DNA from: Aquabacterium sp.
Lineage (GTDB): Bacteria; Pseudomonadota; Gammaproteobacteria; Burkholderiales; Burkholderiaceae_C
Length of the DNA stretch: 64,000 bases
Assembly (NCBI RefSeq): GCF_036279655.1
Contig: NZ_DASUIT010000115.1
Coordinates: 10,214 to 74,213, forward strand
Direction of reading: 5' to 3'
Below the pieces are notes generated by a model. That model had not been told where the DNA came from, searched no databases, and was given only the letters and a program-made list of their open reading frames with translations. Shown piece by piece: positions 1 to 64,000 of this stretch; positions within the stretch are counted from its first letter, which is position 1; the number at the start of each line of letters is the position of its first letter. A program made the position numbers and the translations under genes.

Positions 1-1969
1 GATCGACTCGGGGGCTCTCGGTGGTGGGCGTCTGCTGTACGGCATCCATCGCATTTTGAACCAGATTGTGCACCACCTGGCGCAGCAGCGTGGCATCGCC
101 CTCGATGGTGGGCAGATCCGGCGCCATATTGACCTTGAGCAGGCCGCTGTCGATGGCCTGTCCGTACAGCGCCAGGACCTCGCTGACCAGGGTGTTGAGC
201 TCCAGCGGCGCCAGCCGGGACGTGGGCAGCCGGGCGAAGTCGCGGAACTCGTTGATCAGGGTCTTGAGTGACTGGACCTGGGCGACGATGGTGTTGACAG
301 AACGGGTCAGCAACTGCTGGCCGGGCTCGTCCAGCTTGTCGTGCAGCTTCATCTGCAAGCGCTCGGCCGACAGCTGGATGGGCGTGAGCGGGTTCTTGAT
401 CTCGTGGGCGACCCGGCGGGCCACTTCGCCCCAGGCCTTGGAGCGCTGGGCGGAGACCAGTTCGGTGATGTCGTCGAACACGATCAGGCGTGCACCGGCG
501 GGCAGATCGGCGCCGCGCACCAGCAGGGTCTGCGCTTCCTGGGGGGAACTGGGGTCGGTCAGCGGCCCCTCGAAGGATTCCTGCCATTGCTGCCGCTCAC
601 CGGGCTCGGGGTCGCTGTCGTAGGCCGCGAAACGGTCGTTGACGGCCTGCGCCAGGGCTTGCAGATTGGGCACCTCATGGAGCGCGCGGCCCGCATAGGC
701 AGACAAGGGGGCTCGCAGGATGCGCGTGGCCCCGGGGTTGACCGTGTCGATCAGCCCTTGGGCATTGAACACGATCACGCCCGAGGTGAGGTTGTCCAGA
801 ATGGTCTGCACGCGTGAGCGGGCGTTGTCCAACTGCTGGGTGCTGCGCTCCGCCTGGGTGCGGGCGTCGGCCAGTTGCTGGGTCATGGCGGCGAAGTCCC
901 GGGTCAGGCCACCGAGTTCATCCTTGGTGGTGAAGATGGCCTTGGGGCTCAGATCGCCCCGCGCCACCTCGCTGACGCCCTCGGCCAGCAGCACCAGGGG
1001 GCGGGCCAGTTGCTGGCCCAGGGTGGCGGCCAGCAGCAGGGCACCAAAGACCGCCAGCACCAGCGAGAGGGTGAGGGTGCCGATGTACATGCGCCGCAGG
1101 CCCTCGCGCCCCAGAGAGCGTTGCTGGTACTCGCGGTAGGCGTTCTCGACGTCCAGGGCGTTGCGCAGCAGCTTGGCTGGAATGGGTTGCTGCACCAGCA
1201 GGAAGCGCCCGCGGCTTTGCAGGCTGAAGCTGCGGTCGGGCATCCAGGCCAGCGCCATCACGCGCGGTTCCTTGCCATCGTCCAGCCCCTCGATCAGGGA
1301 CACCACGCCGCGGTTGCGGGCATCTTCGCGCCAGGAGGTGGGCACACGCCCGGCCGACAGGCCCAGATCGCTCTGCCCACCCACCTGGGTGGTGAGTGCA
1401 CCGGCCTCGCTGATGAGGGCGACACGGTCGGCGCCCAGTTGTTCGCGCAGGCGTTCGAGTTCCAGCAAAGGGGGCTGGCTGTCGGTGTCGGCCTGGCTGG
1501 GCAGGCCGGACATGCGCTCGGCGGCCAGGCGGGTCTTGTCGGCCAAGTCCTGGCTGAGGGTGTCCATGGTGGTGCGGCCCAGGCTGAGGCCCGCTTCGAG
1601 GGCGCCTTCCACGCGCACGTCGAACCAGGTCTCGATGCTGCGTGAGACGAACTGGTAGGACACCCCATAGATCAGCAGGCCAGGCACCAGGGACACCACG
1701 GCAAAGATGCCTGCCAGCTTGAGCAGCAACTGGCTGCCGAACTTGCGCCGCCGCACCCGCAGGGCCAGGCGCCCCAGGGCCAGCACGATGACCACCGCCA
1801 GCAGGGAGGCGATGGCCACATTGGTCCAGAACAGCCAGATGAAGTGGGGTTCGAAGCGTTCGCGGTTCTGCGTGGCGAACACCAGCATGAAGGCCAGCAC
1901 CAGGCCGGCCCCGAACATGGCCAGGCCCAGAACGATCCATGCCCAGCGGTTGGCCTTGAATGCGCTCAT
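1..1969 (-). CDS. ntrY: NtrY-like membrane sensor histidine kinase (HAMP/PAS/HisKA), truncated by the window edge
   Basis: Not in the ORF track; translated by hand. ATG at 1969-1967 overlaps the DUF4390 stop (ATGA). H-box AWGEVARRVAHEIKNPLTPIQLSAERL near 350-440, N-terminal transmembrane segments, and position downstream of rsmB-DUF4390. Confidence 0.85.
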   Translation of the reverse strand, partial: MSAFKANRWAWIVLGLAMFGAGLVLAFMLVFATQNRERFEPHFIWLFWTNVAIASLLAVVIVLALGRLALRVRRRKFGSQLLLKLAGIFAVVSLVPGLLIYGVSYQFVSRSIETWFDVRVEGALEAGLSLGRTTMDTLSQDLADKTRLAAERMSGLPSQADTDSQPPLLELERLREQLGADRVALISEAGALTTQVGGQSDLGLSAGRVPTSWREDARNRGVVSLIEGLDDGKEPRVMALAWMPDRSFSLQSRGRFLLVQQPIPAKLLRNALDVENAYREYQQRSLGREGLRRMYIGTLTLSLVLAVFGALLLAATLGQQLARPLVLLAEGVSEVARGDLSPKAIFTTKDELGGLTRDFAAMTQQLADARTQAERSTQQLDNARSRVQTILDNLTSGVIVFNAQGLIDTVNPGATRILRAPLSAYAGRALHEVPNLQALAQAVNDRFAAYDSDPEPGERQQWQESFEGPLTDPSSPQEAQTLLVRGADLPAGARLIVFDDITELVSAQRSKAWGEVARRVAHEIKNPLTPIQLSAERLQMKLHDKLDEPGQQLLTRSVNTIVAQVQSLKTLINEFRDFARLPTSRLAPLELNTLVSEVLALYGQAIDSGLLKVNMAPDLPTIEGDATLLRQVVHNLVQNAMDAVQQTPTTESPRVD

Positions 1970-2556
1970 CGGGCCAGGGAGATGGGGACGCGCCGCGCCA
2001 CGGCGATGGTCCACTCGCTCTGATCGCTCAGGCCGATCTGCAGAGGGCGGGGCAACTCGTCGCGGTCCAGCTGGAAGCTGAATTCGACGTAATGATCCCG
2101 TTCGTCGTTGGCGGGAGCCTGGTCCATGATGCGCCAGCGGCTGCCGCGCTGCATCACGGCCAGCGCCTCGCTCAGGCTGCCATAGTGCTGGCTGAGACCT
2201 TCCACCGAGACACGCCAGCGCCGGGTCAGGGGCTGGTAGGTCAGTCGCCAGTGGCGTTCGGCCACGGCGCGGGAGCGGTCATACCAGTACCAGCGTTCCC
2301 GAAACACTTCGGCCCGCGCCGAAAAGACCACGGCGACTCCTTTGAGCAGGGCGTCTTCGACGTCATGAGGCAGCTCGAAGCGCACGGCGTAGTTGAGCAG
2401 CAGCCCTTCATCGGAGCGCTGGACCTGGAGCTGGGAGAGTTCGACCTGGGTGCGACCTGTGCCAGCCAATTGCGCCCACGCGGACATGCCCACGCTGCCT
2501 GCGGCCAGGACCGAGGCAGCGCGCAGCAGGACGGTGCGGCGGCTGGGCACGTTCAT
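1966..2556 (-). CDS. DUF4390 family exported protein
   Basis: 196 aa with an N-terminal signal (SRRTVLL...AWA) and the motif LTYQPLTRRWRV; conserved position between rsmB and ntrY. Confidence 0.8.
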   Translation of the reverse strand: MNVPSRRTVLLRAASVLAAGSVGMSAWAQLAGTGRTQVELSQLQVQRSDEGLLLNYAVRFELPHDVEDALLKGVAVVFSARAEVFRERWYWYDRSRAVAERHWRLTYQPLTRRWRVSVEGLSQHYGSLSEALAVMQRGSRWRIMDQAPANDERDHYVEFSFQLDRDELPRPLQIGLSDQSEWTIAVARRVPISLAR

Positions 2557-3908
2557 TGTTCGGCAAGGGCGGGCTTGCGCAGCAGGGCGTAGAAAAAACC
2601 GTCACCCGAGACGGGAGTGGCCTCAGGCAGGGATGCGTCGGGATATTCGACCACAGGCAGCAGGTGACCTGGGGCGGGCAGGGCCTGGGCCTGGGGCTGT
2701 CGTTGCAAAAATGCGTCGATGCGCGCTTGTCCTTCCTGCTTGAAGAGCGAGCAGGTGCAGTACAGCAGCAGACCGCCGGGGGCCAGCAGGGGCCACAGGG
2801 CGTCGAGCAGGCGGTCCTGCGTGGCCGCCAGGGCATCGATGTCGCTGGCGCGGCGCAGCCAGCGCACGTCCGGGTGGCGCCGCACGATGCCCGAGGCGCT
2901 GCAGGGGGCGTCCAGCACGATGGCATCGAACCGTTGGCCATCCCACCACAGTGCGGTCTGCGAGGCGTCGGCAGCCTGGGTGCGGGCGCTCAGATGCAAG
3001 CGAGCCAGGGTCTGGTCGACACGCTGCAGGCGCTGGGCGTCGGTGTCGAGTGCCAGCATCTGCACGTCCAGGGCTTCGAGCAGGTGTGCGGTCTTGCCGC
3101 CGGGGGCGCTGCAGGCGTCCAGCACCCGGGCGCCGGCGGACAGGCCGGCTTGCAGCAGCAGGGGCGCGGCACGTTGGGCCGAGGCATCCTGCACGGACAC
3201 ATCACCCGCCTCGAAGCCGGGCAACTGGTGCACGGGCAAGGCCTGGTCCAGCACCAGACCGGCATCGCCAAAGGCGCGGCTGGGATGTCCCAGGTCCTGC
3301 AGTTGCTGCTGGTAGTCGGTCACCGATCGCTGGCGACGGTTGACGCGCAGCATCATGGGGGCGGCGTGCTGATTGGCGTCCAGCAAGGCCATCCAGTGCT
3401 CGGGCCAGTCCTGCTGCAGGCGCTCGATCCACCACAAGGGGTGGTTCCAGCGGGCTTGCGGGTCTTGCTGGGCCTGGGCGATCAAGGCATCGCGCTCCCG
3501 CAGGAAGCGCCTCAGCACGGCATTGACCATGCCGCTGGCTGGGCGCGCCTTGCGCTTGGCGGCGTCCACGGCCTGGTCGACCAGGGTGTGTGCAGGGTAC
3601 TCGGTGCCGCAGGCCAGGGCCAGGGCTGAGGTCAGTAGGCCATCGACCCAGGGGGCCGGCTTGCGGGCGACCAGCAAGCCTCGCAGCGCGCGGGCCAGGC
3701 CCAGGCGGCGCATGACGGCGAAGGACAGGGCCTGGGTGCCGGGACGGGCGGCGGCGGGGCAGGCATCCAGCGCGTCGGTCAGGGAGCGGCCGGACTGGAC
3801 CGCACTGACGGCATCGGCACAGTGCGCCAGCAGTTGCCACAGCGGCAAGGAGGCCGGTGTGCCCTGATGGGGGGCGGCAGAGGGAGAGCGACGGGGAGAG
3901 GCGGGCAT
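2553..3908 (-). CDS. rsmB: 16S rRNA m5C967 methyltransferase RsmB
   Basis: NusB-like N-terminal domain; motifs VQDASAQ, VLDACSAPGGKT, DAPCSASG, YCTCS. Start uncertain. Confidence 0.93.
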   Translation of the reverse strand: MPASPRRSPSAAPHQGTPASLPLWQLLAHCADAVSAVQSGRSLTDALDACPAAARPGTQALSFAVMRRLGLARALRGLLVARKPAPWVDGLLTSALALACGTEYPAHTLVDQAVDAAKRKARPASGMVNAVLRRFLRERDALIAQAQQDPQARWNHPLWWIERLQQDWPEHWMALLDANQHAAPMMLRVNRRQRSVTDYQQQLQDLGHPSRAFGDAGLVLDQALPVHQLPGFEAGDVSVQDASAQRAAPLLLQAGLSAGARVLDACSAPGGKTAHLLEALDVQMLALDTDAQRLQRVDQTLARLHLSARTQAADASQTALWWDGQRFDAIVLDAPCSASGIVRRHPDVRWLRRASDIDALAATQDRLLDALWPLLAPGGLLLYCTCSLFKQEGQARIDAFLQRQPQAQALPAPGHLLPVVEYPDASLPEATPVSGDGFFYALLRKPALAEQ

Positions 3909-3974
3909 GGCGCGCAGTCTAGTCCCTGCGCGCCGCTCTCCGGGCCCGCAGGGGCCCATTCTTCGCTTTCTTTG

Positions 3975-4838
3975 TCACGCGCCAAGAAAGTGACGGCGGT
4001 AGCGTGAGGGCAGATCGGCCAGGCGCATCATCATGGGCAGGTCGGCCGTGTTGAAGTCGGGGTCCCAGGCCGGGGCGCCCAGGATGCGGGCGCCGCAACG
4101 CAGATAGCCCTTGATCAGCGCCGGAGGCTCGACGGCCAGGCTGCGGTCCAGGTCATCGACCGGCAGGGGCAGGCGGGGGCGCACCTGCACGTCGATGGGC
4201 GCCAGGTGCGTGTGACGCAACTGCTCCCACAGGCTGGCCGCCACGTGGCCGCCATCGCGCATGCTGATGCTGGCGCAGCCGATCATGGTGTCCAGGTCAT
4301 TGCGCACCATGAACTCGGCCAGGGCGCCCCACAGGGCCATGATGACCCCACCCTGGCGGTGGTCGGGGTGGACGCAGGAGCGACCCAGTTCGACCATCTT
4401 GCCGCGCAGCGGACGCAGGCGCGTCAGGTCGAACTCGGTTTCGCTGTAGAGGCCCCCAATGCGCCGTGAGGCCTCGGGGGTCAGGACCCGGTAGGTGCCG
4501 ATGACCTCGCCCGGCTCGCCGTCCTCCTCGACCAGGCGCACCAGCAGGTGCTCGCAATAGGGGTCGAAAAGGTCGATGTCATGACCCTCGGGGCTGCCGG
4601 CTGGCACAGTCAGTCGTGCGCCCATTTCGTCGACAAAGACCAGGTGTCTCAGGCGTTGAGCCGCGAGAACATCCTGCGCAGTGCGTGCCCAAACGACCTC
4701 CAGTTTCTGGGGGGCTTGTTCAAGGCCAGACCCGAGGGAGCGACCGTGAAGTGACCTCCGGGACAGCGCGGGGCTGCGTGACAGGCTGGGCGTCAGGTCG
4801 GACAGAGGCAAGGTGGGCAAGGGCAGGTCCCGCATCAT
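3975..4838 (-). CDS. GNAT-fold N-acyltransferase, OlsB-like (ornithine/amino-lipid synthesis)
   Basis: Motifs AQRLRHLVF, DLFDPYCEHLLV, ELGRSCVHPDHR, PPALIKGYLRCGA, DPDFNTAD; Pho-box array upstream. Confidence 0.75.
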   Translation of the reverse strand: MMRDLPLPTLPLSDLTPSLSRSPALSRRSLHGRSLGSGLEQAPQKLEVVWARTAQDVLAAQRLRHLVFVDEMGARLTVPAGSPEGHDIDLFDPYCEHLLVRLVEEDGEPGEVIGTYRVLTPEASRRIGGLYSETEFDLTRLRPLRGKMVELGRSCVHPDHRQGGVIMALWGALAEFMVRNDLDTMIGCASISMRDGGHVAASLWEQLRHTHLAPIDVQVRPRLPLPVDDLDRSLAVEPPALIKGYLRCGARILGAPAWDPDFNTADLPMMMRLADLPSRYRRHFLGA

Positions 4839-4881
4839 CGGCTCCTGGGTTGGTCGATGTCAGCCAGTGTCAAGAGGAGCG

Positions 4882-4920
4882 ATGACGCCGGCATGACCCT
4901 TGTGTGACAAAACCGTGACC
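4882..4920 (-). promoter_or_regulatory. Four tandem Pho-box half-sites (PhoB-type direct repeats)
   Basis: Minus strand reads GGTCAC-ggttt-TGTCAC-acaag-GGTCAT-gccgg-CGTCAT. On the plus strand RTGAC starts at 4882, 4893, 4904 and 4915, an exact 11-bp period. Confidence 0.7.
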
Positions 4921-4997
4921 TGACGCAAGTCGTCGCTGTGGCATGCCCTGGTTAAATCCTGACACCCAGCTCGAGTTTGTACTGCTAGCATCTACCC

Positions 4998-6794
4998 ATG
5001 AGCATCCAGATATTTGGTCTGCCTGTTTCTCGCGGCGTGGCCATTGGCCGTGCTGTGCTGGTGGCATCCAGTCGGGTGGACGTTCCCCACCATTTCGTCG
5101 ACCCGGCCCGGGTGGACGAAGAGATCGCGCGCCTGATCGCGGCGCGGGACACGGTGGCCGCCGAATTCGACATGCTCAAGCACGATCTGCCCAGCGATGT
5201 GCCCACCGAGCTGGCCGCCCTGCTGGACGTGCACCAGATGCTGCTGCAGGACGAGGCCCTGATCGGCGCTGCGGTGGTCTGGATCGTCGAGCGTCACTAC
5301 AACGCCGAATGGGCCCTGTCGGCCCAACTGGAAGTGCTGGCGCGCCAGTTCGACGAGATGGAAGACGCCTATCTGCGCGAGCGCAAGGCCGATCTGGAGC
5401 AGGTGGTCGAGCGCTTGTTGCGCAATCTGGGGCGCGGTGGCGGCTTGCCGGCCATGCAGCCCCACCCGAGAGATTTCGGCGGCGACGATCCGTTGGTGCT
5501 GGTGGCCTCGGACATCTCGCCGGCCGACATGCTCAACTTCAAGCGCAGCGTGTTCACGGGCTTCGTGACCGATGTGGGGGGCAAGACCTCGCACACGGCC
5601 ATCGTGGCGCGCAGCATGGACATCCCTGCCGTGGTGGGGGCGCGCCAGGCCAGCAACCTGATCCGCCAGGATGACTGCATCATCATCGATGGCGATGCCG
5701 GTCTGGTGATCGTCGATCCCTCGCCCATCGTGCTGGAGGAGTACCGCTTCCGCCAGCGCCAGAGCGAGCTGGAGCGTGGTCGTCTGGCACGCTTGCGTCA
5801 TACCCCGGCGGTCACGCTCGATGGCGAGCGCATCGAGTTGCTGGGCAACATCGAGATGCCCGAGGATGCCCCGGGTGCTCTGGAGTCCGGCGCGGCGGGT
5901 GTGGGCCTGTTCCGCAGCGAGTTCCTGTTCATGGGGCGCGACCACGATGATCTGCCCGACGAGGAAGAGCAATACGACGCCTATCGCCGCGCGGTCGAGG
6001 GCATGAATGGCCTGCCGGTGACGATCCGCACGGTCGACATCGGTGCCGACAAGCCGCTGGAGGGCATGACGCCCAGCGAGTTGCGTCACGAATCTGTGCT
6101 CAACCCGGCGCTCGGCCTGCGCGCCATCCGCTGGAGTCTGGCGGAGCCCAGCATGTTCCGCCGCCAGTTGCGGGCCTTGTTCCGGGCGGCTCATCACGGG
6201 CCGGTCAAGATCATGATCCCCATGCTGGGCAGCCTTCACGAGATCCGCCAGACGCTGGAGCAGATCCACCATGTGCAGCGTCAGTTGGCGGAGTCGGGCA
6301 AGCCTTTCGGGCGGGCCGAGCTGGGCGCCATGATCGAGGTGCCGGCGGCGGCCCTGACCCTGCCCTTGTTCCTGCGGCATTTCGACTTCCTGTCGATCGG
6401 TACGAACGATCTGATCCAGTACACCCTGGCCATTGATCGCGCCGACGAGGCCGTGGCGCATCTGTACGATCCCTGGCACCCTGCCGTGCTGCATCTGGTG
6501 CACAACACCATCGTGCAGGCGCGTGCGGCAGGCAAGGGGGTGAGTGTGTGCGGTGAGATGGCGGGGGACCCGGCCTTCACCGAATTGCTGCTGGCCATGG
6601 GCCTGCGCAGCTTTTCCATGCATCCAACCCAGGTGGCGGCGGTCAAGCAGCGTGTGCTGCGGGCCGACACGCGTCGTCTGGCGTCCTTGCTGGCACCGGT
6701 GCTCGAGAGCGATGATCCCGAGCGGACGTGCCTGGAGCTGTTTGCCAGTGCGGGCTCACCTGCAGCGGCGCAGCGCCTCGCCTCGGCGGCCTGA
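4998..6794 (+). CDS. ptsI: Phosphoenolpyruvate-protein phosphotransferase (PTS Enzyme I)
   Basis: GGKTSHTAIVARS phospho-His motif, GVGLFRSEFLF, NPALGLRAIR, SIGTNDLIQY, VCGEMAGD. Confidence 0.95.
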   Translation: MSIQIFGLPVSRGVAIGRAVLVASSRVDVPHHFVDPARVDEEIARLIAARDTVAAEFDMLKHDLPSDVPTELAALLDVHQMLLQDEALIGAAVVWIVERHYNAEWALSAQLEVLARQFDEMEDAYLRERKADLEQVVERLLRNLGRGGGLPAMQPHPRDFGGDDPLVLVASDISPADMLNFKRSVFTGFVTDVGGKTSHTAIVARSMDIPAVVGARQASNLIRQDDCIIIDGDAGLVIVDPSPIVLEEYRFRQRQSELERGRLARLRHTPAVTLDGERIELLGNIEMPEDAPGALESGAAGVGLFRSEFLFMGRDHDDLPDEEEQYDAYRRAVEGMNGLPVTIRTVDIGADKPLEGMTPSELRHESVLNPALGLRAIRWSLAEPSMFRRQLRALFRAAHHGPVKIMIPMLGSLHEIRQTLEQIHHVQRQLAESGKPFGRAELGAMIEVPAAALTLPLFLRHFDFLSIGTNDLIQYTLAIDRADEAVAHLYDPWHPAVLHLVHNTIVQARAAGKGVSVCGEMAGDPAFTELLLAMGLRSFSMHPTQVAAVKQRVLRADTRRLASLLAPVLESDDPERTCLELFASAGSPAAAQRLASAA

Positions 6795-6801
6795 GCCTGC
6801 T

Positions 6802-7821
6802 TCAGCTGGCCTGCTTGTGCGGGCGGCGGTGATCGGACGGCGTGATGCCTGTCCAGCGCTTGAAGGCCCGCGTGAAATTGCCCGTGTCCGAGAAGCCCAG
6901 CAGGAAGGCGACCTCCTTGAGGCTGCATTGCCGGTCATTGAGGTAGGACAGTGCCAGTTCGTGCCGGGTGCTGTCCAGCACATCGGTGTAGGTGGTGTCC
7001 AGATCGGCCAGGCGCCGCTGCAAGGTGCGAGCGCTCATGCCCAGGTGCTGTGCGATCTGGTCCTGGGAGGGCTCGCCCTGCGGCAGCATATTGGCCAGCA
7101 TGCGCTTGACCTGGGTGCTCAGATTGTCGCGGTCGAGCTGCTCGACGAGCTTGGCCAGGATGTGCTCCTGCTGCTCCAGCAGTTGCGGGTTGGCGGCCTC
7201 CAGCGGACGCTCCATCAATTCTCGTGACCAGACGATGCAGGTGTGCGGTGCACCAAATCGCAAAGGGCAGCGGAAGGCGCGCACAAAGGTGTCGGTGTTC
7301 TGCGGAGCGGGGCGCTGGAAGTCGACCCGCACGGGGCTCATCTGCCGATCACCCACCATGGTGCGCACCAGTCGCACCAGCACCATGGCCGAGGCGTCGA
7401 TGGCTTCCGGTTCGCTCTGGGGGCCGCACACCGGCGGGGCCAGGGTGACCCGGCATTCGTCGCCATCCACGGTGTAGTGCACGATCACCGCGTCGGTGAT
7501 CACGCGAAAGTAGCGCTCGACCCGCTGAAACGCATCGTGCAGGGAGGGGCTGGCGATCAGGGCGTAGCCCAGGGCATGGAAGGTCGTGATCCAGGAGTGG
7601 CGGGCGGCCTTGACACCGAAGGCGTCGTCGCCTGTCGCATCCACACTCAGGCGCCACAGGGTGCCCACGCTGCGCACGGGAACCCGCACGGACAGGTCGT
7701 CGAAGTTCACCTCGGCCAGACCGGCGCGGGCCAGCAACGGCGCACTGGGCACATGCTCAGCCTCCAGGGCCCGGCAGATGACTCTGACCCAGGTGGCGAG
7801 GGTGGTGGCGTGCTGATCCAT
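6802..7821 (-). CDS. AraC-family transcriptional regulator (OruR/VqsM-like ligand-binding domain)
   Basis: C-terminal double HTH (LGMSARTLQRRL; VAFLLGFSDTGNFTRAFKRWTG). Start placed at ATG 7821; the track's upstream extension runs antisense-like into uup. Confidence 0.88.
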   Translation of the reverse strand: MDQHATTLATWVRVICRALEAEHVPSAPLLARAGLAEVNFDDLSVRVPVRSVGTLWRLSVDATGDDAFGVKAARHSWITTFHALGYALIASPSLHDAFQRVERYFRVITDAVIVHYTVDGDECRVTLAPPVCGPQSEPEAIDASAMVLVRLVRTMVGDRQMSPVRVDFQRPAPQNTDTFVRAFRCPLRFGAPHTCIVWSRELMERPLEAANPQLLEQQEHILAKLVEQLDRDNLSTQVKRMLANMLPQGEPSQDQIAQHLGMSARTLQRRLADLDTTYTDVLDSTRHELALSYLNDRQCSLKEVAFLLGFSDTGNFTRAFKRWTGITPSDHRRPHKQAS

Positions 7822-7874
7822 GACGGCGGAACCAAACGGTCTATCTGAATGATGAGATTGTACGATTGCCGCAG

Positions 7875-9779
<1,905 letters not shown>

Positions 9780-9870
9780 GGTATCGGGGCGTAGGAATCA
9801 GTGGAGCAGCGAGCTGCGAAACCGCCCATTGTCGCCGCGAACGGGTTTCGCATGCGGTGACAATGTGGGC

Positions 9871-11811
9871 ATGAGGTGCTGGAAGTCATTTGTACAAGCT
9901 GGGTGCAGCGGGCGTCTGCTTGTCTGCTTGGCGCTGCTGTGCCTGTGGGCCGGGTGGATGGGGCGGGCACAGGCCAGTGCCCGCGTGCCACATCCCGAGC
10001 CCGTGGTCCAGCCTCTGAACATGGATCGCGGCAATGTGCTGGACCATGCCTGGATCGTCACGGACGATGGCGACCTGACACCTCCGGGTGATGCCGCGGC
10101 CTGGCAGGCCACGGGCCTGCCGCACATCTGGTCGCGCACCCACCCGGGCTTTGAAGGCACGATGTGGTACCGCATGCAGGTCTCCTTGCCTCGCAAGCCC
10201 TCGGTGATGTGGGCGGTCTACCTGCCTCGCGTGGTGATGAACGCGCAGGTGTGGGTCAATGGCGTGCCGCTGGCCTACACAGGTGTGATGACGCAGCCCG
10301 TGACCCGCAACTGGTATGTGCCCCTGCTGACCAATGTGCCCCCTCATCTGTGGCAGGAGGGGGTCAACGTCATTCACATCCGCGTGGCCAGTGGATTCGT
10401 GTCGCGCAATGGCCTGGCGCCTGTCCAGGTGGGGCCGCTGGACCATGTGGCCGAAAACTACAAGCACCGGGCCTGGGCCCAGGTGGATGGCGTGCATGGC
10501 GCCAATGTGGCCCTGCTGACGGTGGGGGCCTTCATGCTGCTCGTGTGGGTGCGTGATCGTGAGCAGTCGGCCATCGGCTTCATGGGGCTGGCGTCGGTGT
10601 TCTGGGCACTGGGCACGCTGGTGCAGGTGGCGCCCAACCCCTTGTTGACAGAACTGGTGTGGGAAAACATGGCCTACATCTTTTCCGTGCATTCTCAACT
10701 GCTGCTGTGTCTGTTCTTCTTTCGCTTTGCCGGGCAGCGTCGGGTGTGGGTCGAGCGCTTCGTGTTCAGTCTGATGGTCCTGATCCCCCTGTATGGCCTG
10801 TTGATGCCGCAGTTCGATCTGAACACGCTGTTCTTTGCCCTGATCTATGCCCTGGGTCTGTGGAGCATGGCCGAGTCGATCTGGCACGTGCTGCGGCATG
10901 GGCGGCGCGACGGTGGATGGCTGGTGGCAGGCTGCCTGATCCTGGTGCCTGCCGGTGCCCACGACGTCATGGTCCTGGCGGGGGCCTTGCCGTTCGACAG
11001 CTTGTACTGGCTCCATTACGCGGGGCCGATCATGATCGCCTGCAATACCGTCATCGTGGCCGGAGACCAGGCGCGCTCGCGTCGGGCGCTCAGTGAGCTC
11101 AACCGCACCCTGGCCGACCGCGTGGCCGAACGCGAGCGTGCCTTGAAGGGCAGTTTCGAGCGCCTGGCCGCACTGGAGCGTTCGCAGGCGGTGTCGGCGG
11201 AGCGCAGCCGCATCCTCAAGGACATGCACGACGGTGTGGGGGCGCATCTGACCTCGGCCCTGCGTCAACTGCAGGGGAGCGATCACGCGCCCGTGGATGT
11301 GCCCCTGGTCACCCAGACCTTGCGTGACTCGCTGGACCAGCTCAAGCTGTCCGTGGATGCGCTGTCGCTGATGCCCGGGGATGTCGAGGGCCTGCTGGCC
11401 AGTTGGCGCTTTCGTCTGGCGCCGCGCCTGAAGGCCGCCGGCATCGAGCTGGTCTGGGATGTCGATCGGCTGCCGCCATGGCCTGCAGGTCAGTCGCCGG
11501 CTTTGCGTCAATTGCAGTACATCCTGTTCGAGGGGCTCTCCAATGTGATGCAGCACTCCGGGGCCACGCGGCTGATCCTGTCGGCACGGGATCTGGAGCA
11601 TCACATCCGCGTCAGTCTGATCGACAATGGAAAGGGTTGGCTGCGTTCGAGCCCGTACGAGGGGCAGGGCCTGCAGACCATGCGCACGCGTGCCCAGGCC
11701 ATCGGCGCGCGGATGGAATTCCTGCCAGTGCCCGACGGGGGGCTGGAGCTTCGCCTGAGCTTGCCGATGCACGGCGAGCCAGGCTCTGTTGATATCGCTG
11801 TGACACCATGA
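9871..11811 (+). CDS. Sensor histidine kinase: periplasmic beta-sandwich, 7TM (7TMR-DISM-like) and NarX/UhpB-type core
   Basis: H-box ERSRILKDMHDGVG, N-box EGLSNVMQHSG, DNGKG and GQGLQTM; about seven hydrophobic helices. Start uncertain. Confidence 0.85.
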   Translation: MRCWKSFVQAGCSGRLLVCLALLCLWAGWMGRAQASARVPHPEPVVQPLNMDRGNVLDHAWIVTDDGDLTPPGDAAAWQATGLPHIWSRTHPGFEGTMWYRMQVSLPRKPSVMWAVYLPRVVMNAQVWVNGVPLAYTGVMTQPVTRNWYVPLLTNVPPHLWQEGVNVIHIRVASGFVSRNGLAPVQVGPLDHVAENYKHRAWAQVDGVHGANVALLTVGAFMLLVWVRDREQSAIGFMGLASVFWALGTLVQVAPNPLLTELVWENMAYIFSVHSQLLLCLFFFRFAGQRRVWVERFVFSLMVLIPLYGLLMPQFDLNTLFFALIYALGLWSMAESIWHVLRHGRRDGGWLVAGCLILVPAGAHDVMVLAGALPFDSLYWLHYAGPIMIACNTVIVAGDQARSRRALSELNRTLADRVAERERALKGSFERLAALERSQAVSAERSRILKDMHDGVGAHLTSALRQLQGSDHAPVDVPLVTQTLRDSLDQLKLSVDALSLMPGDVEGLLASWRFRLAPRLKAAGIELVWDVDRLPPWPAGQSPALRQLQYILFEGLSNVMQHSGATRLILSARDLEHHIRVSLIDNGKGWLRSSPYEGQGLQTMRTRAQAIGARMEFLPVPDGGLELRLSLPMHGEPGSVDIAVTP

Positions 11812-12560
11812 GTGCAGTACCTGATGTGTGGCGCGTGGTCGTGGTCGAAGACAACCACCAGACGCGTGAATTTCTCGAGTCGTGCATCCGTGCTCATCCG
11901 CAACTGACCCTGACGGCGTCGTTTGCGGCGTTGGCCCCGGCGCAGGACTGGTTTGCCGTGCACACCGCCGACGTGCTGTTGATCGATCTGGGCTTGCCCG
12001 ATGGCAGCGGGCTGACCCTGATGCGTCAGGTGCACCACCGCTGGCCCGCCTGCGACATGCTGGTGGTGTCGATGTTCGGTGATGAAGACAACGTGGTGGC
12101 CAGCATCGAAGCCGGGGCGGTGGGCTATGTGCACAAGGACGATGAGGCCGCTGACATCGCCCAGACCCTGCTGGCCGTCAAGCAGGGGGCGTCACCGATC
12201 TCGCCCATGATCGCGCGCCACCTGCTCAGACGCATGCAGCCGGTGGCGCCTCACATGCCCGTGGACGAGCCAGTGGATGCCCCCCTTGACACACCTCCTG
12301 GCGTGAGCACCGAGGGCGTTGTGTCGCTCACTCGCCGTGAGCAGGAGGTGCTGGAGTACATCGCCCGCGGCTTCTCGTATGCCGAGATCGCCCGCCTGCA
12401 GGGCATCACGGTGCACACCGTGCAGACCTACATCAAGAAGCTCTACGGCAAGCTGGCCGTGCACTCGCGCAGCGAGGCGGTGTTCGAGGCCAACCGCCTG
12501 GGCCTGCTCAACACCTTCAACAGCGCGATCACTTCAGGCGACGCTCCAGGGCGTCGATGA
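11808..12560 (+). CDS. NarL/LuxR-family response regulator
   Basis: Receiver motifs VVEDN, LLIDLGLPDGSG, YVHK; LuxR HTH LTRREQEVLEYIARGFSYAEIA. ATGA overlap with the kinase. Confidence 0.92.
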   Translation: MSAVPDVWRVVVVEDNHQTREFLESCIRAHPQLTLTASFAALAPAQDWFAVHTADVLLIDLGLPDGSGLTLMRQVHHRWPACDMLVVSMFGDEDNVVASIEAGAVGYVHKDDEAADIAQTLLAVKQGASPISPMIARHLLRRMQPVAPHMPVDEPVDAPLDTPPGVSTEGVVSLTRREQEVLEYIARGFSYAEIARLQGITVHTVQTYIKKLYGKLAVHSRSEAVFEANRLGLLNTFNSAITSGDAPGRR

Positions 12561-13473
12561 ACAGGGCCGCCACGTCGCAGCCGGTCTGCTGGGTGATCTC
12601 CTGAAAGCAGGTCGGGCTGGTCACATTGATTTCGGTGAGGCACTCGCCAATGATGTCCAGCCCCACCAGCAGCAGCCCGCGTGAGGCCAGCACGGGCCCC
12701 AGGGCCTCGGCGATGGCGCGGTCGTGGTCGCTCAGGGGCTGGGCCACGCCCAGGCCACCGGCCGCCAGATTGCCCCGCACCTCGCCGCCTTGCGGAATGC
12801 GGGCCAGGGCGTAGGGCACCGGCACCCCATCGATCAGCAGCACGCGTTTGTCCCCCTGTGTGATGGCACTCAGGTAGCGCTGCGCCATGATGGTCTGACG
12901 GCCGTTGTCGGTCAGGGTCTCCAGGATGCTGCCCAGGTTCAGGCCATCGTCACGCACGCGGAAGATTCCCATGCCACCCATGCCGTCCAGGGGCTTGAGG
13001 ATCACGTCATGATGCTGGGCATGGAAGGCCTTGAGCGCGGCCATGTCCGAGCTGACCATGGTGGGCGTGATGAACTGCGGAAACTCCAGGATGGCCAGCT
13101 TTTCCGGGTGATCGCGCAGGGCCTGCGGGCGGTTGAAAACCCTCGCGCCTTCGCGCTCGGCCTGGCCCAGCAGATGGGTGGCGTAGAGGTATTCGGTGTC
13201 GAAGGGCGGATCCTTGCGCATCAGCACGGCATCGAAGCCGCACAGCAGTTGCTGCCCTTCAGCCACCTGGCGCCACCAGTCCTGCGCATCGCCGGTCAGC
13301 TCGATTCGTTGCACATGGGCTGACACGGAGTGGCCTTGCTGCCAGCACAGGCTGGCGGTCTCACAGACCCACAGCTCATGCCCCCGCCGTGCCGCCTCGC
13401 GCATCATCGCGAAGGTGCTGTCCTTGTAGGTCTTGAAGGTGTGGAGCGGGTCGGCAACGAAGAGCAGCTTCAT
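12529..13473 (-). CDS. gshB: Glutathione synthetase
   Basis: KDST, LMRKDPPFD, EKL, LKPLDGMGG, GDKR, RGNLAAGG, EINVTSPT. Confidence 0.96.
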   Translation of the reverse strand: MKLLFVADPLHTFKTYKDSTFAMMREAARRGHELWVCETASLCWQQGHSVSAHVQRIELTGDAQDWWRQVAEGQQLLCGFDAVLMRKDPPFDTEYLYATHLLGQAEREGARVFNRPQALRDHPEKLAILEFPQFITPTMVSSDMAALKAFHAQHHDVILKPLDGMGGMGIFRVRDDGLNLGSILETLTDNGRQTIMAQRYLSAITQGDKRVLLIDGVPVPYALARIPQGGEVRGNLAAGGLGVAQPLSDHDRAIAEALGPVLASRGLLLVGLDIIGECLTEINVTSPTCFQEITQQTGCDVAALFIDALERRLK

Positions 13474-14612
13474 GGTGTGTCGTCAGAGTCAGGGGCGCGT
13501 GTACGGTAGTGTTCCACGAACAGCGTGAGCGCGCCGGCCACCAGCCCCCAGAAGGCCGAGCCCACACCCAGCAAGGTCACGCCCGAGAGGGTGACCAGGA
13601 AAGTGATCAGGGCCGCTTCGCGGTGGTTGGCCTCGTGCAAGGCCGTGGCCAGGCCACCGCCAATGGTGCCCAGCAGGGCCAGGCCCGCCACCCCCATCAC
13701 CAGCGCCCCGGGGAAGGCGGCCTGCACACCGGCCCCGGCACCGCCCAGCAGCCCCATGATCAGATAAAACACCCCAGCCATGATGGCGGCGGTATAGCGT
13801 TGCTTCGGGTGGGCGTGCGCGTGCGGGCTCAGCACGATGGCGGCCGTGATGGCGGCCAGGTTGAAGGTGTAGCCGCCAAAGGGCGCCAGCAGCAAGGTGG
13901 TCACGCCAGACCAGCTCATCAGGGCCGAGACGGGCGCGGGGTAGCCCGACACGCGAATGGCCGACACACCCGGCACCGCCTGAGAGGCCATGGTGACGAT
14001 GAACAGCGGCAGGCCCATGCCCAGCACCGCCTGCCAGGACCACTGAGGTGCCACGAAGACAGGGTGAGCGAAACGCCCGTTCAGAGCATCGGTATTGAGT
14101 TGTCCCTGTGCCGCAGCCAGTGCCGTGCCGGCGATCAGGACGCCCAGCACCGCGTAGCGTGGCCACCATCGCTTGCCCACCAGGTAGACCAGCAGCATGC
14201 TGATCACCAGACTGGGGTGGGTGCTGGCGCCCGCGAAGGCCATCAGGGCGAACTTGGCCAGGATGCCTGCCAGCAGGGCAGACGCCAGCGCCACGGGGAT
14301 GCGGTTCATCAGGCGCTCGAACACGCCACTCACCCCGGACAGCAGCATCAGGGCGCCACACACCAGGAACGCCCCCACGGCCTCGGGCAGCGAGACACCC
14401 GTGGCGGCGGCCGCGATCACGGCGGCCCCAGGCGTGGACCAGGTGATCAGGATGGGCGCGCGCGTCCACAGGGACAGGCCGATGGTGCTCAGACCCATGC
14501 CCAGCCCCAGGGCCCAGACCCAGGAGCTGATCTGATCCGGGCTGGCGCCCAGGGAGCGCGCGGCATGAAAGATCAGGGCGATGGTGCTGGTGAAGCCCAC
14601 CAGCGTGGCCAC
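13470..14612 (-). CDS. benE: BenE-family benzoate/H+ symporter-like transporter
   Basis: WSTPGAA, TMASQ, NLAAITAAI, REAALITFLVT motifs. The true N-terminus probably extends upstream of 14612 (see findings). Confidence 0.85.
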   Translation of the reverse strand: MATLVGFTSTIALIFHAARSLGASPDQISSWVWALGLGMGLSTIGLSLWTRAPILITWSTPGAAVIAAAATGVSLPEAVGAFLVCGALMLLSGVSGVFERLMNRIPVALASALLAGILAKFALMAFAGASTHPSLVISMLLVYLVGKRWWPRYAVLGVLIAGTALAAAQGQLNTDALNGRFAHPVFVAPQWSWQAVLGMGLPLFIVTMASQAVPGVSAIRVSGYPAPVSALMSWSGVTTLLLAPFGGYTFNLAAITAAIVLSPHAHAHPKQRYTAAIMAGVFYLIMGLLGGAGAGVQAAFPGALVMGVAGLALLGTIGGGLATALHEANHREAALITFLVTLSGVTLLGVGSAFWGLVAGALTLFVEHYRTRAPDSDDTP

Positions 14613-14685
14613 GAAGCCTGCCGAGACAGCCGCCAGGGAGCTGTCCTTGAAGACGCCATGCAGGGAGCGGATGAGGGTGTTCAGA

Positions 14686-16587
14686 TCAGATCTCGACCTT
14701 GGAGCCCATTTCGATCACGCGGTTGGCAGGCAGGCTCAGGAAATCTGCGGCCCCGGATGCATTGCGATGCATGCTGGCAAAGAGCTTCTCACGCCAGGGC
14801 GCCATGCCGCTGCCCAGGGTCGGAATGACAATGTCGCGCGACAGGAAATAGCTGGTCTCCATGTCTTCGAGCGTGACGCCGTGCTGCTTGAGCAGCTTGA
14901 GTGCCTGCGGGACATCGGGTTCATTCTTGAAGCCGTAGTGCAGCATGACCTGCCAGCAATCGTTGCCCAGGGACTGGACCTCGACGCGGTCCTTGAAGCC
15001 GATCCAGGGCACCTCGTGCGACTTGACGGTCACGAACAGGTTCTGCTCGTGCAGGACCTTGTTGTGCTTGAGGTTGTGCAGCAGGGCATTGGGCGTGGTG
15101 CCCGCATCGGCATTGAGGAAGACCGCCGTGCCACTCACCCGCGTGGGCGGGCTGGAGAAGACGGCCTCCAGGAAGGGCTGGAGGTCGATCGAGTCGTCAC
15201 GCAGGCGCTCGCTGAGCAGGGCGCGGCCGTTCTTCCAGGTCATCATCAGCATGAACATCACGCCACCGATCAGCAGCGGGAACCAGCCGCCATCGAAGAT
15301 CTTGATGACGTTGGCACTGAAGAACATGATGTCGATGAACAGGAAGAAACCCGTCGCCATGATGCACAGCGGCAGGGTCAGCTTCCAGGCAAAGCGAATC
15401 ACGAAGAAGGTCAGCACCGTCGTGATCAGCATGTCGATGGTCACCGTGATGCCATAGGCGGCAGCCAGTCGGCTGCTGGAGCCGAACAGGGCCACGGCCA
15501 GCACGATACAGGCATACAGGGACCAGTTGACGAAGGGGATGTAGATCTGGCCCGTCTCGTTGATCGAGGTGTGCAGGATGCGCAGGCGTGGCAGGTAGCC
15601 CAGTTGGATCACCTGCTTGGTCACCGAGAAGGCGGCGGTGATCAGGGCCTGCGAGGCGATCACGGTGGCAAACGTGGCCAGGATGATCAAGGGGTAGAGC
15701 GCCCAGTGAGGGGCCATCTCGTAAAAGGGATTGTTGACGTTTTCCGGGTGGGCCAGCAGCATGGCGCCCTGCCCGAAGTAGTTGAGCACCAGGGACGGCA
15801 TGACCAGGCCGAACCAGGCCAGGCGGATGGGTTTCTTGCCAAAGTGGCCCATGTCCGCATACAGCGCCTCGGCACCGGTGGCGCACAGGATCACGGCCCC
15901 CAGGGCCACGAAGGCCATCTTGGGGTGGTGGTACATGAAGCCCAGAGCGTGGTGCGGGCTGATGGCCTCCAGCACGGCCGGGTTCCTGAGCACGTGGACT
16001 CCCCCGAGCAAGGCCAGCACGATGAACCACACCAGGGTGATGGGACCGAAGAATTTGCCGATGCCGGCGGTGCCATGTTTCTGCACCGCAAAGAGCAGGG
16101 TCAGCACGATCAGCGTGACCGGAATCACGTAGCTCTGCAACTGGGGCGCGGCCACGACCATGCCCTCGACCGCCGACAGCACCGAGATGGCCGGCGTGAT
16201 GACGCCGTCGCCAAAGAAGATGGCGGTGCCGAAGATGCCGACCGCCAGCAGCCTGGCGCGCACAGCAGGCCGATCGGCCACCGCCGTGGAGGCCAGGGCC
16301 AGCATGGCGATCAGGCCGCCTTCACCGTTGTTGTCCGCTCGAAGGATCAGGGTCACGTACTTGAGCGACACGACCACCGTGAACGTCCAGAAGATCATCG
16401 ACAAGATGCCGTAGATGTTCTCCGGGGTCACGCTCATGTGGCCGTGGATGAAGGCCTCCTTGAGGGCGTACAGCGGGCTGGTGCCGATGTCGCCATAGAC
16501 GATGCCGATGGCCCCGAGGGTGAGGGCAGCCAGTTGAGCGGTCGTTAGCGCTTCTTTAGGGGCGTGTTGCACGGGAAACGGTCGCAA
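14686..16587 (-). CDS. kup: Kup potassium transporter
   Basis: [49 protein letters not shown]. Confidence 0.96.
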
Positions 16588-16721
16588 TGTCCTGTAGAGG
16601 GCTCATTGTGCGCCCGTTCGGCCTGGTTTTTGTTGCACCGCCGCATGGAGAATCCCCGCAAATGGGTCACTTTCGGGCCTTGACAAACCGGGCCGGACAG
16701 TGGTGCGGGGTGTCGTGTGGG

Positions 16722-18017
16722 TCAGTCGTAGACCTCGGCGTTCGGGTCGGTGGCCTCCAGCTCGTAACTGGCCGCCAGCATGGCCAGTCGGCCCACCACA
16801 CCGTACATGTAGAAGCGGTTGGGTGCGCTGACGCCCGGTTTGGCGCCCAGGCGGGGCAGATGGGCCGGCTCGGCAAAGGCCAGCGGCACGAAGCTCGCGC
16901 CTGGGGCATTGAGGTTCTCGTCGATGCCGCGCTCGGCATGCACGCGATAGAAGCCCCCCACCACGTAGCGATCGATCATGTAGACCACGGGTTCGGCCAC
17001 GGCCTCGTTGATCTGCTCGTAGGTGGGCACGCCCTCCTGGATGATCACGCGGCTGACGGACTGCCCGTCCTTGACGACCGACATCTTGTTGCGGGCTCGG
17101 CGGTTCAGGTCGGCCACCTCCTTGGCATCTCGCACGGTCATGATGCCCATGCCGTACGTGCCGTTGTCGGCCTTGACGATGACAAACGGCTTTTCGTTGA
17201 TGCCGTATTCCTTGTACTTGCGGCGGATCTTGCCCAGCAGGGTATCGACCTGGGACTGCAGGCACTCGATGCCGGTGCCCTCCTGGAAGTCGACCTCGTC
17301 GCACGAGGCGTACATGGGGTTGATCAGCCAGGGGTCCATGCCCAGCAGCTTGGCGAACTTCTTGGCGACGTCCTCGTAAGCCTGAAAGTGCTGGCTCTTG
17401 CGGCGCACCGCCCAGCCCGCATGCAGCGGAGGCAGCAGGTATTGCTCGTGCAGGCCTTGCAGGATCTCGGGGATGCCGGCCGACAGGTCGTTGTTGAGCA
17501 GGATGGTGCAGGGGTCGAAATGCTTGAGGCCCAGGCGCCGCTTGGTGCGCACCAGGGGTTCGAGCGTGAGGGTGTCGCCATCGGGCAGGTTGAGCGTGGT
17601 GGGCTCGGTGATGGTTTCGTCCAGGGTGCCCAGGCGCACGTTCAGTCCTGCCACACTGAAGATCTGCACCAGTCGCGCCACGTTCTGCAGATAGAAGGTG
17701 TTGCGGGTGTGCTTTTCAGGGATCAGCAGCAGGTTCTTGGCCTCGGGGCAGATCTTTTCGATGGCGGCCATGGCGGCTTGCACGGCCAGGGGCAGCATTT
17801 CGGGCGTCAGGTTGTTGAAGCCACCGGGGAAGAGGTTGGTGTCCACCGGTGCCAGCTTGAAGCCCGCGTTGCGCACGTCCACCGAGGTGTAGAAGGGCGG
17901 TGTGTGCTCCATCCACTCCAGGCGGAACCAGCGCTCGATGGCCGGCATGGACTCCAGCATGCGCTGCTCCAGCTCGTTGATGGGGCCAGTGAGGGCGGTG
18001 ATCAGGTGAGGGACCAT
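16722..18017 (-). CDS. gshA: Glutamate-cysteine ligase (betaproteobacterial type)
   Basis: PPFYTSVDVRNAGFKLAPVDTNLFPGGFNNL, KADNGTYGMG, ENLNAPG. Confidence 0.93.
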   Translation of the reverse strand: MVPHLITALTGPINELEQRMLESMPAIERWFRLEWMEHTPPFYTSVDVRNAGFKLAPVDTNLFPGGFNNLTPEMLPLAVQAAMAAIEKICPEAKNLLLIPEKHTRNTFYLQNVARLVQIFSVAGLNVRLGTLDETITEPTTLNLPDGDTLTLEPLVRTKRRLGLKHFDPCTILLNNDLSAGIPEILQGLHEQYLLPPLHAGWAVRRKSQHFQAYEDVAKKFAKLLGMDPWLINPMYASCDEVDFQEGTGIECLQSQVDTLLGKIRRKYKEYGINEKPFVIVKADNGTYGMGIMTVRDAKEVADLNRRARNKMSVVKDGQSVSRVIIQEGVPTYEQINEAVAEPVVYMIDRYVVGGFYRVHAERGIDENLNAPGASFVPLAFAEPAHLPRLGAKPGVSAPNRFYMYGVVGRLAMLAASYELEATDPNAEVYD

Positions 18018-18134
18018 GGTGGGCTGCGGTGTTGTCGTTCGTCGATCCGGGCATTGTAGGAAGTTCGCGCTCAGGCTGCTTTGACTTTCGAGAAGACATG
18101 AAAAAGGCTGCCGGGGACGGTGCCACCCGATACA

Positions 18135-18411
18135 CGCTTTGTCGATGCAGCGCGGGGCGCGGGCTGAGCCGGCTTCCGGGCGGGCTTCAATGTGGGTGGT
18201 CCCGTCTGCGACGGGACGCCCCTCCGGTGCTCGCCATGGGCTTGTGCCGTGGAACTCGCTGCGCGGCCGACGCCGCTGCGCTCAAACAACCACGGCAGGT
18301 CAGATGACGAAGCGTGCTGCGCACGCCAAGCTCATGGCTGCGCTCCTCGGCACCCACAAGGCGCCCGCCCGAAAACCGGCTCAGCCCTTCTTCGCCCCGC
18401 TGATGGCATGC
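18135..18411 (+). repeat. Structured repeat element, copy A (~275 nt)
   Basis: Similar along its length to the reverse complement of 18558-18838; nested stems with compensatory differences. Confidence 0.9.
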
Positions 18412-18557
18412 CGAGACCGTCAAGGGCACGGCTAGCGCGCATTGAACGTGAAAGTCAGGGTGGCGGATGAATGAACTGGGAGCGGTCAACTCAAAGGTCT
18501 GTGTGCGTTCGACCATGGGTGCGAAAGCGCGTCGACCATGGAACGCCAGGACTTCTA

Positions 18558-18838
18558 CGCAGGCCACCAGTGGGGCGATCAAAGGGGTGAAGGGGCACGC
18601 GGCCGGGCGCCTTGTGGGTGCCGAGGAGCGCAGCCATGGGCTTGGCGCGCGTTAGCGCGCTTCGTGAACATGCTTGCCGTGGTTGTGTGAGTGCAGCGGC
18701 TGAAAGCCGCGGAGCGAGTTCCACGGCACAAGCCCATGGGGAGCACCACAGGGCAGTCCTGCCGCAGGCAGGACCACCCACATTGAAGCCCGGCCGCGTG
18801 CCCCTTCACCCCGCGCCCCGCGCTGCACCGACAAAGCG
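18558..18838 (-). repeat. Structured repeat element, copy B (inverted relative to A)
   Basis: Perfect 25-bp closing inverted repeat (18584-18608 with 18788-18812); conserved blocks shared with copy A such as GGGCTTCAATGTGGGTGGTCC, CCATGGGCTTGTGCCGTGGAACTCGCT and CATGGCTGCGCTCCTCGGCACCCACAAGGCGCCCG. Confidence 0.9.
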
Positions 18839-18856
18839 CTCCACAGTCAGCCGAGC

Positions 18857-18884
18857 AAAAAAAAGAGGCTGCCCGAAGGCAGCC
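18857..18884 (-). terminator. Intrinsic terminator of glnK-amtB
   Basis: GGCTGCC-ttcg-GGCAGCC followed by TCTTTTTTTT on the minus strand. Confidence 0.85.
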
Positions 18885-18918
18885 CCTGCAAGGGTCGGTT
18901 GAGTCAACCCGGATCAAA

Positions 18919-20469
18919 TCACTTGTGGTAGGCCGTCTCGCCGTGCGAGGTGATGTCCAGACCTTCGCGCTCTTCGTCCTCGGGGACACGCAGGCCGATG
19001 ACCAGGTCCACGATCTTGAAGGCGATCACGGAGACCACACCCGACCACACGATGGTGATCAGCACGCCCTTGAGTTGGATCCATACCTGGCTGGCGATGG
19101 AGTAGTCAGCGCCGCTGACCATGGCCACGGTGGTCCAGTCGGACACCAGGCTGGGGCCACCCAGGTTGGGCGAGTTGAACACACCGGTCAACAGGGCACC
19201 CAGGATGCCACCCACACCGTGCACGCCGAACACGTCCAGGGAGTCGTCTGCGCCCAGCAGCTTCTTCAGACCCGTCACACCCCACAGGCAGACCAGGCCA
19301 GCGACCAGACCGATGATCAGGGCACCGCCGACGCCGACGTTGCCGGCAGCGGGGGTGATGGCGACCAAGCCGGCCACGGCACCCGAGGCCGCACCCAGCA
19401 TCGAGGCCTTGCCCTTGAGCAGCGCTTCACCCAGGATCCAGCCCAGCACAGCCGCAGCGGTGGCCGCGAAGGTGTTGATGAAGGCCAGGGCAGCAAAGCC
19501 GTTGGCTTCCAGGGCGGAGCCGGCGTTGAAGCCGAACCAGCCCACCCACAGCAGCGAGGCACCCACCATGGTCAGCGTCAGCGAGTGAGGCGTGAACGCT
19601 TCCTTGCCGTAGCCGATGCGCTTGCCCACCATGTAGGCGCCCACCAGACCGGCGACAGCGGCGTTGATGTGCACCACGGTGCCGCCCGCGAAGTCCAGAG
19701 CGCCGTGTTGCCAGATCAGGCCGGCCTTGGCCGTCATGTCGGCAGCCACTTCAGCCGAGGAGTAGGCGTCGGGGCCCATCCAGAACCAGACCATGTGGGC
19801 CATCGGGGTGTAGCTGAAGGTGAACCAGATCACCATGAACAGCAGCACGGCCGAGAACTTGATGCGCTCAGCAAAGGCGCCCACGATCAGGCAGCAGGTG
19901 ATGCCGGCGAAGGTGGCCTGGAAGGCTGCAAACACGATCTCGGGGATGTAGACACCCTTGCTGAAGGTGGCGGCAGGACCGAAGGTGCCCGCAGCGTTGT
20001 CCCAGACACCCTTCATCATCAGGCGATCGAGGCCACCGATGAAGGCATTGCCCTCGGTGAAGGCCAGCGAGTAGCCGTAGATGAACCACAGCACGACGAT
20101 CAGCGAGAAGGTCACCATGACCTGCATCAGCACGGACAGCATGTTCTTGCTGCGCACCAGACCGCCGTAGAACAGGGCCAGACCCGGCACGGTCATGAGG
20201 ATCACCAGCAGCGTGGAGACCATCATCCAGGCGGTGTCACCCTTGTTGAAGGTGGGGGCCGCCGCAGGGGCGGGCTCGGCGGCCGAAGCGGCCTCCGCAG
20301 GGGCGGGCGCCGCTGCCGACGCAGCATCGGCGGGAGCCGCCGTGGATGCCGTGTCAGCGACAGCCGAAGCAGCGACCGGGACCGCAGTGGCGGTGTCCTG
20401 GGCGTGCGAGACGCCCAGCAGACCGAAGGCTGCGAGACCCAGTGCGATCGACGCAATGAGCTTTCTCAT
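18919..20469 (-). CDS. amtB: Ammonium transporter AmtB
   Basis: GDTAW, PGLALFYGG, DFAGGTVVH, LWVGWFGFNAGS, DDSLDVFGVHG, GLDITSHGE; long Ala/Pro-rich N-terminal extension after the signal peptide. Confidence 0.96.
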   Translation of the reverse strand: MRKLIASIALGLAAFGLLGVSHAQDTATAVPVAASAVADTASTAAPADAASAAAPAPAEAASAAEPAPAAAPTFNKGDTAWMMVSTLLVILMTVPGLALFYGGLVRSKNMLSVLMQVMVTFSLIVVLWFIYGYSLAFTEGNAFIGGLDRLMMKGVWDNAAGTFGPAATFSKGVYIPEIVFAAFQATFAGITCCLIVGAFAERIKFSAVLLFMVIWFTFSYTPMAHMVWFWMGPDAYSSAEVAADMTAKAGLIWQHGALDFAGGTVVHINAAVAGLVGAYMVGKRIGYGKEAFTPHSLTLTMVGASLLWVGWFGFNAGSALEANGFAALAFINTFAATAAAVLGWILGEALLKGKASMLGAASGAVAGLVAITPAAGNVGVGGALIIGLVAGLVCLWGVTGLKKLLGADDSLDVFGVHGVGGILGALLTGVFNSPNLGGPSLVSDWTTVAMVSGADYSIASQVWIQLKGVLITIVWSGVVSVIAFKIVDLVIGLRVPEDEEREGLDITSHGETAYHK

Positions 20470-20565
20470 GAGTGACCTCTTGGAAATGTATTGGGTGAAC
20501 AGACAAGGGGACTCCCCGCGCATCTCAAGCGCAGATCAGGAGTGCCCCAAAAAGGGGTGAAGCGC

Positions 20566-21106
<541 letters not shown>

Positions 21107-21218
21107 TCACGCCCTCTTCGGAGGGGCCTCGCTCCACAGAGGGGGGTGAATGTTGCGCGGGTGTCTGCACAATCACGCCCCAAACAAGCACATCCAACGA
21201 ACTCAGGAGCCCTTTGCC

Positions 21219-22733
21219 ATGTCCCTGGCACTTGTGCACAGTCGCGCGCTCGATGGGCTGGCATCGCCGCCGGTCACGGTCGAGGTCCATCTGGCCAATG
21301 GCCTGCCCTGCTTCACGCTGGTCGGGCTGGCCGACACCGAAGTCAAGGAAGCACGCGAGCGCGTGCGTGCCGCCTTGAGCAACAGCGGGCTGGATTTTCC
21401 GCACAACAAGCGCATCACCGTCAATCTCGCGCCTGCGGATCTGCCCAAGGAGTCGGGCCGCTTTGATCTGCCCATCGCCGTGGGGATCCTGGCGGCCATG
21501 GGTCACATCGACGCTCGCCGGCTCGATGCGCTGGAGTTTGCGGGCGAATTGTCCCTGGGGGGTGATCTCAGGCCGGTCCGAGGTGCGCTGGCCATGGCGC
21601 TGGCCGTGAGGCGGGGTGGTGAGGCCGCCCGGGCTCTGGTGCTGCCCCATGACAGTGCATGCGAAGCGGCCCTGGTCGATGGTGTGCGTTTGCTGGCGGC
21701 CCGCCAGCTCAGCGAGGTGGTTCAGGCGCTGCGCCCCGAAGATCCCGTGCCGCTGCCGATGGCCCGGGCCAGCGAGGTGGCGGCGGTGCATGCGCCCCAT
21801 GGAGATCTGCGCGATGTGAAGGGCCAGGGCGCCGCCAAGCGGGCGCTGGAAGTGGCTGCAGCGGGTGGGCACAGCCTGCTGATGGTGGGGCCACCGGGCA
21901 CGGGCAAGTCCATGCTGGCGCAGCGTCTGGCCTCGGTGCTGCCGCCTTTGACTCAGGACGAAGCGCTGGAGTCGGCCGCCGTGATGAGTCTGGCCGGGCA
22001 CTTCGACCCGAAGCGCTGGCGTCAGCGCATGGTGCGTGCACCACACCACAGCGCTTCATCGGTTGCGCTGGTGGGTGGCGGTTCACCACCCCGCCCGGGC
22101 GAGATCTCGCTGTCGCATCGGGGCGTGCTCTTCCTGGACGAGCTGCCCGAATTCCCGCGCATGGCATTGGAGGCCTTGCGCGAGCCGCTGGAAACCGGGC
22201 ACATCACCATCTCGCGGGCGGCGCGTCAGCACGACTTCCCGGCGCGCTTCCAACTGGTGGCGGCCATGAATCCTTGTCCATGCGGGCACCTGGGCAACCC
22301 GCTCAAGGCCTGTCGCTGCACCCCGGACCAGGTGGCACGCTACCAGGGCAAGCTCAGCGGCCCCTTGTTGGACCGCATCGATGTGCAGGTGGAGGTGCCA
22401 GCCGTGAGTGCCGACGTGTTGTCGAACCTGCCCGATGGTGAGGGCAGCGAGGCGGTGGCCGAGCGTGTGCGCCAGGCACGGGCCCGGCAGATCGAACGCC
22501 AGGGTTGCCTCAACGCCCTGCTCGATGGCGCAGGCCTGGATGCTCATGCGCACGCCGATGCCGGCGCGATGCACATGCTCAAGGTGGTCAGCGCACGTCT
22601 GGGCTGGTCGGGCCGGGGGTTTCATCGCGTCTTGCGGCTGGCGCGCACCATTGCGGACCTGGAAGGGGCACAGACGCTGGGCAGCGCGCACGTGGCCGAA
22701 GCCGTGCAATACCGGCGTGCTTTGCACGCCTGA
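21219..22733 (+). CDS. comM: ComM/YifB Mg-chelatase-like AAA+ ATPase
   Basis: VEVHLANGLP, KEARERVRAA, NLAPADLPKE, GPPGTGKSM, LFLDELPE, AAMNPCPCG. Confidence 0.93.
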   Translation: MSLALVHSRALDGLASPPVTVEVHLANGLPCFTLVGLADTEVKEARERVRAALSNSGLDFPHNKRITVNLAPADLPKESGRFDLPIAVGILAAMGHIDARRLDALEFAGELSLGGDLRPVRGALAMALAVRRGGEAARALVLPHDSACEAALVDGVRLLAARQLSEVVQALRPEDPVPLPMARASEVAAVHAPHGDLRDVKGQGAAKRALEVAAAGGHSLLMVGPPGTGKSMLAQRLASVLPPLTQDEALESAAVMSLAGHFDPKRWRQRMVRAPHHSASSVALVGGGSPPRPGEISLSHRGVLFLDELPEFPRMALEALREPLETGHITISRAARQHDFPARFQLVAAMNPCPCGHLGNPLKACRCTPDQVARYQGKLSGPLLDRIDVQVEVPAVSADVLSNLPDGEGSEAVAERVRQARARQIERQGCLNALLDGAGLDAHAHADAGAMHMLKVVSARLGWSGRGFHRVLRLARTIADLEGAQTLGSAHVAEAVQYRRALHA

Positions 22734-22819
22734 ATGGGGCACACGGCGGGCGTGGCATGATCCTCCATGGCCTGTTCAGGCCTGTGTGGCTCTGGTTTTC
22801 CATTCAAGGAACTTTGCAT

Positions 22820-23377
22820 ATGAAGACGATGTGGATGTCTCTGGCACGTTGTTCATCGCTGGCGCTGTGTGTCTCGCTGTCGCCCCCGGTCTGGGCGGAG
22901 CACCATGGCCATCACGCAGTGACGACGGCCGCTCCCGCATCCGCCGCCAGCGCCAAGGCCGCTGCGCGGGTGCAGGTGATGGATGCTTGGATCCGCCCCG
23001 CGGTCAAAGGGCAGAGCGGCACGGGTGGCTTCATGCGCCTGACGGCGGTGGATGGCGCGACCCTGGTCGGCTTTGCCTCCCCCGTGGCAGGCACGGCGGA
23101 ACTCCATGAAATGAAGATGGAGGGCGATGTCATGAAAATGCGCCCCATTTCCGCACTGGCACTGCCTGCAGGCCAGGCCGTGGAACTCAAGCCTGGGGGG
23201 CATCACTTGATGCTGATGAACCTCAAGACATCGCTCAAGGCAGGGGCTCAGGTCAGCCTGACCCTGAAGTTCAAAGATCCGGCCGGCAAGCCTTTCAGGC
23301 AGACGATCAAGGTGCCGGTGATGTCAGCGGGACAGGCGCCTGCCGCAGCCTCGGGTCCCATGCACCACGCTCACTGA
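22820..23377 (+). CDS. Periplasmic copper chaperone PCu(A)C
   Basis: Signal peptide; ELHEM...MKM...LKPGGHHLML copper motif; His-rich ends. Confidence 0.88.
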   Translation: MKTMWMSLARCSSLALCVSLSPPVWAEHHGHHAVTTAAPASAASAKAAARVQVMDAWIRPAVKGQSGTGGFMRLTAVDGATLVGFASPVAGTAELHEMKMEGDVMKMRPISALALPAGQAVELKPGGHHLMLMNLKTSLKAGAQVSLTLKFKDPAGKPFRQTIKVPVMSAGQAPAAASGPMHHAH

Positions 23378-24528
23378 TCTTCCAGGCGCCGGGGTGGGTA
23401 GGTGTCCCAGCCCTGGCAGCCCGGACATTGCCAGAAGTAGTGCTGGCTCTCGAAGCCGCAGGCGGCACAGCGGTAGCGCTGCAGTGGCTTGGCGGCCGTG
23501 ATCAGCGATGTCTGCAGGGACTCGATCTCGTGGTCGCTCAGGGCCACGCCACTGCTCAGCCGCTCCGTGATCAGTCCTTGAGCGGCTGACAGGGAGGGGT
23601 GGTTGAGCAGGTGCGACAGCAGATGCTGGCGCCGCACGCCGGGATCCGTCTGCAGGCGGTTCATGGCCTGGAGCACGTCCACGGACGGCGCGTGGGCATA
23701 GAGCGCCTCCAGGCGTGCGTGAGCCTGTTCAGCCTGACCACAGGCCAGTGCTGCCTGTGCATAGTCCTGCGCGATCAGGGAAAAAGCCAGTGGCTGCGCT
23801 GTGATCAGTTCTTCCCAGGCACTCATGGCGTCCGCATGACGTCCCTGGCGCACCAGGCGCTGCCCGGTCTGGACCACTGGGCGCGCGGCCTGGGGGCTGG
23901 CCTCGCGGGCGCGACGCAGGGCCTGCTCGGCTTCATCGGCATGCCCCTTGGCATCGGCCTCCTGGGCCACCTCGCACCAATGGTGCGCGATGCGCGCCGA
24001 GAACGAACCCGTGCCGGCGGCTTCCAACTGCCGGGCCACCTCGATGGCCGGATGCCAGTTGCGTGAACGCTCGTGCAGGGTCAGCAGGGCCAGGCGGGCG
24101 TCGGTGCTGAAGGCCGTGCCATCGAGGGCCTTGAAGGCGTCTTCCGCGCGATCGAACAGGCCGGCCTTGAGGAAGTCCTGTGCCAGCGCGTGCTGCGCAC
24201 GCTCACGGTCTGCCTGCTTGAGGTCGGCGCGCGCCAGCAGGTGCTGGTGCACACGGATGGCGCGCTCGTACTCGCCGCGGCGGCGGAACAGATTGCCCAG
24301 GGCAAAGTGCAGATCCGAGGTGTCAGGGTCATGCTGAACGGCTTCGATGAAGGCATCGATGGCCTTGTCCTGCTGTTCATTGAGCAGCAGGTTCAGTCCC
24401 TTGAAGTAGGCCTGTGGCGAGGCGCGCTCTTCGTTGCGCATCTGGCGCAGATCGAGACGCGAGGCCAGCCAGCCCAGCAGGAAAGCGCCGGGCAGGGCCA
24501 GCAGCAGCCATTGCAGATCAAAGTCCAT
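23371..24528 (-). CDS. lapB: LPS assembly protein B (TPR repeats and rubredoxin-like domain)
   Basis: YFKGLNLLLNEQQDKAIDAF, ALGNLFRRRGE, CAACGF...WQCPGC. Confidence 0.95.
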   Translation of the reverse strand: MDFDLQWLLLALPGAFLLGWLASRLDLRQMRNEERASPQAYFKGLNLLLNEQQDKAIDAFIEAVQHDPDTSDLHFALGNLFRRRGEYERAIRVHQHLLARADLKQADRERAQHALAQDFLKAGLFDRAEDAFKALDGTAFSTDARLALLTLHERSRNWHPAIEVARQLEAAGTGSFSARIAHHWCEVAQEADAKGHADEAEQALRRAREASPQAARPVVQTGQRLVRQGRHADAMSAWEELITAQPLAFSLIAQDYAQAALACGQAEQAHARLEALYAHAPSVDVLQAMNRLQTDPGVRRQHLLSHLLNHPSLSAAQGLITERLSSGVALSDHEIESLQTSLITAAKPLQRYRCAACGFESQHYFWQCPGCQGWDTYPPRRLEDQ

Positions 24529-24539
24529 GTGTGAGCGCG

Positions 24540-24896
24540 TCAGCGCGCAGGTTTGCGAGGAGCCGCGACATCCGGCGGGTGGGGCAGTTGCGACGGCAGG
24601 GTCGAGGGGTTGTCGACACGGGTCGCGACCGCCGCTGGCGCGCCCACCGGGCTGGCTTCGGCCATCATGTGCAGGCGTTTGCGGGCGTCACGGCGGTGAC
24701 GCCACCAGGCGGGCACCATGGCGATCACGCCAGCCACACAGCCCAGGGCAAAGACGGCCAGCACGATGAAGACCATCGGGGCCTGCCAGTGGTAGCCAAA
24801 GAACCAGCGCAACTCGACGGTGTGCTGGTTGTTCAGCGCGAAGGCAAACAGGACGAAGAACAGGAAGCCACGCCAGAGCCAGTTCAGTGCACGCAT
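24540..24896 (-). CDS. lapA: LPS assembly protein A
   Basis: FAFALNN..V.L..FFG, two transmembrane segments; between ihfB and lapB. Confidence 0.85.
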   Translation of the reverse strand: MRALNWLWRGFLFFVLFAFALNNQHTVELRWFFGYHWQAPMVFIVLAVFALGCVAGVIAMVPAWWRHRRDARKRLHMMAEASPVGAPAAVATRVDNPSTLPSQLPHPPDVAAPRKPAR

Positions 24897-24952
24897 CGGG
24901 TGAAGCTCTCCTAGGGTGAAAAACGCACGGGGTCGCCGGGACCCGATCGATT

Positions 24953-25294
24953 CTAGCCCTGGGATCCGTCCGGGGGGGTGGCCTTGCCGGTGGCGGCGTT
25001 GCTGCCTTGCACGCCACGTGCATCCACGGATTCGCGCAGGGCCTTGCCCGGTTTGAAATGGGGCACGAGTTTTTCAGGGATCAGCACCTGCTCGCCCGAG
25101 CGGGGGTTGCGGCCCATGCGGGGTGGGCGGCGGTTGATCGAGAAGCTGCCAAAGCCACGCAACTCGATGCGATGTCCCCGAGCCAGGGCCTCGGACATGG
25201 CGTCCAGAATCGTCTTGACGGCGAATTCGGCGTCACGGTGGGTGAGCTGGCTGAAGCGCTCGGCCAGCTTGGCCACGAGGTCGGATCGGGTCAT
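24953..25294 (-). CDS. ihfB: Integration host factor beta subunit
   Basis: [35 protein letters not shown]. Confidence 0.96.
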
Positions 25295-25320
25295 GGGTAA
25301 TGCGAAATCGGAGGTCTGGC

Positions 25321-25384
25321 GGGGACTGTGGTCAGAGGGCACGAAACCCTCTGAGCACAGCCCCCAGGACGGGCTGTCCTGGGG
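25321..25384. other. Two adjacent stem-loops between rpsA and ihfB
   Basis: GGGG-CTGTG-TCAGAGGG pairs with CCCTCTGA-CACAG-CCCC; CCCCAGGAC pairs with GTCCTGGGG. Confidence 0.6.
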
Positions 25385-25407
25385 AGAAGGGCGTTGAACG
25401 CGGGCGA

Positions 25408-27093
25408 TCAGCCGTTGTTCTGGTCCAGCTTGGCCTTGAGCAGGGCGCCCAGGCTGGTGGTGCCGGAGCCTTCCTTGACGGTCTCAGAGCTCAGACGCTG
25501 CAGGGCTTCTTGCTGCTCTGCGTTGTCCTTGGCCTTGATCGACAGCTGGATGTTGCGGGTCTTGCGATCCACGTTGATGACGATGGCGGTGACTTCGTCG
25601 CCTTCCTTCAGCACGTTGCGAGCGTCTTCGACGCGGTCACGGCTGATTTCGGAGGCGCGCAGGTAACCGATGATGTCATCGCCCAGGTTGATCTCGGCGC
25701 CCTTGGCATCCACGGTCTTGACGGTGCCGGTGACGGAGGCGCCACGGTCGTTCAGGGTCGTGAAGTTGGTGAAGGGGTCGGAATCCAGCTGCTTGATGCC
25801 CAGGGAGATGCGCTCGCGCTCGACGTCGATGGCCAGAACGATGGCTTCGACTTCCTGGCCCTTCTTGTAGTTGCGCACGGCGGCTTCGCCGGGCTCGTTC
25901 CAGGACAGGTCGGACAGGTGCACCAGGCCATCGATGCCAGCGGCCAGACCCACGAACACGCCGAAGTCGGTGATCGACTTGATGGGGCCCTTGACCTTGT
26001 CGCCACGGTTGAAGTTCTGAGCGAAGTCATCCCAGGGGTTGGGCTTGCACTGCTTCATGCCCAGGGAGATGCGACGCTTGTCTTCGTCGATTTCCAGGAC
26101 CATGACTTCCACTTCGTCGCCCAGGTTGACGATCTTGTTGGGAGCCACGTTCTTGTTGGTCCAGTCCATTTCGGACACGTGCACCAAGCCTTCGATGCCG
26201 GGTTCGATCTCGACGAATGCGCCGTAGTCAGCAATGTTGGTGACCTTGCCGAACAGACGGGTGCCCGAAGGATAACGACGCGACACGCCGACCCAGGGAT
26301 CGTCGCCCATCTGCTTGAGGCCCAGCGACACGCGGTTCTTCTCGGCGTCGAACTTCAGGACCTTGGCCGACAGTTCCTGACCCACGGTCACGACTTCGGA
26401 CGGGTGACGGACACGGCGCCATGCCATGTCGGTGATGTGCAGCAGGCCGTCGATACCGCCCAGGTCCACGAAGGCACCGTATTCGGTGATGTTCTTGACC
26501 ACGCCGGAGACGATCGCGCCTTCGCGCAGCGTTTCCATCAGCTTGGCGCGCTCTTCGCCCATCGAGGCTTCGACCACGGCACGACGCGACAGAACCACGT
26601 TGTTGCGCTTGCGATCGAGCTTGATGACCTTGAATTCCATGGTCTTGCCTTCGAACGGCGACATGTCCTTGACAGGGCGCGTATCGAGCAGGGAGCCAGG
26701 CAGGAAGGCACGGATGCCGTTGACCAGAACGGTCAGGCCGCCCTTGACCTTGCCATTGACGGTACCGGTCACGAAGTCACCCGACTCCAGTGCGGTTTCC
26801 AGCGACAGCCACGAGGCCAGGCGCTTGGCCTTGTCGCGCGACAGGATGGTGTCGCCGTAGCCGTTTTCGATGGCGTCCACGGCCACCGACACGAAGTCGC
26901 CCACTTGGACTTCGATCTCGCCCTGGTCGTTCTTGAATTCCTCGATGGGCACATAGGCCTCGGACTTCAGACCGGCGTTGACCACCACGAAGTTGTGGTC
27001 GACGGCGACCACTTCAGCGGTGATGACTTCGCCAGTGCGCATATTGGCGCGCTGCAACGACTCTTCAAATAGGGCGGCAAAAGATTCAGACAT
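25408..27093 (-). CDS. rpsA: 30S ribosomal protein S1
   Basis: 561 aa, six S1 repeats ([29 protein letters not shown]). Confidence 0.98.
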
Positions 27094-27170
27094 GAGGATT
27101 CCTGTGTCGGCTTGGGGCCGACGGTAACGCTTGACCCGACAGGCAACGGGACAGCGGTTGCGTTGAAGAA

Positions 27171-27246
27171 GTGATGCGCGGATTCACGTCGGGTGAGTCC
27201 GGCCGGAAGGCCGCCTCTTCACCGGGCGGTGAAGAAGGCGCATCAC
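27171..27246. other. 76-nt four-way-junction structure upstream of rpsA
   Basis: Closing stem GTGATGCGC/GCGCATCAC enclosing three hairpins with almost no unpaired linkers. Confidence 0.6.
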
Positions 27247-27268
27247 AGCCTAGAAAGGCCTTGAGGGA

Positions 27269-29317
27269 TCACGCCTGAGGCGCAACCACGTGGGGCCACC
27301 CGTCTGTCCACCAGCCCAGCACCGTGTCGACCGATTGGTCGATGCTCAGTGCAGAGTTGTCAAGCAGGCGGGCATCGTGCGCAGGCACCATCGGGGCAAC
27401 CGCGCGGGAACGGTCCCGCAGGTCGCGCGCCTCTAGGTCTGCGCAGATCTCATCAAGGGTAACAGAAAACCCTTTTGAAATCAATTGGTTATGCCGGCGC
27501 TCAGCGCGTTGCGCCACAGTTGCGGTCAAAAACACCTTCAGGCCGGCATCCGGGAAGATCACGGTGCCCATGTCGCGGCCGTCGGCCACCAGCCCGGGCA
27601 GGCCCCGGAAGGCCAGTTGCTGCTCCACCAGAGCCTGGCGCACGCCGGGCAGGGAGGAGATCTTCGAGGCGGTCTGGCCGACTTCTTCCTGGCGCAGATC
27701 GTTGCTCACATCCTGGCCGTCCAGCCAGACGTGGTCGGCCTCGAAGCGCAGCGGGATCTCGTGGCCCAGTTGGCGGGCCAGGGCCACCAGGGCGGGTTCG
27801 TGGTCGGGCGGCACACCGCGGCGCAGGGCCAGCAGGGCCGTGATGCGGTAGAGCGCCCCTGAATCCAGGAACTGATAGCCCAGGCGCGAGGCCAGGGCGC
27901 TGGCCAGTGTGCCCTTGCCCGAGGCGGTCGGACCATCGATGGTGATGACGGGGATCAGGCGGGGATCCGTGCGCGCCACCTGGAACATCGTCTCGAAGTA
28001 GTCGGGGAAGGTCTTGCCCACGCAGCGAGGATCCTCGATCCGCACCGACACCACGCGCTCGGGGCCCATGCCGGCAGCCAGCGGATGGAAGGCGGCCAGC
28101 GAGAAGCACATGGCCATGCGGTGATCGTCGTAGGTGTGGATGCTGGCGTGCTGCCACTGCCCGGCTGCAGGTGGCGTCACCTCGATGAAGTCGGCCCCCT
28201 CGACCACGGTGGCGCCGAGCTTGCGCAGCTCGGTGGCCATGGCGGCAATGCGGTCGGTTTCCTTGACGCGCCAGCTGGCGATGTTGCGCAGGCGGGTGGT
28301 GCCCTGGGCATACAGCGCCATCACGGCCAGGGTCATGGCCGCGTCGGGAATGTGGTTGCAGTCCATGTCCACGGCCTTGAGGGGCCATTGACCGCGGCGG
28401 ATTTCCAGCCAGTTGGGCCCGCCCGTGATCTGGGCGCCCATGGACAGGGCGGCATCGACAAAGCGGATGTCGCCCTGGATGGAGTCCAGCCCCACGCCTT
28501 CGATGCGCACGGGCTGCTCGGCTGCCGCCAGGGCGCCCGCCGCGATGAAATAAGAGGCGGAGGAGGCGTCGGCCTCGATGTGGATCTCGCCGGGCGACTG
28601 GTAGCGGCTGCCGCGCGGGATCACGAAGCGCTCCCAGCCCTGGCGCTCGACCGTGATGCCGAAGCGCGTCAGCAGGTTCAGGGTGATCTCGATGTAGGGC
28701 TTGGAGATCAGCTCGCCTTCGACCTCGATGGTCAGGGCCTGGTCCTGGGACACCAGGGGCAGGGCCAGCAGCAGGGCCGTGAGGAACTGGCTGGAGACAT
28801 CACCGCGCACCTTGATGGGCGCATCCAGCTTCAACTGGCCGCCATGCAGGCGCAGAGGCGGGTAGCCCTCCTGGCCCAGGCAGTCGATGGCGCAGCCCAG
28901 CGGGCGCAGGGCATCGATCAGATCGCCGATGGGGCGCTCGTGCATGCGGGGCACGCCGCTGAGTTCGAACACGCCGCCCTGGGTGGCCGACAGCAGCGCC
29001 AGCGCGGCCGTGAGGGGGCGCATGGCCGTGCCGGCATTGCCCAGGAAGAGCTGGGCCTGCTTGACGGCCAACTGCCCGCCCAGACCGGTGATCTCCAGCA
29101 CCTCACCGTTCTGGTGGATGTGGCAGCCCAGTGCGCGCAGGGACTCGAGCATCACGCGGGTGTCGTCCGAGGCCAGCAGGTCGTGCACGCGGGTGGTGCC
29201 CGAGCTCAGACCGGCCAGCAGCAGCACGCGGTTGGAGATGCTCTTGGAGCCGGGCAGGCGCACGGCGCCGGAGGCGGCCAGCAGAGGGGGCAGATCGAGG
29301 AAGGCGGTCGTGTACAT
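27269..29317 (-). CDS. aroA-cmk: Fused EPSP synthase and cytidylate kinase
   Basis: [39 protein letters not shown], then [30 protein letters not shown]; no intervening stop. Confidence 0.95.
27456..27484 (-). promoter_or_regulatory. Sigma-70 promoter embedded in the cmk domain, pointing at rpsA
   Basis: TTGATT-17 bp-TACCCT with an extended -10 TG, in a locally AT-rich patch; E. coli rpsA promoters also lie inside cmk. Confidence 0.6.
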
Positions 29318-29329
29318 GGATTCGGGAGC

Positions 29330-30226
29330 TTAGCGTGAGCCGGACGACTTGCCGCTCGGTGCGGGGGTGTTCAAGGTCCACTGGCTGCGCGCCTGGGAGG
29401 CCGACTGGATCTGCTGCTGCAGGGTCTCGCCGTTCCAGTCGCGCATCTGGCGCTCCATGGCCTCCAGCGAAGCACGGAAGGCCTCGGATTGCTTGAGGAT
29501 CTCTTCGCGGTTGGACAGCAGGATGTCGCGCCAGATGGTGGGGTCGCTGGCGGCAATGCGAGTGAAGTCACGGAACCCCGGGCCGGCCAGGGACAGGAAC
29601 TCCTTGCCGGCGGGTTGCTGTTGCATCGCGTTGATGTAGGCAAAGGCAATCAGGTGGGGCAGATGGCTCACGGCGGCAAAGGCCGCATCGTGGTTCTCCG
29701 GGCTCATCTTGAGCACCTGACAGCCGACCGCGGCCCACACATCGGTGGCTTTTTGTACCAGGATGGGGTCGGTCTGCTGCAGGGGGGTGAGGATGACCTT
29801 GCGACCCTGGTAGAGCTGGGCGTCGGCGTGCTCGATGCCGGCCACTTCGCGACCGGCAATCGGGTGGGCGGGCACGAAGGAGGGCAGGCGCTCCTTGAGC
29901 ACGCGGCGGGCGGCATCGACCACATCACGCTTGGTCGAGCCCACGTCCATGAAGAGCACGCCGGGGTTGACCAGATGGCGGATGGATTTGAAGGTGCCTT
30001 CGGTGGCGGCCACCGGCACGGCGATGATGACGATGTCCGAGCCCGAGACGGCCAGCAGGGCCGACTCGGCGGCCACATCGATCACGCCCAGGCGGCGGGC
30101 CTTTTCGACGGTGGAGGGCGACTTGCTGTAGCCCACCACGCGCCGCACCAGGCCCGCTTTCTTGAGGGCCAGGGCGAAGGAGCCGCCCATCAGGCCGCAT
30201 CCGATCAGACCGAGTTGGTTGAACAT
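29330..30226 (-). CDS. tyrA: Prephenate/arogenate dehydrogenase
   Basis: GCGLMGGS, DVGSTK, HPIAG, HDAAFAAVSHLPH, GFRDFTRIA. Confidence 0.93.
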   Translation of the reverse strand: MFNQLGLIGCGLMGGSFALALKKAGLVRRVVGYSKSPSTVEKARRLGVIDVAAESALLAVSGSDIVIIAVPVAATEGTFKSIRHLVNPGVLFMDVGSTKRDVVDAARRVLKERLPSFVPAHPIAGREVAGIEHADAQLYQGRKVILTPLQQTDPILVQKATDVWAAVGCQVLKMSPENHDAAFAAVSHLPHLIAFAYINAMQQQPAGKEFLSLAGPGFRDFTRIAASDPTIWRDILLSNREEILKQSEAFRASLEAMERQMRDWNGETLQQQIQSASQARSQWTLNTPAPSGKSSGSR

Positions 30227-30245
30227 GCGAAGTCCGTCTCAGCGT

Positions 30246-31379
30246 TCAGTGGGCGTCCAGCGGGAAGGTGCCCAGGACCTTGAAGAAGGTGCACTGAGCG
30301 CGCAATTCCTGCAGCGCTGCGGCCAGTTCGGAATCTTGCGGATGCCCGGCCAGGTCGATGTAGAACAGGTATTCCCATTGGCCTGAGCGCGCCGGGCGCG
30401 ACTCGAAGCGTGTCATGGACACGCCATGGCGCTTGAGCGGCACCAGCATGTCGTGGACGGCGCCGGGGCGGTTGTCCACCGAGACGATCAGGCTGGTGCA
30501 GTCGTGTCCCGTGGGGGCGCTGGGCTGGTGGCGGTCGGTGCGGGCCACCACCACGAAGCGGGTGCGGTTGTGGGCCTCGTCCTGCACGGCCGCCTGAACC
30601 ACATGCAGACCATACTGCGCGGCTGCACGTTCGCTGGCCAGGGCCGCCAGGGTGTCGTCCTGCGCCGCCAGGCGAGCGCCTTCGGCATTGCTGGACACCG
30701 GACGGCGCTCGGCATGGGGCAGGTGCTGGCTCAACCAGCCCTGGCACTGGGCCAGCGCCTGAGGGTGGGCCACGACGGCGGTGATACCCTCACGCGAAAG
30801 GGTCTTGCGCAGCAGGTTGTGACGCACCAGCAGCGAGGTCTCGCCCGCGATGGTCAGCGGCGACTGCAGCAGCAGGTCCAGCGAGCGGGCCACGACGCCT
30901 TCGGTCGAGTTCTCGACGGGCACCACGCCAAAGTCGGCGGAGCCGGCCACGGTGGCGCGGAAGACTTCGTCGACCGTGGCACAGGGCACCGGTTCGATCG
31001 ACGAGCCAAAGTAGTTGAGCGCGGCCTGTTCACTGAAAGTGCCCACCGGGCCCAGGAAGGCCACGCGCAGGCGCGCTTCCAGCGAGCGGCAGGCCGACAT
31101 GATCTCGCGCCAGATGGGCGCGATGCTCTCAGGACGCACCGGGCCAGGGTTGGCGGCTTTGAGGCCATCGATCACCTGGGTCTCGCGGTCAGGGCGGAAC
31201 ACGGGCGAGCCATCGATCTTCTTGACCTCACCCACGCATTGCGCCAGACGGGCGCGCTCGTTGAGCAGGGCCAGCAGTTGCTGATCGACGCTGTCGATGC
31301 GCACGCGCAGATCGGCCAGCTGTTCGTCCACCGGACGGTCATCCGGTGCGTGGGAGGCGGAGCTGTGGGAATCAGCCAT
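30246..31379 (-). CDS. pheA: Chorismate mutase / prephenate dehydratase (P-protein)
   Basis: [44 protein letters not shown] and an ACT domain. Confidence 0.95.
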
Positions 31380-32478
31380 GACGCTGCGCAAAATCCTTGA
31401 GGTAGTCGACCAGGGCCTGCACACCCGCCAGCGGCATGGCGTTGTAGATCGAGGCGCGCATGCCGCCCACGCTCTTGTGGCCCTTGAGTTGCAGCAGACC
31501 GCGTTCCTTGGCGCCGGCCAGGAAGGCGTCGTTGAGGCTGTCGGAGGGCAGGAAGAAGGGCACGTTCATGCGCGAGCGCACGGCCTTTTCCACCTTGTTG
31601 CTGTAAAAGCCCGAGCCATCGATATAGCCGTACAGCAGGGAGGCCTTGGCCACATTGCGGGCCTCGATGGCCGCCAGGCCGGTCAGCTCGCCTTCGCGCT
31701 GGGCCTTGATCCACTGGAATACCAGGCCGGCCAGATACCAGGCATAGGTCGGCGGCGTGTTGTACATCGAATCGTGCTCCGCCACGGTCTGGTAGTTGAA
31801 GCCAGAGGGCGTGATCGGCAGGGCCTGACCCAGCAGGTCTTCCCGGATGATGACCAGCGTGAGTCCGGCCGGACCGATGTTCTTTTGTGCTCCGCCATAA
31901 GCCACGGCCACGCGCGACCAGTCGATGGGACGCGAGGTGATGTGCGACGAGCAGTCGATCACCAGCGGGGCCCTGGAGCCCAGGGCAGCCAGGTCGGGCA
32001 ACTCGTGCATTTCGAGACCATGGATGGTCTCGTTGCTGCACACATGCACGTAGGCAGCGTCGTCGCTGAGTTGCCAGGAACCGTAGGCGGGCATGCGGGT
32101 GTGGTGATCGCCCTCGTTCGTGGCGGCCACGTTCACATCGCAATACTTGCGTGCTTCCTTGGCGGATTTCTGGGACCACGAACCGGTGATCACATAGTCC
32201 GTGCGCGCACCACGGGACAGGTTCATGGGCAGGATCGCGTTTTCAGCGATGGCCCCGCCCTGCATGAACAGCACCTTGTAGTGGCTCGGGATGGCGAGGA
32301 TGTCGCGCAGATCGGCCTCGGCCTGCTGGGCGATGGAGATGAACTCCTTGCCGCGATGGCTCATCTCCATCACGCTCATGCCCGAGCCATGCCAGTCGAG
32401 CATCTCGTCGGCGGCCTGGCGCAGCACCTCTTCAGGCAGCGTGGCCGGGCCGGCGGAAAAGTTGAAAGGACGAGGCAT
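31372..32478 (-). CDS. serC: Phosphoserine aminotransferase
   Basis: [46 protein letters not shown]. Confidence 0.97.
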
Positions 32479-32500
32479 CAGGCGAAATCCTCCAGCGGCA

Positions 32501-33112
32501 TCACTTCTTGGCGGGGGCCGCAGGCTTGGCACCAGCGGCTGGCTTTTGCTGCTGAGCAGCCTGGCTCAGCTTGCCGCCACTGGCGGTGTCCAGGATCTTG
32601 CGCACGCTTTCTTGCAGCGCGTTCAGCTTGGGGTCGACCTGCGGGCGGGCATCGGCGGAGATCTTCTCCAGCAGCGACTTCTGCATCTCGGGCAGCAGGC
32701 CCTGGTAGCGCTTGATGATGGGCGACTCGAGCATGGTGACGAGCTGCTTGAGCTCGTCCTCGGTGAACTTGTCTTCCAGGATCGGGGCGACGGCGGAGAC
32801 CGCCACCTTGCTGGCGCTGGCCTTCACGATGGGTGTGGCGGAGTCGACGTACTTGGTCAGCTCGGCATTGATCTGCTTGGCGGCAGCCTCGCGCTTTTCG
32901 GGCGGCACGGCCTGCACCATGATGTTCTGCGCCTGGCCCATCAACTGGCGGGCCGGCTGCTGGGTCATGTCGGTGGCCAGGCCTTCCAGTTCAGCCTTTT
33001 GCAGGCTGGGCAGGCGCTGGATCTGCTCGCGCTTGTCGGCGTGGGCGCTCAGGGAGGCCACGGCCAGGGTCGAGGCCACCAGGGTGGTCCACAGAGTCGT
33101 CTTCAGCTTCAT
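32501..33112 (-). CDS. DUF2059-like exported protein
   Basis: Signal peptide ending AHA; FTEDELKQL...SP motif; between gyrA and serC. Confidence 0.7.
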
Positions 33113-33189
33113 GAATCGTTCCTTGCTCTCGCCCGCTCGGGCGTTGAAAGAGGCGCGTCGGCGACGCGTCTGGTCCTTGGTGTCGGTTT

Positions 33190-35841
<2,652 letters not shown>

Positions 35842-36101
35842 GCTTTATTTCGAGGTGCGCGGGGGCAGCCTGAGATTGTAAGTCCCCTGCAGAGGGGGGC
35901 TTTTCCGGGCATGCCGGGGGCGGTATGTCTCCTGGGTGCAACAACATTGTTACAAATGGACAGCAATGGATGCCGACTGTGTTCAGCCCTGGGAGTCTGA
36001 GAGTTGGTATGGCAGAATGGGCGACGCGTAGACCTTTGGGGTAAACCCTGCACCCTTGGGCTTGTTGCAGCTTTGGCTGCGTCTTCAACGTGAGGATTCA
36101 C

Positions 36102-36746
36102 ATGAAAAAACTGAATAAAGTTGCCGCCCTGTTCGCCGTTGCTGCCCTGTCGGCTGGCGTGGCCCAAGCCCAAGCCATCGACAACTGGCGTGCCACCGAC
36201 GGTACCGTCTGGAAGAACGGTACCAACGAACTGTGCTGGCGCGATCAGTTCTGGACACCTGCCACTGGCGTTCAAGGTTGCGACGGCGTGCCTGCTCCCG
36301 CCCCCGCTCCTGCCCCGGCTCCTGTGGCTGCCCCGGCTCCTGCCCCGGCTCCCGCTCCCGCCCCGGCACCTGTGCCCGCCGCTCCCCAGACCGAAAAGGT
36401 GAGCTTCGCTGCTGACGCCTTCTTCGACTTCGACAAGGCTGACCTGAAGCCTGAAGGCAAGGCCAAGCTCGACGATCTGTCCGAGAAGGTCAAGGGCCTG
36501 AACCTGGAAGTCATCATCGCCGTGGGTCACACCGACTCGCGCGGTTCCGACGAGTACAACCAGAAGCTGTCGGTCAAGCGCTCCGAAGCCGTCAAGTCCT
36601 ACCTGACCGGCAAGGGCATCGAAGCCAGCCGCGTGTACACCGAAGGCAAGGGCGAAGCCCAGCCCGTCGCTGACAACAAGTCTGACGAAGGCCGCGCCAA
36701 GAACCGCCGCGTGGAAATCGAAGTGGTCGGCACCCGCAACAAGTGA
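36102..36746 (+). CDS. ompA: OmpA-family peptidoglycan-binding protein
   Basis: Signal peptide, NW...LCWRD..WTPA, Ala-Pro linker, GHTDS..SDEYNQKLS, NRRVEIEV. Confidence 0.93.
   Translation: MKKLNKVAALFAVAALSAGVAQAQAIDNWRATDGTVWKNGTNELCWRDQFWTPATGVQGCDGVPAPAPAPAPAPVAAPAPAPAPAPAPAPVPAAPQTEKVSFAADAFFDFDKADLKPEGKAKLDDLSEKVKGLNLEVIIAVGHTDSRGSDEYNQKLSVKRSEAVKSYLTGKGIEASRVYTEGKGEAQPVADNKSDEGRAKNRRVEIEVVGTRNK
36291..36386 (+). repeat. Short tandem repeats encoding the (Ala-Pro)n linker
   Basis: Recurrent GCTCCTGCCCCG / GCTCCC units. Confidence 0.85.
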
Positions 36747-36792
36747 TGCGCTGACCCCATGTGGCAGGGCCCCAAGGGCCCGCTGCTCTGAG

Positions 36793-36817
36793 ACCCCGCC
36801 TTCGAGCGGGGTTTTTT
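36793..36817 (+). terminator. Intrinsic terminator of ompA
   Basis: ACCCCGC-cttcga-GCGGGGT followed by a T run. Confidence 0.85.
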
Positions 36818-36871
36818 ACGTCTGTGCCCTGTGCTTGTGCGCTCGGATCGAGGTGGGTAGCATCAAGCTCC

Positions 36872-37738
36872 ATGCGCGCCGAGTCCTCTCCTTGGTCATC
36901 AGATCCCGCCTCTGCCCTGTCTCGTCGGGCGGCGGTGGCGCTGATGTTCGCCGCAGCATTGGCCGGCGTGGCGGGCCTGATGGCCTGGGGGCCCGTGGTC
37001 TTGAGGCCCCAGATGCATCAGTTTGCCGACACGCGTGTGTGGTGGGGTGTGCCATCGGGCGTCAATGTCTGGTCGCATCTGCCCTTGCTGCCGCTGGGCC
37101 TGTGGGGCTTGTGGCGGGTGACCCGGTTGCCCGCGTCCGAGCCCTTGCGTCTGGTGTGGGCCTGCTTCTTCGTGAGCCAGATGCTGGCCACGGTGGGAGG
37201 CATGGCCTATCACTGGCATCCCGGTGACCTGACATTCATCTGGGATCAGGTGCCGCGCTCGGCCGCATGCGCCCTGTTTGCCACGGCCTTCGTGGCCGAG
37301 CGGGTGGATGCCCGTCTGGGGCGGGTTCAAGGGGTGGGGCTGGCCCTGGTGGCCGTGGCACTGGCCATGCTGTGGTGGTGGGTCACGCGCCTGACCGGCG
37401 GCGCGGGGGACCTGCGTCCCTTGATCTGGCTGGAGTTCAGCCCGATCGGGTTGTTGGCGGCCGGGGCCTGGACCCTTCGGGGGCACTTGCTCTCTCGCCT
37501 GGATTGGCAACGCTCCGTATTGAGCTTTGCTGTGGCGCAGACGGTGGACTGGGCGGACCGGCCCATCTACGACTGGAGCGGGCAGTCCGTGAGTGGTCAC
37601 GCCTTGCGCCATCTGGCGCTGGCGGCCTGTGTCGGCTGGGTGGCCTGGCGTCTGGGGCGTTCGGCCTATCCAGTCGCCAGGCCGGCACGCGATCAGGCGA
37701 GCACGACGTCCTTGCCGGACAGCCGCTTGGCCAGTTGA
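36872..37738 (+). CDS. Multi-pass membrane hydrolase, alkaline-ceramidase-like (CREST-type)
   Basis: HQFADTR..WGVP...NVWSHLP, AYHWHP....IWDQVP, SGHALRH; about seven transmembrane segments. Start uncertain. Confidence 0.65.
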   Translation: MRAESSPWSSDPASALSRRAAVALMFAAALAGVAGLMAWGPVVLRPQMHQFADTRVWWGVPSGVNVWSHLPLLPLGLWGLWRVTRLPASEPLRLVWACFFVSQMLATVGGMAYHWHPGDLTFIWDQVPRSAACALFATAFVAERVDARLGRVQGVGLALVAVALAMLWWWVTRLTGGAGDLRPLIWLEFSPIGLLAAGAWTLRGHLLSRLDWQRSVLSFAVAQTVDWADRPIYDWSGQSVSGHALRHLALAACVGWVAWRLGRSAYPVARPARDQASTTSLPDSRLAS

Positions 37739-39306
37739 GTGGCCAGCCGGTTGGTGATGCCGTAAATCGACAGTTGCGGGTTGGCGCCGATGCTGGTGGG
37801 GAAGATCGAGCCGTCGTGAACCGACAGGTTCTCGATCTGCCAGTGCACGCCGTCCGGACGCACAACCCCTTGCTTTTCAGTGCCGCCCATCTGGCAGCCA
37901 CCCATGACGTGGGCGCTGCCCGCGCCGGTGAGGAAGGGCCTCATGTCCAGCTTGGCGATCTCGGTCTTGGCCTCGGCCCAGGAGGTGTAGTAGCGGGCCT
38001 GCTGGTGATAGGGCATGACCTTGTCGGCGCCGGCGGCGAACTGGATCTCGGCCATGGCCAGGAAGGAGCGGCGGAAGCCATCCAGAACGTACGGCGTGAG
38101 CGTGTAGTTCAGCAGAGGGGAGCCATCCATGTTGAGCATCACGCTGCCGCCCTTTGATTCAGGGTGGAAGCCGTCACGCATCAGCGAGAGCAGCAACTGG
38201 GTGTTCGGGTAGTTCTTGAAGCGTTCAGCCAGCTCCTGACCAATGCCCCCCAGCAGCACCGAGGTCAGGCCGGGGTGCATGGGCGTGGCTTCGATCTTGA
38301 AGCCGATGGGGCCGTCGACCGGGCCGGTGTGCAGGAAATGGTCGGAGTAGATGCTCTGGGGGGCGCCCATCCAGGCTTCGATTTTCTGGGGGTAGACCCC
38401 GGAAGTGAAGGACACCGGGTGCAGGAAGGTCCGCTTACCCAGCAGGTCGTGGGGATCCGGGGCCTTGGAGCGCTTGAGCAGGGCGGGCGAGTTGATGGCG
38501 CCGCCGGAGACGACATAGTGCTTGGCCGTGATGCGGGTGACCTTGTCGTTGACGCGATCGCCATTGATGCGGATGGCCACGCAGTTCAGCGATTGCACCT
38601 TGCCATCGCGGATGTCGAAGGACTCGGCACGGGTCTGGTGGTACAGGCGCGCGCCAGCCGTCAGTGCCGTCGGGATCGTGGTGATCAGCATCGACTGCTT
38701 GGCATTGGTGGGGCAGCCCATCCCGCAGGAGCCCGTGTTCCAGCAGCCCTTGACGTTGCGAGGAATGGTGTGCGCGGAGATGCCCAGCTTGGTTGCGCCA
38801 GTGCGCAGCAGTTCATTGTTCGCGTTGGGGGCAGCCTCCCAGGGGGCGACACCCAGGCGGCGCTCGGCCTGCTCGAAGGAGCCTGACAGGTTCTCGGTGG
38901 TGAAGTCCTTGAGACCGAACTGGTCCTGCCAGAACTTCAGGGTGTCCGGCGGTGTGCGGAAGGAGCTGGTCCAGTTGATGACCGTGGTGCCACCCACGCA
39001 GCGCCCTTGCAAGATGGTCACCGTGTTGTCAATGTTGGCGCGAGTCGCACTCTCCTGGTAGAGCGTGGTGTAGGCCTCGGTTTCCTTCTGGTTGAAGTCG
39101 GTGCTCGTCTTGAGCGGGCCTTCTTCCAGCAGGATCACGTCCAGGCCGGCGCGAGTCAGGATTTCGGCGGTGATGCCGGCGCCGGCGCCCGTGCCCACGA
39201 TGAGAACATCGCAGCTCAGTTGTTCGGGCAGGCCCTGCTCGCCATTGAAGACCTTCCAGTTGTGTTTCTGCTGGCCATCACGGAATACATCGGGGAGTTT
39301 GCTCAT
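37693..39306 (-). CDS. GMC oxidoreductase, long-chain alcohol oxidase type (LaoA-like)
   Basis: IVGTGAGAG, GRCVGGTTVIN, CWNTGSCGMGCP, AHVMGGC, DGSIFPTSIGANP; no signal peptide. Confidence 0.85.
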   Translation of the reverse strand: MSKLPDVFRDGQQKHNWKVFNGEQGLPEQLSCDVLIVGTGAGAGITAEILTRAGLDVILLEEGPLKTSTDFNQKETEAYTTLYQESATRANIDNTVTILQGRCVGGTTVINWTSSFRTPPDTLKFWQDQFGLKDFTTENLSGSFEQAERRLGVAPWEAAPNANNELLRTGATKLGISAHTIPRNVKGCWNTGSCGMGCPTNAKQSMLITTIPTALTAGARLYHQTRAESFDIRDGKVQSLNCVAIRINGDRVNDKVTRITAKHYVVSGGAINSPALLKRSKAPDPHDLLGKRTFLHPVSFTSGVYPQKIEAWMGAPQSIYSDHFLHTGPVDGPIGFKIEATPMHPGLTSVLLGGIGQELAERFKNYPNTQLLLSLMRDGFHPESKGGSVMLNMDGSPLLNYTLTPYVLDGFRRSFLAMAEIQFAAGADKVMPYHQQARYYTSWAEAKTEIAKLDMRPFLTGAGSAHVMGGCQMGGTEKQGVVRPDGVHWQIENLSVHDGSIFPTSIGANPQLSIYGITNRLATQLAKRLSGKDVVLA

Positions 39307-39836
39307 ATCGTCATCGGTCCAGGGTAGCCAGTCAGAGACCAGTTGTCGGGAATGGAGAAAAAGCCCATGCAGGTGATGGCCCGCGTGGCAACGTAAGTCG
39401 CGTTTTGGGCCATGCCGCTGGATTCGCGCAATTGCACCAGCAGAGCTCGGACTTCGTCATCGGTGGCTTCGTCCCATGAGGCCCAACGGGCCGTGATCAG
39501 ATAGCGGGTCGGTGCATTGGCCAGTGCGCCCGCCAGCAGACTGATCTGGTCGCGCTTGGCGGAGGGCATGGTGTTGATCAGTTTTTCCAGCTCGACCACG
39601 TAGCGGTCGAGTATGGCCTGGCGCTCGGCCGGGGCGGCGGGCAGCATGGGGCCCACGATGCCTCGGGCCAGGGCCCGGAAGACCGACTTGCCGTCCTGGG
39701 TCAGGTGTTGCTTGTCAAAGCCACGACGCCACCAGACACCACCGCCGATCGCACCGCCGACGGCCGCCAGGGCCAGGGCGGACTTGAGCAGCCAGCGTCG
39801 CTTGGGGGAGGCGGGGGAATTGGGTCCTGCACTCAT
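39303..39836 (-). CDS. Small Tat-signal partner subunit of the GMC enzyme (LaoB-like)
   Basis: KRRWLL twin-arginine motif, hydrophobic h-region, GYPGP C-terminus; ATGA coupling to the GMC gene. Confidence 0.7.
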   Translation of the reverse strand: MSAGPNSPASPKRRWLLKSALALAAVGGAIGGGVWWRRGFDKQHLTQDGKSVFRALARGIVGPMLPAAPAERQAILDRYVVELEKLINTMPSAKRDQISLLAGALANAPTRYLITARWASWDEATDDEVRALLVQLRESSGMAQNATYVATRAITCMGFFSIPDNWSLTGYPGPMTI

Positions 39837-40000
39837 GCGAGATCATCCTTCTAGCGGGCGTGTGCCCGACCTTGTCGGCGGATGATAAATGGAAACGCGG
39901 TGTGCCAGATGGCGTGCATCCTCCGTAACTACCCGCTCTTGTGTTGCGAAACGCCGTGAAATTCGGTCGCGAAATGTTGCAGAATCCCTGTAAGCGTTGG

Positions 40001-40033
40001 GCGCCCAGAGAGCGGGCGCTTTTTTCTGTTTTT
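40001..40033 (+). terminator. Terminator-like hairpin just upstream of fadD
   Basis: GCGCCC-agagagc-GGGCGC-TTTTTTCTGTTTTT ending about 20 nt before the ATG. Confidence 0.5.
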
Positions 40034-40052
40034 GACTGAGAGGAAGACACAC

Positions 40053-41756
40053 ATGGCAAGTGCGAAGCCCTGGCTGGCCCATTACCAACCCGGCGTGCCC
40101 CACGAGATCGATGCCTCGATCTACACCTCGCTGGCCGACCTGCTGGAGCAATCCTTCAAGCAGTACGCCAGTCGTGATGCGGCATCCTTCATGGGCGCTC
40201 GTCTGACCTTCGCTCAGATCGACGAGATGTCCAAGGCCATGGGGGCATGGTTGCAGTCCAGGGGCTTGTCCAAAGGCGCCCGCGTGGCCCTGATGATGCC
40301 CAATGTGCCTCAGTACATGGTGGCCATCGCCGCCGTGCTGCGCGCCGGTTATGTGGTGGTCAACGTCAACCCGCTCTACACCCCGCGCGAGCTGGAGCAT
40401 CAGCTCAAGGATTCCGGCGCCGAAGCCATCGTGGTGCTCGAGAACTTCGCCGTGACCTTGCAGCATGTGATCGAGCGCACCTCGGTCAAGCATGTGGTGG
40501 TGGCCTCGATGGGGGATCTGCTGCCCTGGGCCAAGGGTCGTCTGGTCAACTTCGTGGTGCGCCATGTCAAGAAGATGGTGCCGGCCTTCACGCTGCCCAA
40601 CAGCGGTGGCCGCCAGACCACGACCTTCTCGGCAGCGCTGTCGCAAGGGCGTGGCATGAGCCTCAAGCCTGTCTCGCTCAAGCCTGACGACATCGCCTTC
40701 CTGCAGTACACCGGCGGCACCACGGGCCTGTCCAAGGGCGCCACCTTGCTGCACCGCAACGTGATCGCCAACATCCTGCAATGCGAGGCCTGGTTCAAGC
40801 CTTCGCGTGATGCCCATGGCGACGAGCAGCAGGTGGTGGTGTGTGCATTGCCGCTCTATCACATCTTCGCTCTGACGGTCTGCTACATGCTGGGCGCCCG
40901 CATGGGCAGCCTCAACATCCTGATCGCCAACCCGCGTGACATCCCGGGCTTCATCAAGGCCCTGGAAGGCTTCAAGGTCTCCGAGTTTCCCGCCGTCAAC
41001 ACGCTCTACAACGGCCTGGTCAATCACCCTGATTTCGCCAAGCTGGACTTCTCTCACCTGAAGGTGTCCAACGGGGGCGGCATGGCGGTGCAGCAGGCCA
41101 CGGCCGAGAAGTGGAAGAAGGTCACCGGTTGTCCCATCGTGGAAGGCTATGGCCTGTCCGAGACCTCGCCCGTGGCGACCATCAACCGCCTGGACATCGA
41201 AGAGTTCAGCGGCACCATCGGTCTGCCCATTCCCTCGACCGAGATCGCCATCCTGGACGAGGCGGGCAACGATGTGCCCATGGGCGAGCCTGGCGAAATC
41301 GCCATCCGGGGTCCTCAGGTGATGGCCGGTTACTGGAACCGTCCGGAAGAAACGGCCCAGGTCATGACGGCCGATGGCTTCTTCCGCACGGGGGACATCG
41401 GCGTGATGGATGAAAAGGGCCAGGTCAAGATCGTGGACCGCAAGAAGGACATGATCCTGGTGTCGGGCTTCAACGTCTACCCGACCGAGGTCGAGCAGGT
41501 GGTGAGCATGCACCCCGGCGTGCTGGAGTGCGCCGCCGTGGGTGTGCCCGATGGCCGCACCGGCGAGGCGGTCAAGCTCTTCGTGGTCAAGAAGGACGCC
41601 ACCCTGACCGAAGAGGAGCTGCTGCGCTACTGCCACGAACAACTCACCGCCTACAAGTGCCCCAAGCACATCGACTTCCGTGATGATCTGCCCAAGACCA
41701 ATGTGGGCAAGATCCTGCGTCGCGAACTGCGCGACGAGAACAAGAAGTCGGCCTGA
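40053..41756 (+). CDS. fadD: Long-chain fatty acid-CoA ligase
   Basis: LQYTGGTTGLSKG, GYGLSETSP, GFFRTGD, DRKKDMILVSGFNVYP, PKTNVGKILRR. Confidence 0.93.
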   Translation: MASAKPWLAHYQPGVPHEIDASIYTSLADLLEQSFKQYASRDAASFMGARLTFAQIDEMSKAMGAWLQSRGLSKGARVALMMPNVPQYMVAIAAVLRAGYVVVNVNPLYTPRELEHQLKDSGAEAIVVLENFAVTLQHVIERTSVKHVVVASMGDLLPWAKGRLVNFVVRHVKKMVPAFTLPNSGGRQTTTFSAALSQGRGMSLKPVSLKPDDIAFLQYTGGTTGLSKGATLLHRNVIANILQCEAWFKPSRDAHGDEQQVVVCALPLYHIFALTVCYMLGARMGSLNILIANPRDIPGFIKALEGFKVSEFPAVNTLYNGLVNHPDFAKLDFSHLKVSNGGGMAVQQATAEKWKKVTGCPIVEGYGLSETSPVATINRLDIEEFSGTIGLPIPSTEIAILDEAGNDVPMGEPGEIAIRGPQVMAGYWNRPEETAQVMTADGFFRTGDIGVMDEKGQVKIVDRKKDMILVSGFNVYPTEVEQVVSMHPGVLECAAVGVPDGRTGEAVKLFVVKKDATLTEEELLRYCHEQLTAYKCPKHIDFRDDLPKTNVGKILRRELRDENKKSA

Positions 41757-41762
41757 GGTGCC

Positions 41763-43457
<1,695 letters not shown>

Positions 43458-43515
43458 CTACCTTGCGGAAACTACGCAGTGCCCCCTGCCTGCGGGGTGG
43501 GGCAAGTCCGGGGGC

Positions 43516-44703
43516 TCAGTCGTTCAGGAACAGGGCCTGCAGGTCGCTGAGAAAGTCCAGGCCGCGGGCGGTGGGCCACACGCGGTGGAGGTCGCGCTCG
43601 ATCAGTCCTTTGGCTTCGGCCTCGGCCAGCGGCTGGGCGATGGCGGTCACGCTCAGGCCCGTGCGTTCGGCAAAGCGGTTGAGCTCGAAGCCATCCTTGA
43701 GGCGCAGGGCATTGAGCATGTACTCGAAGGCGCGTGCTTTCAGGGGGACCTCGTTCTCGTTGGAGCAGGCCTGGCCTTGTTCCGCCTTGTCCATGTAGGT
43801 GGCCGGCTCACGCCAGCGCACGGTGCGCACGATGCGATCGGGGAAGCTGATCTTGCCGTGTGCGCCCGCGCCAATGCCCAGGTAGTCGCCGAACTGCCAG
43901 TAGTTCAGGTTGTGCAGGCACTGGTGACCCGGGCGCGCGTAGGCCGACACCTCATAGCGCGTCAGTCCCGCCAGGGCCGTGGCTTCGGCCAGATGGTCGA
44001 GCATGTCGAAGGCGGTGTCCTCGTCAGGCAGATCCCTGGGGGGCTGGACGGCAAAGCGCGTGTTGGGCTCGACGGTCAGGTGGTAGAGCGAGAGGTGCGG
44101 AGGCTGGAAGGCCAGGGCCTGTTGCAAGTCGGACTGCAGATCGGCCAGGCTCTGGCCGGGCAGGGCGTACATCAGGTCGATGTTGAAGGTCTCGAAGGCA
44201 CGGCGCGCCTCGTCGATCGCGGCCCGGGCCTGGTCGCTGTTGTGCACGCGCCCCAGGGCCTTGAGCTTGGCATCATCAAAGCTCTGCACGCCGATTGACA
44301 GCCGGGTGACGCCTGCGTCGCGAAAGCCCTTGAAGCGGTCGGTCTCGAAGGTGCCGGGGTTGGCTTCCAGCGTGATCTCGCAGCCCGCCTCCAGGGGCAG
44401 GCGGGCACGGATGTCACCCAGCAGTCTGTCGATGCTGGCGGGCGAGAACAGGCTGGGGGTGCCCCCGCCGATGAAGACGGTGTGCACACGGCGGCCCCAG
44501 ACTTGCGGCAGGCAGGCTTCGAGGTCCCGCAGCAGGGCTTCGATGTAGCGTGTCTCGGGCAGCGCGACCTGGCCCTGGGCATCACGGAACTCGTGGGAGT
44601 TGAAGTCGCAGTAGGGGCACTTCTGAAGGCACCAGGGCAGGTGCACGTACAGCGACAGGGGGGGCAGGGCACTCAGATGGCCGGGCTTGTGCAAGGGGAT
44701 CAA
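43516..44703 (-). CDS. hemW: Radical SAM heme chaperone HemW
   Basis: LYVHLPWCLQKCPYCDFNS, GGGTPS, EANP, YEVSAY. TTG start overlaps the rdgB stop; the track's upstream extension lies inside rdgB. Confidence 0.93.
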   Translation of the reverse strand: MIPLHKPGHLSALPPLSLYVHLPWCLQKCPYCDFNSHEFRDAQGQVALPETRYIEALLRDLEACLPQVWGRRVHTVFIGGGTPSLFSPASIDRLLGDIRARLPLEAGCEITLEANPGTFETDRFKGFRDAGVTRLSIGVQSFDDAKLKALGRVHNSDQARAAIDEARRAFETFNIDLMYALPGQSLADLQSDLQQALAFQPPHLSLYHLTVEPNTRFAVQPPRDLPDEDTAFDMLDHLAEATALAGLTRYEVSAYARPGHQCLHNLNYWQFGDYLGIGAGAHGKISFPDRIVRTVRWREPATYMDKAEQGQACSNENEVPLKARAFEYMLNALRLKDGFELNRFAERTGLSVTAIAQPLAEAEAKGLIERDLHRVWPTARGLDFLSDLQALFLND

Positions 44704-45329
44704 GCGTGCAGCCCCCAGTGCAGGGCCATCAACTCGCGCATGCGGCGGCAGGCGATGGCACGGTGGCTGATGGCGTTCTTCTGCTCGGCATTCATCTCGG
44801 CGGCCGAGCAGCCATGGTCGGGCAGCCACAGCAGGGGGTCGTAGCCGAATCCTTCGTGGCCTTGCTGGGCCTCCAGCAAGGTGCCGGCCCAGTGGCCTTC
44901 GGCGATCAGGGGCTCGGGGTCCTCGGCGTGGCGCACGGCCACCAGCAGGCAGGTGAAGTGCGCATGGCGATCGTTCTTGCCATGCATGGTCTCGATCAGC
45001 AGGGCGTTGTTGGCCGTGTCGGCCACTTCGCGAGGCACGCCTTCGGGGTGGCGGCCGGCGTCCAGGGCATAGCGGGCCGAACGCACGCCGGGCAAGCCGC
45101 CCAGGGCGCGCACGCACAAGCCCGAGTCATCGGCGATGGCGGGGCCTTGCCCGGCCTGCGCCGCATGACGGGCCTTGGCCAGCGCGTTCTCGACAAAGGT
45201 GATGTGGGGCTCTTCGGCCTCCGGGATGCCCAGGGCACCCTGGTTGATCAGGTTCAGTCCCAGGGGGCCGAGCAAGGCTTGCAGTTCACGCAGCTTCTTG
45301 GGGTTGTTGGAGGCGAGGATCAGGCGCAT
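44700..45329 (-). CDS. rdgB: Non-canonical purine NTP pyrophosphatase RdgB
   Basis: ASNNPKKLRE, TFVENALAKA, ADDSGL, GFGYDP, KNAISHR. Confidence 0.95.
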   Translation of the reverse strand: MRLILASNNPKKLRELQALLGPLGLNLINQGALGIPEAEEPHITFVENALAKARHAAQAGQGPAIADDSGLCVRALGGLPGVRSARYALDAGRHPEGVPREVADTANNALLIETMHGKNDRHAHFTCLLVAVRHAEDPEPLIAEGHWAGTLLEAQQGHEGFGYDPLLWLPDHGCSAAEMNAEQKNAISHRAIACRRMRELMALHWGLHA

Positions 45330-45370
45330 GAGGGTCACTCCTTGGCGACCACGGCCCAGGTCAGGCGAGG

Positions 45371-46306
45371 TCAGGGTTTCTTGCCGGAGGCCTGGGACGA
45401 GCGCCGGATGGCTTCGTTGATCTCGCGGATGGAGCGCTCGATCTCGGCCTCGTCCAGGTCTTCGGGATCGACATTGTCGCCTGGGCCGGCGCCGCCCATG
45501 CTGGCCTGGATGGTCGAGGCAAAGACTTCGTCACCCAGGCTGTCGGTGGTGACGCTGGAGGGCTCTTCATTGCTGGCCGATTCCCACTCGACGGCCAGCA
45601 CGGTGACGTTGTCACACTTGGGACCTCCCAGGCGCAGGGCTTCTTCGACCAGCTCAGGCACGGCATCGGCAATGGTGCGCGTGGCCAGGTGCTGGGTGAT
45701 GACCTCGTCGGAGACGGTGCCCCACAGGCCGTCGGAGCACAGCATCAGGCGGTCGCCCTCCTGCAGCAGCAGGGGGCCGGCGGTGTCGACCACCGGCTTG
45801 CCGGGGCTGCCCAGGCAGGTGAAGAGCACGTTGCGGTTGTAGCGCTCGACCAGGGGCACGACGGTGGACAGCGATTCCTGCAGTTCGGAGTAGGAGTGGT
45901 CGCGCGTGCGGGCGATGAGTTTGTCGCCACGCACCAGGTACAGGCGTGAATCACCACAATGAGCCCAGTAGGCCGTGTTGCCCTGCAGGATGCAGGCCAC
46001 GATGGTGGTGCGCGGGGTGTCCATCAGGCCTTTTTCGCTGGCGTAGCGCAGCAGTTGATGGTGGCCGGCCATGATGGCGTCCTGCAGGAAGCGGACCGGG
46101 TCGGCCAGACCAGGGCGGGCGTCCCGCTGGAACAGGGCCGCAATGGTCTGCAGGGACAACTGGGACGCGACTTCGCCCTCGGGGTGACCGCCCATGCCAT
46201 CGGCCAGGGCGAACAGGCCCGACTCCCGCGTGTAGCAGTAGCCCATGCGGTCTTCGTTCTTTTCGCGGCCGCCTTTGCGGCTGACCTGGTATACCGAGAA
46301 CCTCAT
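45371..46306 (-). CDS. PP2C-family Ser/Thr protein phosphatase
   Basis: GGREKNEDR, LADGMGGH, HCGDSR, LCSDGLW, DNVT; acidic C-terminal tail. Confidence 0.92.
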   Translation of the reverse strand: MRFSVYQVSRKGGREKNEDRMGYCYTRESGLFALADGMGGHPEGEVASQLSLQTIAALFQRDARPGLADPVRFLQDAIMAGHHQLLRYASEKGLMDTPRTTIVACILQGNTAYWAHCGDSRLYLVRGDKLIARTRDHSYSELQESLSTVVPLVERYNRNVLFTCLGSPGKPVVDTAGPLLLQEGDRLMLCSDGLWGTVSDEVITQHLATRTIADAVPELVEEALRLGGPKCDNVTVLAVEWESASNEEPSSVTTDSLGDEVFASTIQASMGGAGPGDNVDPEDLDEAEIERSIREINEAIRRSSQASGKKP

Positions 46307-47271
46307 GCCTTCGTACCCGATTTCAGGTTTTCAATCTGCAGTTTGACCCGCTCAGAGAAGCTGAGCTTGGTGTAGCGTCTTTCGGTCTCGCGCGCGAGCT
46401 CTTTTTGCAGGGCAAACACGCTTTGCGGACGAGCCAGGGGATCGAGCGACATGCACCACTCGGTCACTTCGAGCAGGTTATCGGAATAAACGTTCCGCAA
46501 TCGCGAGAGTGACAGACCCAGTCGGTCTTTTTCAAGACGTTGGGGGGCATCGTTGGGCGGATATCCCTGCATGCAGGCATAAATGCACGCTCCGATGGCG
46601 TAAATGTCGGTCCAGGGGCCCAGCGAGCCGTCGCGGCGGTACATCTCGGGGGCGGCAAAGCCCGGCGTGTACATGGGGCGGATGAAGTTGCCCTCCTTGG
46701 ACAGCACTTCGCGTGCCGCGCCGAAGTCCAGCAGTACCGCCTTGTTGTCGTTGGTGATGAAGATGTTGGCCGGCTTGATGTCCAGGTGCAACATCTTGTG
46801 CTGGTGCACGATGCGCAGGCCGCGCAGGATCTCGTCGAACAGGGAGCGGATGGTGGACTCGCGGAACACCTTGTCGCGCTTGAGATCGCGTGCCGTGACG
46901 ATGAAGTCCTGCAGGGTGTCCCCTTGCAGGTAGTTCATCACCATGTAGACGGTTTCGTTCTCACGGAAGAAATTGAGCACTGACACCACGCTGGGGTGCG
47001 AGATCTGCGCCAGCGAGCGCCCTTCTTCGAAGAAGCTTTTGAGGCCCAGGCGGTACAGGGGCTGCTTGTCGGGTTTGACGCGAGGGATCAGCTCGCCCGG
47101 GGCCCGCTCGGCCAGGGAGGCGGGCAGGTATTCCTTGAGCGCGACGAGGCGCCGTTCGGGGTCTTCAGCGAGGTAAACCACCCCGAAACCGCCCGCCGCC
47201 AGCTTCTTGACGACCTGATAACCTCCCACGACGGTGCCCGAGGGCAACGGGGCAGGTTTAGGCTTTGACAT
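46303..47271 (-). CDS. Hanks-type Ser/Thr protein kinase (cytoplasmic, catalytic domain only)
   Basis: GGFGVVY, VALKEY, HLDIKPAN, DFG, APE, DIYAIG. Confidence 0.93.
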   Translation of the reverse strand: MSKPKPAPLPSGTVVGGYQVVKKLAAGGFGVVYLAEDPERRLVALKEYLPASLAERAPGELIPRVKPDKQPLYRLGLKSFFEEGRSLAQISHPSVVSVLNFFRENETVYMVMNYLQGDTLQDFIVTARDLKRDKVFRESTIRSLFDEILRGLRIVHQHKMLHLDIKPANIFITNDNKAVLLDFGAAREVLSKEGNFIRPMYTPGFAAPEMYRRDGSLGPWTDIYAIGACIYACMQGYPPNDAPQRLEKDRLGLSLSRLRNVYSDNLLEVTEWCMSLDPLARPQSVFALQKELARETERRYTKLSFSERVKLQIENLKSGTKA

Positions 47272-47301
47272 AATCGGGTTTTGTCTGCTGTGAAAGGTGC
47301 C

Positions 47302-48240
47302 ATGTCAGTCTACAGTATGACCGGCTACGCCAGTGTGGTTGCGTCGGTGCCAGACCACGTCAGTGAAAACACTGAGGATTCAGACACGCCAGCCGTGTCT
47401 CGAAAAGGTGCCGGGGGAAGCGTCGGCGCCGAGTTGCGTTCGGTCAACAGCCGCTTTCTCGATCTGAGTTTCAAGCTGCCCGACGAGTTCCGTGCGCTGG
47501 AGCCGGCCTTCCGTGACATCCTCATGGCCACGTTCAAGCGCGGCAAGATCGAGTTGCGTCTGGCGGCTCAACGCAGCACCGACACCGCCTGGCCCCAGCC
47601 CCAGCCCGACCAGCTTCACACCTTGGCGCGCATGGAGGGCATGGTGCAGAACTGGTTGCCCAAGGCCGGCGCCCTGTCGGTCAACGAGGTGCTCAACTGG
47701 TGTCGCAATGCCACGCCGGCCGTCAAGCTCGACGAGGCGGCGCTCGAAGCCGTGCGCCAGTGCGTGGACGCCATGAAGGAAGCGCGCGCGGTCGAAGGCC
47801 AGCGCATGGTGGCCGTGCTCAAGGACCGACTCAAGGGCCTGCGCGAGCTGGCCGCCCAGGCCGAGCCCCTGGTGCCCCAGGCCGTGCTGCGTCAGCAGGA
47901 GCGCTTTTTGCAGCGCTACCAGGACGCCCTGCAGGCCGTGGGAGGCTCGGTCACGCCCGAGGCCGCTCAGGAGCGCGCCCTGGCCGAAGCGGCCGCTTAT
48001 GCCTTGCGCATCGACGTTGACGAGGAGGTGCAGCGCCTCAAGGCTCACCTGGACGAGATCGAACGCCTGATCAAGAAAGGTGGCGAGGTCGGCAAGCGCC
48101 TGGACTTCCTGATCCAGGAATTGCACCGCGAGGCCAACACCCTGGGCTCCAAGGCCGCCGCCCTGGAGCTCACGCAGATCTCGGTGGGCATGAAAGTGCT
48201 GATCGAGCAGATGCGCGAGCAGGTTCAGAACATTGAATGA
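47302..48240 (+). CDS. yicC: YicC/YloC-family endoribonuclease
   Basis: [51 protein letters not shown]. Confidence 0.93.
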
Positions 48241-48923
48241 GTGCCGATAAGGTGACGAATCAGACCTCGACCGCGGCCACAGCCGCCCCAGGAGACGCCG
48301 ACATGGACTACCCCGGCAACCTTTTCGTGGTGTCCGCGCCCAGCGGCACGGGAAAATCCAGCCTGGTCAAGGCCTTGCTGGAGCTGGACTCGCGCCTGCA
48401 GGTGTCCGTCTCGCACACCACCCGCACGCCCCGCGGGCAGGAGCAGAACGGCCGCGAATACCACTTCATCTCCAAGGACCTGTTCTCGGAGATGATCGAG
48501 CATGGCGACTTCTTCGAGTGGGCCGAGGTGCACGGCAACCTCTATGGCACCTCGCGCAGCGCCATCGAAGAGCGCATCAAGGGCGGGGAGGACGTGGTTC
48601 TGGAGATCGACTGGCAGGGTGCCCTGCAGATCAAGAAGATCTTTCCCAACGCCATCCTGATCTTCATCCTGCCGCCCAGCTACGAGGAGTTGCTGCAGCG
48701 CCTCAACCGCCGTGGCGAGGACTCGCAGGAGGTGATCGATCTGCGCATGCACAACGCGCGCATCGAGGTGGCCCAGGCGCAGTACTTCGATTTCGTGGTG
48801 GTCAATGCCCTGTTCGAGACCGCCTTGTTCGATTTAAAAACCATTGTTCACGCACAACGGTTAAAATACGCTGCTCAGCGCCGGAACAAGTCCGGCGTGT
48901 TCAAGGCCTTGAACCTGCTTTGA
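48237..48923 (+). CDS. gmk: Guanylate kinase
   Basis: [36 protein letters not shown]. Alternative start at 48302. Confidence 0.96.
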
Positions 48924-48966
48924 GCGCCTTGTCTGTCCCTGTTTGATCCCCTGGAGAACCTCCACC

Positions 48967-49170
48967 ATGGCCCGCATCACCGTCGAAGACTGCCTGCAAA
49001 AGATCCCCAACCGCTTCCAGTTGGTGCTGGCCGCGACCTACCGCGCCCGCATGCTGAGCCAGGGTCACACCCCCAAGATCGAGTCGCGCAACAAGCCGGG
49101 CGTGACCGCCCTGCGTGAAATCGCCGCTGGGCAGATCGGCGTCGAGATGCTGCGCAAGGTCCCGACCTGA
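48967..49170 (+). CDS. rpoZ: RNA polymerase omega subunit
   Basis: [30 protein letters not shown]. Confidence 0.97.
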
Positions 49171-49207
49171 TCGACCCCGTCGAGTGGCCCCTTGCGGGCC
49201 CGAGCAG

Positions 49208-49235
49208 GCCCGCCTTCTGGCGGGCTTTGTTTTTT
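49208..49235 (+). terminator. Intrinsic terminator after rpoZ
   Basis: GCCCGCC-ttct-GGCGGGC-TTTGTTTTTT. Confidence 0.75.
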
Positions 49236-49323
49236 CCAGAGCCCGTCGATAACCTTCTCTCGTCCAGCCCTCCCCCCTGACCCCGTGTCTGCAGGGGGTC
49301 AGCATCCGCGCTACAGTTCATTC

Positions 49324-51534
49324 ATGCCCGAAGCCCATCACGAAGCGTCACAGGCGTCATTCGCCGTTCTGCTGCACAAGCTGGAATACCTTGACGAGGC
49401 CGATATCCGCCGCGTCCGTGATGCCTACCGTTTTGCCGACGAGGCCCATCTGGGCCAGTTCCGCGCCAGCGGCGAGCCCTACATCACCCACCCCATCGCG
49501 GTGGCCGGTCTGTGTGCCGACTGGAAGCTCGATGCGCAGGCCATCATGGCCGCCCTCATGCATGACGCCATGGAGGACTGCGGCGTCACCAAGATCGAGC
49601 TGATCGAGCGCTTTGGTGCCCCTACGGCCGAACTGGTGGATGGCCTGACCAAGCTGGACAAGCTGCACTTTTCGACCAAGGAGGAGTCTCAGGCCGAGTC
49701 CTTCCGCAAGATGCTGCTGGCCATGGCGCGCGATGTGCGCGTCATCCTGATCAAGCTGGCCGACCGTCTGCACAATATGCGCACCATGGAGGCCATGGTG
49801 GCGCACAAGCGCTCGCGCATTGCCCGCGAGACGCTGGACATCTATGTGCCCATCGCGCATCGCCTGGGGCTCAACCAGACCTACCGCGAACTGCAGGAGC
49901 TGTCCTTCAAGTACATCAGCCCCTGGCGCTACGGCATCCTGGCCAAGGCGGTCAAGAAGACCCGAGGCAACCGGCGCGACCTGGTGGAGCGCATCCAGCG
50001 CGAGGTCGAAACGGCGTTCGACGAGGCCGGCATGGTGGTCGAGATCTATGGCCGCGAAAAGACCATCTTCTCGATCTACAACAAGATGTGCGACAAGCAC
50101 CTGAGCTTTGCCCAGGTCAGCGACATCTTCGGCTTTCGCATCGTCACGCGTGAGTTGCTCGATTGCTATCGCGCCCTGGGGGTGCTGCACCAGCTCTACA
50201 AACCGCTGCCGGGGCGCTTCAAGGACTACATCGCCATCTCCAAGGCCAACGGGTATCAGTCGCTGCACACCACGCTGGTGAACCCGGTGGGCACGGCGGT
50301 GGAGTTCCAGATCCGCTCGCAGGCCATGCATGCTGTGGCCGAGAAAGGCATCGCGGCCCACTGGATGTACAAGGAGCAGGAGGGGGCCGATGGCGATGCC
50401 ACACCTCAACAGGCCGCCGTGTGGCTGCAGTCGCTCATCGACATCCAGCACGAGACCCGCGATTCGGCCGAGTTCCTGGAACACCTCAAGATCGACCTCT
50501 TCCCCGAGTCGGTCTATGTGTTCACGCCCAAGTCACGCATCCTGGCCTTGCCCAAGGGTGCGACGGCGCTGGACTTTGCCTACGCCATCCACAGCGACGT
50601 GGGCGATCACGCGGTGGCCGTGCGCATCAACAATGAACCCGGCGCGCTGCGCACCGAACTGCGCAGCGGCGATGTGGTGGAGATCATCACCTCGACCAGC
50701 AGCAAGCCCAGTCCCGCCTGGTTGAACTTCGTGCGCACCGGCAAGGCGCGCTCCAAGATCCGCAACTACCTCAAGAACATGGAGGCCGAGGAGTCTCTGG
50801 ACATGGGGTTGAAGCTGCTGTCTCAGGCCTTGCGTGCCGAAGGGCTGACCTTGCCGCCGGGCGACGAGCACAGCGAGGGCCGCGATGGCCTTTTGTGGCA
50901 GAGCCTGATCCGCTGGGGGGGCAATCGCTCGCAGCGCGACCTGTTGATCGACATCGGCCTGGGGCGCAAGATTGCCGCCATGGTGGCCAAGCGCGTGGCC
51001 CAGGTTCTGGCCGAGGCCGGCGAGCGCCCCGATGCGCTCACCCTGACGCTGGGGCGTTTTGCGGCGTACGAGACCCCCGCGCATCGCAGCATGGTCATCG
51101 ATGGCAGCGAAGGCGCCACGGTGCAACTGGCGCCGTGCTGCCGGCCGGTGCCGGGCGATCCGATCGCCGGTTACCTGGGGCGTGGTGAAGGCCTGGTCGT
51201 GCACACCCAGATGTGCGGCGTGGGCAAGCGCCTGTTCGAACGCGATCCCGAGCGCTGGATCGATGTGGCCTGGTCCGATGAGCCCATCCGTCAGTTCGAA
51301 ACCGCCATTGCCGTGCTGGTGACCAATGGCAAGGGCGTGCTCGCCCAGGTGGCCTCCACCATCAGCAGCGCCGAGACCGACATCACCCACATCGAGATGG
51401 GTGACGAGCGTCTGGGTGAAACGGCAGAGCTCAAGCTCACGCTGTCCGTGCGCGACACCGAGCACCTGCAGGATGTGCTGCGCATTCTTCGGCGCTGCCC
51501 GGTGGTGCTCAAGGCCGAGCGCGTCAGTCCTTGA
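49324..51534 (+). CDS. spoT: Bifunctional (p)ppGpp synthetase/hydrolase SpoT
   Basis: SGEPYITHP, HDAMED, KLADRLHNMRT, NGYQSLHT, EFQIR; TGS and ACT domains. Confidence 0.95.
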   Translation: MPEAHHEASQASFAVLLHKLEYLDEADIRRVRDAYRFADEAHLGQFRASGEPYITHPIAVAGLCADWKLDAQAIMAALMHDAMEDCGVTKIELIERFGAPTAELVDGLTKLDKLHFSTKEESQAESFRKMLLAMARDVRVILIKLADRLHNMRTMEAMVAHKRSRIARETLDIYVPIAHRLGLNQTYRELQELSFKYISPWRYGILAKAVKKTRGNRRDLVERIQREVETAFDEAGMVVEIYGREKTIFSIYNKMCDKHLSFAQVSDIFGFRIVTRELLDCYRALGVLHQLYKPLPGRFKDYIAISKANGYQSLHTTLVNPVGTAVEFQIRSQAMHAVAEKGIAAHWMYKEQEGADGDATPQQAAVWLQSLIDIQHETRDSAEFLEHLKIDLFPESVYVFTPKSRILALPKGATALDFAYAIHSDVGDHAVAVRINNEPGALRTELRSGDVVEIITSTSSKPSPAWLNFVRTGKARSKIRNYLKNMEAEESLDMGLKLLSQALRAEGLTLPPGDEHSEGRDGLLWQSLIRWGGNRSQRDLLIDIGLGRKIAAMVAKRVAQVLAEAGERPDALTLTLGRFAAYETPAHRSMVIDGSEGATVQLAPCCRPVPGDPIAGYLGRGEGLVVHTQMCGVGKRLFERDPERWIDVAWSDEPIRQFETAIAVLVTNGKGVLAQVASTISSAETDITHIEMGDERLGETAELKLTLSVRDTEHLQDVLRILRRCPVVLKAERVSP

Positions 51535-52087
51535 GCGGGGCCGGGTAGCGCACCTCCAGCACCTCGAGCTTTTCCAGGCCGCCGGGGGTCATCAATTGCA
51601 CCTCATCGCCCTCGCGCGCCTTCAGCAAGGCACGCGCGATGGGGGAGATCCAGCTGACCTCGCCCTGCAGGTTGTCGACCTCGTCGATGCCCTTGATGGT
51701 GACGGTGCGCTCCACACCTGACAGATTCACATAGGTGACAGTGGCGCCAAAGAAGATCTGGTCGTTGCCATGGTGCAGGGTCGGGTCGGCCACCTCGGCG
51801 ATGTCCAGCCGCTTGGTCAGGAAGCGGATGCGCCGGTCGATCTCGCGCAGGCGCTTCTTGCCATAGATGTAGTCGCCGTTTTCCGATCGATCGCCATTGG
51901 AGGCGGCCCAGTGGACGATCTCGACCACCTTGGGGCGCTCGACGTCGATCAGGTCCAGCAACTCCTGGCGCAGGCGCTGGTAGCCCTGCGGGGTGATGTA
52001 GTTCTTCGTGCCCGCAGGCAGCGGGGGCAGGCCGACCTCGTCGTCGTCATCGGCGTTGTCGGATTCCTTGGTGAATGCCTTGCTCAT
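51524..52087 (-). CDS. greB: Transcription elongation factor GreB
   Basis: WAASNGDRSENGDYIYGKKRLREIDRRIRFL, ISWISPIARAL. Confidence 0.96.
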   Translation of the reverse strand: MSKAFTKESDNADDDDEVGLPPLPAGTKNYITPQGYQRLRQELLDLIDVERPKVVEIVHWAASNGDRSENGDYIYGKKRLREIDRRIRFLTKRLDIAEVADPTLHHGNDQIFFGATVTYVNLSGVERTVTIKGIDEVDNLQGEVSWISPIARALLKAREGDEVQLMTPGGLEKLEVLEVRYPAPLKD

Positions 52088-52266
52088 GTCCGAGATTGTG
52101 CCCAAAGCGGGGGCTGGCGGACGAATTCAGACGGATCTGCCAATTCATCACGACAGTTCACGCCCGGTGCTGCCGATACCAAGAGTCAAATCTGCACTTG
52201 TCGCAAAAGTGAAAGCGCATGCGCAGGGTTATCAAATTCGGACATACAGCAGTCAAGGTGCCCGCC

Positions 52267-52992
52267 ATGTCACAAGTGATCCCTCTCGGCCCTGCCGCCC
52301 GCATGCTGACGACCCGTGAGGCCGCGCTGCGACTGGGGGTGTCGCTGCGAACGGTGCAGTTGTGGGTCGAGGCGAGCATCCTGCCGGCGGCACGCACGCC
52401 AGGTGGGCACCGTCGCATCCCCTACAACGCTGTCGAGGCCCTGGCCATGAGCATGGGGCTCGACACCCTGACACCGGAGCAAAGGCGTGCGGAGGTGGGC
52501 GCTGAGCCCAAGGCGCACCATCTTCCCCCCGATCAGGCGCGTGCTGCCACGCGCCCAGGTCAGGCGCCCCTGGTGGAGCGGGCCATGCGCATCCTGCTGG
52601 TGGCGCGCGATTCGGCCTGGTTGCACGAGTGCGCCACAGCCCTGGAGGTTTTTGGTGCCACGGTGTCGGTCTGCACGGCTGACAGCGGCTACGTCGGTTT
52701 GCTTCAGATTGGTCGACAGCCGCCAGACCTGCTGGTGACGACCCTGGAGTTGCCGGGCATGGACGGAGTGGAGATGCTCTGGACCTTGGAGCGCACCGAG
52801 TCGTTGGGGGGCTTGCGTGTGCTGGCATTGACCAGTGAGCGGCCCGAGGCGCTGCAGGCGCGGGGGGGGCTGCCCACGTCGGTGGAAGTGTTGCCACTGC
52901 CCGTCAGTCCCGAGGCCCTGGCCATCCGCGTGGGGCGCTGGTTGCTGACGCGTCAGGCCGCCACGCCGGAGCGGGGTCTCCACCACGACTGA
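52267..52992 (+). CDS. Excisionase-like/MerR-type HTH fused to an atypical receiver domain
   Basis: LTTREAALRLGVSLRTVQLW...RTPGGHRRI; C-terminal CheY-like fold (PPDLLVTTLELPGMDG). Confidence 0.8.
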   Translation: MSQVIPLGPAARMLTTREAALRLGVSLRTVQLWVEASILPAARTPGGHRRIPYNAVEALAMSMGLDTLTPEQRRAEVGAEPKAHHLPPDQARAATRPGQAPLVERAMRILLVARDSAWLHECATALEVFGATVSVCTADSGYVGLLQIGRQPPDLLVTTLELPGMDGVEMLWTLERTESLGGLRVLALTSERPEALQARGGLPTSVEVLPLPVSPEALAIRVGRWLLTRQAATPERGLHHD

Positions 52993-53138
52993 AAGACCGT
53001 GCCGCTGATCGTGGTGGACCCTCATGCACGGGGCAGGAAAGTACCCCTGCACAGACCTGGCGCTTTGCGCCAAGATCTCACCTTCGAGGCGCGCCGGATG
53101 GTCTGGCGCGGTTTCGGTGTTTCCGTGAGGTTTTTGGC

Positions 53139-53843
53139 GTGAAATCGTCACCGTGGGTGCGTGTGGTCCAGTCGGGCCGGTGGTTATTGATGGTCATGTA
53201 CCTCCTGGTGATCGTGGGTCTGACCCTGGCATGGCGCGACCCGGTGCTGCGTCAGTACATGGAGCCTGCGGCGCTGGCGCGCACCGGGCAGTCTCTGCTG
53301 GCCATGCCCTTGGGGCCCCTCATGGTGCTGGCTGGCTATGTGCTGGCGGTGGTTCTGGCCATGCCGGTCGCGGTGCTGATCACGGTGGGGGCACTGGTGT
53401 TTGGGCCTTGGCCGGGCATCGCCTACACCCTGGTGGGCATGGTGAGTGGGGCCATCGTGACCTATGGCATCGGCCTGTATTCAGGGGCGCAGCTGGTGGA
53501 TCGCTGGTCCACGCAGGGGCGCATTCACGCCCTGGCCTTGGCCCTCAAGCGCCGAGGCCTGTGGGCCATCATCGTCATCCGGGCCGTGCCGGTGGCACCG
53601 TTTGTGGTGGTCAACATGACCGCTGGAGCCTTTCGGGTGCGCTTTCGGGACTATGTGCTGGGCTCGTTCATTGGGCTGGCGCCGGGCACGATCATGATTT
53701 CCTTGTTCATGGACCGTCTGACGGCCGCGCTGGCGGAGCCAGATGCCACCACTTATGGCCTGCTGGCAGCGGTGGTGATGCTGTTTGGCGGGGTGCTGTG
53801 GTGGTTCAAGCGCTTGATGGCGCGAGGGCAGGCCTCGCATTGA
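53139..53843 (+). CDS. TVP38/TMEM64 (VTT/DedA) membrane protein
   Basis: GALVFGPWPG, IRAVPVAPFVVVNMTAGA, DYVLGSFIGLAPG. Confidence 0.88.
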   Translation: MKSSPWVRVVQSGRWLLMVMYLLVIVGLTLAWRDPVLRQYMEPAALARTGQSLLAMPLGPLMVLAGYVLAVVLAMPVAVLITVGALVFGPWPGIAYTLVGMVSGAIVTYGIGLYSGAQLVDRWSTQGRIHALALALKRRGLWAIIVIRAVPVAPFVVVNMTAGAFRVRFRDYVLGSFIGLAPGTIMISLFMDRLTAALAEPDATTYGLLAAVVMLFGGVLWWFKRLMARGQASH

Positions 53844-53876
53844 TGTCGCTTGCCCTGCGTTTGTGGACCCACCATG

Positions 53877-53910
53877 ACAAAAGCCCTCAGACGTGAGTCT
53901 GAGGGCTTGT
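53877..53910 (-). terminator. Hairpin/terminator downstream of the distal tRNA-Arg
   Basis: AAGCCCTCAGAC-N4-GTCTGAGGGCTT, 12-bp perfect stem. Confidence 0.75.
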
Positions 53911-53916
53911 CAATTT

Positions 53917-53993
53917 TGGTGCGGCTGGCAGGATTCGAACCCACGACCCCTTGGTTCGTAGCCAAGTACTCTATCCAACTGAGCTACAGCCGC
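53917..53993 (-). tRNA. tRNA-Arg(ACG), copy 2
   Basis: GCGGCTGTAGCTCAGTTGGATAGAGTACTTGGCTACGAACCAAGGGGTCGTGGGTTCGAATCCTGCCAGCCGCACCA; cloverleaf with encoded CCA. Confidence 0.97.
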
Positions 53994-54119
53994 TGAGAGA
54001 AGCGAGAGTATACACCAAGTCGCGTGTCTGGACGCGGCGCGGTGTGCGGTTTGTGTGTCTCTTTGAGAGACGCTCTTGGTGCCTTGCGCGCCCATCGGCG
54101 CTTTTGTATTGCCCCAATG

Positions 54120-54153
54120 ACAAAAGCCCTCAGACGTGTGTCTGAGGGCTTGT
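54120..54153 (-). terminator. Near-identical hairpin downstream of the proximal tRNA-Arg
   Basis: Same 12-bp stem; the loop differs by one base. Confidence 0.7.
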
Positions 54154-54158
54154 ATGTC

Positions 54159-54235
54159 TGGTGCGGCTGGCAGGATTCGAACCCACGACCCCTTGGTTCG
54201 TAGCCAAGTACTCTATCCAACTGAGCTACAGCCGC
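54159..54235 (-). tRNA. tRNA-Arg(ACG), copy 1
   Basis: Identical 77-nt sequence to copy 2. Confidence 0.97.
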
Positions 54236-54293
54236 TGAAAGATGAAATTATAGCACGCTTTTTTGAAGCTTGTCCAGCCGGTGGCGCGGGTCT

Positions 54294-55550
54294 TCAGAAT
54301 TTGCTGTCCGCCAGGGCGGCCGCACGCCAGTAGCGCGCCGCCTCCTCGTTGCGTTGCTCCTGTTCGGCCAACTGGGCCAGGGCGGCCCAGGCCTGGCGGC
54401 GGCTGGGGCCGTCGAGTTGCGCATCATTGGCGGCCGACAGCAGCAGCGTGCGGGCCTTGCCCCACAACTGGCGTTCGGCCAGGGCCAGGCCCACGCTCAG
54501 GCCCAGGGCGGGGTTGCGCAAGGCCGCGGCCGACACCCGGTCCAGGCGGGGCAGCCAGTCGGCCTCCAGCCCGGTGAGGCAACGTCTGAGGGCGTGGGCC
54601 AGTGCATTGCAGGCCTCGAGGTCTCGCTGCTCAATGCCATCCCACATCGGGGCCAGCCACTGTCGGGCTTCGGCGGTTTCACCCAGGTCACCCATGCGGA
54701 TGGCCGCGCGCGCGACGACCAGCGGGTCGGCGCGATCGTGGGCATCGAGTTGCTGCCACAACTGGCGCAACTGGTCCGCATCCCGTGCGGTGTTCAGGGC
54801 CTCGCAGGCCAGTGTACGCAGCAAGCCTTCGGCGGCGATGGGCGTGAAGCCCTGGTGTTTGGCCAGCAGGCGTGCGGTGCGCAGGGCTTCCATGGGCTGG
54901 TGGGTCAGGCGGGTGGCGCTCAGGCGCAGGCGCAGGGCCTGGGTCCGGCGTGCCACGCCTGGTGGCAGCTCGGCCAGTTCACGCAGGGCGCGGCGGGCAT
55001 CGCGGTCTTCGATGGCGCATTCGGCGGACAGCAGGCGCGCGCCTTCTTCGGTGGCGCGGGGCTTGCGGGTGAGTTGCCCGATCTCCAGGGCGCGCTGCAG
55101 ATGGTCGTCGCGGCGTGTGCGGTCCTGCAGGCGGTGCAGGCTGGCGGCGGACAGCAGATGGGCCAGCGCGGTGAACTCGGCGTCGGGAGACAGATCGGGG
55201 GTGTCTGCCTGAATGGCCACAGCGCGCTGGGCTTCGCGGTGCGAGCGGCTGTAGCGGCCGGCCAGATACAGTGCCAGGGCCTCGCGCAAGGCGCCCTGCG
55301 CGGCGCGGTCTCGCTGGCCAGTGCGCCACAGCCTGGCCCGCTCGGGCAGCCGCAGCAGGCCATCGAGGCCGCGGATCAGGGAGTAGGCCGCCAGGCAGGT
55401 TCCCAGCAACAGCAGCAGGAAGAAGTTGAGGGACACATCGGTCCGCCAGCCCAGCCAGTAGATGGTGACCAGCCCATCGTTGGAGCCCAGGGCGGTTGCC
55501 GCCACGACCGCCACGATGGAGACGACCAGCAGCCAGACGATGGAGCGCAT
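54294..55550 (-). CDS. hemY: HemY-like membrane TPR protein
   Basis: NDGLVTIYW..WRTDVSLN N-terminus, ERQLWGKA; follows hemX. Confidence 0.85.
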   Translation of the reverse strand: MRSIVWLLVVSIVAVVAATALGSNDGLVTIYWLGWRTDVSLNFFLLLLLGTCLAAYSLIRGLDGLLRLPERARLWRTGQRDRAAQGALREALALYLAGRYSRSHREAQRAVAIQADTPDLSPDAEFTALAHLLSAASLHRLQDRTRRDDHLQRALEIGQLTRKPRATEEGARLLSAECAIEDRDARRALRELAELPPGVARRTQALRLRLSATRLTHQPMEALRTARLLAKHQGFTPIAAEGLLRTLACEALNTARDADQLRQLWQQLDAHDRADPLVVARAAIRMGDLGETAEARQWLAPMWDGIEQRDLEACNALAHALRRCLTGLEADWLPRLDRVSAAALRNPALGLSVGLALAERQLWGKARTLLLSAANDAQLDGPSRRQAWAALAQLAEQEQRNEEAARYWRAAALADSKF

Positions 55551-55552
55551 GG

Positions 55553-56647
55553 TCAGCGGCCTCCCGCAATGGCAGCGAGGGCGGCCAGGGTGTCGTCGGG
55601 GCGAGGGACCTGCGTCTGCGGGCTCTGGGTGGAGATGTCACCCAGCAGGCCCTGGATCAACTGGGTCTTGCGAGAGCGGGTGTCGAAATAGCGATCGATG
55701 GACTGACGGGCCGATTGCAGGTCCGCAGTGGCCGTGCCGGTTTGCCGACTCAGCAGGCCCAGCCGGGCATTGAGCAGGCGCAGCTTGAGGTTCTCGCGCA
55801 GGAAAAACGCCTGATCAGGCGCCAGCAGCATGGCATCGGGCTTGTCGATGCGGGTCACGCGGATCAGCCCTTGTGCCTCCTGCCAGACCACCCTGGAAGC
55901 CTGTTGCCCCCAGTGCAGGAGCCGATCCGACCACGGCGCAGAAGCCGTGGTGGCCGCAGCGGCAGAGGCGCCGGGTGTCGATTTTCCGGCGCTCGCAGGG
56001 GCGGGTGTTCGGGTGCTGACGGGTGCCTGGAGCAGGGGCAGTTCATCGACCAGGCGGATGGCCTCATCCAGGCGGATGGCCAGGGTCGGCAGGTCGGCCA
56101 CCCGCGTGGCCTTGAGCCGGTCCAGATCCTTGGCCACGGCTCGACGCACGGGGTCCAGGCGGGGTTGCTGGGTGCGGGCCAGGCGTTCGTCGGCGGTCTG
56201 CAAGGCCGACACCAGGGGTTCTGCGCTGCCCGACAGGCTGGCCTGCTGCATGGCCACGCGCAGGGCGGCTTCGATGTCGACCACGAGGTTCTCGTCGCGC
56301 GAGCGGCTCATGGACTTGATGAGGTCCTCGACCTGCGAGCGCTGCAGGGCGACCTCGGCCAGGCGGGTGTCCAGCAGGGCAGCGCGGGCTGCGGCATCAC
56401 GCGCCGTGTCCTGGGCTTGTCTGGCCAGCAAGCGGGCTTCCTGTGCCTGACTCTGGCTGTCCTGCTGGCGCTTGACCAGTTCGGACTCCAACTGGGTCAC
56501 ACGCTGCTGGGCACTCCAGGACAACCAGACGCCTGCCGCTGCCACGGCGGCCACCGCCAGCCAGGACCAACGAGACCAGAGCGGTCGTGCTGCCACGGGC
56601 GTCAGGGCGGGAGAAGAGGTGGGGGCGAGTGCGGTGGTGTCGGTCAC
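55553..56647 (-). CDS. hemX: HemX-family protein
   Basis: Transmembrane segment, coiled coil, LLAPDQAFFLRENLKLRLLNARL; in the hemCDXY cluster. Confidence 0.85.
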   Translation of the reverse strand: MTDTTALAPTSSPALTPVAARPLWSRWSWLAVAAVAAAGVWLSWSAQQRVTQLESELVKRQQDSQSQAQEARLLARQAQDTARDAAARAALLDTRLAEVALQRSQVEDLIKSMSRSRDENLVVDIEAALRVAMQQASLSGSAEPLVSALQTADERLARTQQPRLDPVRRAVAKDLDRLKATRVADLPTLAIRLDEAIRLVDELPLLQAPVSTRTPAPASAGKSTPGASAAAATTASAPWSDRLLHWGQQASRVVWQEAQGLIRVTRIDKPDAMLLAPDQAFFLRENLKLRLLNARLGLLSRQTGTATADLQSARQSIDRYFDTRSRKTQLIQGLLGDISTQSPQTQVPRPDDTLAALAAIAGGR

Positions 56648-56697
56648 AGTGAAAACATTGTATCGACGGGGGCCGCCAGCGGACAGGAGATCCGGGC

Positions 56698-57489
56698 TCA
56701 GTCTGGGGACGACGACAGGCTCCGTCGTGCCAGCGCCACTGCCTCGGGGCGAGGTGTCACCACGGAGACATGATCAAAGCCGGCCTGGCGGGCGCGATCG
56801 GCCACGCGCGGATGGGTGGCCAGCGCCTGGGCGCCGGGGGGCGGGGTGCCCAGGTGGCTTTCCAGGTGGTCCACGGCTTCGGAGCTGCTCAGCAGCCAGG
56901 CATGCGCTGCGGGGTCGGCGTAGGCCTGTCGCCCCAAAGCCGCCTGCGCGTGGGTCCACTGAGAGATCTGGCGCTGGTAGGTCAGCACGGCATGGACGCG
57001 CGCGCCCGCCTGACGGAGTTGCTCGGACAGCCAGGCGCGACCCCGCGCGTCACTCTGGTCCCCGCCGCTGATCACCAGGATCTCCTGGTCTTGCCAGTCC
57101 AGGCGGGCCAGCACGGGCCAGAGGTGCTCCGAATCGAACTGGGCGCTGTCCTCCGGCGGGCAGAGCAGTTGTTGCGGACGCAGGCCACTGTCGGCCAGCA
57201 ACTGGCGCAGGGTTTGGGCCGTCCCCGGCCCCGGCGCGGCGGCCAGGGTCTGCTCAGGCCAGTCGCAGTCCGCCGGGCGCAGGCGGCTGAACCAGGCGAC
57301 GGCATTGGGGCTCACAAACATCACCAGCCGGATGCCGGGCAGCGTGCGCCAAGCCGCCTGCACCGCCAGGGTGTCGGCCGGCGGGCCGATGTCGATCAGG
57401 GGCAGGGCGGCGGCCGGGGCCCCCAGGGCCGAGAGTTCGGCCGCCCACTGGCTGGCCTGTGGCTCGGGTCGGGTGACCAGGATCAGCAT
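56698..57489 (-). CDS. hemD: Uroporphyrinogen-III synthase
   Basis: [34 protein letters not shown]. Confidence 0.92.
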
Positions 57490-58415
57490 GCCTCGGCCAG
57501 CCAGTCCCGGGCGCCTGCATCGATCAGTTGTTGCGCGGCTTGCAGGCCCAGGGCATCGGCCGAGCGTGCATCGGTGGGCACGCCCCGCACTTGCGTCTGC
57601 AGCAGGCCGGGGCGTTGTGCATGCCCCAGCAGGGCGTCGACCACCAGGGTGTCTCCCTCGAACGTGGCGTGGGCGGCCAGCGGCATGGAGCAACTGCCGC
57701 CCAGGGCACGCGAGACCGCCCGTTCGGCCAGGGTGGCCCACAGCGTGGGCCGGTGATTGAGGGCCTGCAGGGCCGCATGCAGATCGGGTTGATCGGCGCG
57801 GATCTCCAGCCCCAGGGCGCCCTGGCCTGCTGCGGGCAGCATGGTGCGGGTGTCGATGACCTGACGGATGCGCTGGGCCAGGTCCAGGCGCTTGAGGCCA
57901 GCGGCGGCCAGCACGATGGCGTCGTACAGACCCTCGTCAAGCTTGCGCAGGCGGGTGTCGAGGTTGCCGCGCAGAGGCTCGATGCGCAGGTCCGGGCGCT
58001 GGGCCTGGAGTTGCACCATGCGGCGCAGGCTGGAGGTGCCCACCACGGCGCCCTGAGGCAGTTCGCTCAGGGAGGCGTAGTGGTTGGAGACCAGGGCATC
58101 ACGGGGGTCTTCGCGCTCCATGACAGCCGAGAGGATGAAACCTTCGGGCAACTCCATGGGCACGTCCTTGAGAGAGTGCACGGCCAGATGGGCACGACCT
58201 TCTTCCAGGGCGACTTCGAGCTCCTTGACGAACAGGCCCTTGCCGCCGACCTTGGACAAGGCGCGGTCCAGGATCTGATCGCCCTTGGTGGTCATGCCCA
58301 ACAGGGTGACGGGGCGTTGGGTCAGCGCATGCAGCAGGTCGCGCACATGCTCGGCTTGCCACAGAGCCAGACGGCTTTCTCGGGTGGCGATGATCCAGGG
58401 CGTAGGAGATTGCAT
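57483..58415 (-). CDS. hemC: Porphobilinogen deaminase
   Basis: [48 protein letters not shown]. Confidence 0.97.
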
Positions 58416-58452
58416 GCGCCGATGCTACCAGCGGACAAGCCCGAGCCGCAGC

Positions 58453-59172
58453 TCAGGTCGTCAGTGCAGCACGGCGTTTTTGCGTTTGATTGATGTAATG
58501 CTGGAGCGCGCGCTCGTCTTCACCCTGCAGGCCCACCATCTCGCAACCCAGTCGGGCCCCGTGGGATTCCGGCTGCAGCACGGTGATGTGGTGGACGACG
58601 AGATCGACCGTCAACTGCGTCTCCTCGTCCAGAGCGAGCTGGCAGTGCCTGAGGGTGACACCCGCTGGCAGCATGGGCACCTTGGGTGGGAGTGACAAGG
58701 CCACGCCCCCCAGGCTGATGTCCAGGATGCGCAGGGCCAGCGTCTGATCGGGTTGGGTGGGGGGGGTGATGTGGGCCGTGGGCGCGTGACTCACCAGGGG
58801 CTTGACCCGGAAGAAGGAGCGCCGCTGGAAGCGAAACAGCTGCCGCGGGTAACGGGCATTGAGCGCGGTGTCGGCGCCGCGCACCTTCACCACATCGTCC
58901 AGCTCGAACTGCACCTTGATGCTGTCGAGGTAAGCCACCGCCACGATCTCGTTGGTGGCCAGCAACTGGTTGAGCCGGGGGTCGTTGTCGTCGGCATTGA
59001 AGCAGATGACCCCGCGCGCCGCATCGGTGCTCCACAGCATTGTGGTGTAGCTGGCGCCGCCAGGGCCACTGAGGGTGACCATGGCCCGTCCATCGATGAT
59101 GCGCTGCAGGATGGACTGGATCTCGATGGGGGACGAGATCCGGTAGTCATCCAGGCTGTTGTCGGCGCTCAT
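58453..59172 (-). CDS. ycgR: Flagellar brake protein YcgR (PilZ, c-di-GMP receptor)
   Basis: FQRRSFFR (RxxxR) and DISLGG (DxSxxG) PilZ motifs. Confidence 0.9.
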   Translation of the reverse strand: MSADNSLDDYRISSPIEIQSILQRIIDGRAMVTLSGPGGASYTTMLWSTDAARGVICFNADDNDPRLNQLLATNEIVAVAYLDSIKVQFELDDVVKVRGADTALNARYPRQLFRFQRRSFFRVKPLVSHAPTAHITPPTQPDQTLALRILDISLGGVALSLPPKVPMLPAGVTLRHCQLALDEETQLTVDLVVHHITVLQPESHGARLGCEMVGLQGEDERALQHYINQTQKRRAALTT

Positions 59173-59183
59173 GGCTCGGCCAG

Positions 59184-59528
59184 TCAGTGCAGATGTTCAC
59201 CATCCGGGTGACCGGTCATGCGGCTGAGGTCATTGATCCAGGGCTCGGCGAGGTTGCGGATCTCGGCATCGTTGCGCAGGATGCGCTGCATGATGCGGCT
59301 TTTGAGGGTGACCTCTTCCGAGTGCAGGGGGCGCTCGGAGGCCGCATGCTTGAGCTGGGCGATCAGCACGGCGCAGGCGCCTTCGAGCCGCACCACCGTG
59401 TCCCAGTCACCCGAGCGGGCGGCGTCGAGCATGTCCTGGCTGGCTTGTTCAATGGCTTCGTAGTAGCCCAGCAGGCCACGGGTCTGCACATCTTCTTCAG
59501 GAGCCATCATGAGTTCGGGCGCGTTCAT
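59184..59528 (-). CDS. fliT: Flagellar chaperone FliT
   Basis: YEAIEQASQDML.AAR..DWD, ILRNDAEIRNLAEPW. Confidence 0.88.
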   Translation of the reverse strand: MNAPELMMAPEEDVQTRGLLGYYEAIEQASQDMLDAARSGDWDTVVRLEGACAVLIAQLKHAASERPLHSEEVTLKSRIMQRILRNDAEIRNLAEPWINDLSRMTGHPDGEHLH

Positions 59529-59983
59529 GCTGTGGCCTCCTTCTGGGCATTCGGGTTGCCGCTCTGGGGGGCAATGGCCATCCAGGCTTCGCGGATCTGA
59601 TTCATGAGGTTGCAGCATTCGTCCAGTGCGGTCTCATCGTTCTTGAGATTGGCCTGGGTCAGGCGCATGGTGATGTAGGCGTACAGGTCGCGCAGATTGC
59701 TCGACAACTCGCCACCGCGCTGCATGTCGAGGCTGGCCTTGAGGCCCTCGTCGATGATGCGCACGGCGCGGGACAATTCCTTGCCTTTGATCTCGATGTC
59801 CTTGGCACGCATGGCGCCACGGGCCTTGGCCACCGCGTCGAAGAAACCTTCGATGAGCAGCTTGACGAGTTCGTGGGGCGAGGCGTTGGACACGCTGGTC
59901 TGAACACCCACCTGGTGGTACGCCGACAAGGCTCGGGCACCAATCGGGATGGGGCGGGAGAAGGGGCTGGCTGGTGCGTACAT
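59525..59983 (-). CDS. fliS: Flagellin chaperone FliS
   Basis: ASPHELVKLL, KGKELSRA, GGELSSNLRDLY, IREAW. The upstream sigma-28 site argues against the track start at 60064. Confidence 0.93.
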   Translation of the reverse strand: MYAPASPFSRPIPIGARALSAYHQVGVQTSVSNASPHELVKLLIEGFFDAVAKARGAMRAKDIEIKGKELSRAVRIIDEGLKASLDMQRGGELSSNLRDLYAYITMRLTQANLKNDETALDECCNLMNQIREAWMAIAPQSGNPNAQKEATA

Positions 59984-60017
59984 CTCGTTGCTCGACTGTG
60001 GCATGTTGATATTCCAG

Positions 60018-60044
60018 TTATCGACCATTTGTGTGTGGGCTTGA
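60018..60044 (-). promoter_or_regulatory. Sigma-28 promoter of fliS-fliT-ycgR
   Basis: TCAA-N15-GTCGATAA. Confidence 0.75.
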
Positions 60045-60096
60045 CCCGATCCCAGTGTGAACAACGGTTAAAACTGCACCGTGTTTGCCCGACCTG

Positions 60097-61536
60097 TCAC
60101 GAACTGGATTTGTTGAGTGCGCTCAGTTGGGCCGTCACATAGGACGACAGGCTGTTGAGCTTGGCCATGGACTGGTCCAGCGCGGTGTACTGGGCCCGCA
60201 GGCGGTTCTCGATGAGGCTGCTGCGGGTTTCCAGGCGCTCGATCTTGTCCTCGTTGCGCTTGATCGATCCCTTGATGCCTTCGGTGCGCGAGCTGATGCT
60301 GCCCTCGGAGTCACTGACCTGGGAGGCCAGTTTCCGGAAGCGCTCGGCCAGACCCTCGCGGCTCGGGTTGGCCTCGTCGGAGGTGGCAAAGAAGGCCTTG
60401 AGCTCAGGGAGTTTGCCCATGGCCGTGTCGAGCTTGGCGTTGTCTACCGACAAGGTACCGTCCTTGGCGGCGGTCAGGCCGATGTCCGTCAATCGGGAGA
60501 AGAGGCTGGACCCCGAGCTGGAGCTGTAGGCCATGGACCGCAGTTGGCCCAGCAGGCCCGTGGCCGTGCTGTCGCCCTGGAGCGGTCCCGCGGTCTTGCT
60601 GCCTTCGTCGTACAGGGTCTGGACGCGGATGAGCCCCACGACATCGTTGTAGGCGCTGCGGAAGGCCTCGATGCCTTTGCGGATGCTTTCATTGTCCTGT
60701 TTGACATTGACCTCGACCGGCTCCGTGGTGACCTTGCCGACCTGGATGGTCAGGCCATCGATCACGTCACTGAAGGTGTTGGTGCTGGAGGTGACCGGCA
60801 CACCGTTGATGGTGGCCTTGGCATCGGTGGCCGCCTGCGTCTCACTCATGGCGGTGATGTCGCTGGAGGGATCGTAAGCCAGGGCCGACAGACCGGGGGT
60901 GGCGCCTTCGGTCACGCTGATCTTCATGGCGTTGTCCGAACCGGGCGCGCCGCGCAGCACCAGTCGTGCTCCCGTGGCGTCATAGACCAGGGAGGCGGTC
61001 ACGCCCGCATTGGCGGCGTTGATCTTGTCGCGGATCTTTTCCAGTGTGTTGTCGCCGGGACCGATGTCGATGTCCACCGCCGACGCGGCGGCCTTGGCGG
61101 CAAACGTGGCGGCTGGCGGTGCGACGGGATTGGCGGTGAAGGTGCCCAGCTCGATCCGGATCGTGCCGTCGCCGACCACGGCATCCTTGGCCGAGAACGA
61201 CGAAGAGGCCAGGTACTGAGACTTGGCCAACTGGTTCACCTGGATGCTGTAGTTGCCTGACGCCGTGCTGCTGGTGGTGCTCACGGAGACCGACTTGTCG
61301 TCGCTGGATGTCGCCGAGGTGGCCGACCAGAAGCTGTCCTTGGTCAGGGCAGCAGAGGCGTCCTTCAATGCGGAAAAACTGCTCTGGATCCGACCCCAGG
61401 TCGACAGCTTTGTCTCGAGCTTGGTGTTTTCCGCTTCGACTTTGGTGATGGGCACCTTTTCGGCGGCCATCAACTGCGTGATGATGTTTTCGGCGTCGAT
61501 GTTGCTGCCGAGACCGAGTGAACTGATGGAGGCCAT
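60097..61536 (-). CDS. fliD: Flagellar cap protein FliD
   Basis: MASISSLGLGS, QVNQLAKSQ, GPLQGDS, LRAQYTALD. Confidence 0.94.
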   Translation of the reverse strand: MASISSLGLGSNIDAENIITQLMAAEKVPITKVEAENTKLETKLSTWGRIQSSFSALKDASAALTKDSFWSATSATSSDDKSVSVSTTSSTASGNYSIQVNQLAKSQYLASSSFSAKDAVVGDGTIRIELGTFTANPVAPPAATFAAKAAASAVDIDIGPGDNTLEKIRDKINAANAGVTASLVYDATGARLVLRGAPGSDNAMKISVTEGATPGLSALAYDPSSDITAMSETQAATDAKATINGVPVTSSTNTFSDVIDGLTIQVGKVTTEPVEVNVKQDNESIRKGIEAFRSAYNDVVGLIRVQTLYDEGSKTAGPLQGDSTATGLLGQLRSMAYSSSSGSSLFSRLTDIGLTAAKDGTLSVDNAKLDTAMGKLPELKAFFATSDEANPSREGLAERFRKLASQVSDSEGSISSRTEGIKGSIKRNEDKIERLETRSSLIENRLRAQYTALDQSMAKLNSLSSYVTAQLSALNKSSS

Positions 61537-61599
61537 GATGCTTCCTCTCAAGAATGCATGGATGTCCGGGTGCTAGGAACAGACACCCGGACAAAGTGG

Positions 61600-61626
61600 G
61601 AATCGGCGCATTGGCAGAAAACTTGA
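61600..61626 (-). promoter_or_regulatory. Sigma-28 promoter of fliD
   Basis: TCAAGTTT-N11-GCCGATTC versus consensus TAAAGTTT-N11-GCCGATAA. Confidence 0.8.
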
Positions 61627-61656
61627 GAAGGATTAAGCGTAAACAGATGCTACAGA

Positions 61657-62625
61657 TCAGCCTTTCAGCAGGGTAAGTACCTGCTGAGGCAACTGATTGG
61701 CCTGCGACACCATGGCCGTGCCGGCCTGTTGCAGGATCTGGGAGCGCGACAAATTGGCGGTTTCAGCCGCGAAGTCGGCATCCATGATCCGGCCGCGGGC
61801 GGCAGACTGGTTTTCGGTGTTGGTCTGCAGATTCGAGATCACGGCCTCGAAGCGGTTCTGCGCCGCACCGAAGTTGGCCCGGGTGTCGTTGACGCGGTTG
61901 AGTGCTTCGTCGATCACATTGACGGCGGCGTCGATGTCGGTGCCGTCGATGGCAGTGGTGCCGTCGTCTCGGAAACCGCCGATGGCGATGCCGTTGGCAC
62001 CATTCGTGGCGTCCGCAAATCCCAGGATCACGGTCTGCAGCACGACGTTGTCGGCCAGCGCAGAGCGGACGGCAGGATCGGGGTCGGTGACACCGGCTTT
62101 GTTGCCATCTGCGGCGCCGGTGCCATACAGGTCCACCTCGGCCACGGTGATGCGGTCATCCAGTGTGGTGCCCGCGCCGACCTGGAAGTCCAGATCCGCG
62201 CCAGTGCCGTCGAACAGCTTCTGCCCGTTGAAGGACGTGCCATTGATCGTGCGGCCGATTTCAGATTGCAGCGCCAGGAATTCCTTTTGCAAGTTGGCCC
62301 GGTCGCCTTGACTGTTGGTGGCGTTGCGCGACTGGATGGCCAGTTCACGCATGCGCTGCAGGTTGTCGCCGATCTTGCCCAGCGCGCCTTCGGCGGTCTG
62401 TGCCAGGGAGATGGCGTCATTCGCGTTTCGGATCGCGACATTCATGCCCCGGATCTGCGAGTTCATCCGCTCGGCGATGGCCAGACCGGCAGCATCATCC
62501 TTGGCGGAGTTGACCCGCAGGCCCGACGACAGGCGCTGCATGGAGGTGGCCAGCGAGGTCTGAGACGTGTTCAGATTTCGCTGCGCGTTCATCGAGACGA
62601 TGTTCGTGTTGATCGTTTGGGGCAT
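61657..62625 (-). CDS. fliC: Flagellin (downstream paralogue)
   Basis: RLSSGLRVNSAKDDAAG, LQRMRELA, RIMDADFA, ILQQAG. Confidence 0.97.
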   Translation of the reverse strand: MPQTINTNIVSMNAQRNLNTSQTSLATSMQRLSSGLRVNSAKDDAAGLAIAERMNSQIRGMNVAIRNANDAISLAQTAEGALGKIGDNLQRMRELAIQSRNATNSQGDRANLQKEFLALQSEIGRTINGTSFNGQKLFDGTGADLDFQVGAGTTLDDRITVAEVDLYGTGAADGNKAGVTDPDPAVRSALADNVVLQTVILGFADATNGANGIAIGGFRDDGTTAIDGTDIDAAVNVIDEALNRVNDTRANFGAAQNRFEAVISNLQTNTENQSAARGRIMDADFAAETANLSRSQILQQAGTAMVSQANQLPQQVLTLLKG

Positions 62626-62781
62626 GGTGCACTCCTAAGGGATTCATGACTTCCGACCTCAGGGTCGGCCTGCTAAGTGCAGGCCAAAGTCGCCATGAAA
62701 TGTTGCTTCGACCTGTCGCACCAAGTATTTCGCCGAACAGGTGAGCGCAATCGCGGGATGTGCGGGTGAAATGCCCCTCAG

Positions 62782-62823
62782 AAAAAAACAAAAGACCACA
62801 GCCCGGTCAGCCGGGCGGCGGTC
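62782..62823 (-). terminator. Intrinsic terminator between the two flagellin genes
   Basis: GACC..GCCCGG-ctga-CCGGGC..GGTC followed by TTTTGTTTTTTT. Confidence 0.75.
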
Positions 62824-62892
62824 TTGTCGAGGTGCCCTGACGGGCTGTTTGCCCACCCGCCTCCTCGGGGGAGGGGCGGGTGTCTGCGTCGA

Positions 62893-63855
62893 TCAACGCA
62901 GCAGGGACAGCACTTGCTGGGGCAGCTGGTTGGCCTGGGCGATCATCGCAGTGCCAGCCTGTTGCAGGATCTGCGAGCGCGAGAGGTTGGAGGTCTCGGT
63001 CGCGAAGTCCGCATCCATGATCCGGCCACGGGCGGCAGACTGGTTTTCGATGTTGGTCTGCAGGTTGCTGATCACGGCATCGAAGCGGTTCTGGGCAGCA
63101 CCGTAGTCGGCGCGCTTGTCGTTGACGATGGTGATGGCCTTGTCGATCACGTTGATGGCGTCATCGATGTCGGTGATGGCCGCATCCGCGCCCGTGCTGT
63201 CCACACCGCCGATACCGATACCGGTGGCGCCGGTGGCCCAGTCGGTGTCCACCACCGAGGCCATGATGTCGGAGATGGCTGTGGCGCGGCCGGCGTCATC
63301 GGTGGCGTTGTCGTAGGCATCGATCACGGTCTGGGCCGCACCGGTGGTGCCGCCGTTGAGGGTGACGCCATCGATGGTGATCTTGTCTTCAGTGCTGGTG
63401 CCTGCGCCCACCTGGAAGGCCAGGTCGGTGCCTTCACCGTTGAACAGGCCCTTGCCGTTGAACTTGGTGCCTTCGACCGTGCGGTTGATTTCTTCCTGCA
63501 GTTGCAGGAATTCCTTTTGCAGGTTGGCGCGGTCGCCCGTGCTGTTGGTGGCGTTGCGGGACTGGACAGCCAGTTCACGCATGCGTTGCAGGTTGTCGCC
63601 AATCTTGCCCAGGGCACCTTCTGCGGTTTGAGCCAGGGAGATGGCGTCGTTGGCGTTGCGCACGGCGACGTTCATGCCGCGCACTTGAGAGCTCATGCGC
63701 TCGGCGATGGCCAGACCGGCGGCGTCGTCTTTGGCGGAGTTCACACGCAGACCCGAGGACAGGCGTTGCATGGAGGTGGCCAGCGAGCCCTGCGAGGCAT
63801 TGAGGTTGCGCTGAGCGTTGAGCGAAACGATGTTGGTGTTGACAGACTGCGCCAT
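62893..63855 (-). CDS. fliC: Flagellin (upstream paralogue)
   Basis: Same conserved N- and C-terminal motifs; different central region. Confidence 0.97.
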   Translation of the reverse strand: MAQSVNTNIVSLNAQRNLNASQGSLATSMQRLSSGLRVNSAKDDAAGLAIAERMSSQVRGMNVAVRNANDAISLAQTAEGALGKIGDNLQRMRELAVQSRNATNSTGDRANLQKEFLQLQEEINRTVEGTKFNGKGLFNGEGTDLAFQVGAGTSTEDKITIDGVTLNGGTTGAAQTVIDAYDNATDDAGRATAISDIMASVVDTDWATGATGIGIGGVDSTGADAAITDIDDAINVIDKAITIVNDKRADYGAAQNRFDAVISNLQTNIENQSAARGRIMDADFATETSNLSRSQILQQAGTAMIAQANQLPQQVLSLLR

Positions 63856-64000
63856 GGTGCGCTCCTTTGATGACTAAAAAACTTCCCGGCAATAGCGCCG
63901 ACTTGAACGGGTGCACTGGTAAAACCATTGCCACGTAGCCTGCCCGACGCTAGACAATCGATGGGCCCTTGGAGGTGAACCTTTGGGAGGCCTATCGCCG

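Follow-up and report, generated by a model that had tools for sequence, protein, structure and literature searches.

A palindromic, putatively mobile repeat behind amtB belongs to an uncatalogued Burkholderiales family whose arms are inferred to fold as single-stranded DNA

Background

REPINs are REP doublets that form hairpins and are mobilised by RAYT tyrosine (HUH) transposases. Like the enterobacterial BIMEs, they are extragenic and present in many copies per genome, the REP module being a single imperfect palindrome of 20-40 nt with a conserved 5' tetranucleotide. Other bacterial repeats, the MITEs that fold as long hairpins (Correia/NEMIS, ERIC/IRU, RUP, BOX), are non-autonomous derivatives of DDE transposons, usually 100-400 bp long, and have terminal inverted repeats, a defined short target duplication and a parent insertion sequence with the same ends. 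Bacterial class C group II introns are reported to insert directly downstream of intrinsic terminator hairpins, a "safe haven" target recognised by structure rather than sequence (Robart, Seo and Zimmerly 2007). Finally, integron attC, CTX phage attP and the parvovirus/AAV inverted terminal repeats bound by HUH Rep are folded single-stranded DNA sites of recombination or replication.

The locus studied here lies in a 64,000-nt stretch of Aquabacterium sp. DNA, hereafter the window. An earlier note, made from the sequence alone, had described two copies of a ~275-nt element with covarying stems, and proposed a mobile element moved in trans (for example by an HUH/RAYT-type transposase), a non-coding RNA family or a repeat-associated ribozyme. 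To address this question, we examined the locus, its relatives and the empty sites that the note had named as a test.

One composite element with two inverted arms

The observation itself is confirmed: each sequence feature that the note listed is present where it was placed. A repeat search gave three inverted repeats covering 18135-18389 against 18582-18838 at 81-86% complementarity, together with the two 25-bp closing stems. A MAFFT alignment of copy A with the reverse complement of copy B gave 86% identity, and the differences lie in the stems and are compensated. Folded as RNA, the two copies reach -168.2 and -175.8 kcal/mol (z = -7.4 and -7.8), with 0 of 200 shuffles as good; folded as DNA, all four strands give z between -6.7 and -9.2. 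In the window, the 27-nt and 35-nt conserved blocks occur only at these two places, and a covariance model of the family core (R1) finds only these two copies. The G-U pair noted in copy A is at T18332, where related metagenome sequences carry C.

However, these are not two independent copies of a 275-nt element. They are the two arms of one composite of about 704 bp, with terminal inverted repeats, a spacer and subterminal repeats, which sits directly behind the amtB terminator. Moreover, the different closing stems did not arise by covariation at this locus. The same A-type and B-type stems are paired in another contig (L117), so they are long-standing left-arm and right-arm variants of one composite element. 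The parts are as follows.

18135..18838 (.): whole composite element from terminal inverted repeat to terminal inverted repeat (arm A, spacer, arm B).
18135..18160 (+): left terminal inverted repeat, CGCTTTGTCGATGCAGCGCGGGGCGC, matching the reverse complement of 18813-18838 and the ends of other window-type copies, GAGCGCTTTGTCGGGGCAGCGCGGGGCGC.
18813..18838 (-): right terminal inverted repeat, CGCTTTGTCGGTGCAGCGCGGGGCGC on the - strand.
18135..18411 (+): arm A, with the A-type closing stem; the GGAACTCGCT motif is on the + strand, and the strand inferred to fold is the - strand (DNA fold z = -7.5 on + and -6.7 on -).
18203..18353 (+): conserved core of arm A, with helices Pa and Pb, hairpins P5 and P6 and conserved junctions; model R1 scores it 137.6 bits, E = 1.4e-28, over the full length.
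18161..18185 (+): 5' strand of the 25-bp closing stem of arm A, pairing with 18363-18387 (92% complementary); both mismatches are C.A on this strand, which is G.T on the other strand.
18363..18387 (+): 3' strand of the closing stem of arm A.
18412..18557 (.): central spacer of 146 nt with lower G+C; its outer parts (GGCCTGCG.AGAAG..CTGGC.T.CCA) are shared with other window-type copies.
18558..18838 (-): arm B, with the B-type closing stem; the GGAACTCGCT motif is on the - strand, and the strand inferred to fold is the + strand (DNA fold z = -9.2 on + and -7.8 on -).
18618..18770 (-): conserved core of arm B; model R1 scores it 135.5 bits, E = 3.8e-28.
18584..18608 (+): one strand of the perfect 25-bp closing stem of arm B, pairing with 18788-18812 (100% complementary).
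18788..18812 (+): other strand of the closing stem of arm B.
18839..18856 (.): outer flank between the right inverted repeat and the terminator T-tract, without counterpart in the empty sites; it probably belongs to the insertion as a degenerate subterminal repeat unit, as other copies carry 2-5 tandem 16-nt units here.
18113..18134 (.): outer flank on the other side (GGGGACGGTGCCACCCGATACA), either part of the insertion or a rearranged duplicate of the target; it is absent from the empty sites L232, L237 and L233-L236.
18857..18887 (-): intrinsic terminator of amtB, the insertion target, with stem GGGGCTGCC/GGCAGCC(TC) followed by a run of T; found by a terminator scan, with weak Rfam terminator-like matches, and present as the same hairpin plus T-run in the empty sites.
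18101..18112 (+): AAAAAGGCTGCC, a second copy of the 3' half of the terminator plus the T-run and a direct repeat of 18862-18873 (12 nt, 1 mismatch); it aligns with the single GGCAGCCCTTTTTCATG of the empty sites.
18919..20523 (-): amtB, the upstream neighbour (NCBIfam ammonium transporter, E = 1e-163); the order on the - strand is glnK-amtB, then the element, then gshA.
16722..18017 (-): gshA, the downstream neighbour (TIGR02049, E = 2.3e-187); its conserved upstream box AACTTCCTACAATG is intact and is also conserved in L232-L238.

The composite holds no credible gene. ORF 18612-18902 and a GAGGAG-N7-ATG in arm B look gene-like, but other subtypes lack the ATG, and variation is by paired changes and indels that do not respect codons. 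Divergent promoters were considered for the spacer, but a scan for sigma-70-like promoters found none there on either strand.

A large family in Burkholderiales

A DNA pattern built on the junctions alone returned at least 120 loci in metagenomes, with 59 true members and 48 distinct cores. A stricter pattern returned at least 111 loci in genomes, several per genome, in Acidovorax, Paracidovorax, Ottowia, Variovorax, Hydrogenophaga, Rubrivivax, Pelomonas and Piscinibacter. The family is found in Comamonadaceae and Sphaerotilaceae, and as both patterns fixed two junction motifs, these numbers are lower bounds that do not delimit it. Across the 231 loci, 109 of 110 neighbouring arm pairs show the same "+ then -" convergent arrangement, with 95-356 nt between the cores. 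"Solo" copies keep both terminal inverted repeats, so they are internal deletions, or keep the remnant of a second arm. In other family members the position of the spacer holds hairpins, REP-like palindromes or 1-3 kb of genes.

The family has no match among the RNA families of Rfam 15. The whole window gave only two tRNAs at the gathering score, and region 17900-19000 at E <= 10 gave only terminator-like and chance matches, none on the arms above noise. A blastn search with arm A gave no match in 72,556 plasmids or 50,697 phages, and two matches in viral contigs are coding-sequence false positives. A subtype-2 composite matched only unannotated stretches of chromid-size records, plus a 44-90-nt AAAGAAAGT hairpin module in Ralstonia and Pasteurella records. 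Thus no parent insertion sequence with the same ends was found in these collections, which leave out chromosomal insertion sequences. Literature searches by topic and by sequence motif found no description of the family.

Each arm has a long closing stem, helix P1, hairpin P2 and a three-way core made of Pa, Pb (which encloses P5) and P6, and the junction sequences are conserved: CCTGCGGTGCTCG, GGAACTCGCT, CGCTCARACAACC, GAGTCAG..ACGAAGC and CTGCGCTCCTCGGC. Covariation is very strong. In fact, 32 of 35 pairs show double changes, and 96.6% of cells are paired against 76.9% in shuffles, with 954 double-change cells against 227; 0 of 500 shuffles reach the observed pairing and slid controls reach at most 54%.

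The helices are almost purely Watson-Crick. G-U pairs are 12 of 4998 cells (0.2%), against 69 A.C, and a first alignment had given 9 against 43. The commonest loop of P2, P5 and P6 is C(TGC)G, which is c(GCA)g on the other strand, and GNA triloops closed by C:G number 70 on that strand and 1 on the GGAACTCGCT strand. d(cGNAg) is the classic, very stable DNA mini-hairpin (reported by Hirao, Yoshizawa and colleagues). Folding energy alone gives only a weak signal, as both strands fold almost equally well (mean difference 1.4 kcal/mol for cores and 4.9 for full arms), and the choice of strand therefore rests on mismatch and loop counts from related sequences. The strand that appears to fold is the complement of the one drawn in the earlier note.

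Insertion behind terminators

Is the element mobile? Seven syntenic relatives with 92-94% identical GshA (L232-L238) have a 121-245-nt amtB-gshA spacer without the element, and these empty sites show that the terminator was already there. Ten window-type copies each abut the T-tract of a different, unrelated terminator hairpin, and either end of the element can face the terminator. The ends carry tandem arrays of a 16-nt unit, which in other copies precede the short terminal inverted repeats. In four of about 110 composites (loci L160, L017, L182 and L166), 1-3 kb of unrelated genes lie between the arms; L160 and L017 share the same TetR-type neighbour on one side (the other side of L017 is the contig end) yet carry different genes.

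We found no consistent target-site duplication. Across 80 composites, the longest shared words and local alignments between the two flanks equal the controls, although, the exact ends being undefined, this comparison does not extend to duplications of 2-7 bp. Only the window (12 nt, 1 mismatch) and locus L004 (about 50 nt) show duplicated terminator sequence, so that long target duplications are rejected as a general feature. No mobilising enzyme was found, linked or otherwise: crude ORF clustering over the 231 loci, unreliable in high-G+C DNA, showed no recurrent linked gene. As to the note's statement that no cognate enzyme lies in the window, we can say only that base composition there is uniform. 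Local GC skew gave only 16 usable units for orientation relative to replication.

Orthologous copies in P. cattleyae and P. citrulli are 93% identical, and their differences cluster in Pa, Pb and P5 and are compensated. As for transcription, the RNA contigs examined (Logan) are unstranded. In P. sakaiensis the arms have the same depth as the neighbouring genes, with no peak, and no discrete abundant transcript was seen. In P. citrulli arm sequence is present at higher word depth than the flanks, but copy number and possible DNA carry-over confound this.

Interpretation

We propose, with only moderate confidence, that the element is one complete copy of a family of non-autonomous, composite palindromic repeats, inserted in this lineage directly behind the amtB terminator. 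The analysis directly establishes the family, its composite architecture and covariation, the Watson-Crick-only helices and strand-specific hairpin loops, the presence of the element here and its absence at the same site in relatives, the position of window-type copies next to terminators and the occasional carriage of genes between the arms. What we infer beyond this is that the arms fold as single-stranded DNA, the folding strand in each arm being the one complementary to GGAACTCGCT, so that on either DNA strand it is the 3'-side arm that folds. We further envision that an enzyme encoded elsewhere, a structure-specific nuclease, transposase or recombinase, recognises this fold together with the conserved junctions and subterminal repeats, and copies or moves the element into sites just behind terminator hairpins, where an insertion does little harm. 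An HUH-type enzyme is one candidate, not a finding. Gene conversion between copies would spread stem variants.

The earlier note's interpretation is thus partly supported. Selection or maintenance of a single-stranded fold, membership of a dispersed betaproteobacterial repeat family, the absence of the family from Rfam and the empty amtB-gshA site in relatives all hold, and of its three options the mobile element fits best. The RNA and ribozyme options are weakened by the near-absence of G-U pairs, the DNA-type triloops on one strand, the lack of a promoter and the lack of a discrete abundant transcript. Its proposal of a RAYT or other HUH-family enzyme (single-strand DNA nuclease/transposase) remains a guess.

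A structured RNA, although less likely, remains a live rival. In this view the arms would be genes or modules for a new non-coding RNA, such as a ribozyme, a protein-binding scaffold or a 3'-UTR stabiliser or insulator, selected at the RNA level and merely spread by the repeat element. In fact, five helices covary around strongly conserved unpaired junctions and asymmetric internal loops, and conserved unpaired junctions with variable stems are also the hallmark of functional RNAs. Arm sequence is present in RNA-seq contigs, and in P. citrulli the element lies inside an operon, between two ABC-ATPase genes, so it must be transcribed there. If both arms had to fold within one read-through transcript, that could also explain Watson-Crick-only pairing. 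Against this view, A.C mismatches are more frequent than G-U pairs, the loops are c(GNA)g triloops rather than the GNRA or UNCG types typical of RNA, and neither a promoter in the spacer nor an intrinsic terminator of its own was seen. The flat RNA depth in P. sakaiensis and the lack of any Rfam match point the same way. Moreover, subtype-2 centres are G+C-rich hairpins, and in subtype 2 one arm replaces the conserved internal loops with a perfect helix.

More unlikely still, the element could be a domesticated structural DNA element resembling enterobacterial BIME/REP clusters, a cruciform-forming or protein-binding site that insulates transcription units, binds gyrase or nucleoid proteins, or marks recombination hot spots where gene cassettes are swapped. 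The position of copies between genes and directly behind terminators, the different genes between the same arms beside one TetR-type gene in L160 and L017, the Watson-Crick-only pairing expected for DNA and the retention of orthologous copies in two Paracidovorax species with their helices kept paired are consistent with this possibility. However, the closest relatives of the window organism do without it at this site, copy number and position vary between genomes, and many copies are deletion derivatives or have one degenerate arm, which looks like decay rather than maintenance by the host. A merely local inverted duplication of a hairpin-rich intergenic sequence with chance compensation, suggested only by the two copies in the window, is refuted by the hundreds of homologous arms at unrelated loci in at least two bacterial families, by the shuffles and by the empty orthologous sites.

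A farther-reaching view, which the data leave possible but doubtful, is that the arms are the recognition structures of a so far undescribed way of moving DNA, in a terminator-targeting, gene-carrying element whose branched hairpin ends resemble parvovirus terminal repeats and are read as single-stranded DNA by an unknown structure-specific enzyme; or, alternatively, that they encode a new large ribozyme or RNA-protein scaffold. Either way this would be a new class, abundant in plant-pathogenic and environmental Burkholderiales.

The family has one of the strongest covariation signals one could hope for, yet it is absent from Rfam, from plasmid annotation and from the searchable literature, although it occurs many times per genome in well-studied bacteria, including the Paracidovorax citrulli/avenae group, Variovorax, Piscinibacter sakaiensis and Rubrivivax. 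If the single-stranded DNA reading holds, it points to an unknown structure-reading enzyme and a new route for small gene cassettes, including an OLD-family nuclease gene, to move; it is a natural example of terminators used as safe insertion sites; and it is a warning that covariation alone does not prove an RNA, and that G-U content and loop type should be checked. If the RNA reading holds, it is a new large structured RNA class. In practice, these repeats also break assemblies and create spurious ORFs in these genomes.

Comparison with known systems

As in REPINs and BIMEs, the unit is extragenic, occurs in many copies per genome and is a pair of inverted modules around a spacer, with singlets that look like decayed doublets, pairing kept by compensated changes and no enzyme encoded inside; the REP hairpin too is thought to be read in single-stranded DNA. 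However, each module here is about 275 nt with six or more helices, a three-way junction and long conserved junctions, and the element adds terminal inverted repeats, 16-nt subterminal repeat arrays and sometimes carried genes. No RAYT gene, which in REPIN systems is a single-copy Y1 HUH gene flanked by the repeats in the same genome, has been linked to it. With the MITEs it shares non-coding sequence, terminal inverted repeats without a transposase gene, dispersal in intergenic regions, presence or absence between strains and co-transcription with neighbouring genes, but MITEs are not known to show a conserved multi-helix architecture whose stems differ completely between lineages. IS200/IS605 derivatives (PATE) have subterminal hairpins on the same strand at both ends and no terminal inverted repeats, whereas here the ends are inverted repeats and the inferred folds lie on opposite strands.

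Insertion just downstream of intrinsic terminators is shared with class C group II introns, as a behaviour and not as membership. In fact, no Intron_gpII or group-II-D1D4 match was found at E <= 10, so that domains I-VI with the domain V catalytic hairpin were not detected; there is no reverse transcriptase, and the architecture is two inverted arms.

Finally, the comparison with folded single-stranded DNA sites is one of analogy, not homology. attC sites are 57-141 nt, lie in direct arrays separating cassettes next to an integrase gene (intI) and have defined extrahelical bases, whereas the arms here are 275 nt and inverted, and no array was seen. No phage or plasmid context was found in the searches above, and the arms are not at the physical ends of a linear genome. 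As in these sites, structure is conserved while sequence drifts, the inferred fold is strand-specific and pairing is Watson-Crick. Like an AAV terminal repeat, each arm is a branched hairpin, a long stem enclosing smaller palindromes, placed as an inverted repeat at each end of the unit.

The repeat pair between amtB and gshA

The earlier note described two copies, A and B, of a folded element of about 275 nt in inverted orientation, and this observation holds: the sequence is as described. An inverted-repeat search found three collinear blocks joining the two copies at 81-86% complementarity and, inside each copy, a 25-bp closing stem that is 92% complementary in A and 100% complementary in B. 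When the copies are aligned head to head they are 86% identical, and the differences in the hairpins and the closing stem are compensated. In fact, each copy folds far below shuffled controls, both as RNA (z = -7.4 and -7.8) and as DNA (z = -6.7 to -9.2 on all four strands). Searches with the conserved blocks, and with a covariance model built later, found only these two copies in the 64-kb window. The elements lie in a 900-nt gap between amtB and gshA, organized as follows.

16722-18017, - strand: gshA
18101-18112: second copy of the 3' half of the terminator hairpin plus T-run, GGCAGCCTTTTT, matching 18862-18873
18135-18389 and 18582-18838: regions joined by the three inverted-repeat blocks
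18135-18160 and 18813-18838: outer ends, inverted repeats of each other
18864-18887: intrinsic terminator of amtB
18919-20523, - strand: amtB

The window (1-64000) lies on one replichore and shows no compositional island, since the GC skew is positive in 30 of 32 bins of 2 kb and G+C is even at 62-71%. Elsewhere in it, two identical 74-nt tRNA genes lie 242 nt apart on the - strand, at 53920-53993 and 54162-54235 (66.2 bits each); their anticodon loop reads CUACGAA, so they are probably tRNA-Arg(ACG).

A large family of related elements

To determine whether this pair belongs to a family, we first searched Rfam 15, which gave no match even at E <= 10, and then plasmid and phage collections, which gave no match to arm A (copy A). 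However, a DNA pattern made only of two junction motifs (GGAACTCGCT, a gap of 65-95, GCGCTCCTCGG) returned at least 120 loci in metagenome contigs. Of these 120, 59 are true relatives with 48 distinct cores, and their stems are often completely different in sequence but still complementary, around the same junctions. A stricter pattern returned at least 111 loci in species-representative genomes, with several loci per genome. Both patterns fixed two motifs, and these counts are lower bounds. The carriers are Acidovorax, Paracidovorax (citrulli, avenae, cattleyae, oryzae, valerianellae), Ottowia, Variovorax, Hydrogenophaga, Verminephrobacter and Simplicispira among the Comamonadaceae, and Rubrivivax, Pelomonas and Piscinibacter sakaiensis among the Sphaerotilaceae. 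The window itself comes from an Aquabacterium-like organism, whose best named GshA relatives are 90-92% identical.

The unit is a composite

A profile of the core found 288 arms in the collected loci, and 109 of 110 neighbouring pairs are arranged "+ then -", with 95-356 nt between the cores. The window pair has exactly this form. Its outer ends are inverted repeats, and in other window-type copies the ends are preceded by 2-5 tandem copies of a 16-nt unit, in mirror orientation at the two ends. "Solo" copies keep both ends, so they are internal deletions, and in P. citrulli one arm has lost only its core. The A-type and B-type closing stems of the window recur together in another contig (L117), and the two arms are therefore old, differentiated left and right arms. 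In the commonest subtype one arm is canonical, while in the other the conserved internal loops are replaced by a perfect helix. Thus, the interpretation in the earlier note is only partly supported: a maintained fold is supported, but the unit is a composite and not a 275-nt element.

In two metagenome runs (X1 and X5), contigs corresponding to window 18170-18384 join the two strands of the closing stem of arm A and skip the 213 nt between them, which is either a natural deletion derivative that keeps only the closing hairpin, like the remnants seen in loci L062 and L111, or an assembly artefact at the inverted repeat. A+T-richer palindromes such as GCTGCTAGCGCTTGTGCATCAAGCGCTA recur on both sides of subtype-2 composites (for example about 230 nt outside each core in locus L047, and in L201, L109 and L054), so that these elements may extend further out than the arms. 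The hairpin module CTTTCTTT..AAAGAAAG at the outer end of subtype-2 arms (L164, 547-590) also matches Ralstonia pseudosolanacearum megaplasmids among the plasmid records (H3-H8) and, at 91% identity over 44 nt, three 260-325-kb "Pasteurella multocida" plasmid records from mixed cultures, which may be contamination or a separate small repeat.

Covariation of the helices

On 70 representatives that are less than 88% identical to each other, RNAalifold predicts 35 pairs, and 32 of them show double changes. We then took 150 arms (147 distinct) from genome loci and aligned them to the covariance model (R1). In this alignment 96.6% of cells pair, against 76.9% in column shuffles (0 of 500 shuffles reach this value), and 954 cells carry double changes, against 227 in shuffles. 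Sliding the partner by 1-3 columns drops pairing to 32-54%. Fitting the alignment to the model inflates pairing somewhat, but the MAFFT-only alignment shows the same picture. The fold is beyond reasonable doubt.

RNA or DNA, and which strand

Three results point away from a classical RNA. First, wobble pairs are almost absent: there are 12 G-U against 69 A.C in 4998 cells, and the independent alignment gives 9 against 43 once a single invariant G.U column is set aside. Almost all changes are Watson-Crick to Watson-Crick, and the small excess of A.C means that the strand tolerating G.T is the complement of the GGAACTCGCT strand. Second, the loops are strand-specific. The commonest loop of each of three different hairpins (P2, P5 and P6) is C(TGC)G, which is c(GCA)g on the other strand, and in 71 representatives GNA triloops closed by C:G number 70 on that strand and 1 on the GGAACTCGCT strand. 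These loop and mismatch counts come from related sequences and are not independent events. d(cGNAg) is the classic exceptionally stable DNA mini-hairpin, whereas stable RNA hairpins favour GNRA and UNCG tetraloops.

Third, no transcription signals were found. There is no sigma-70-like promoter in the spacer between the arms, and the centres of other subtypes are G+C-rich hairpins. In unstranded RNA-seq contigs of P. sakaiensis the arms have the same depth as their neighbours; in those of P. citrulli the arm depth is higher than that of the flanks, but there the element is multi-copy and lies inside an operon. In P. sakaiensis 201-F6, a short stretch next to a composite that carries genes (locus L166, 101-200) has a depth of about 15,500, against about 350-1,400 around it, and is a very abundant small RNA or tRNA. 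Folding energies of the two strands differ little. We therefore read the arms as single-stranded-DNA folds, which remains an inference.

Insertion behind terminators

Seven contigs from relatives with 92-94% identical GshA keep the order yifB, glnK, amtB, gshA, kup, or the amtB-gshA part of it on the shorter contigs. Their amtB-gshA spacer is only 121-245 nt long and consists of the terminator hairpin, a T-run and then the gshA upstream box. In the window the same hairpin and T-run are followed at once by the element, and the 3' half of the hairpin plus the T-run (GGCAGCCTTTTT) appears again on the far side. Ten window-type copies abut the T-tract of ten unrelated terminator hairpins, always with the terminator reading toward the element, and either arm can face the terminator. 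One copy, L004, is flanked by a direct duplication of about 50 nt at about 85% identity (9690-9745 and 10320-10375), covering the whole 3'-UTR and intrinsic terminator, which is far longer than usual transposon target duplications. However, long duplications are not general, because across 80 composites the two flanks share no more than unrelated flanks do.

Genes between the arms and possible conversion

Four composites hold 1-3 kb between the arms. In L160 (Hydrogenophaga sp. XSHU_21, 1900-4149) the arms enclose an OLD-family AAA ATPase/nuclease gene with a TOPRIM domain (PF13175, PF20469) plus a small gene of 156 aa, which looks like a defence system; in L017 (480-1175) they enclose an unrelated 231-aa gene, and in L182 and L166 small lipoprotein-like genes. 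L160 and L017 carry these different genes at what appears to be the same site, since they share the same TetR-type gene on one side (the other side of L017 is the contig end). One repeat family can also be nested inside another: the centre of the composite L142 (Ottowia beijingensis, 5990-6110) holds an inverted pair of Pseudomonas-type REP sequences (GGGAGCGGGCTTGCCCGCGATG ... CATCGCGGGCAAGCCCGCTCCC). Finally, orthologous copies in two Paracidovorax species are 93% identical, with nearly all differences clustered in Pa, Pb and P5 of the core and all compensated. This is what replacement of the core by gene conversion from another copy would give.

What the element most likely is

To explain these results we propose that the most likely reading is a non-autonomous composite repeat element. 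The family, its composite form, its paired helices and its presence at a site that is empty in relatives rest directly on the sequence comparisons, whereas the folding of the arms as single strands of DNA, their handling by an enzyme encoded elsewhere and homogenisation by conversion are inferred. In this view the arms must fold as single strands, most likely DNA, to be handled by such an enzyme, and the element settles behind terminators, can carry genes and is homogenised by conversion. A new structured RNA remains a live alternative, although we consider it less likely, and a DNA structural element used by the host is less likely still; chance is refuted.

The logic of the element is closest to that of REPINs and hairpin-forming MITEs. 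It shares its target choice with class C group II introns, and its branched inverted ends recall parvovirus terminal repeats, yet it fails defining tests of each of these families.
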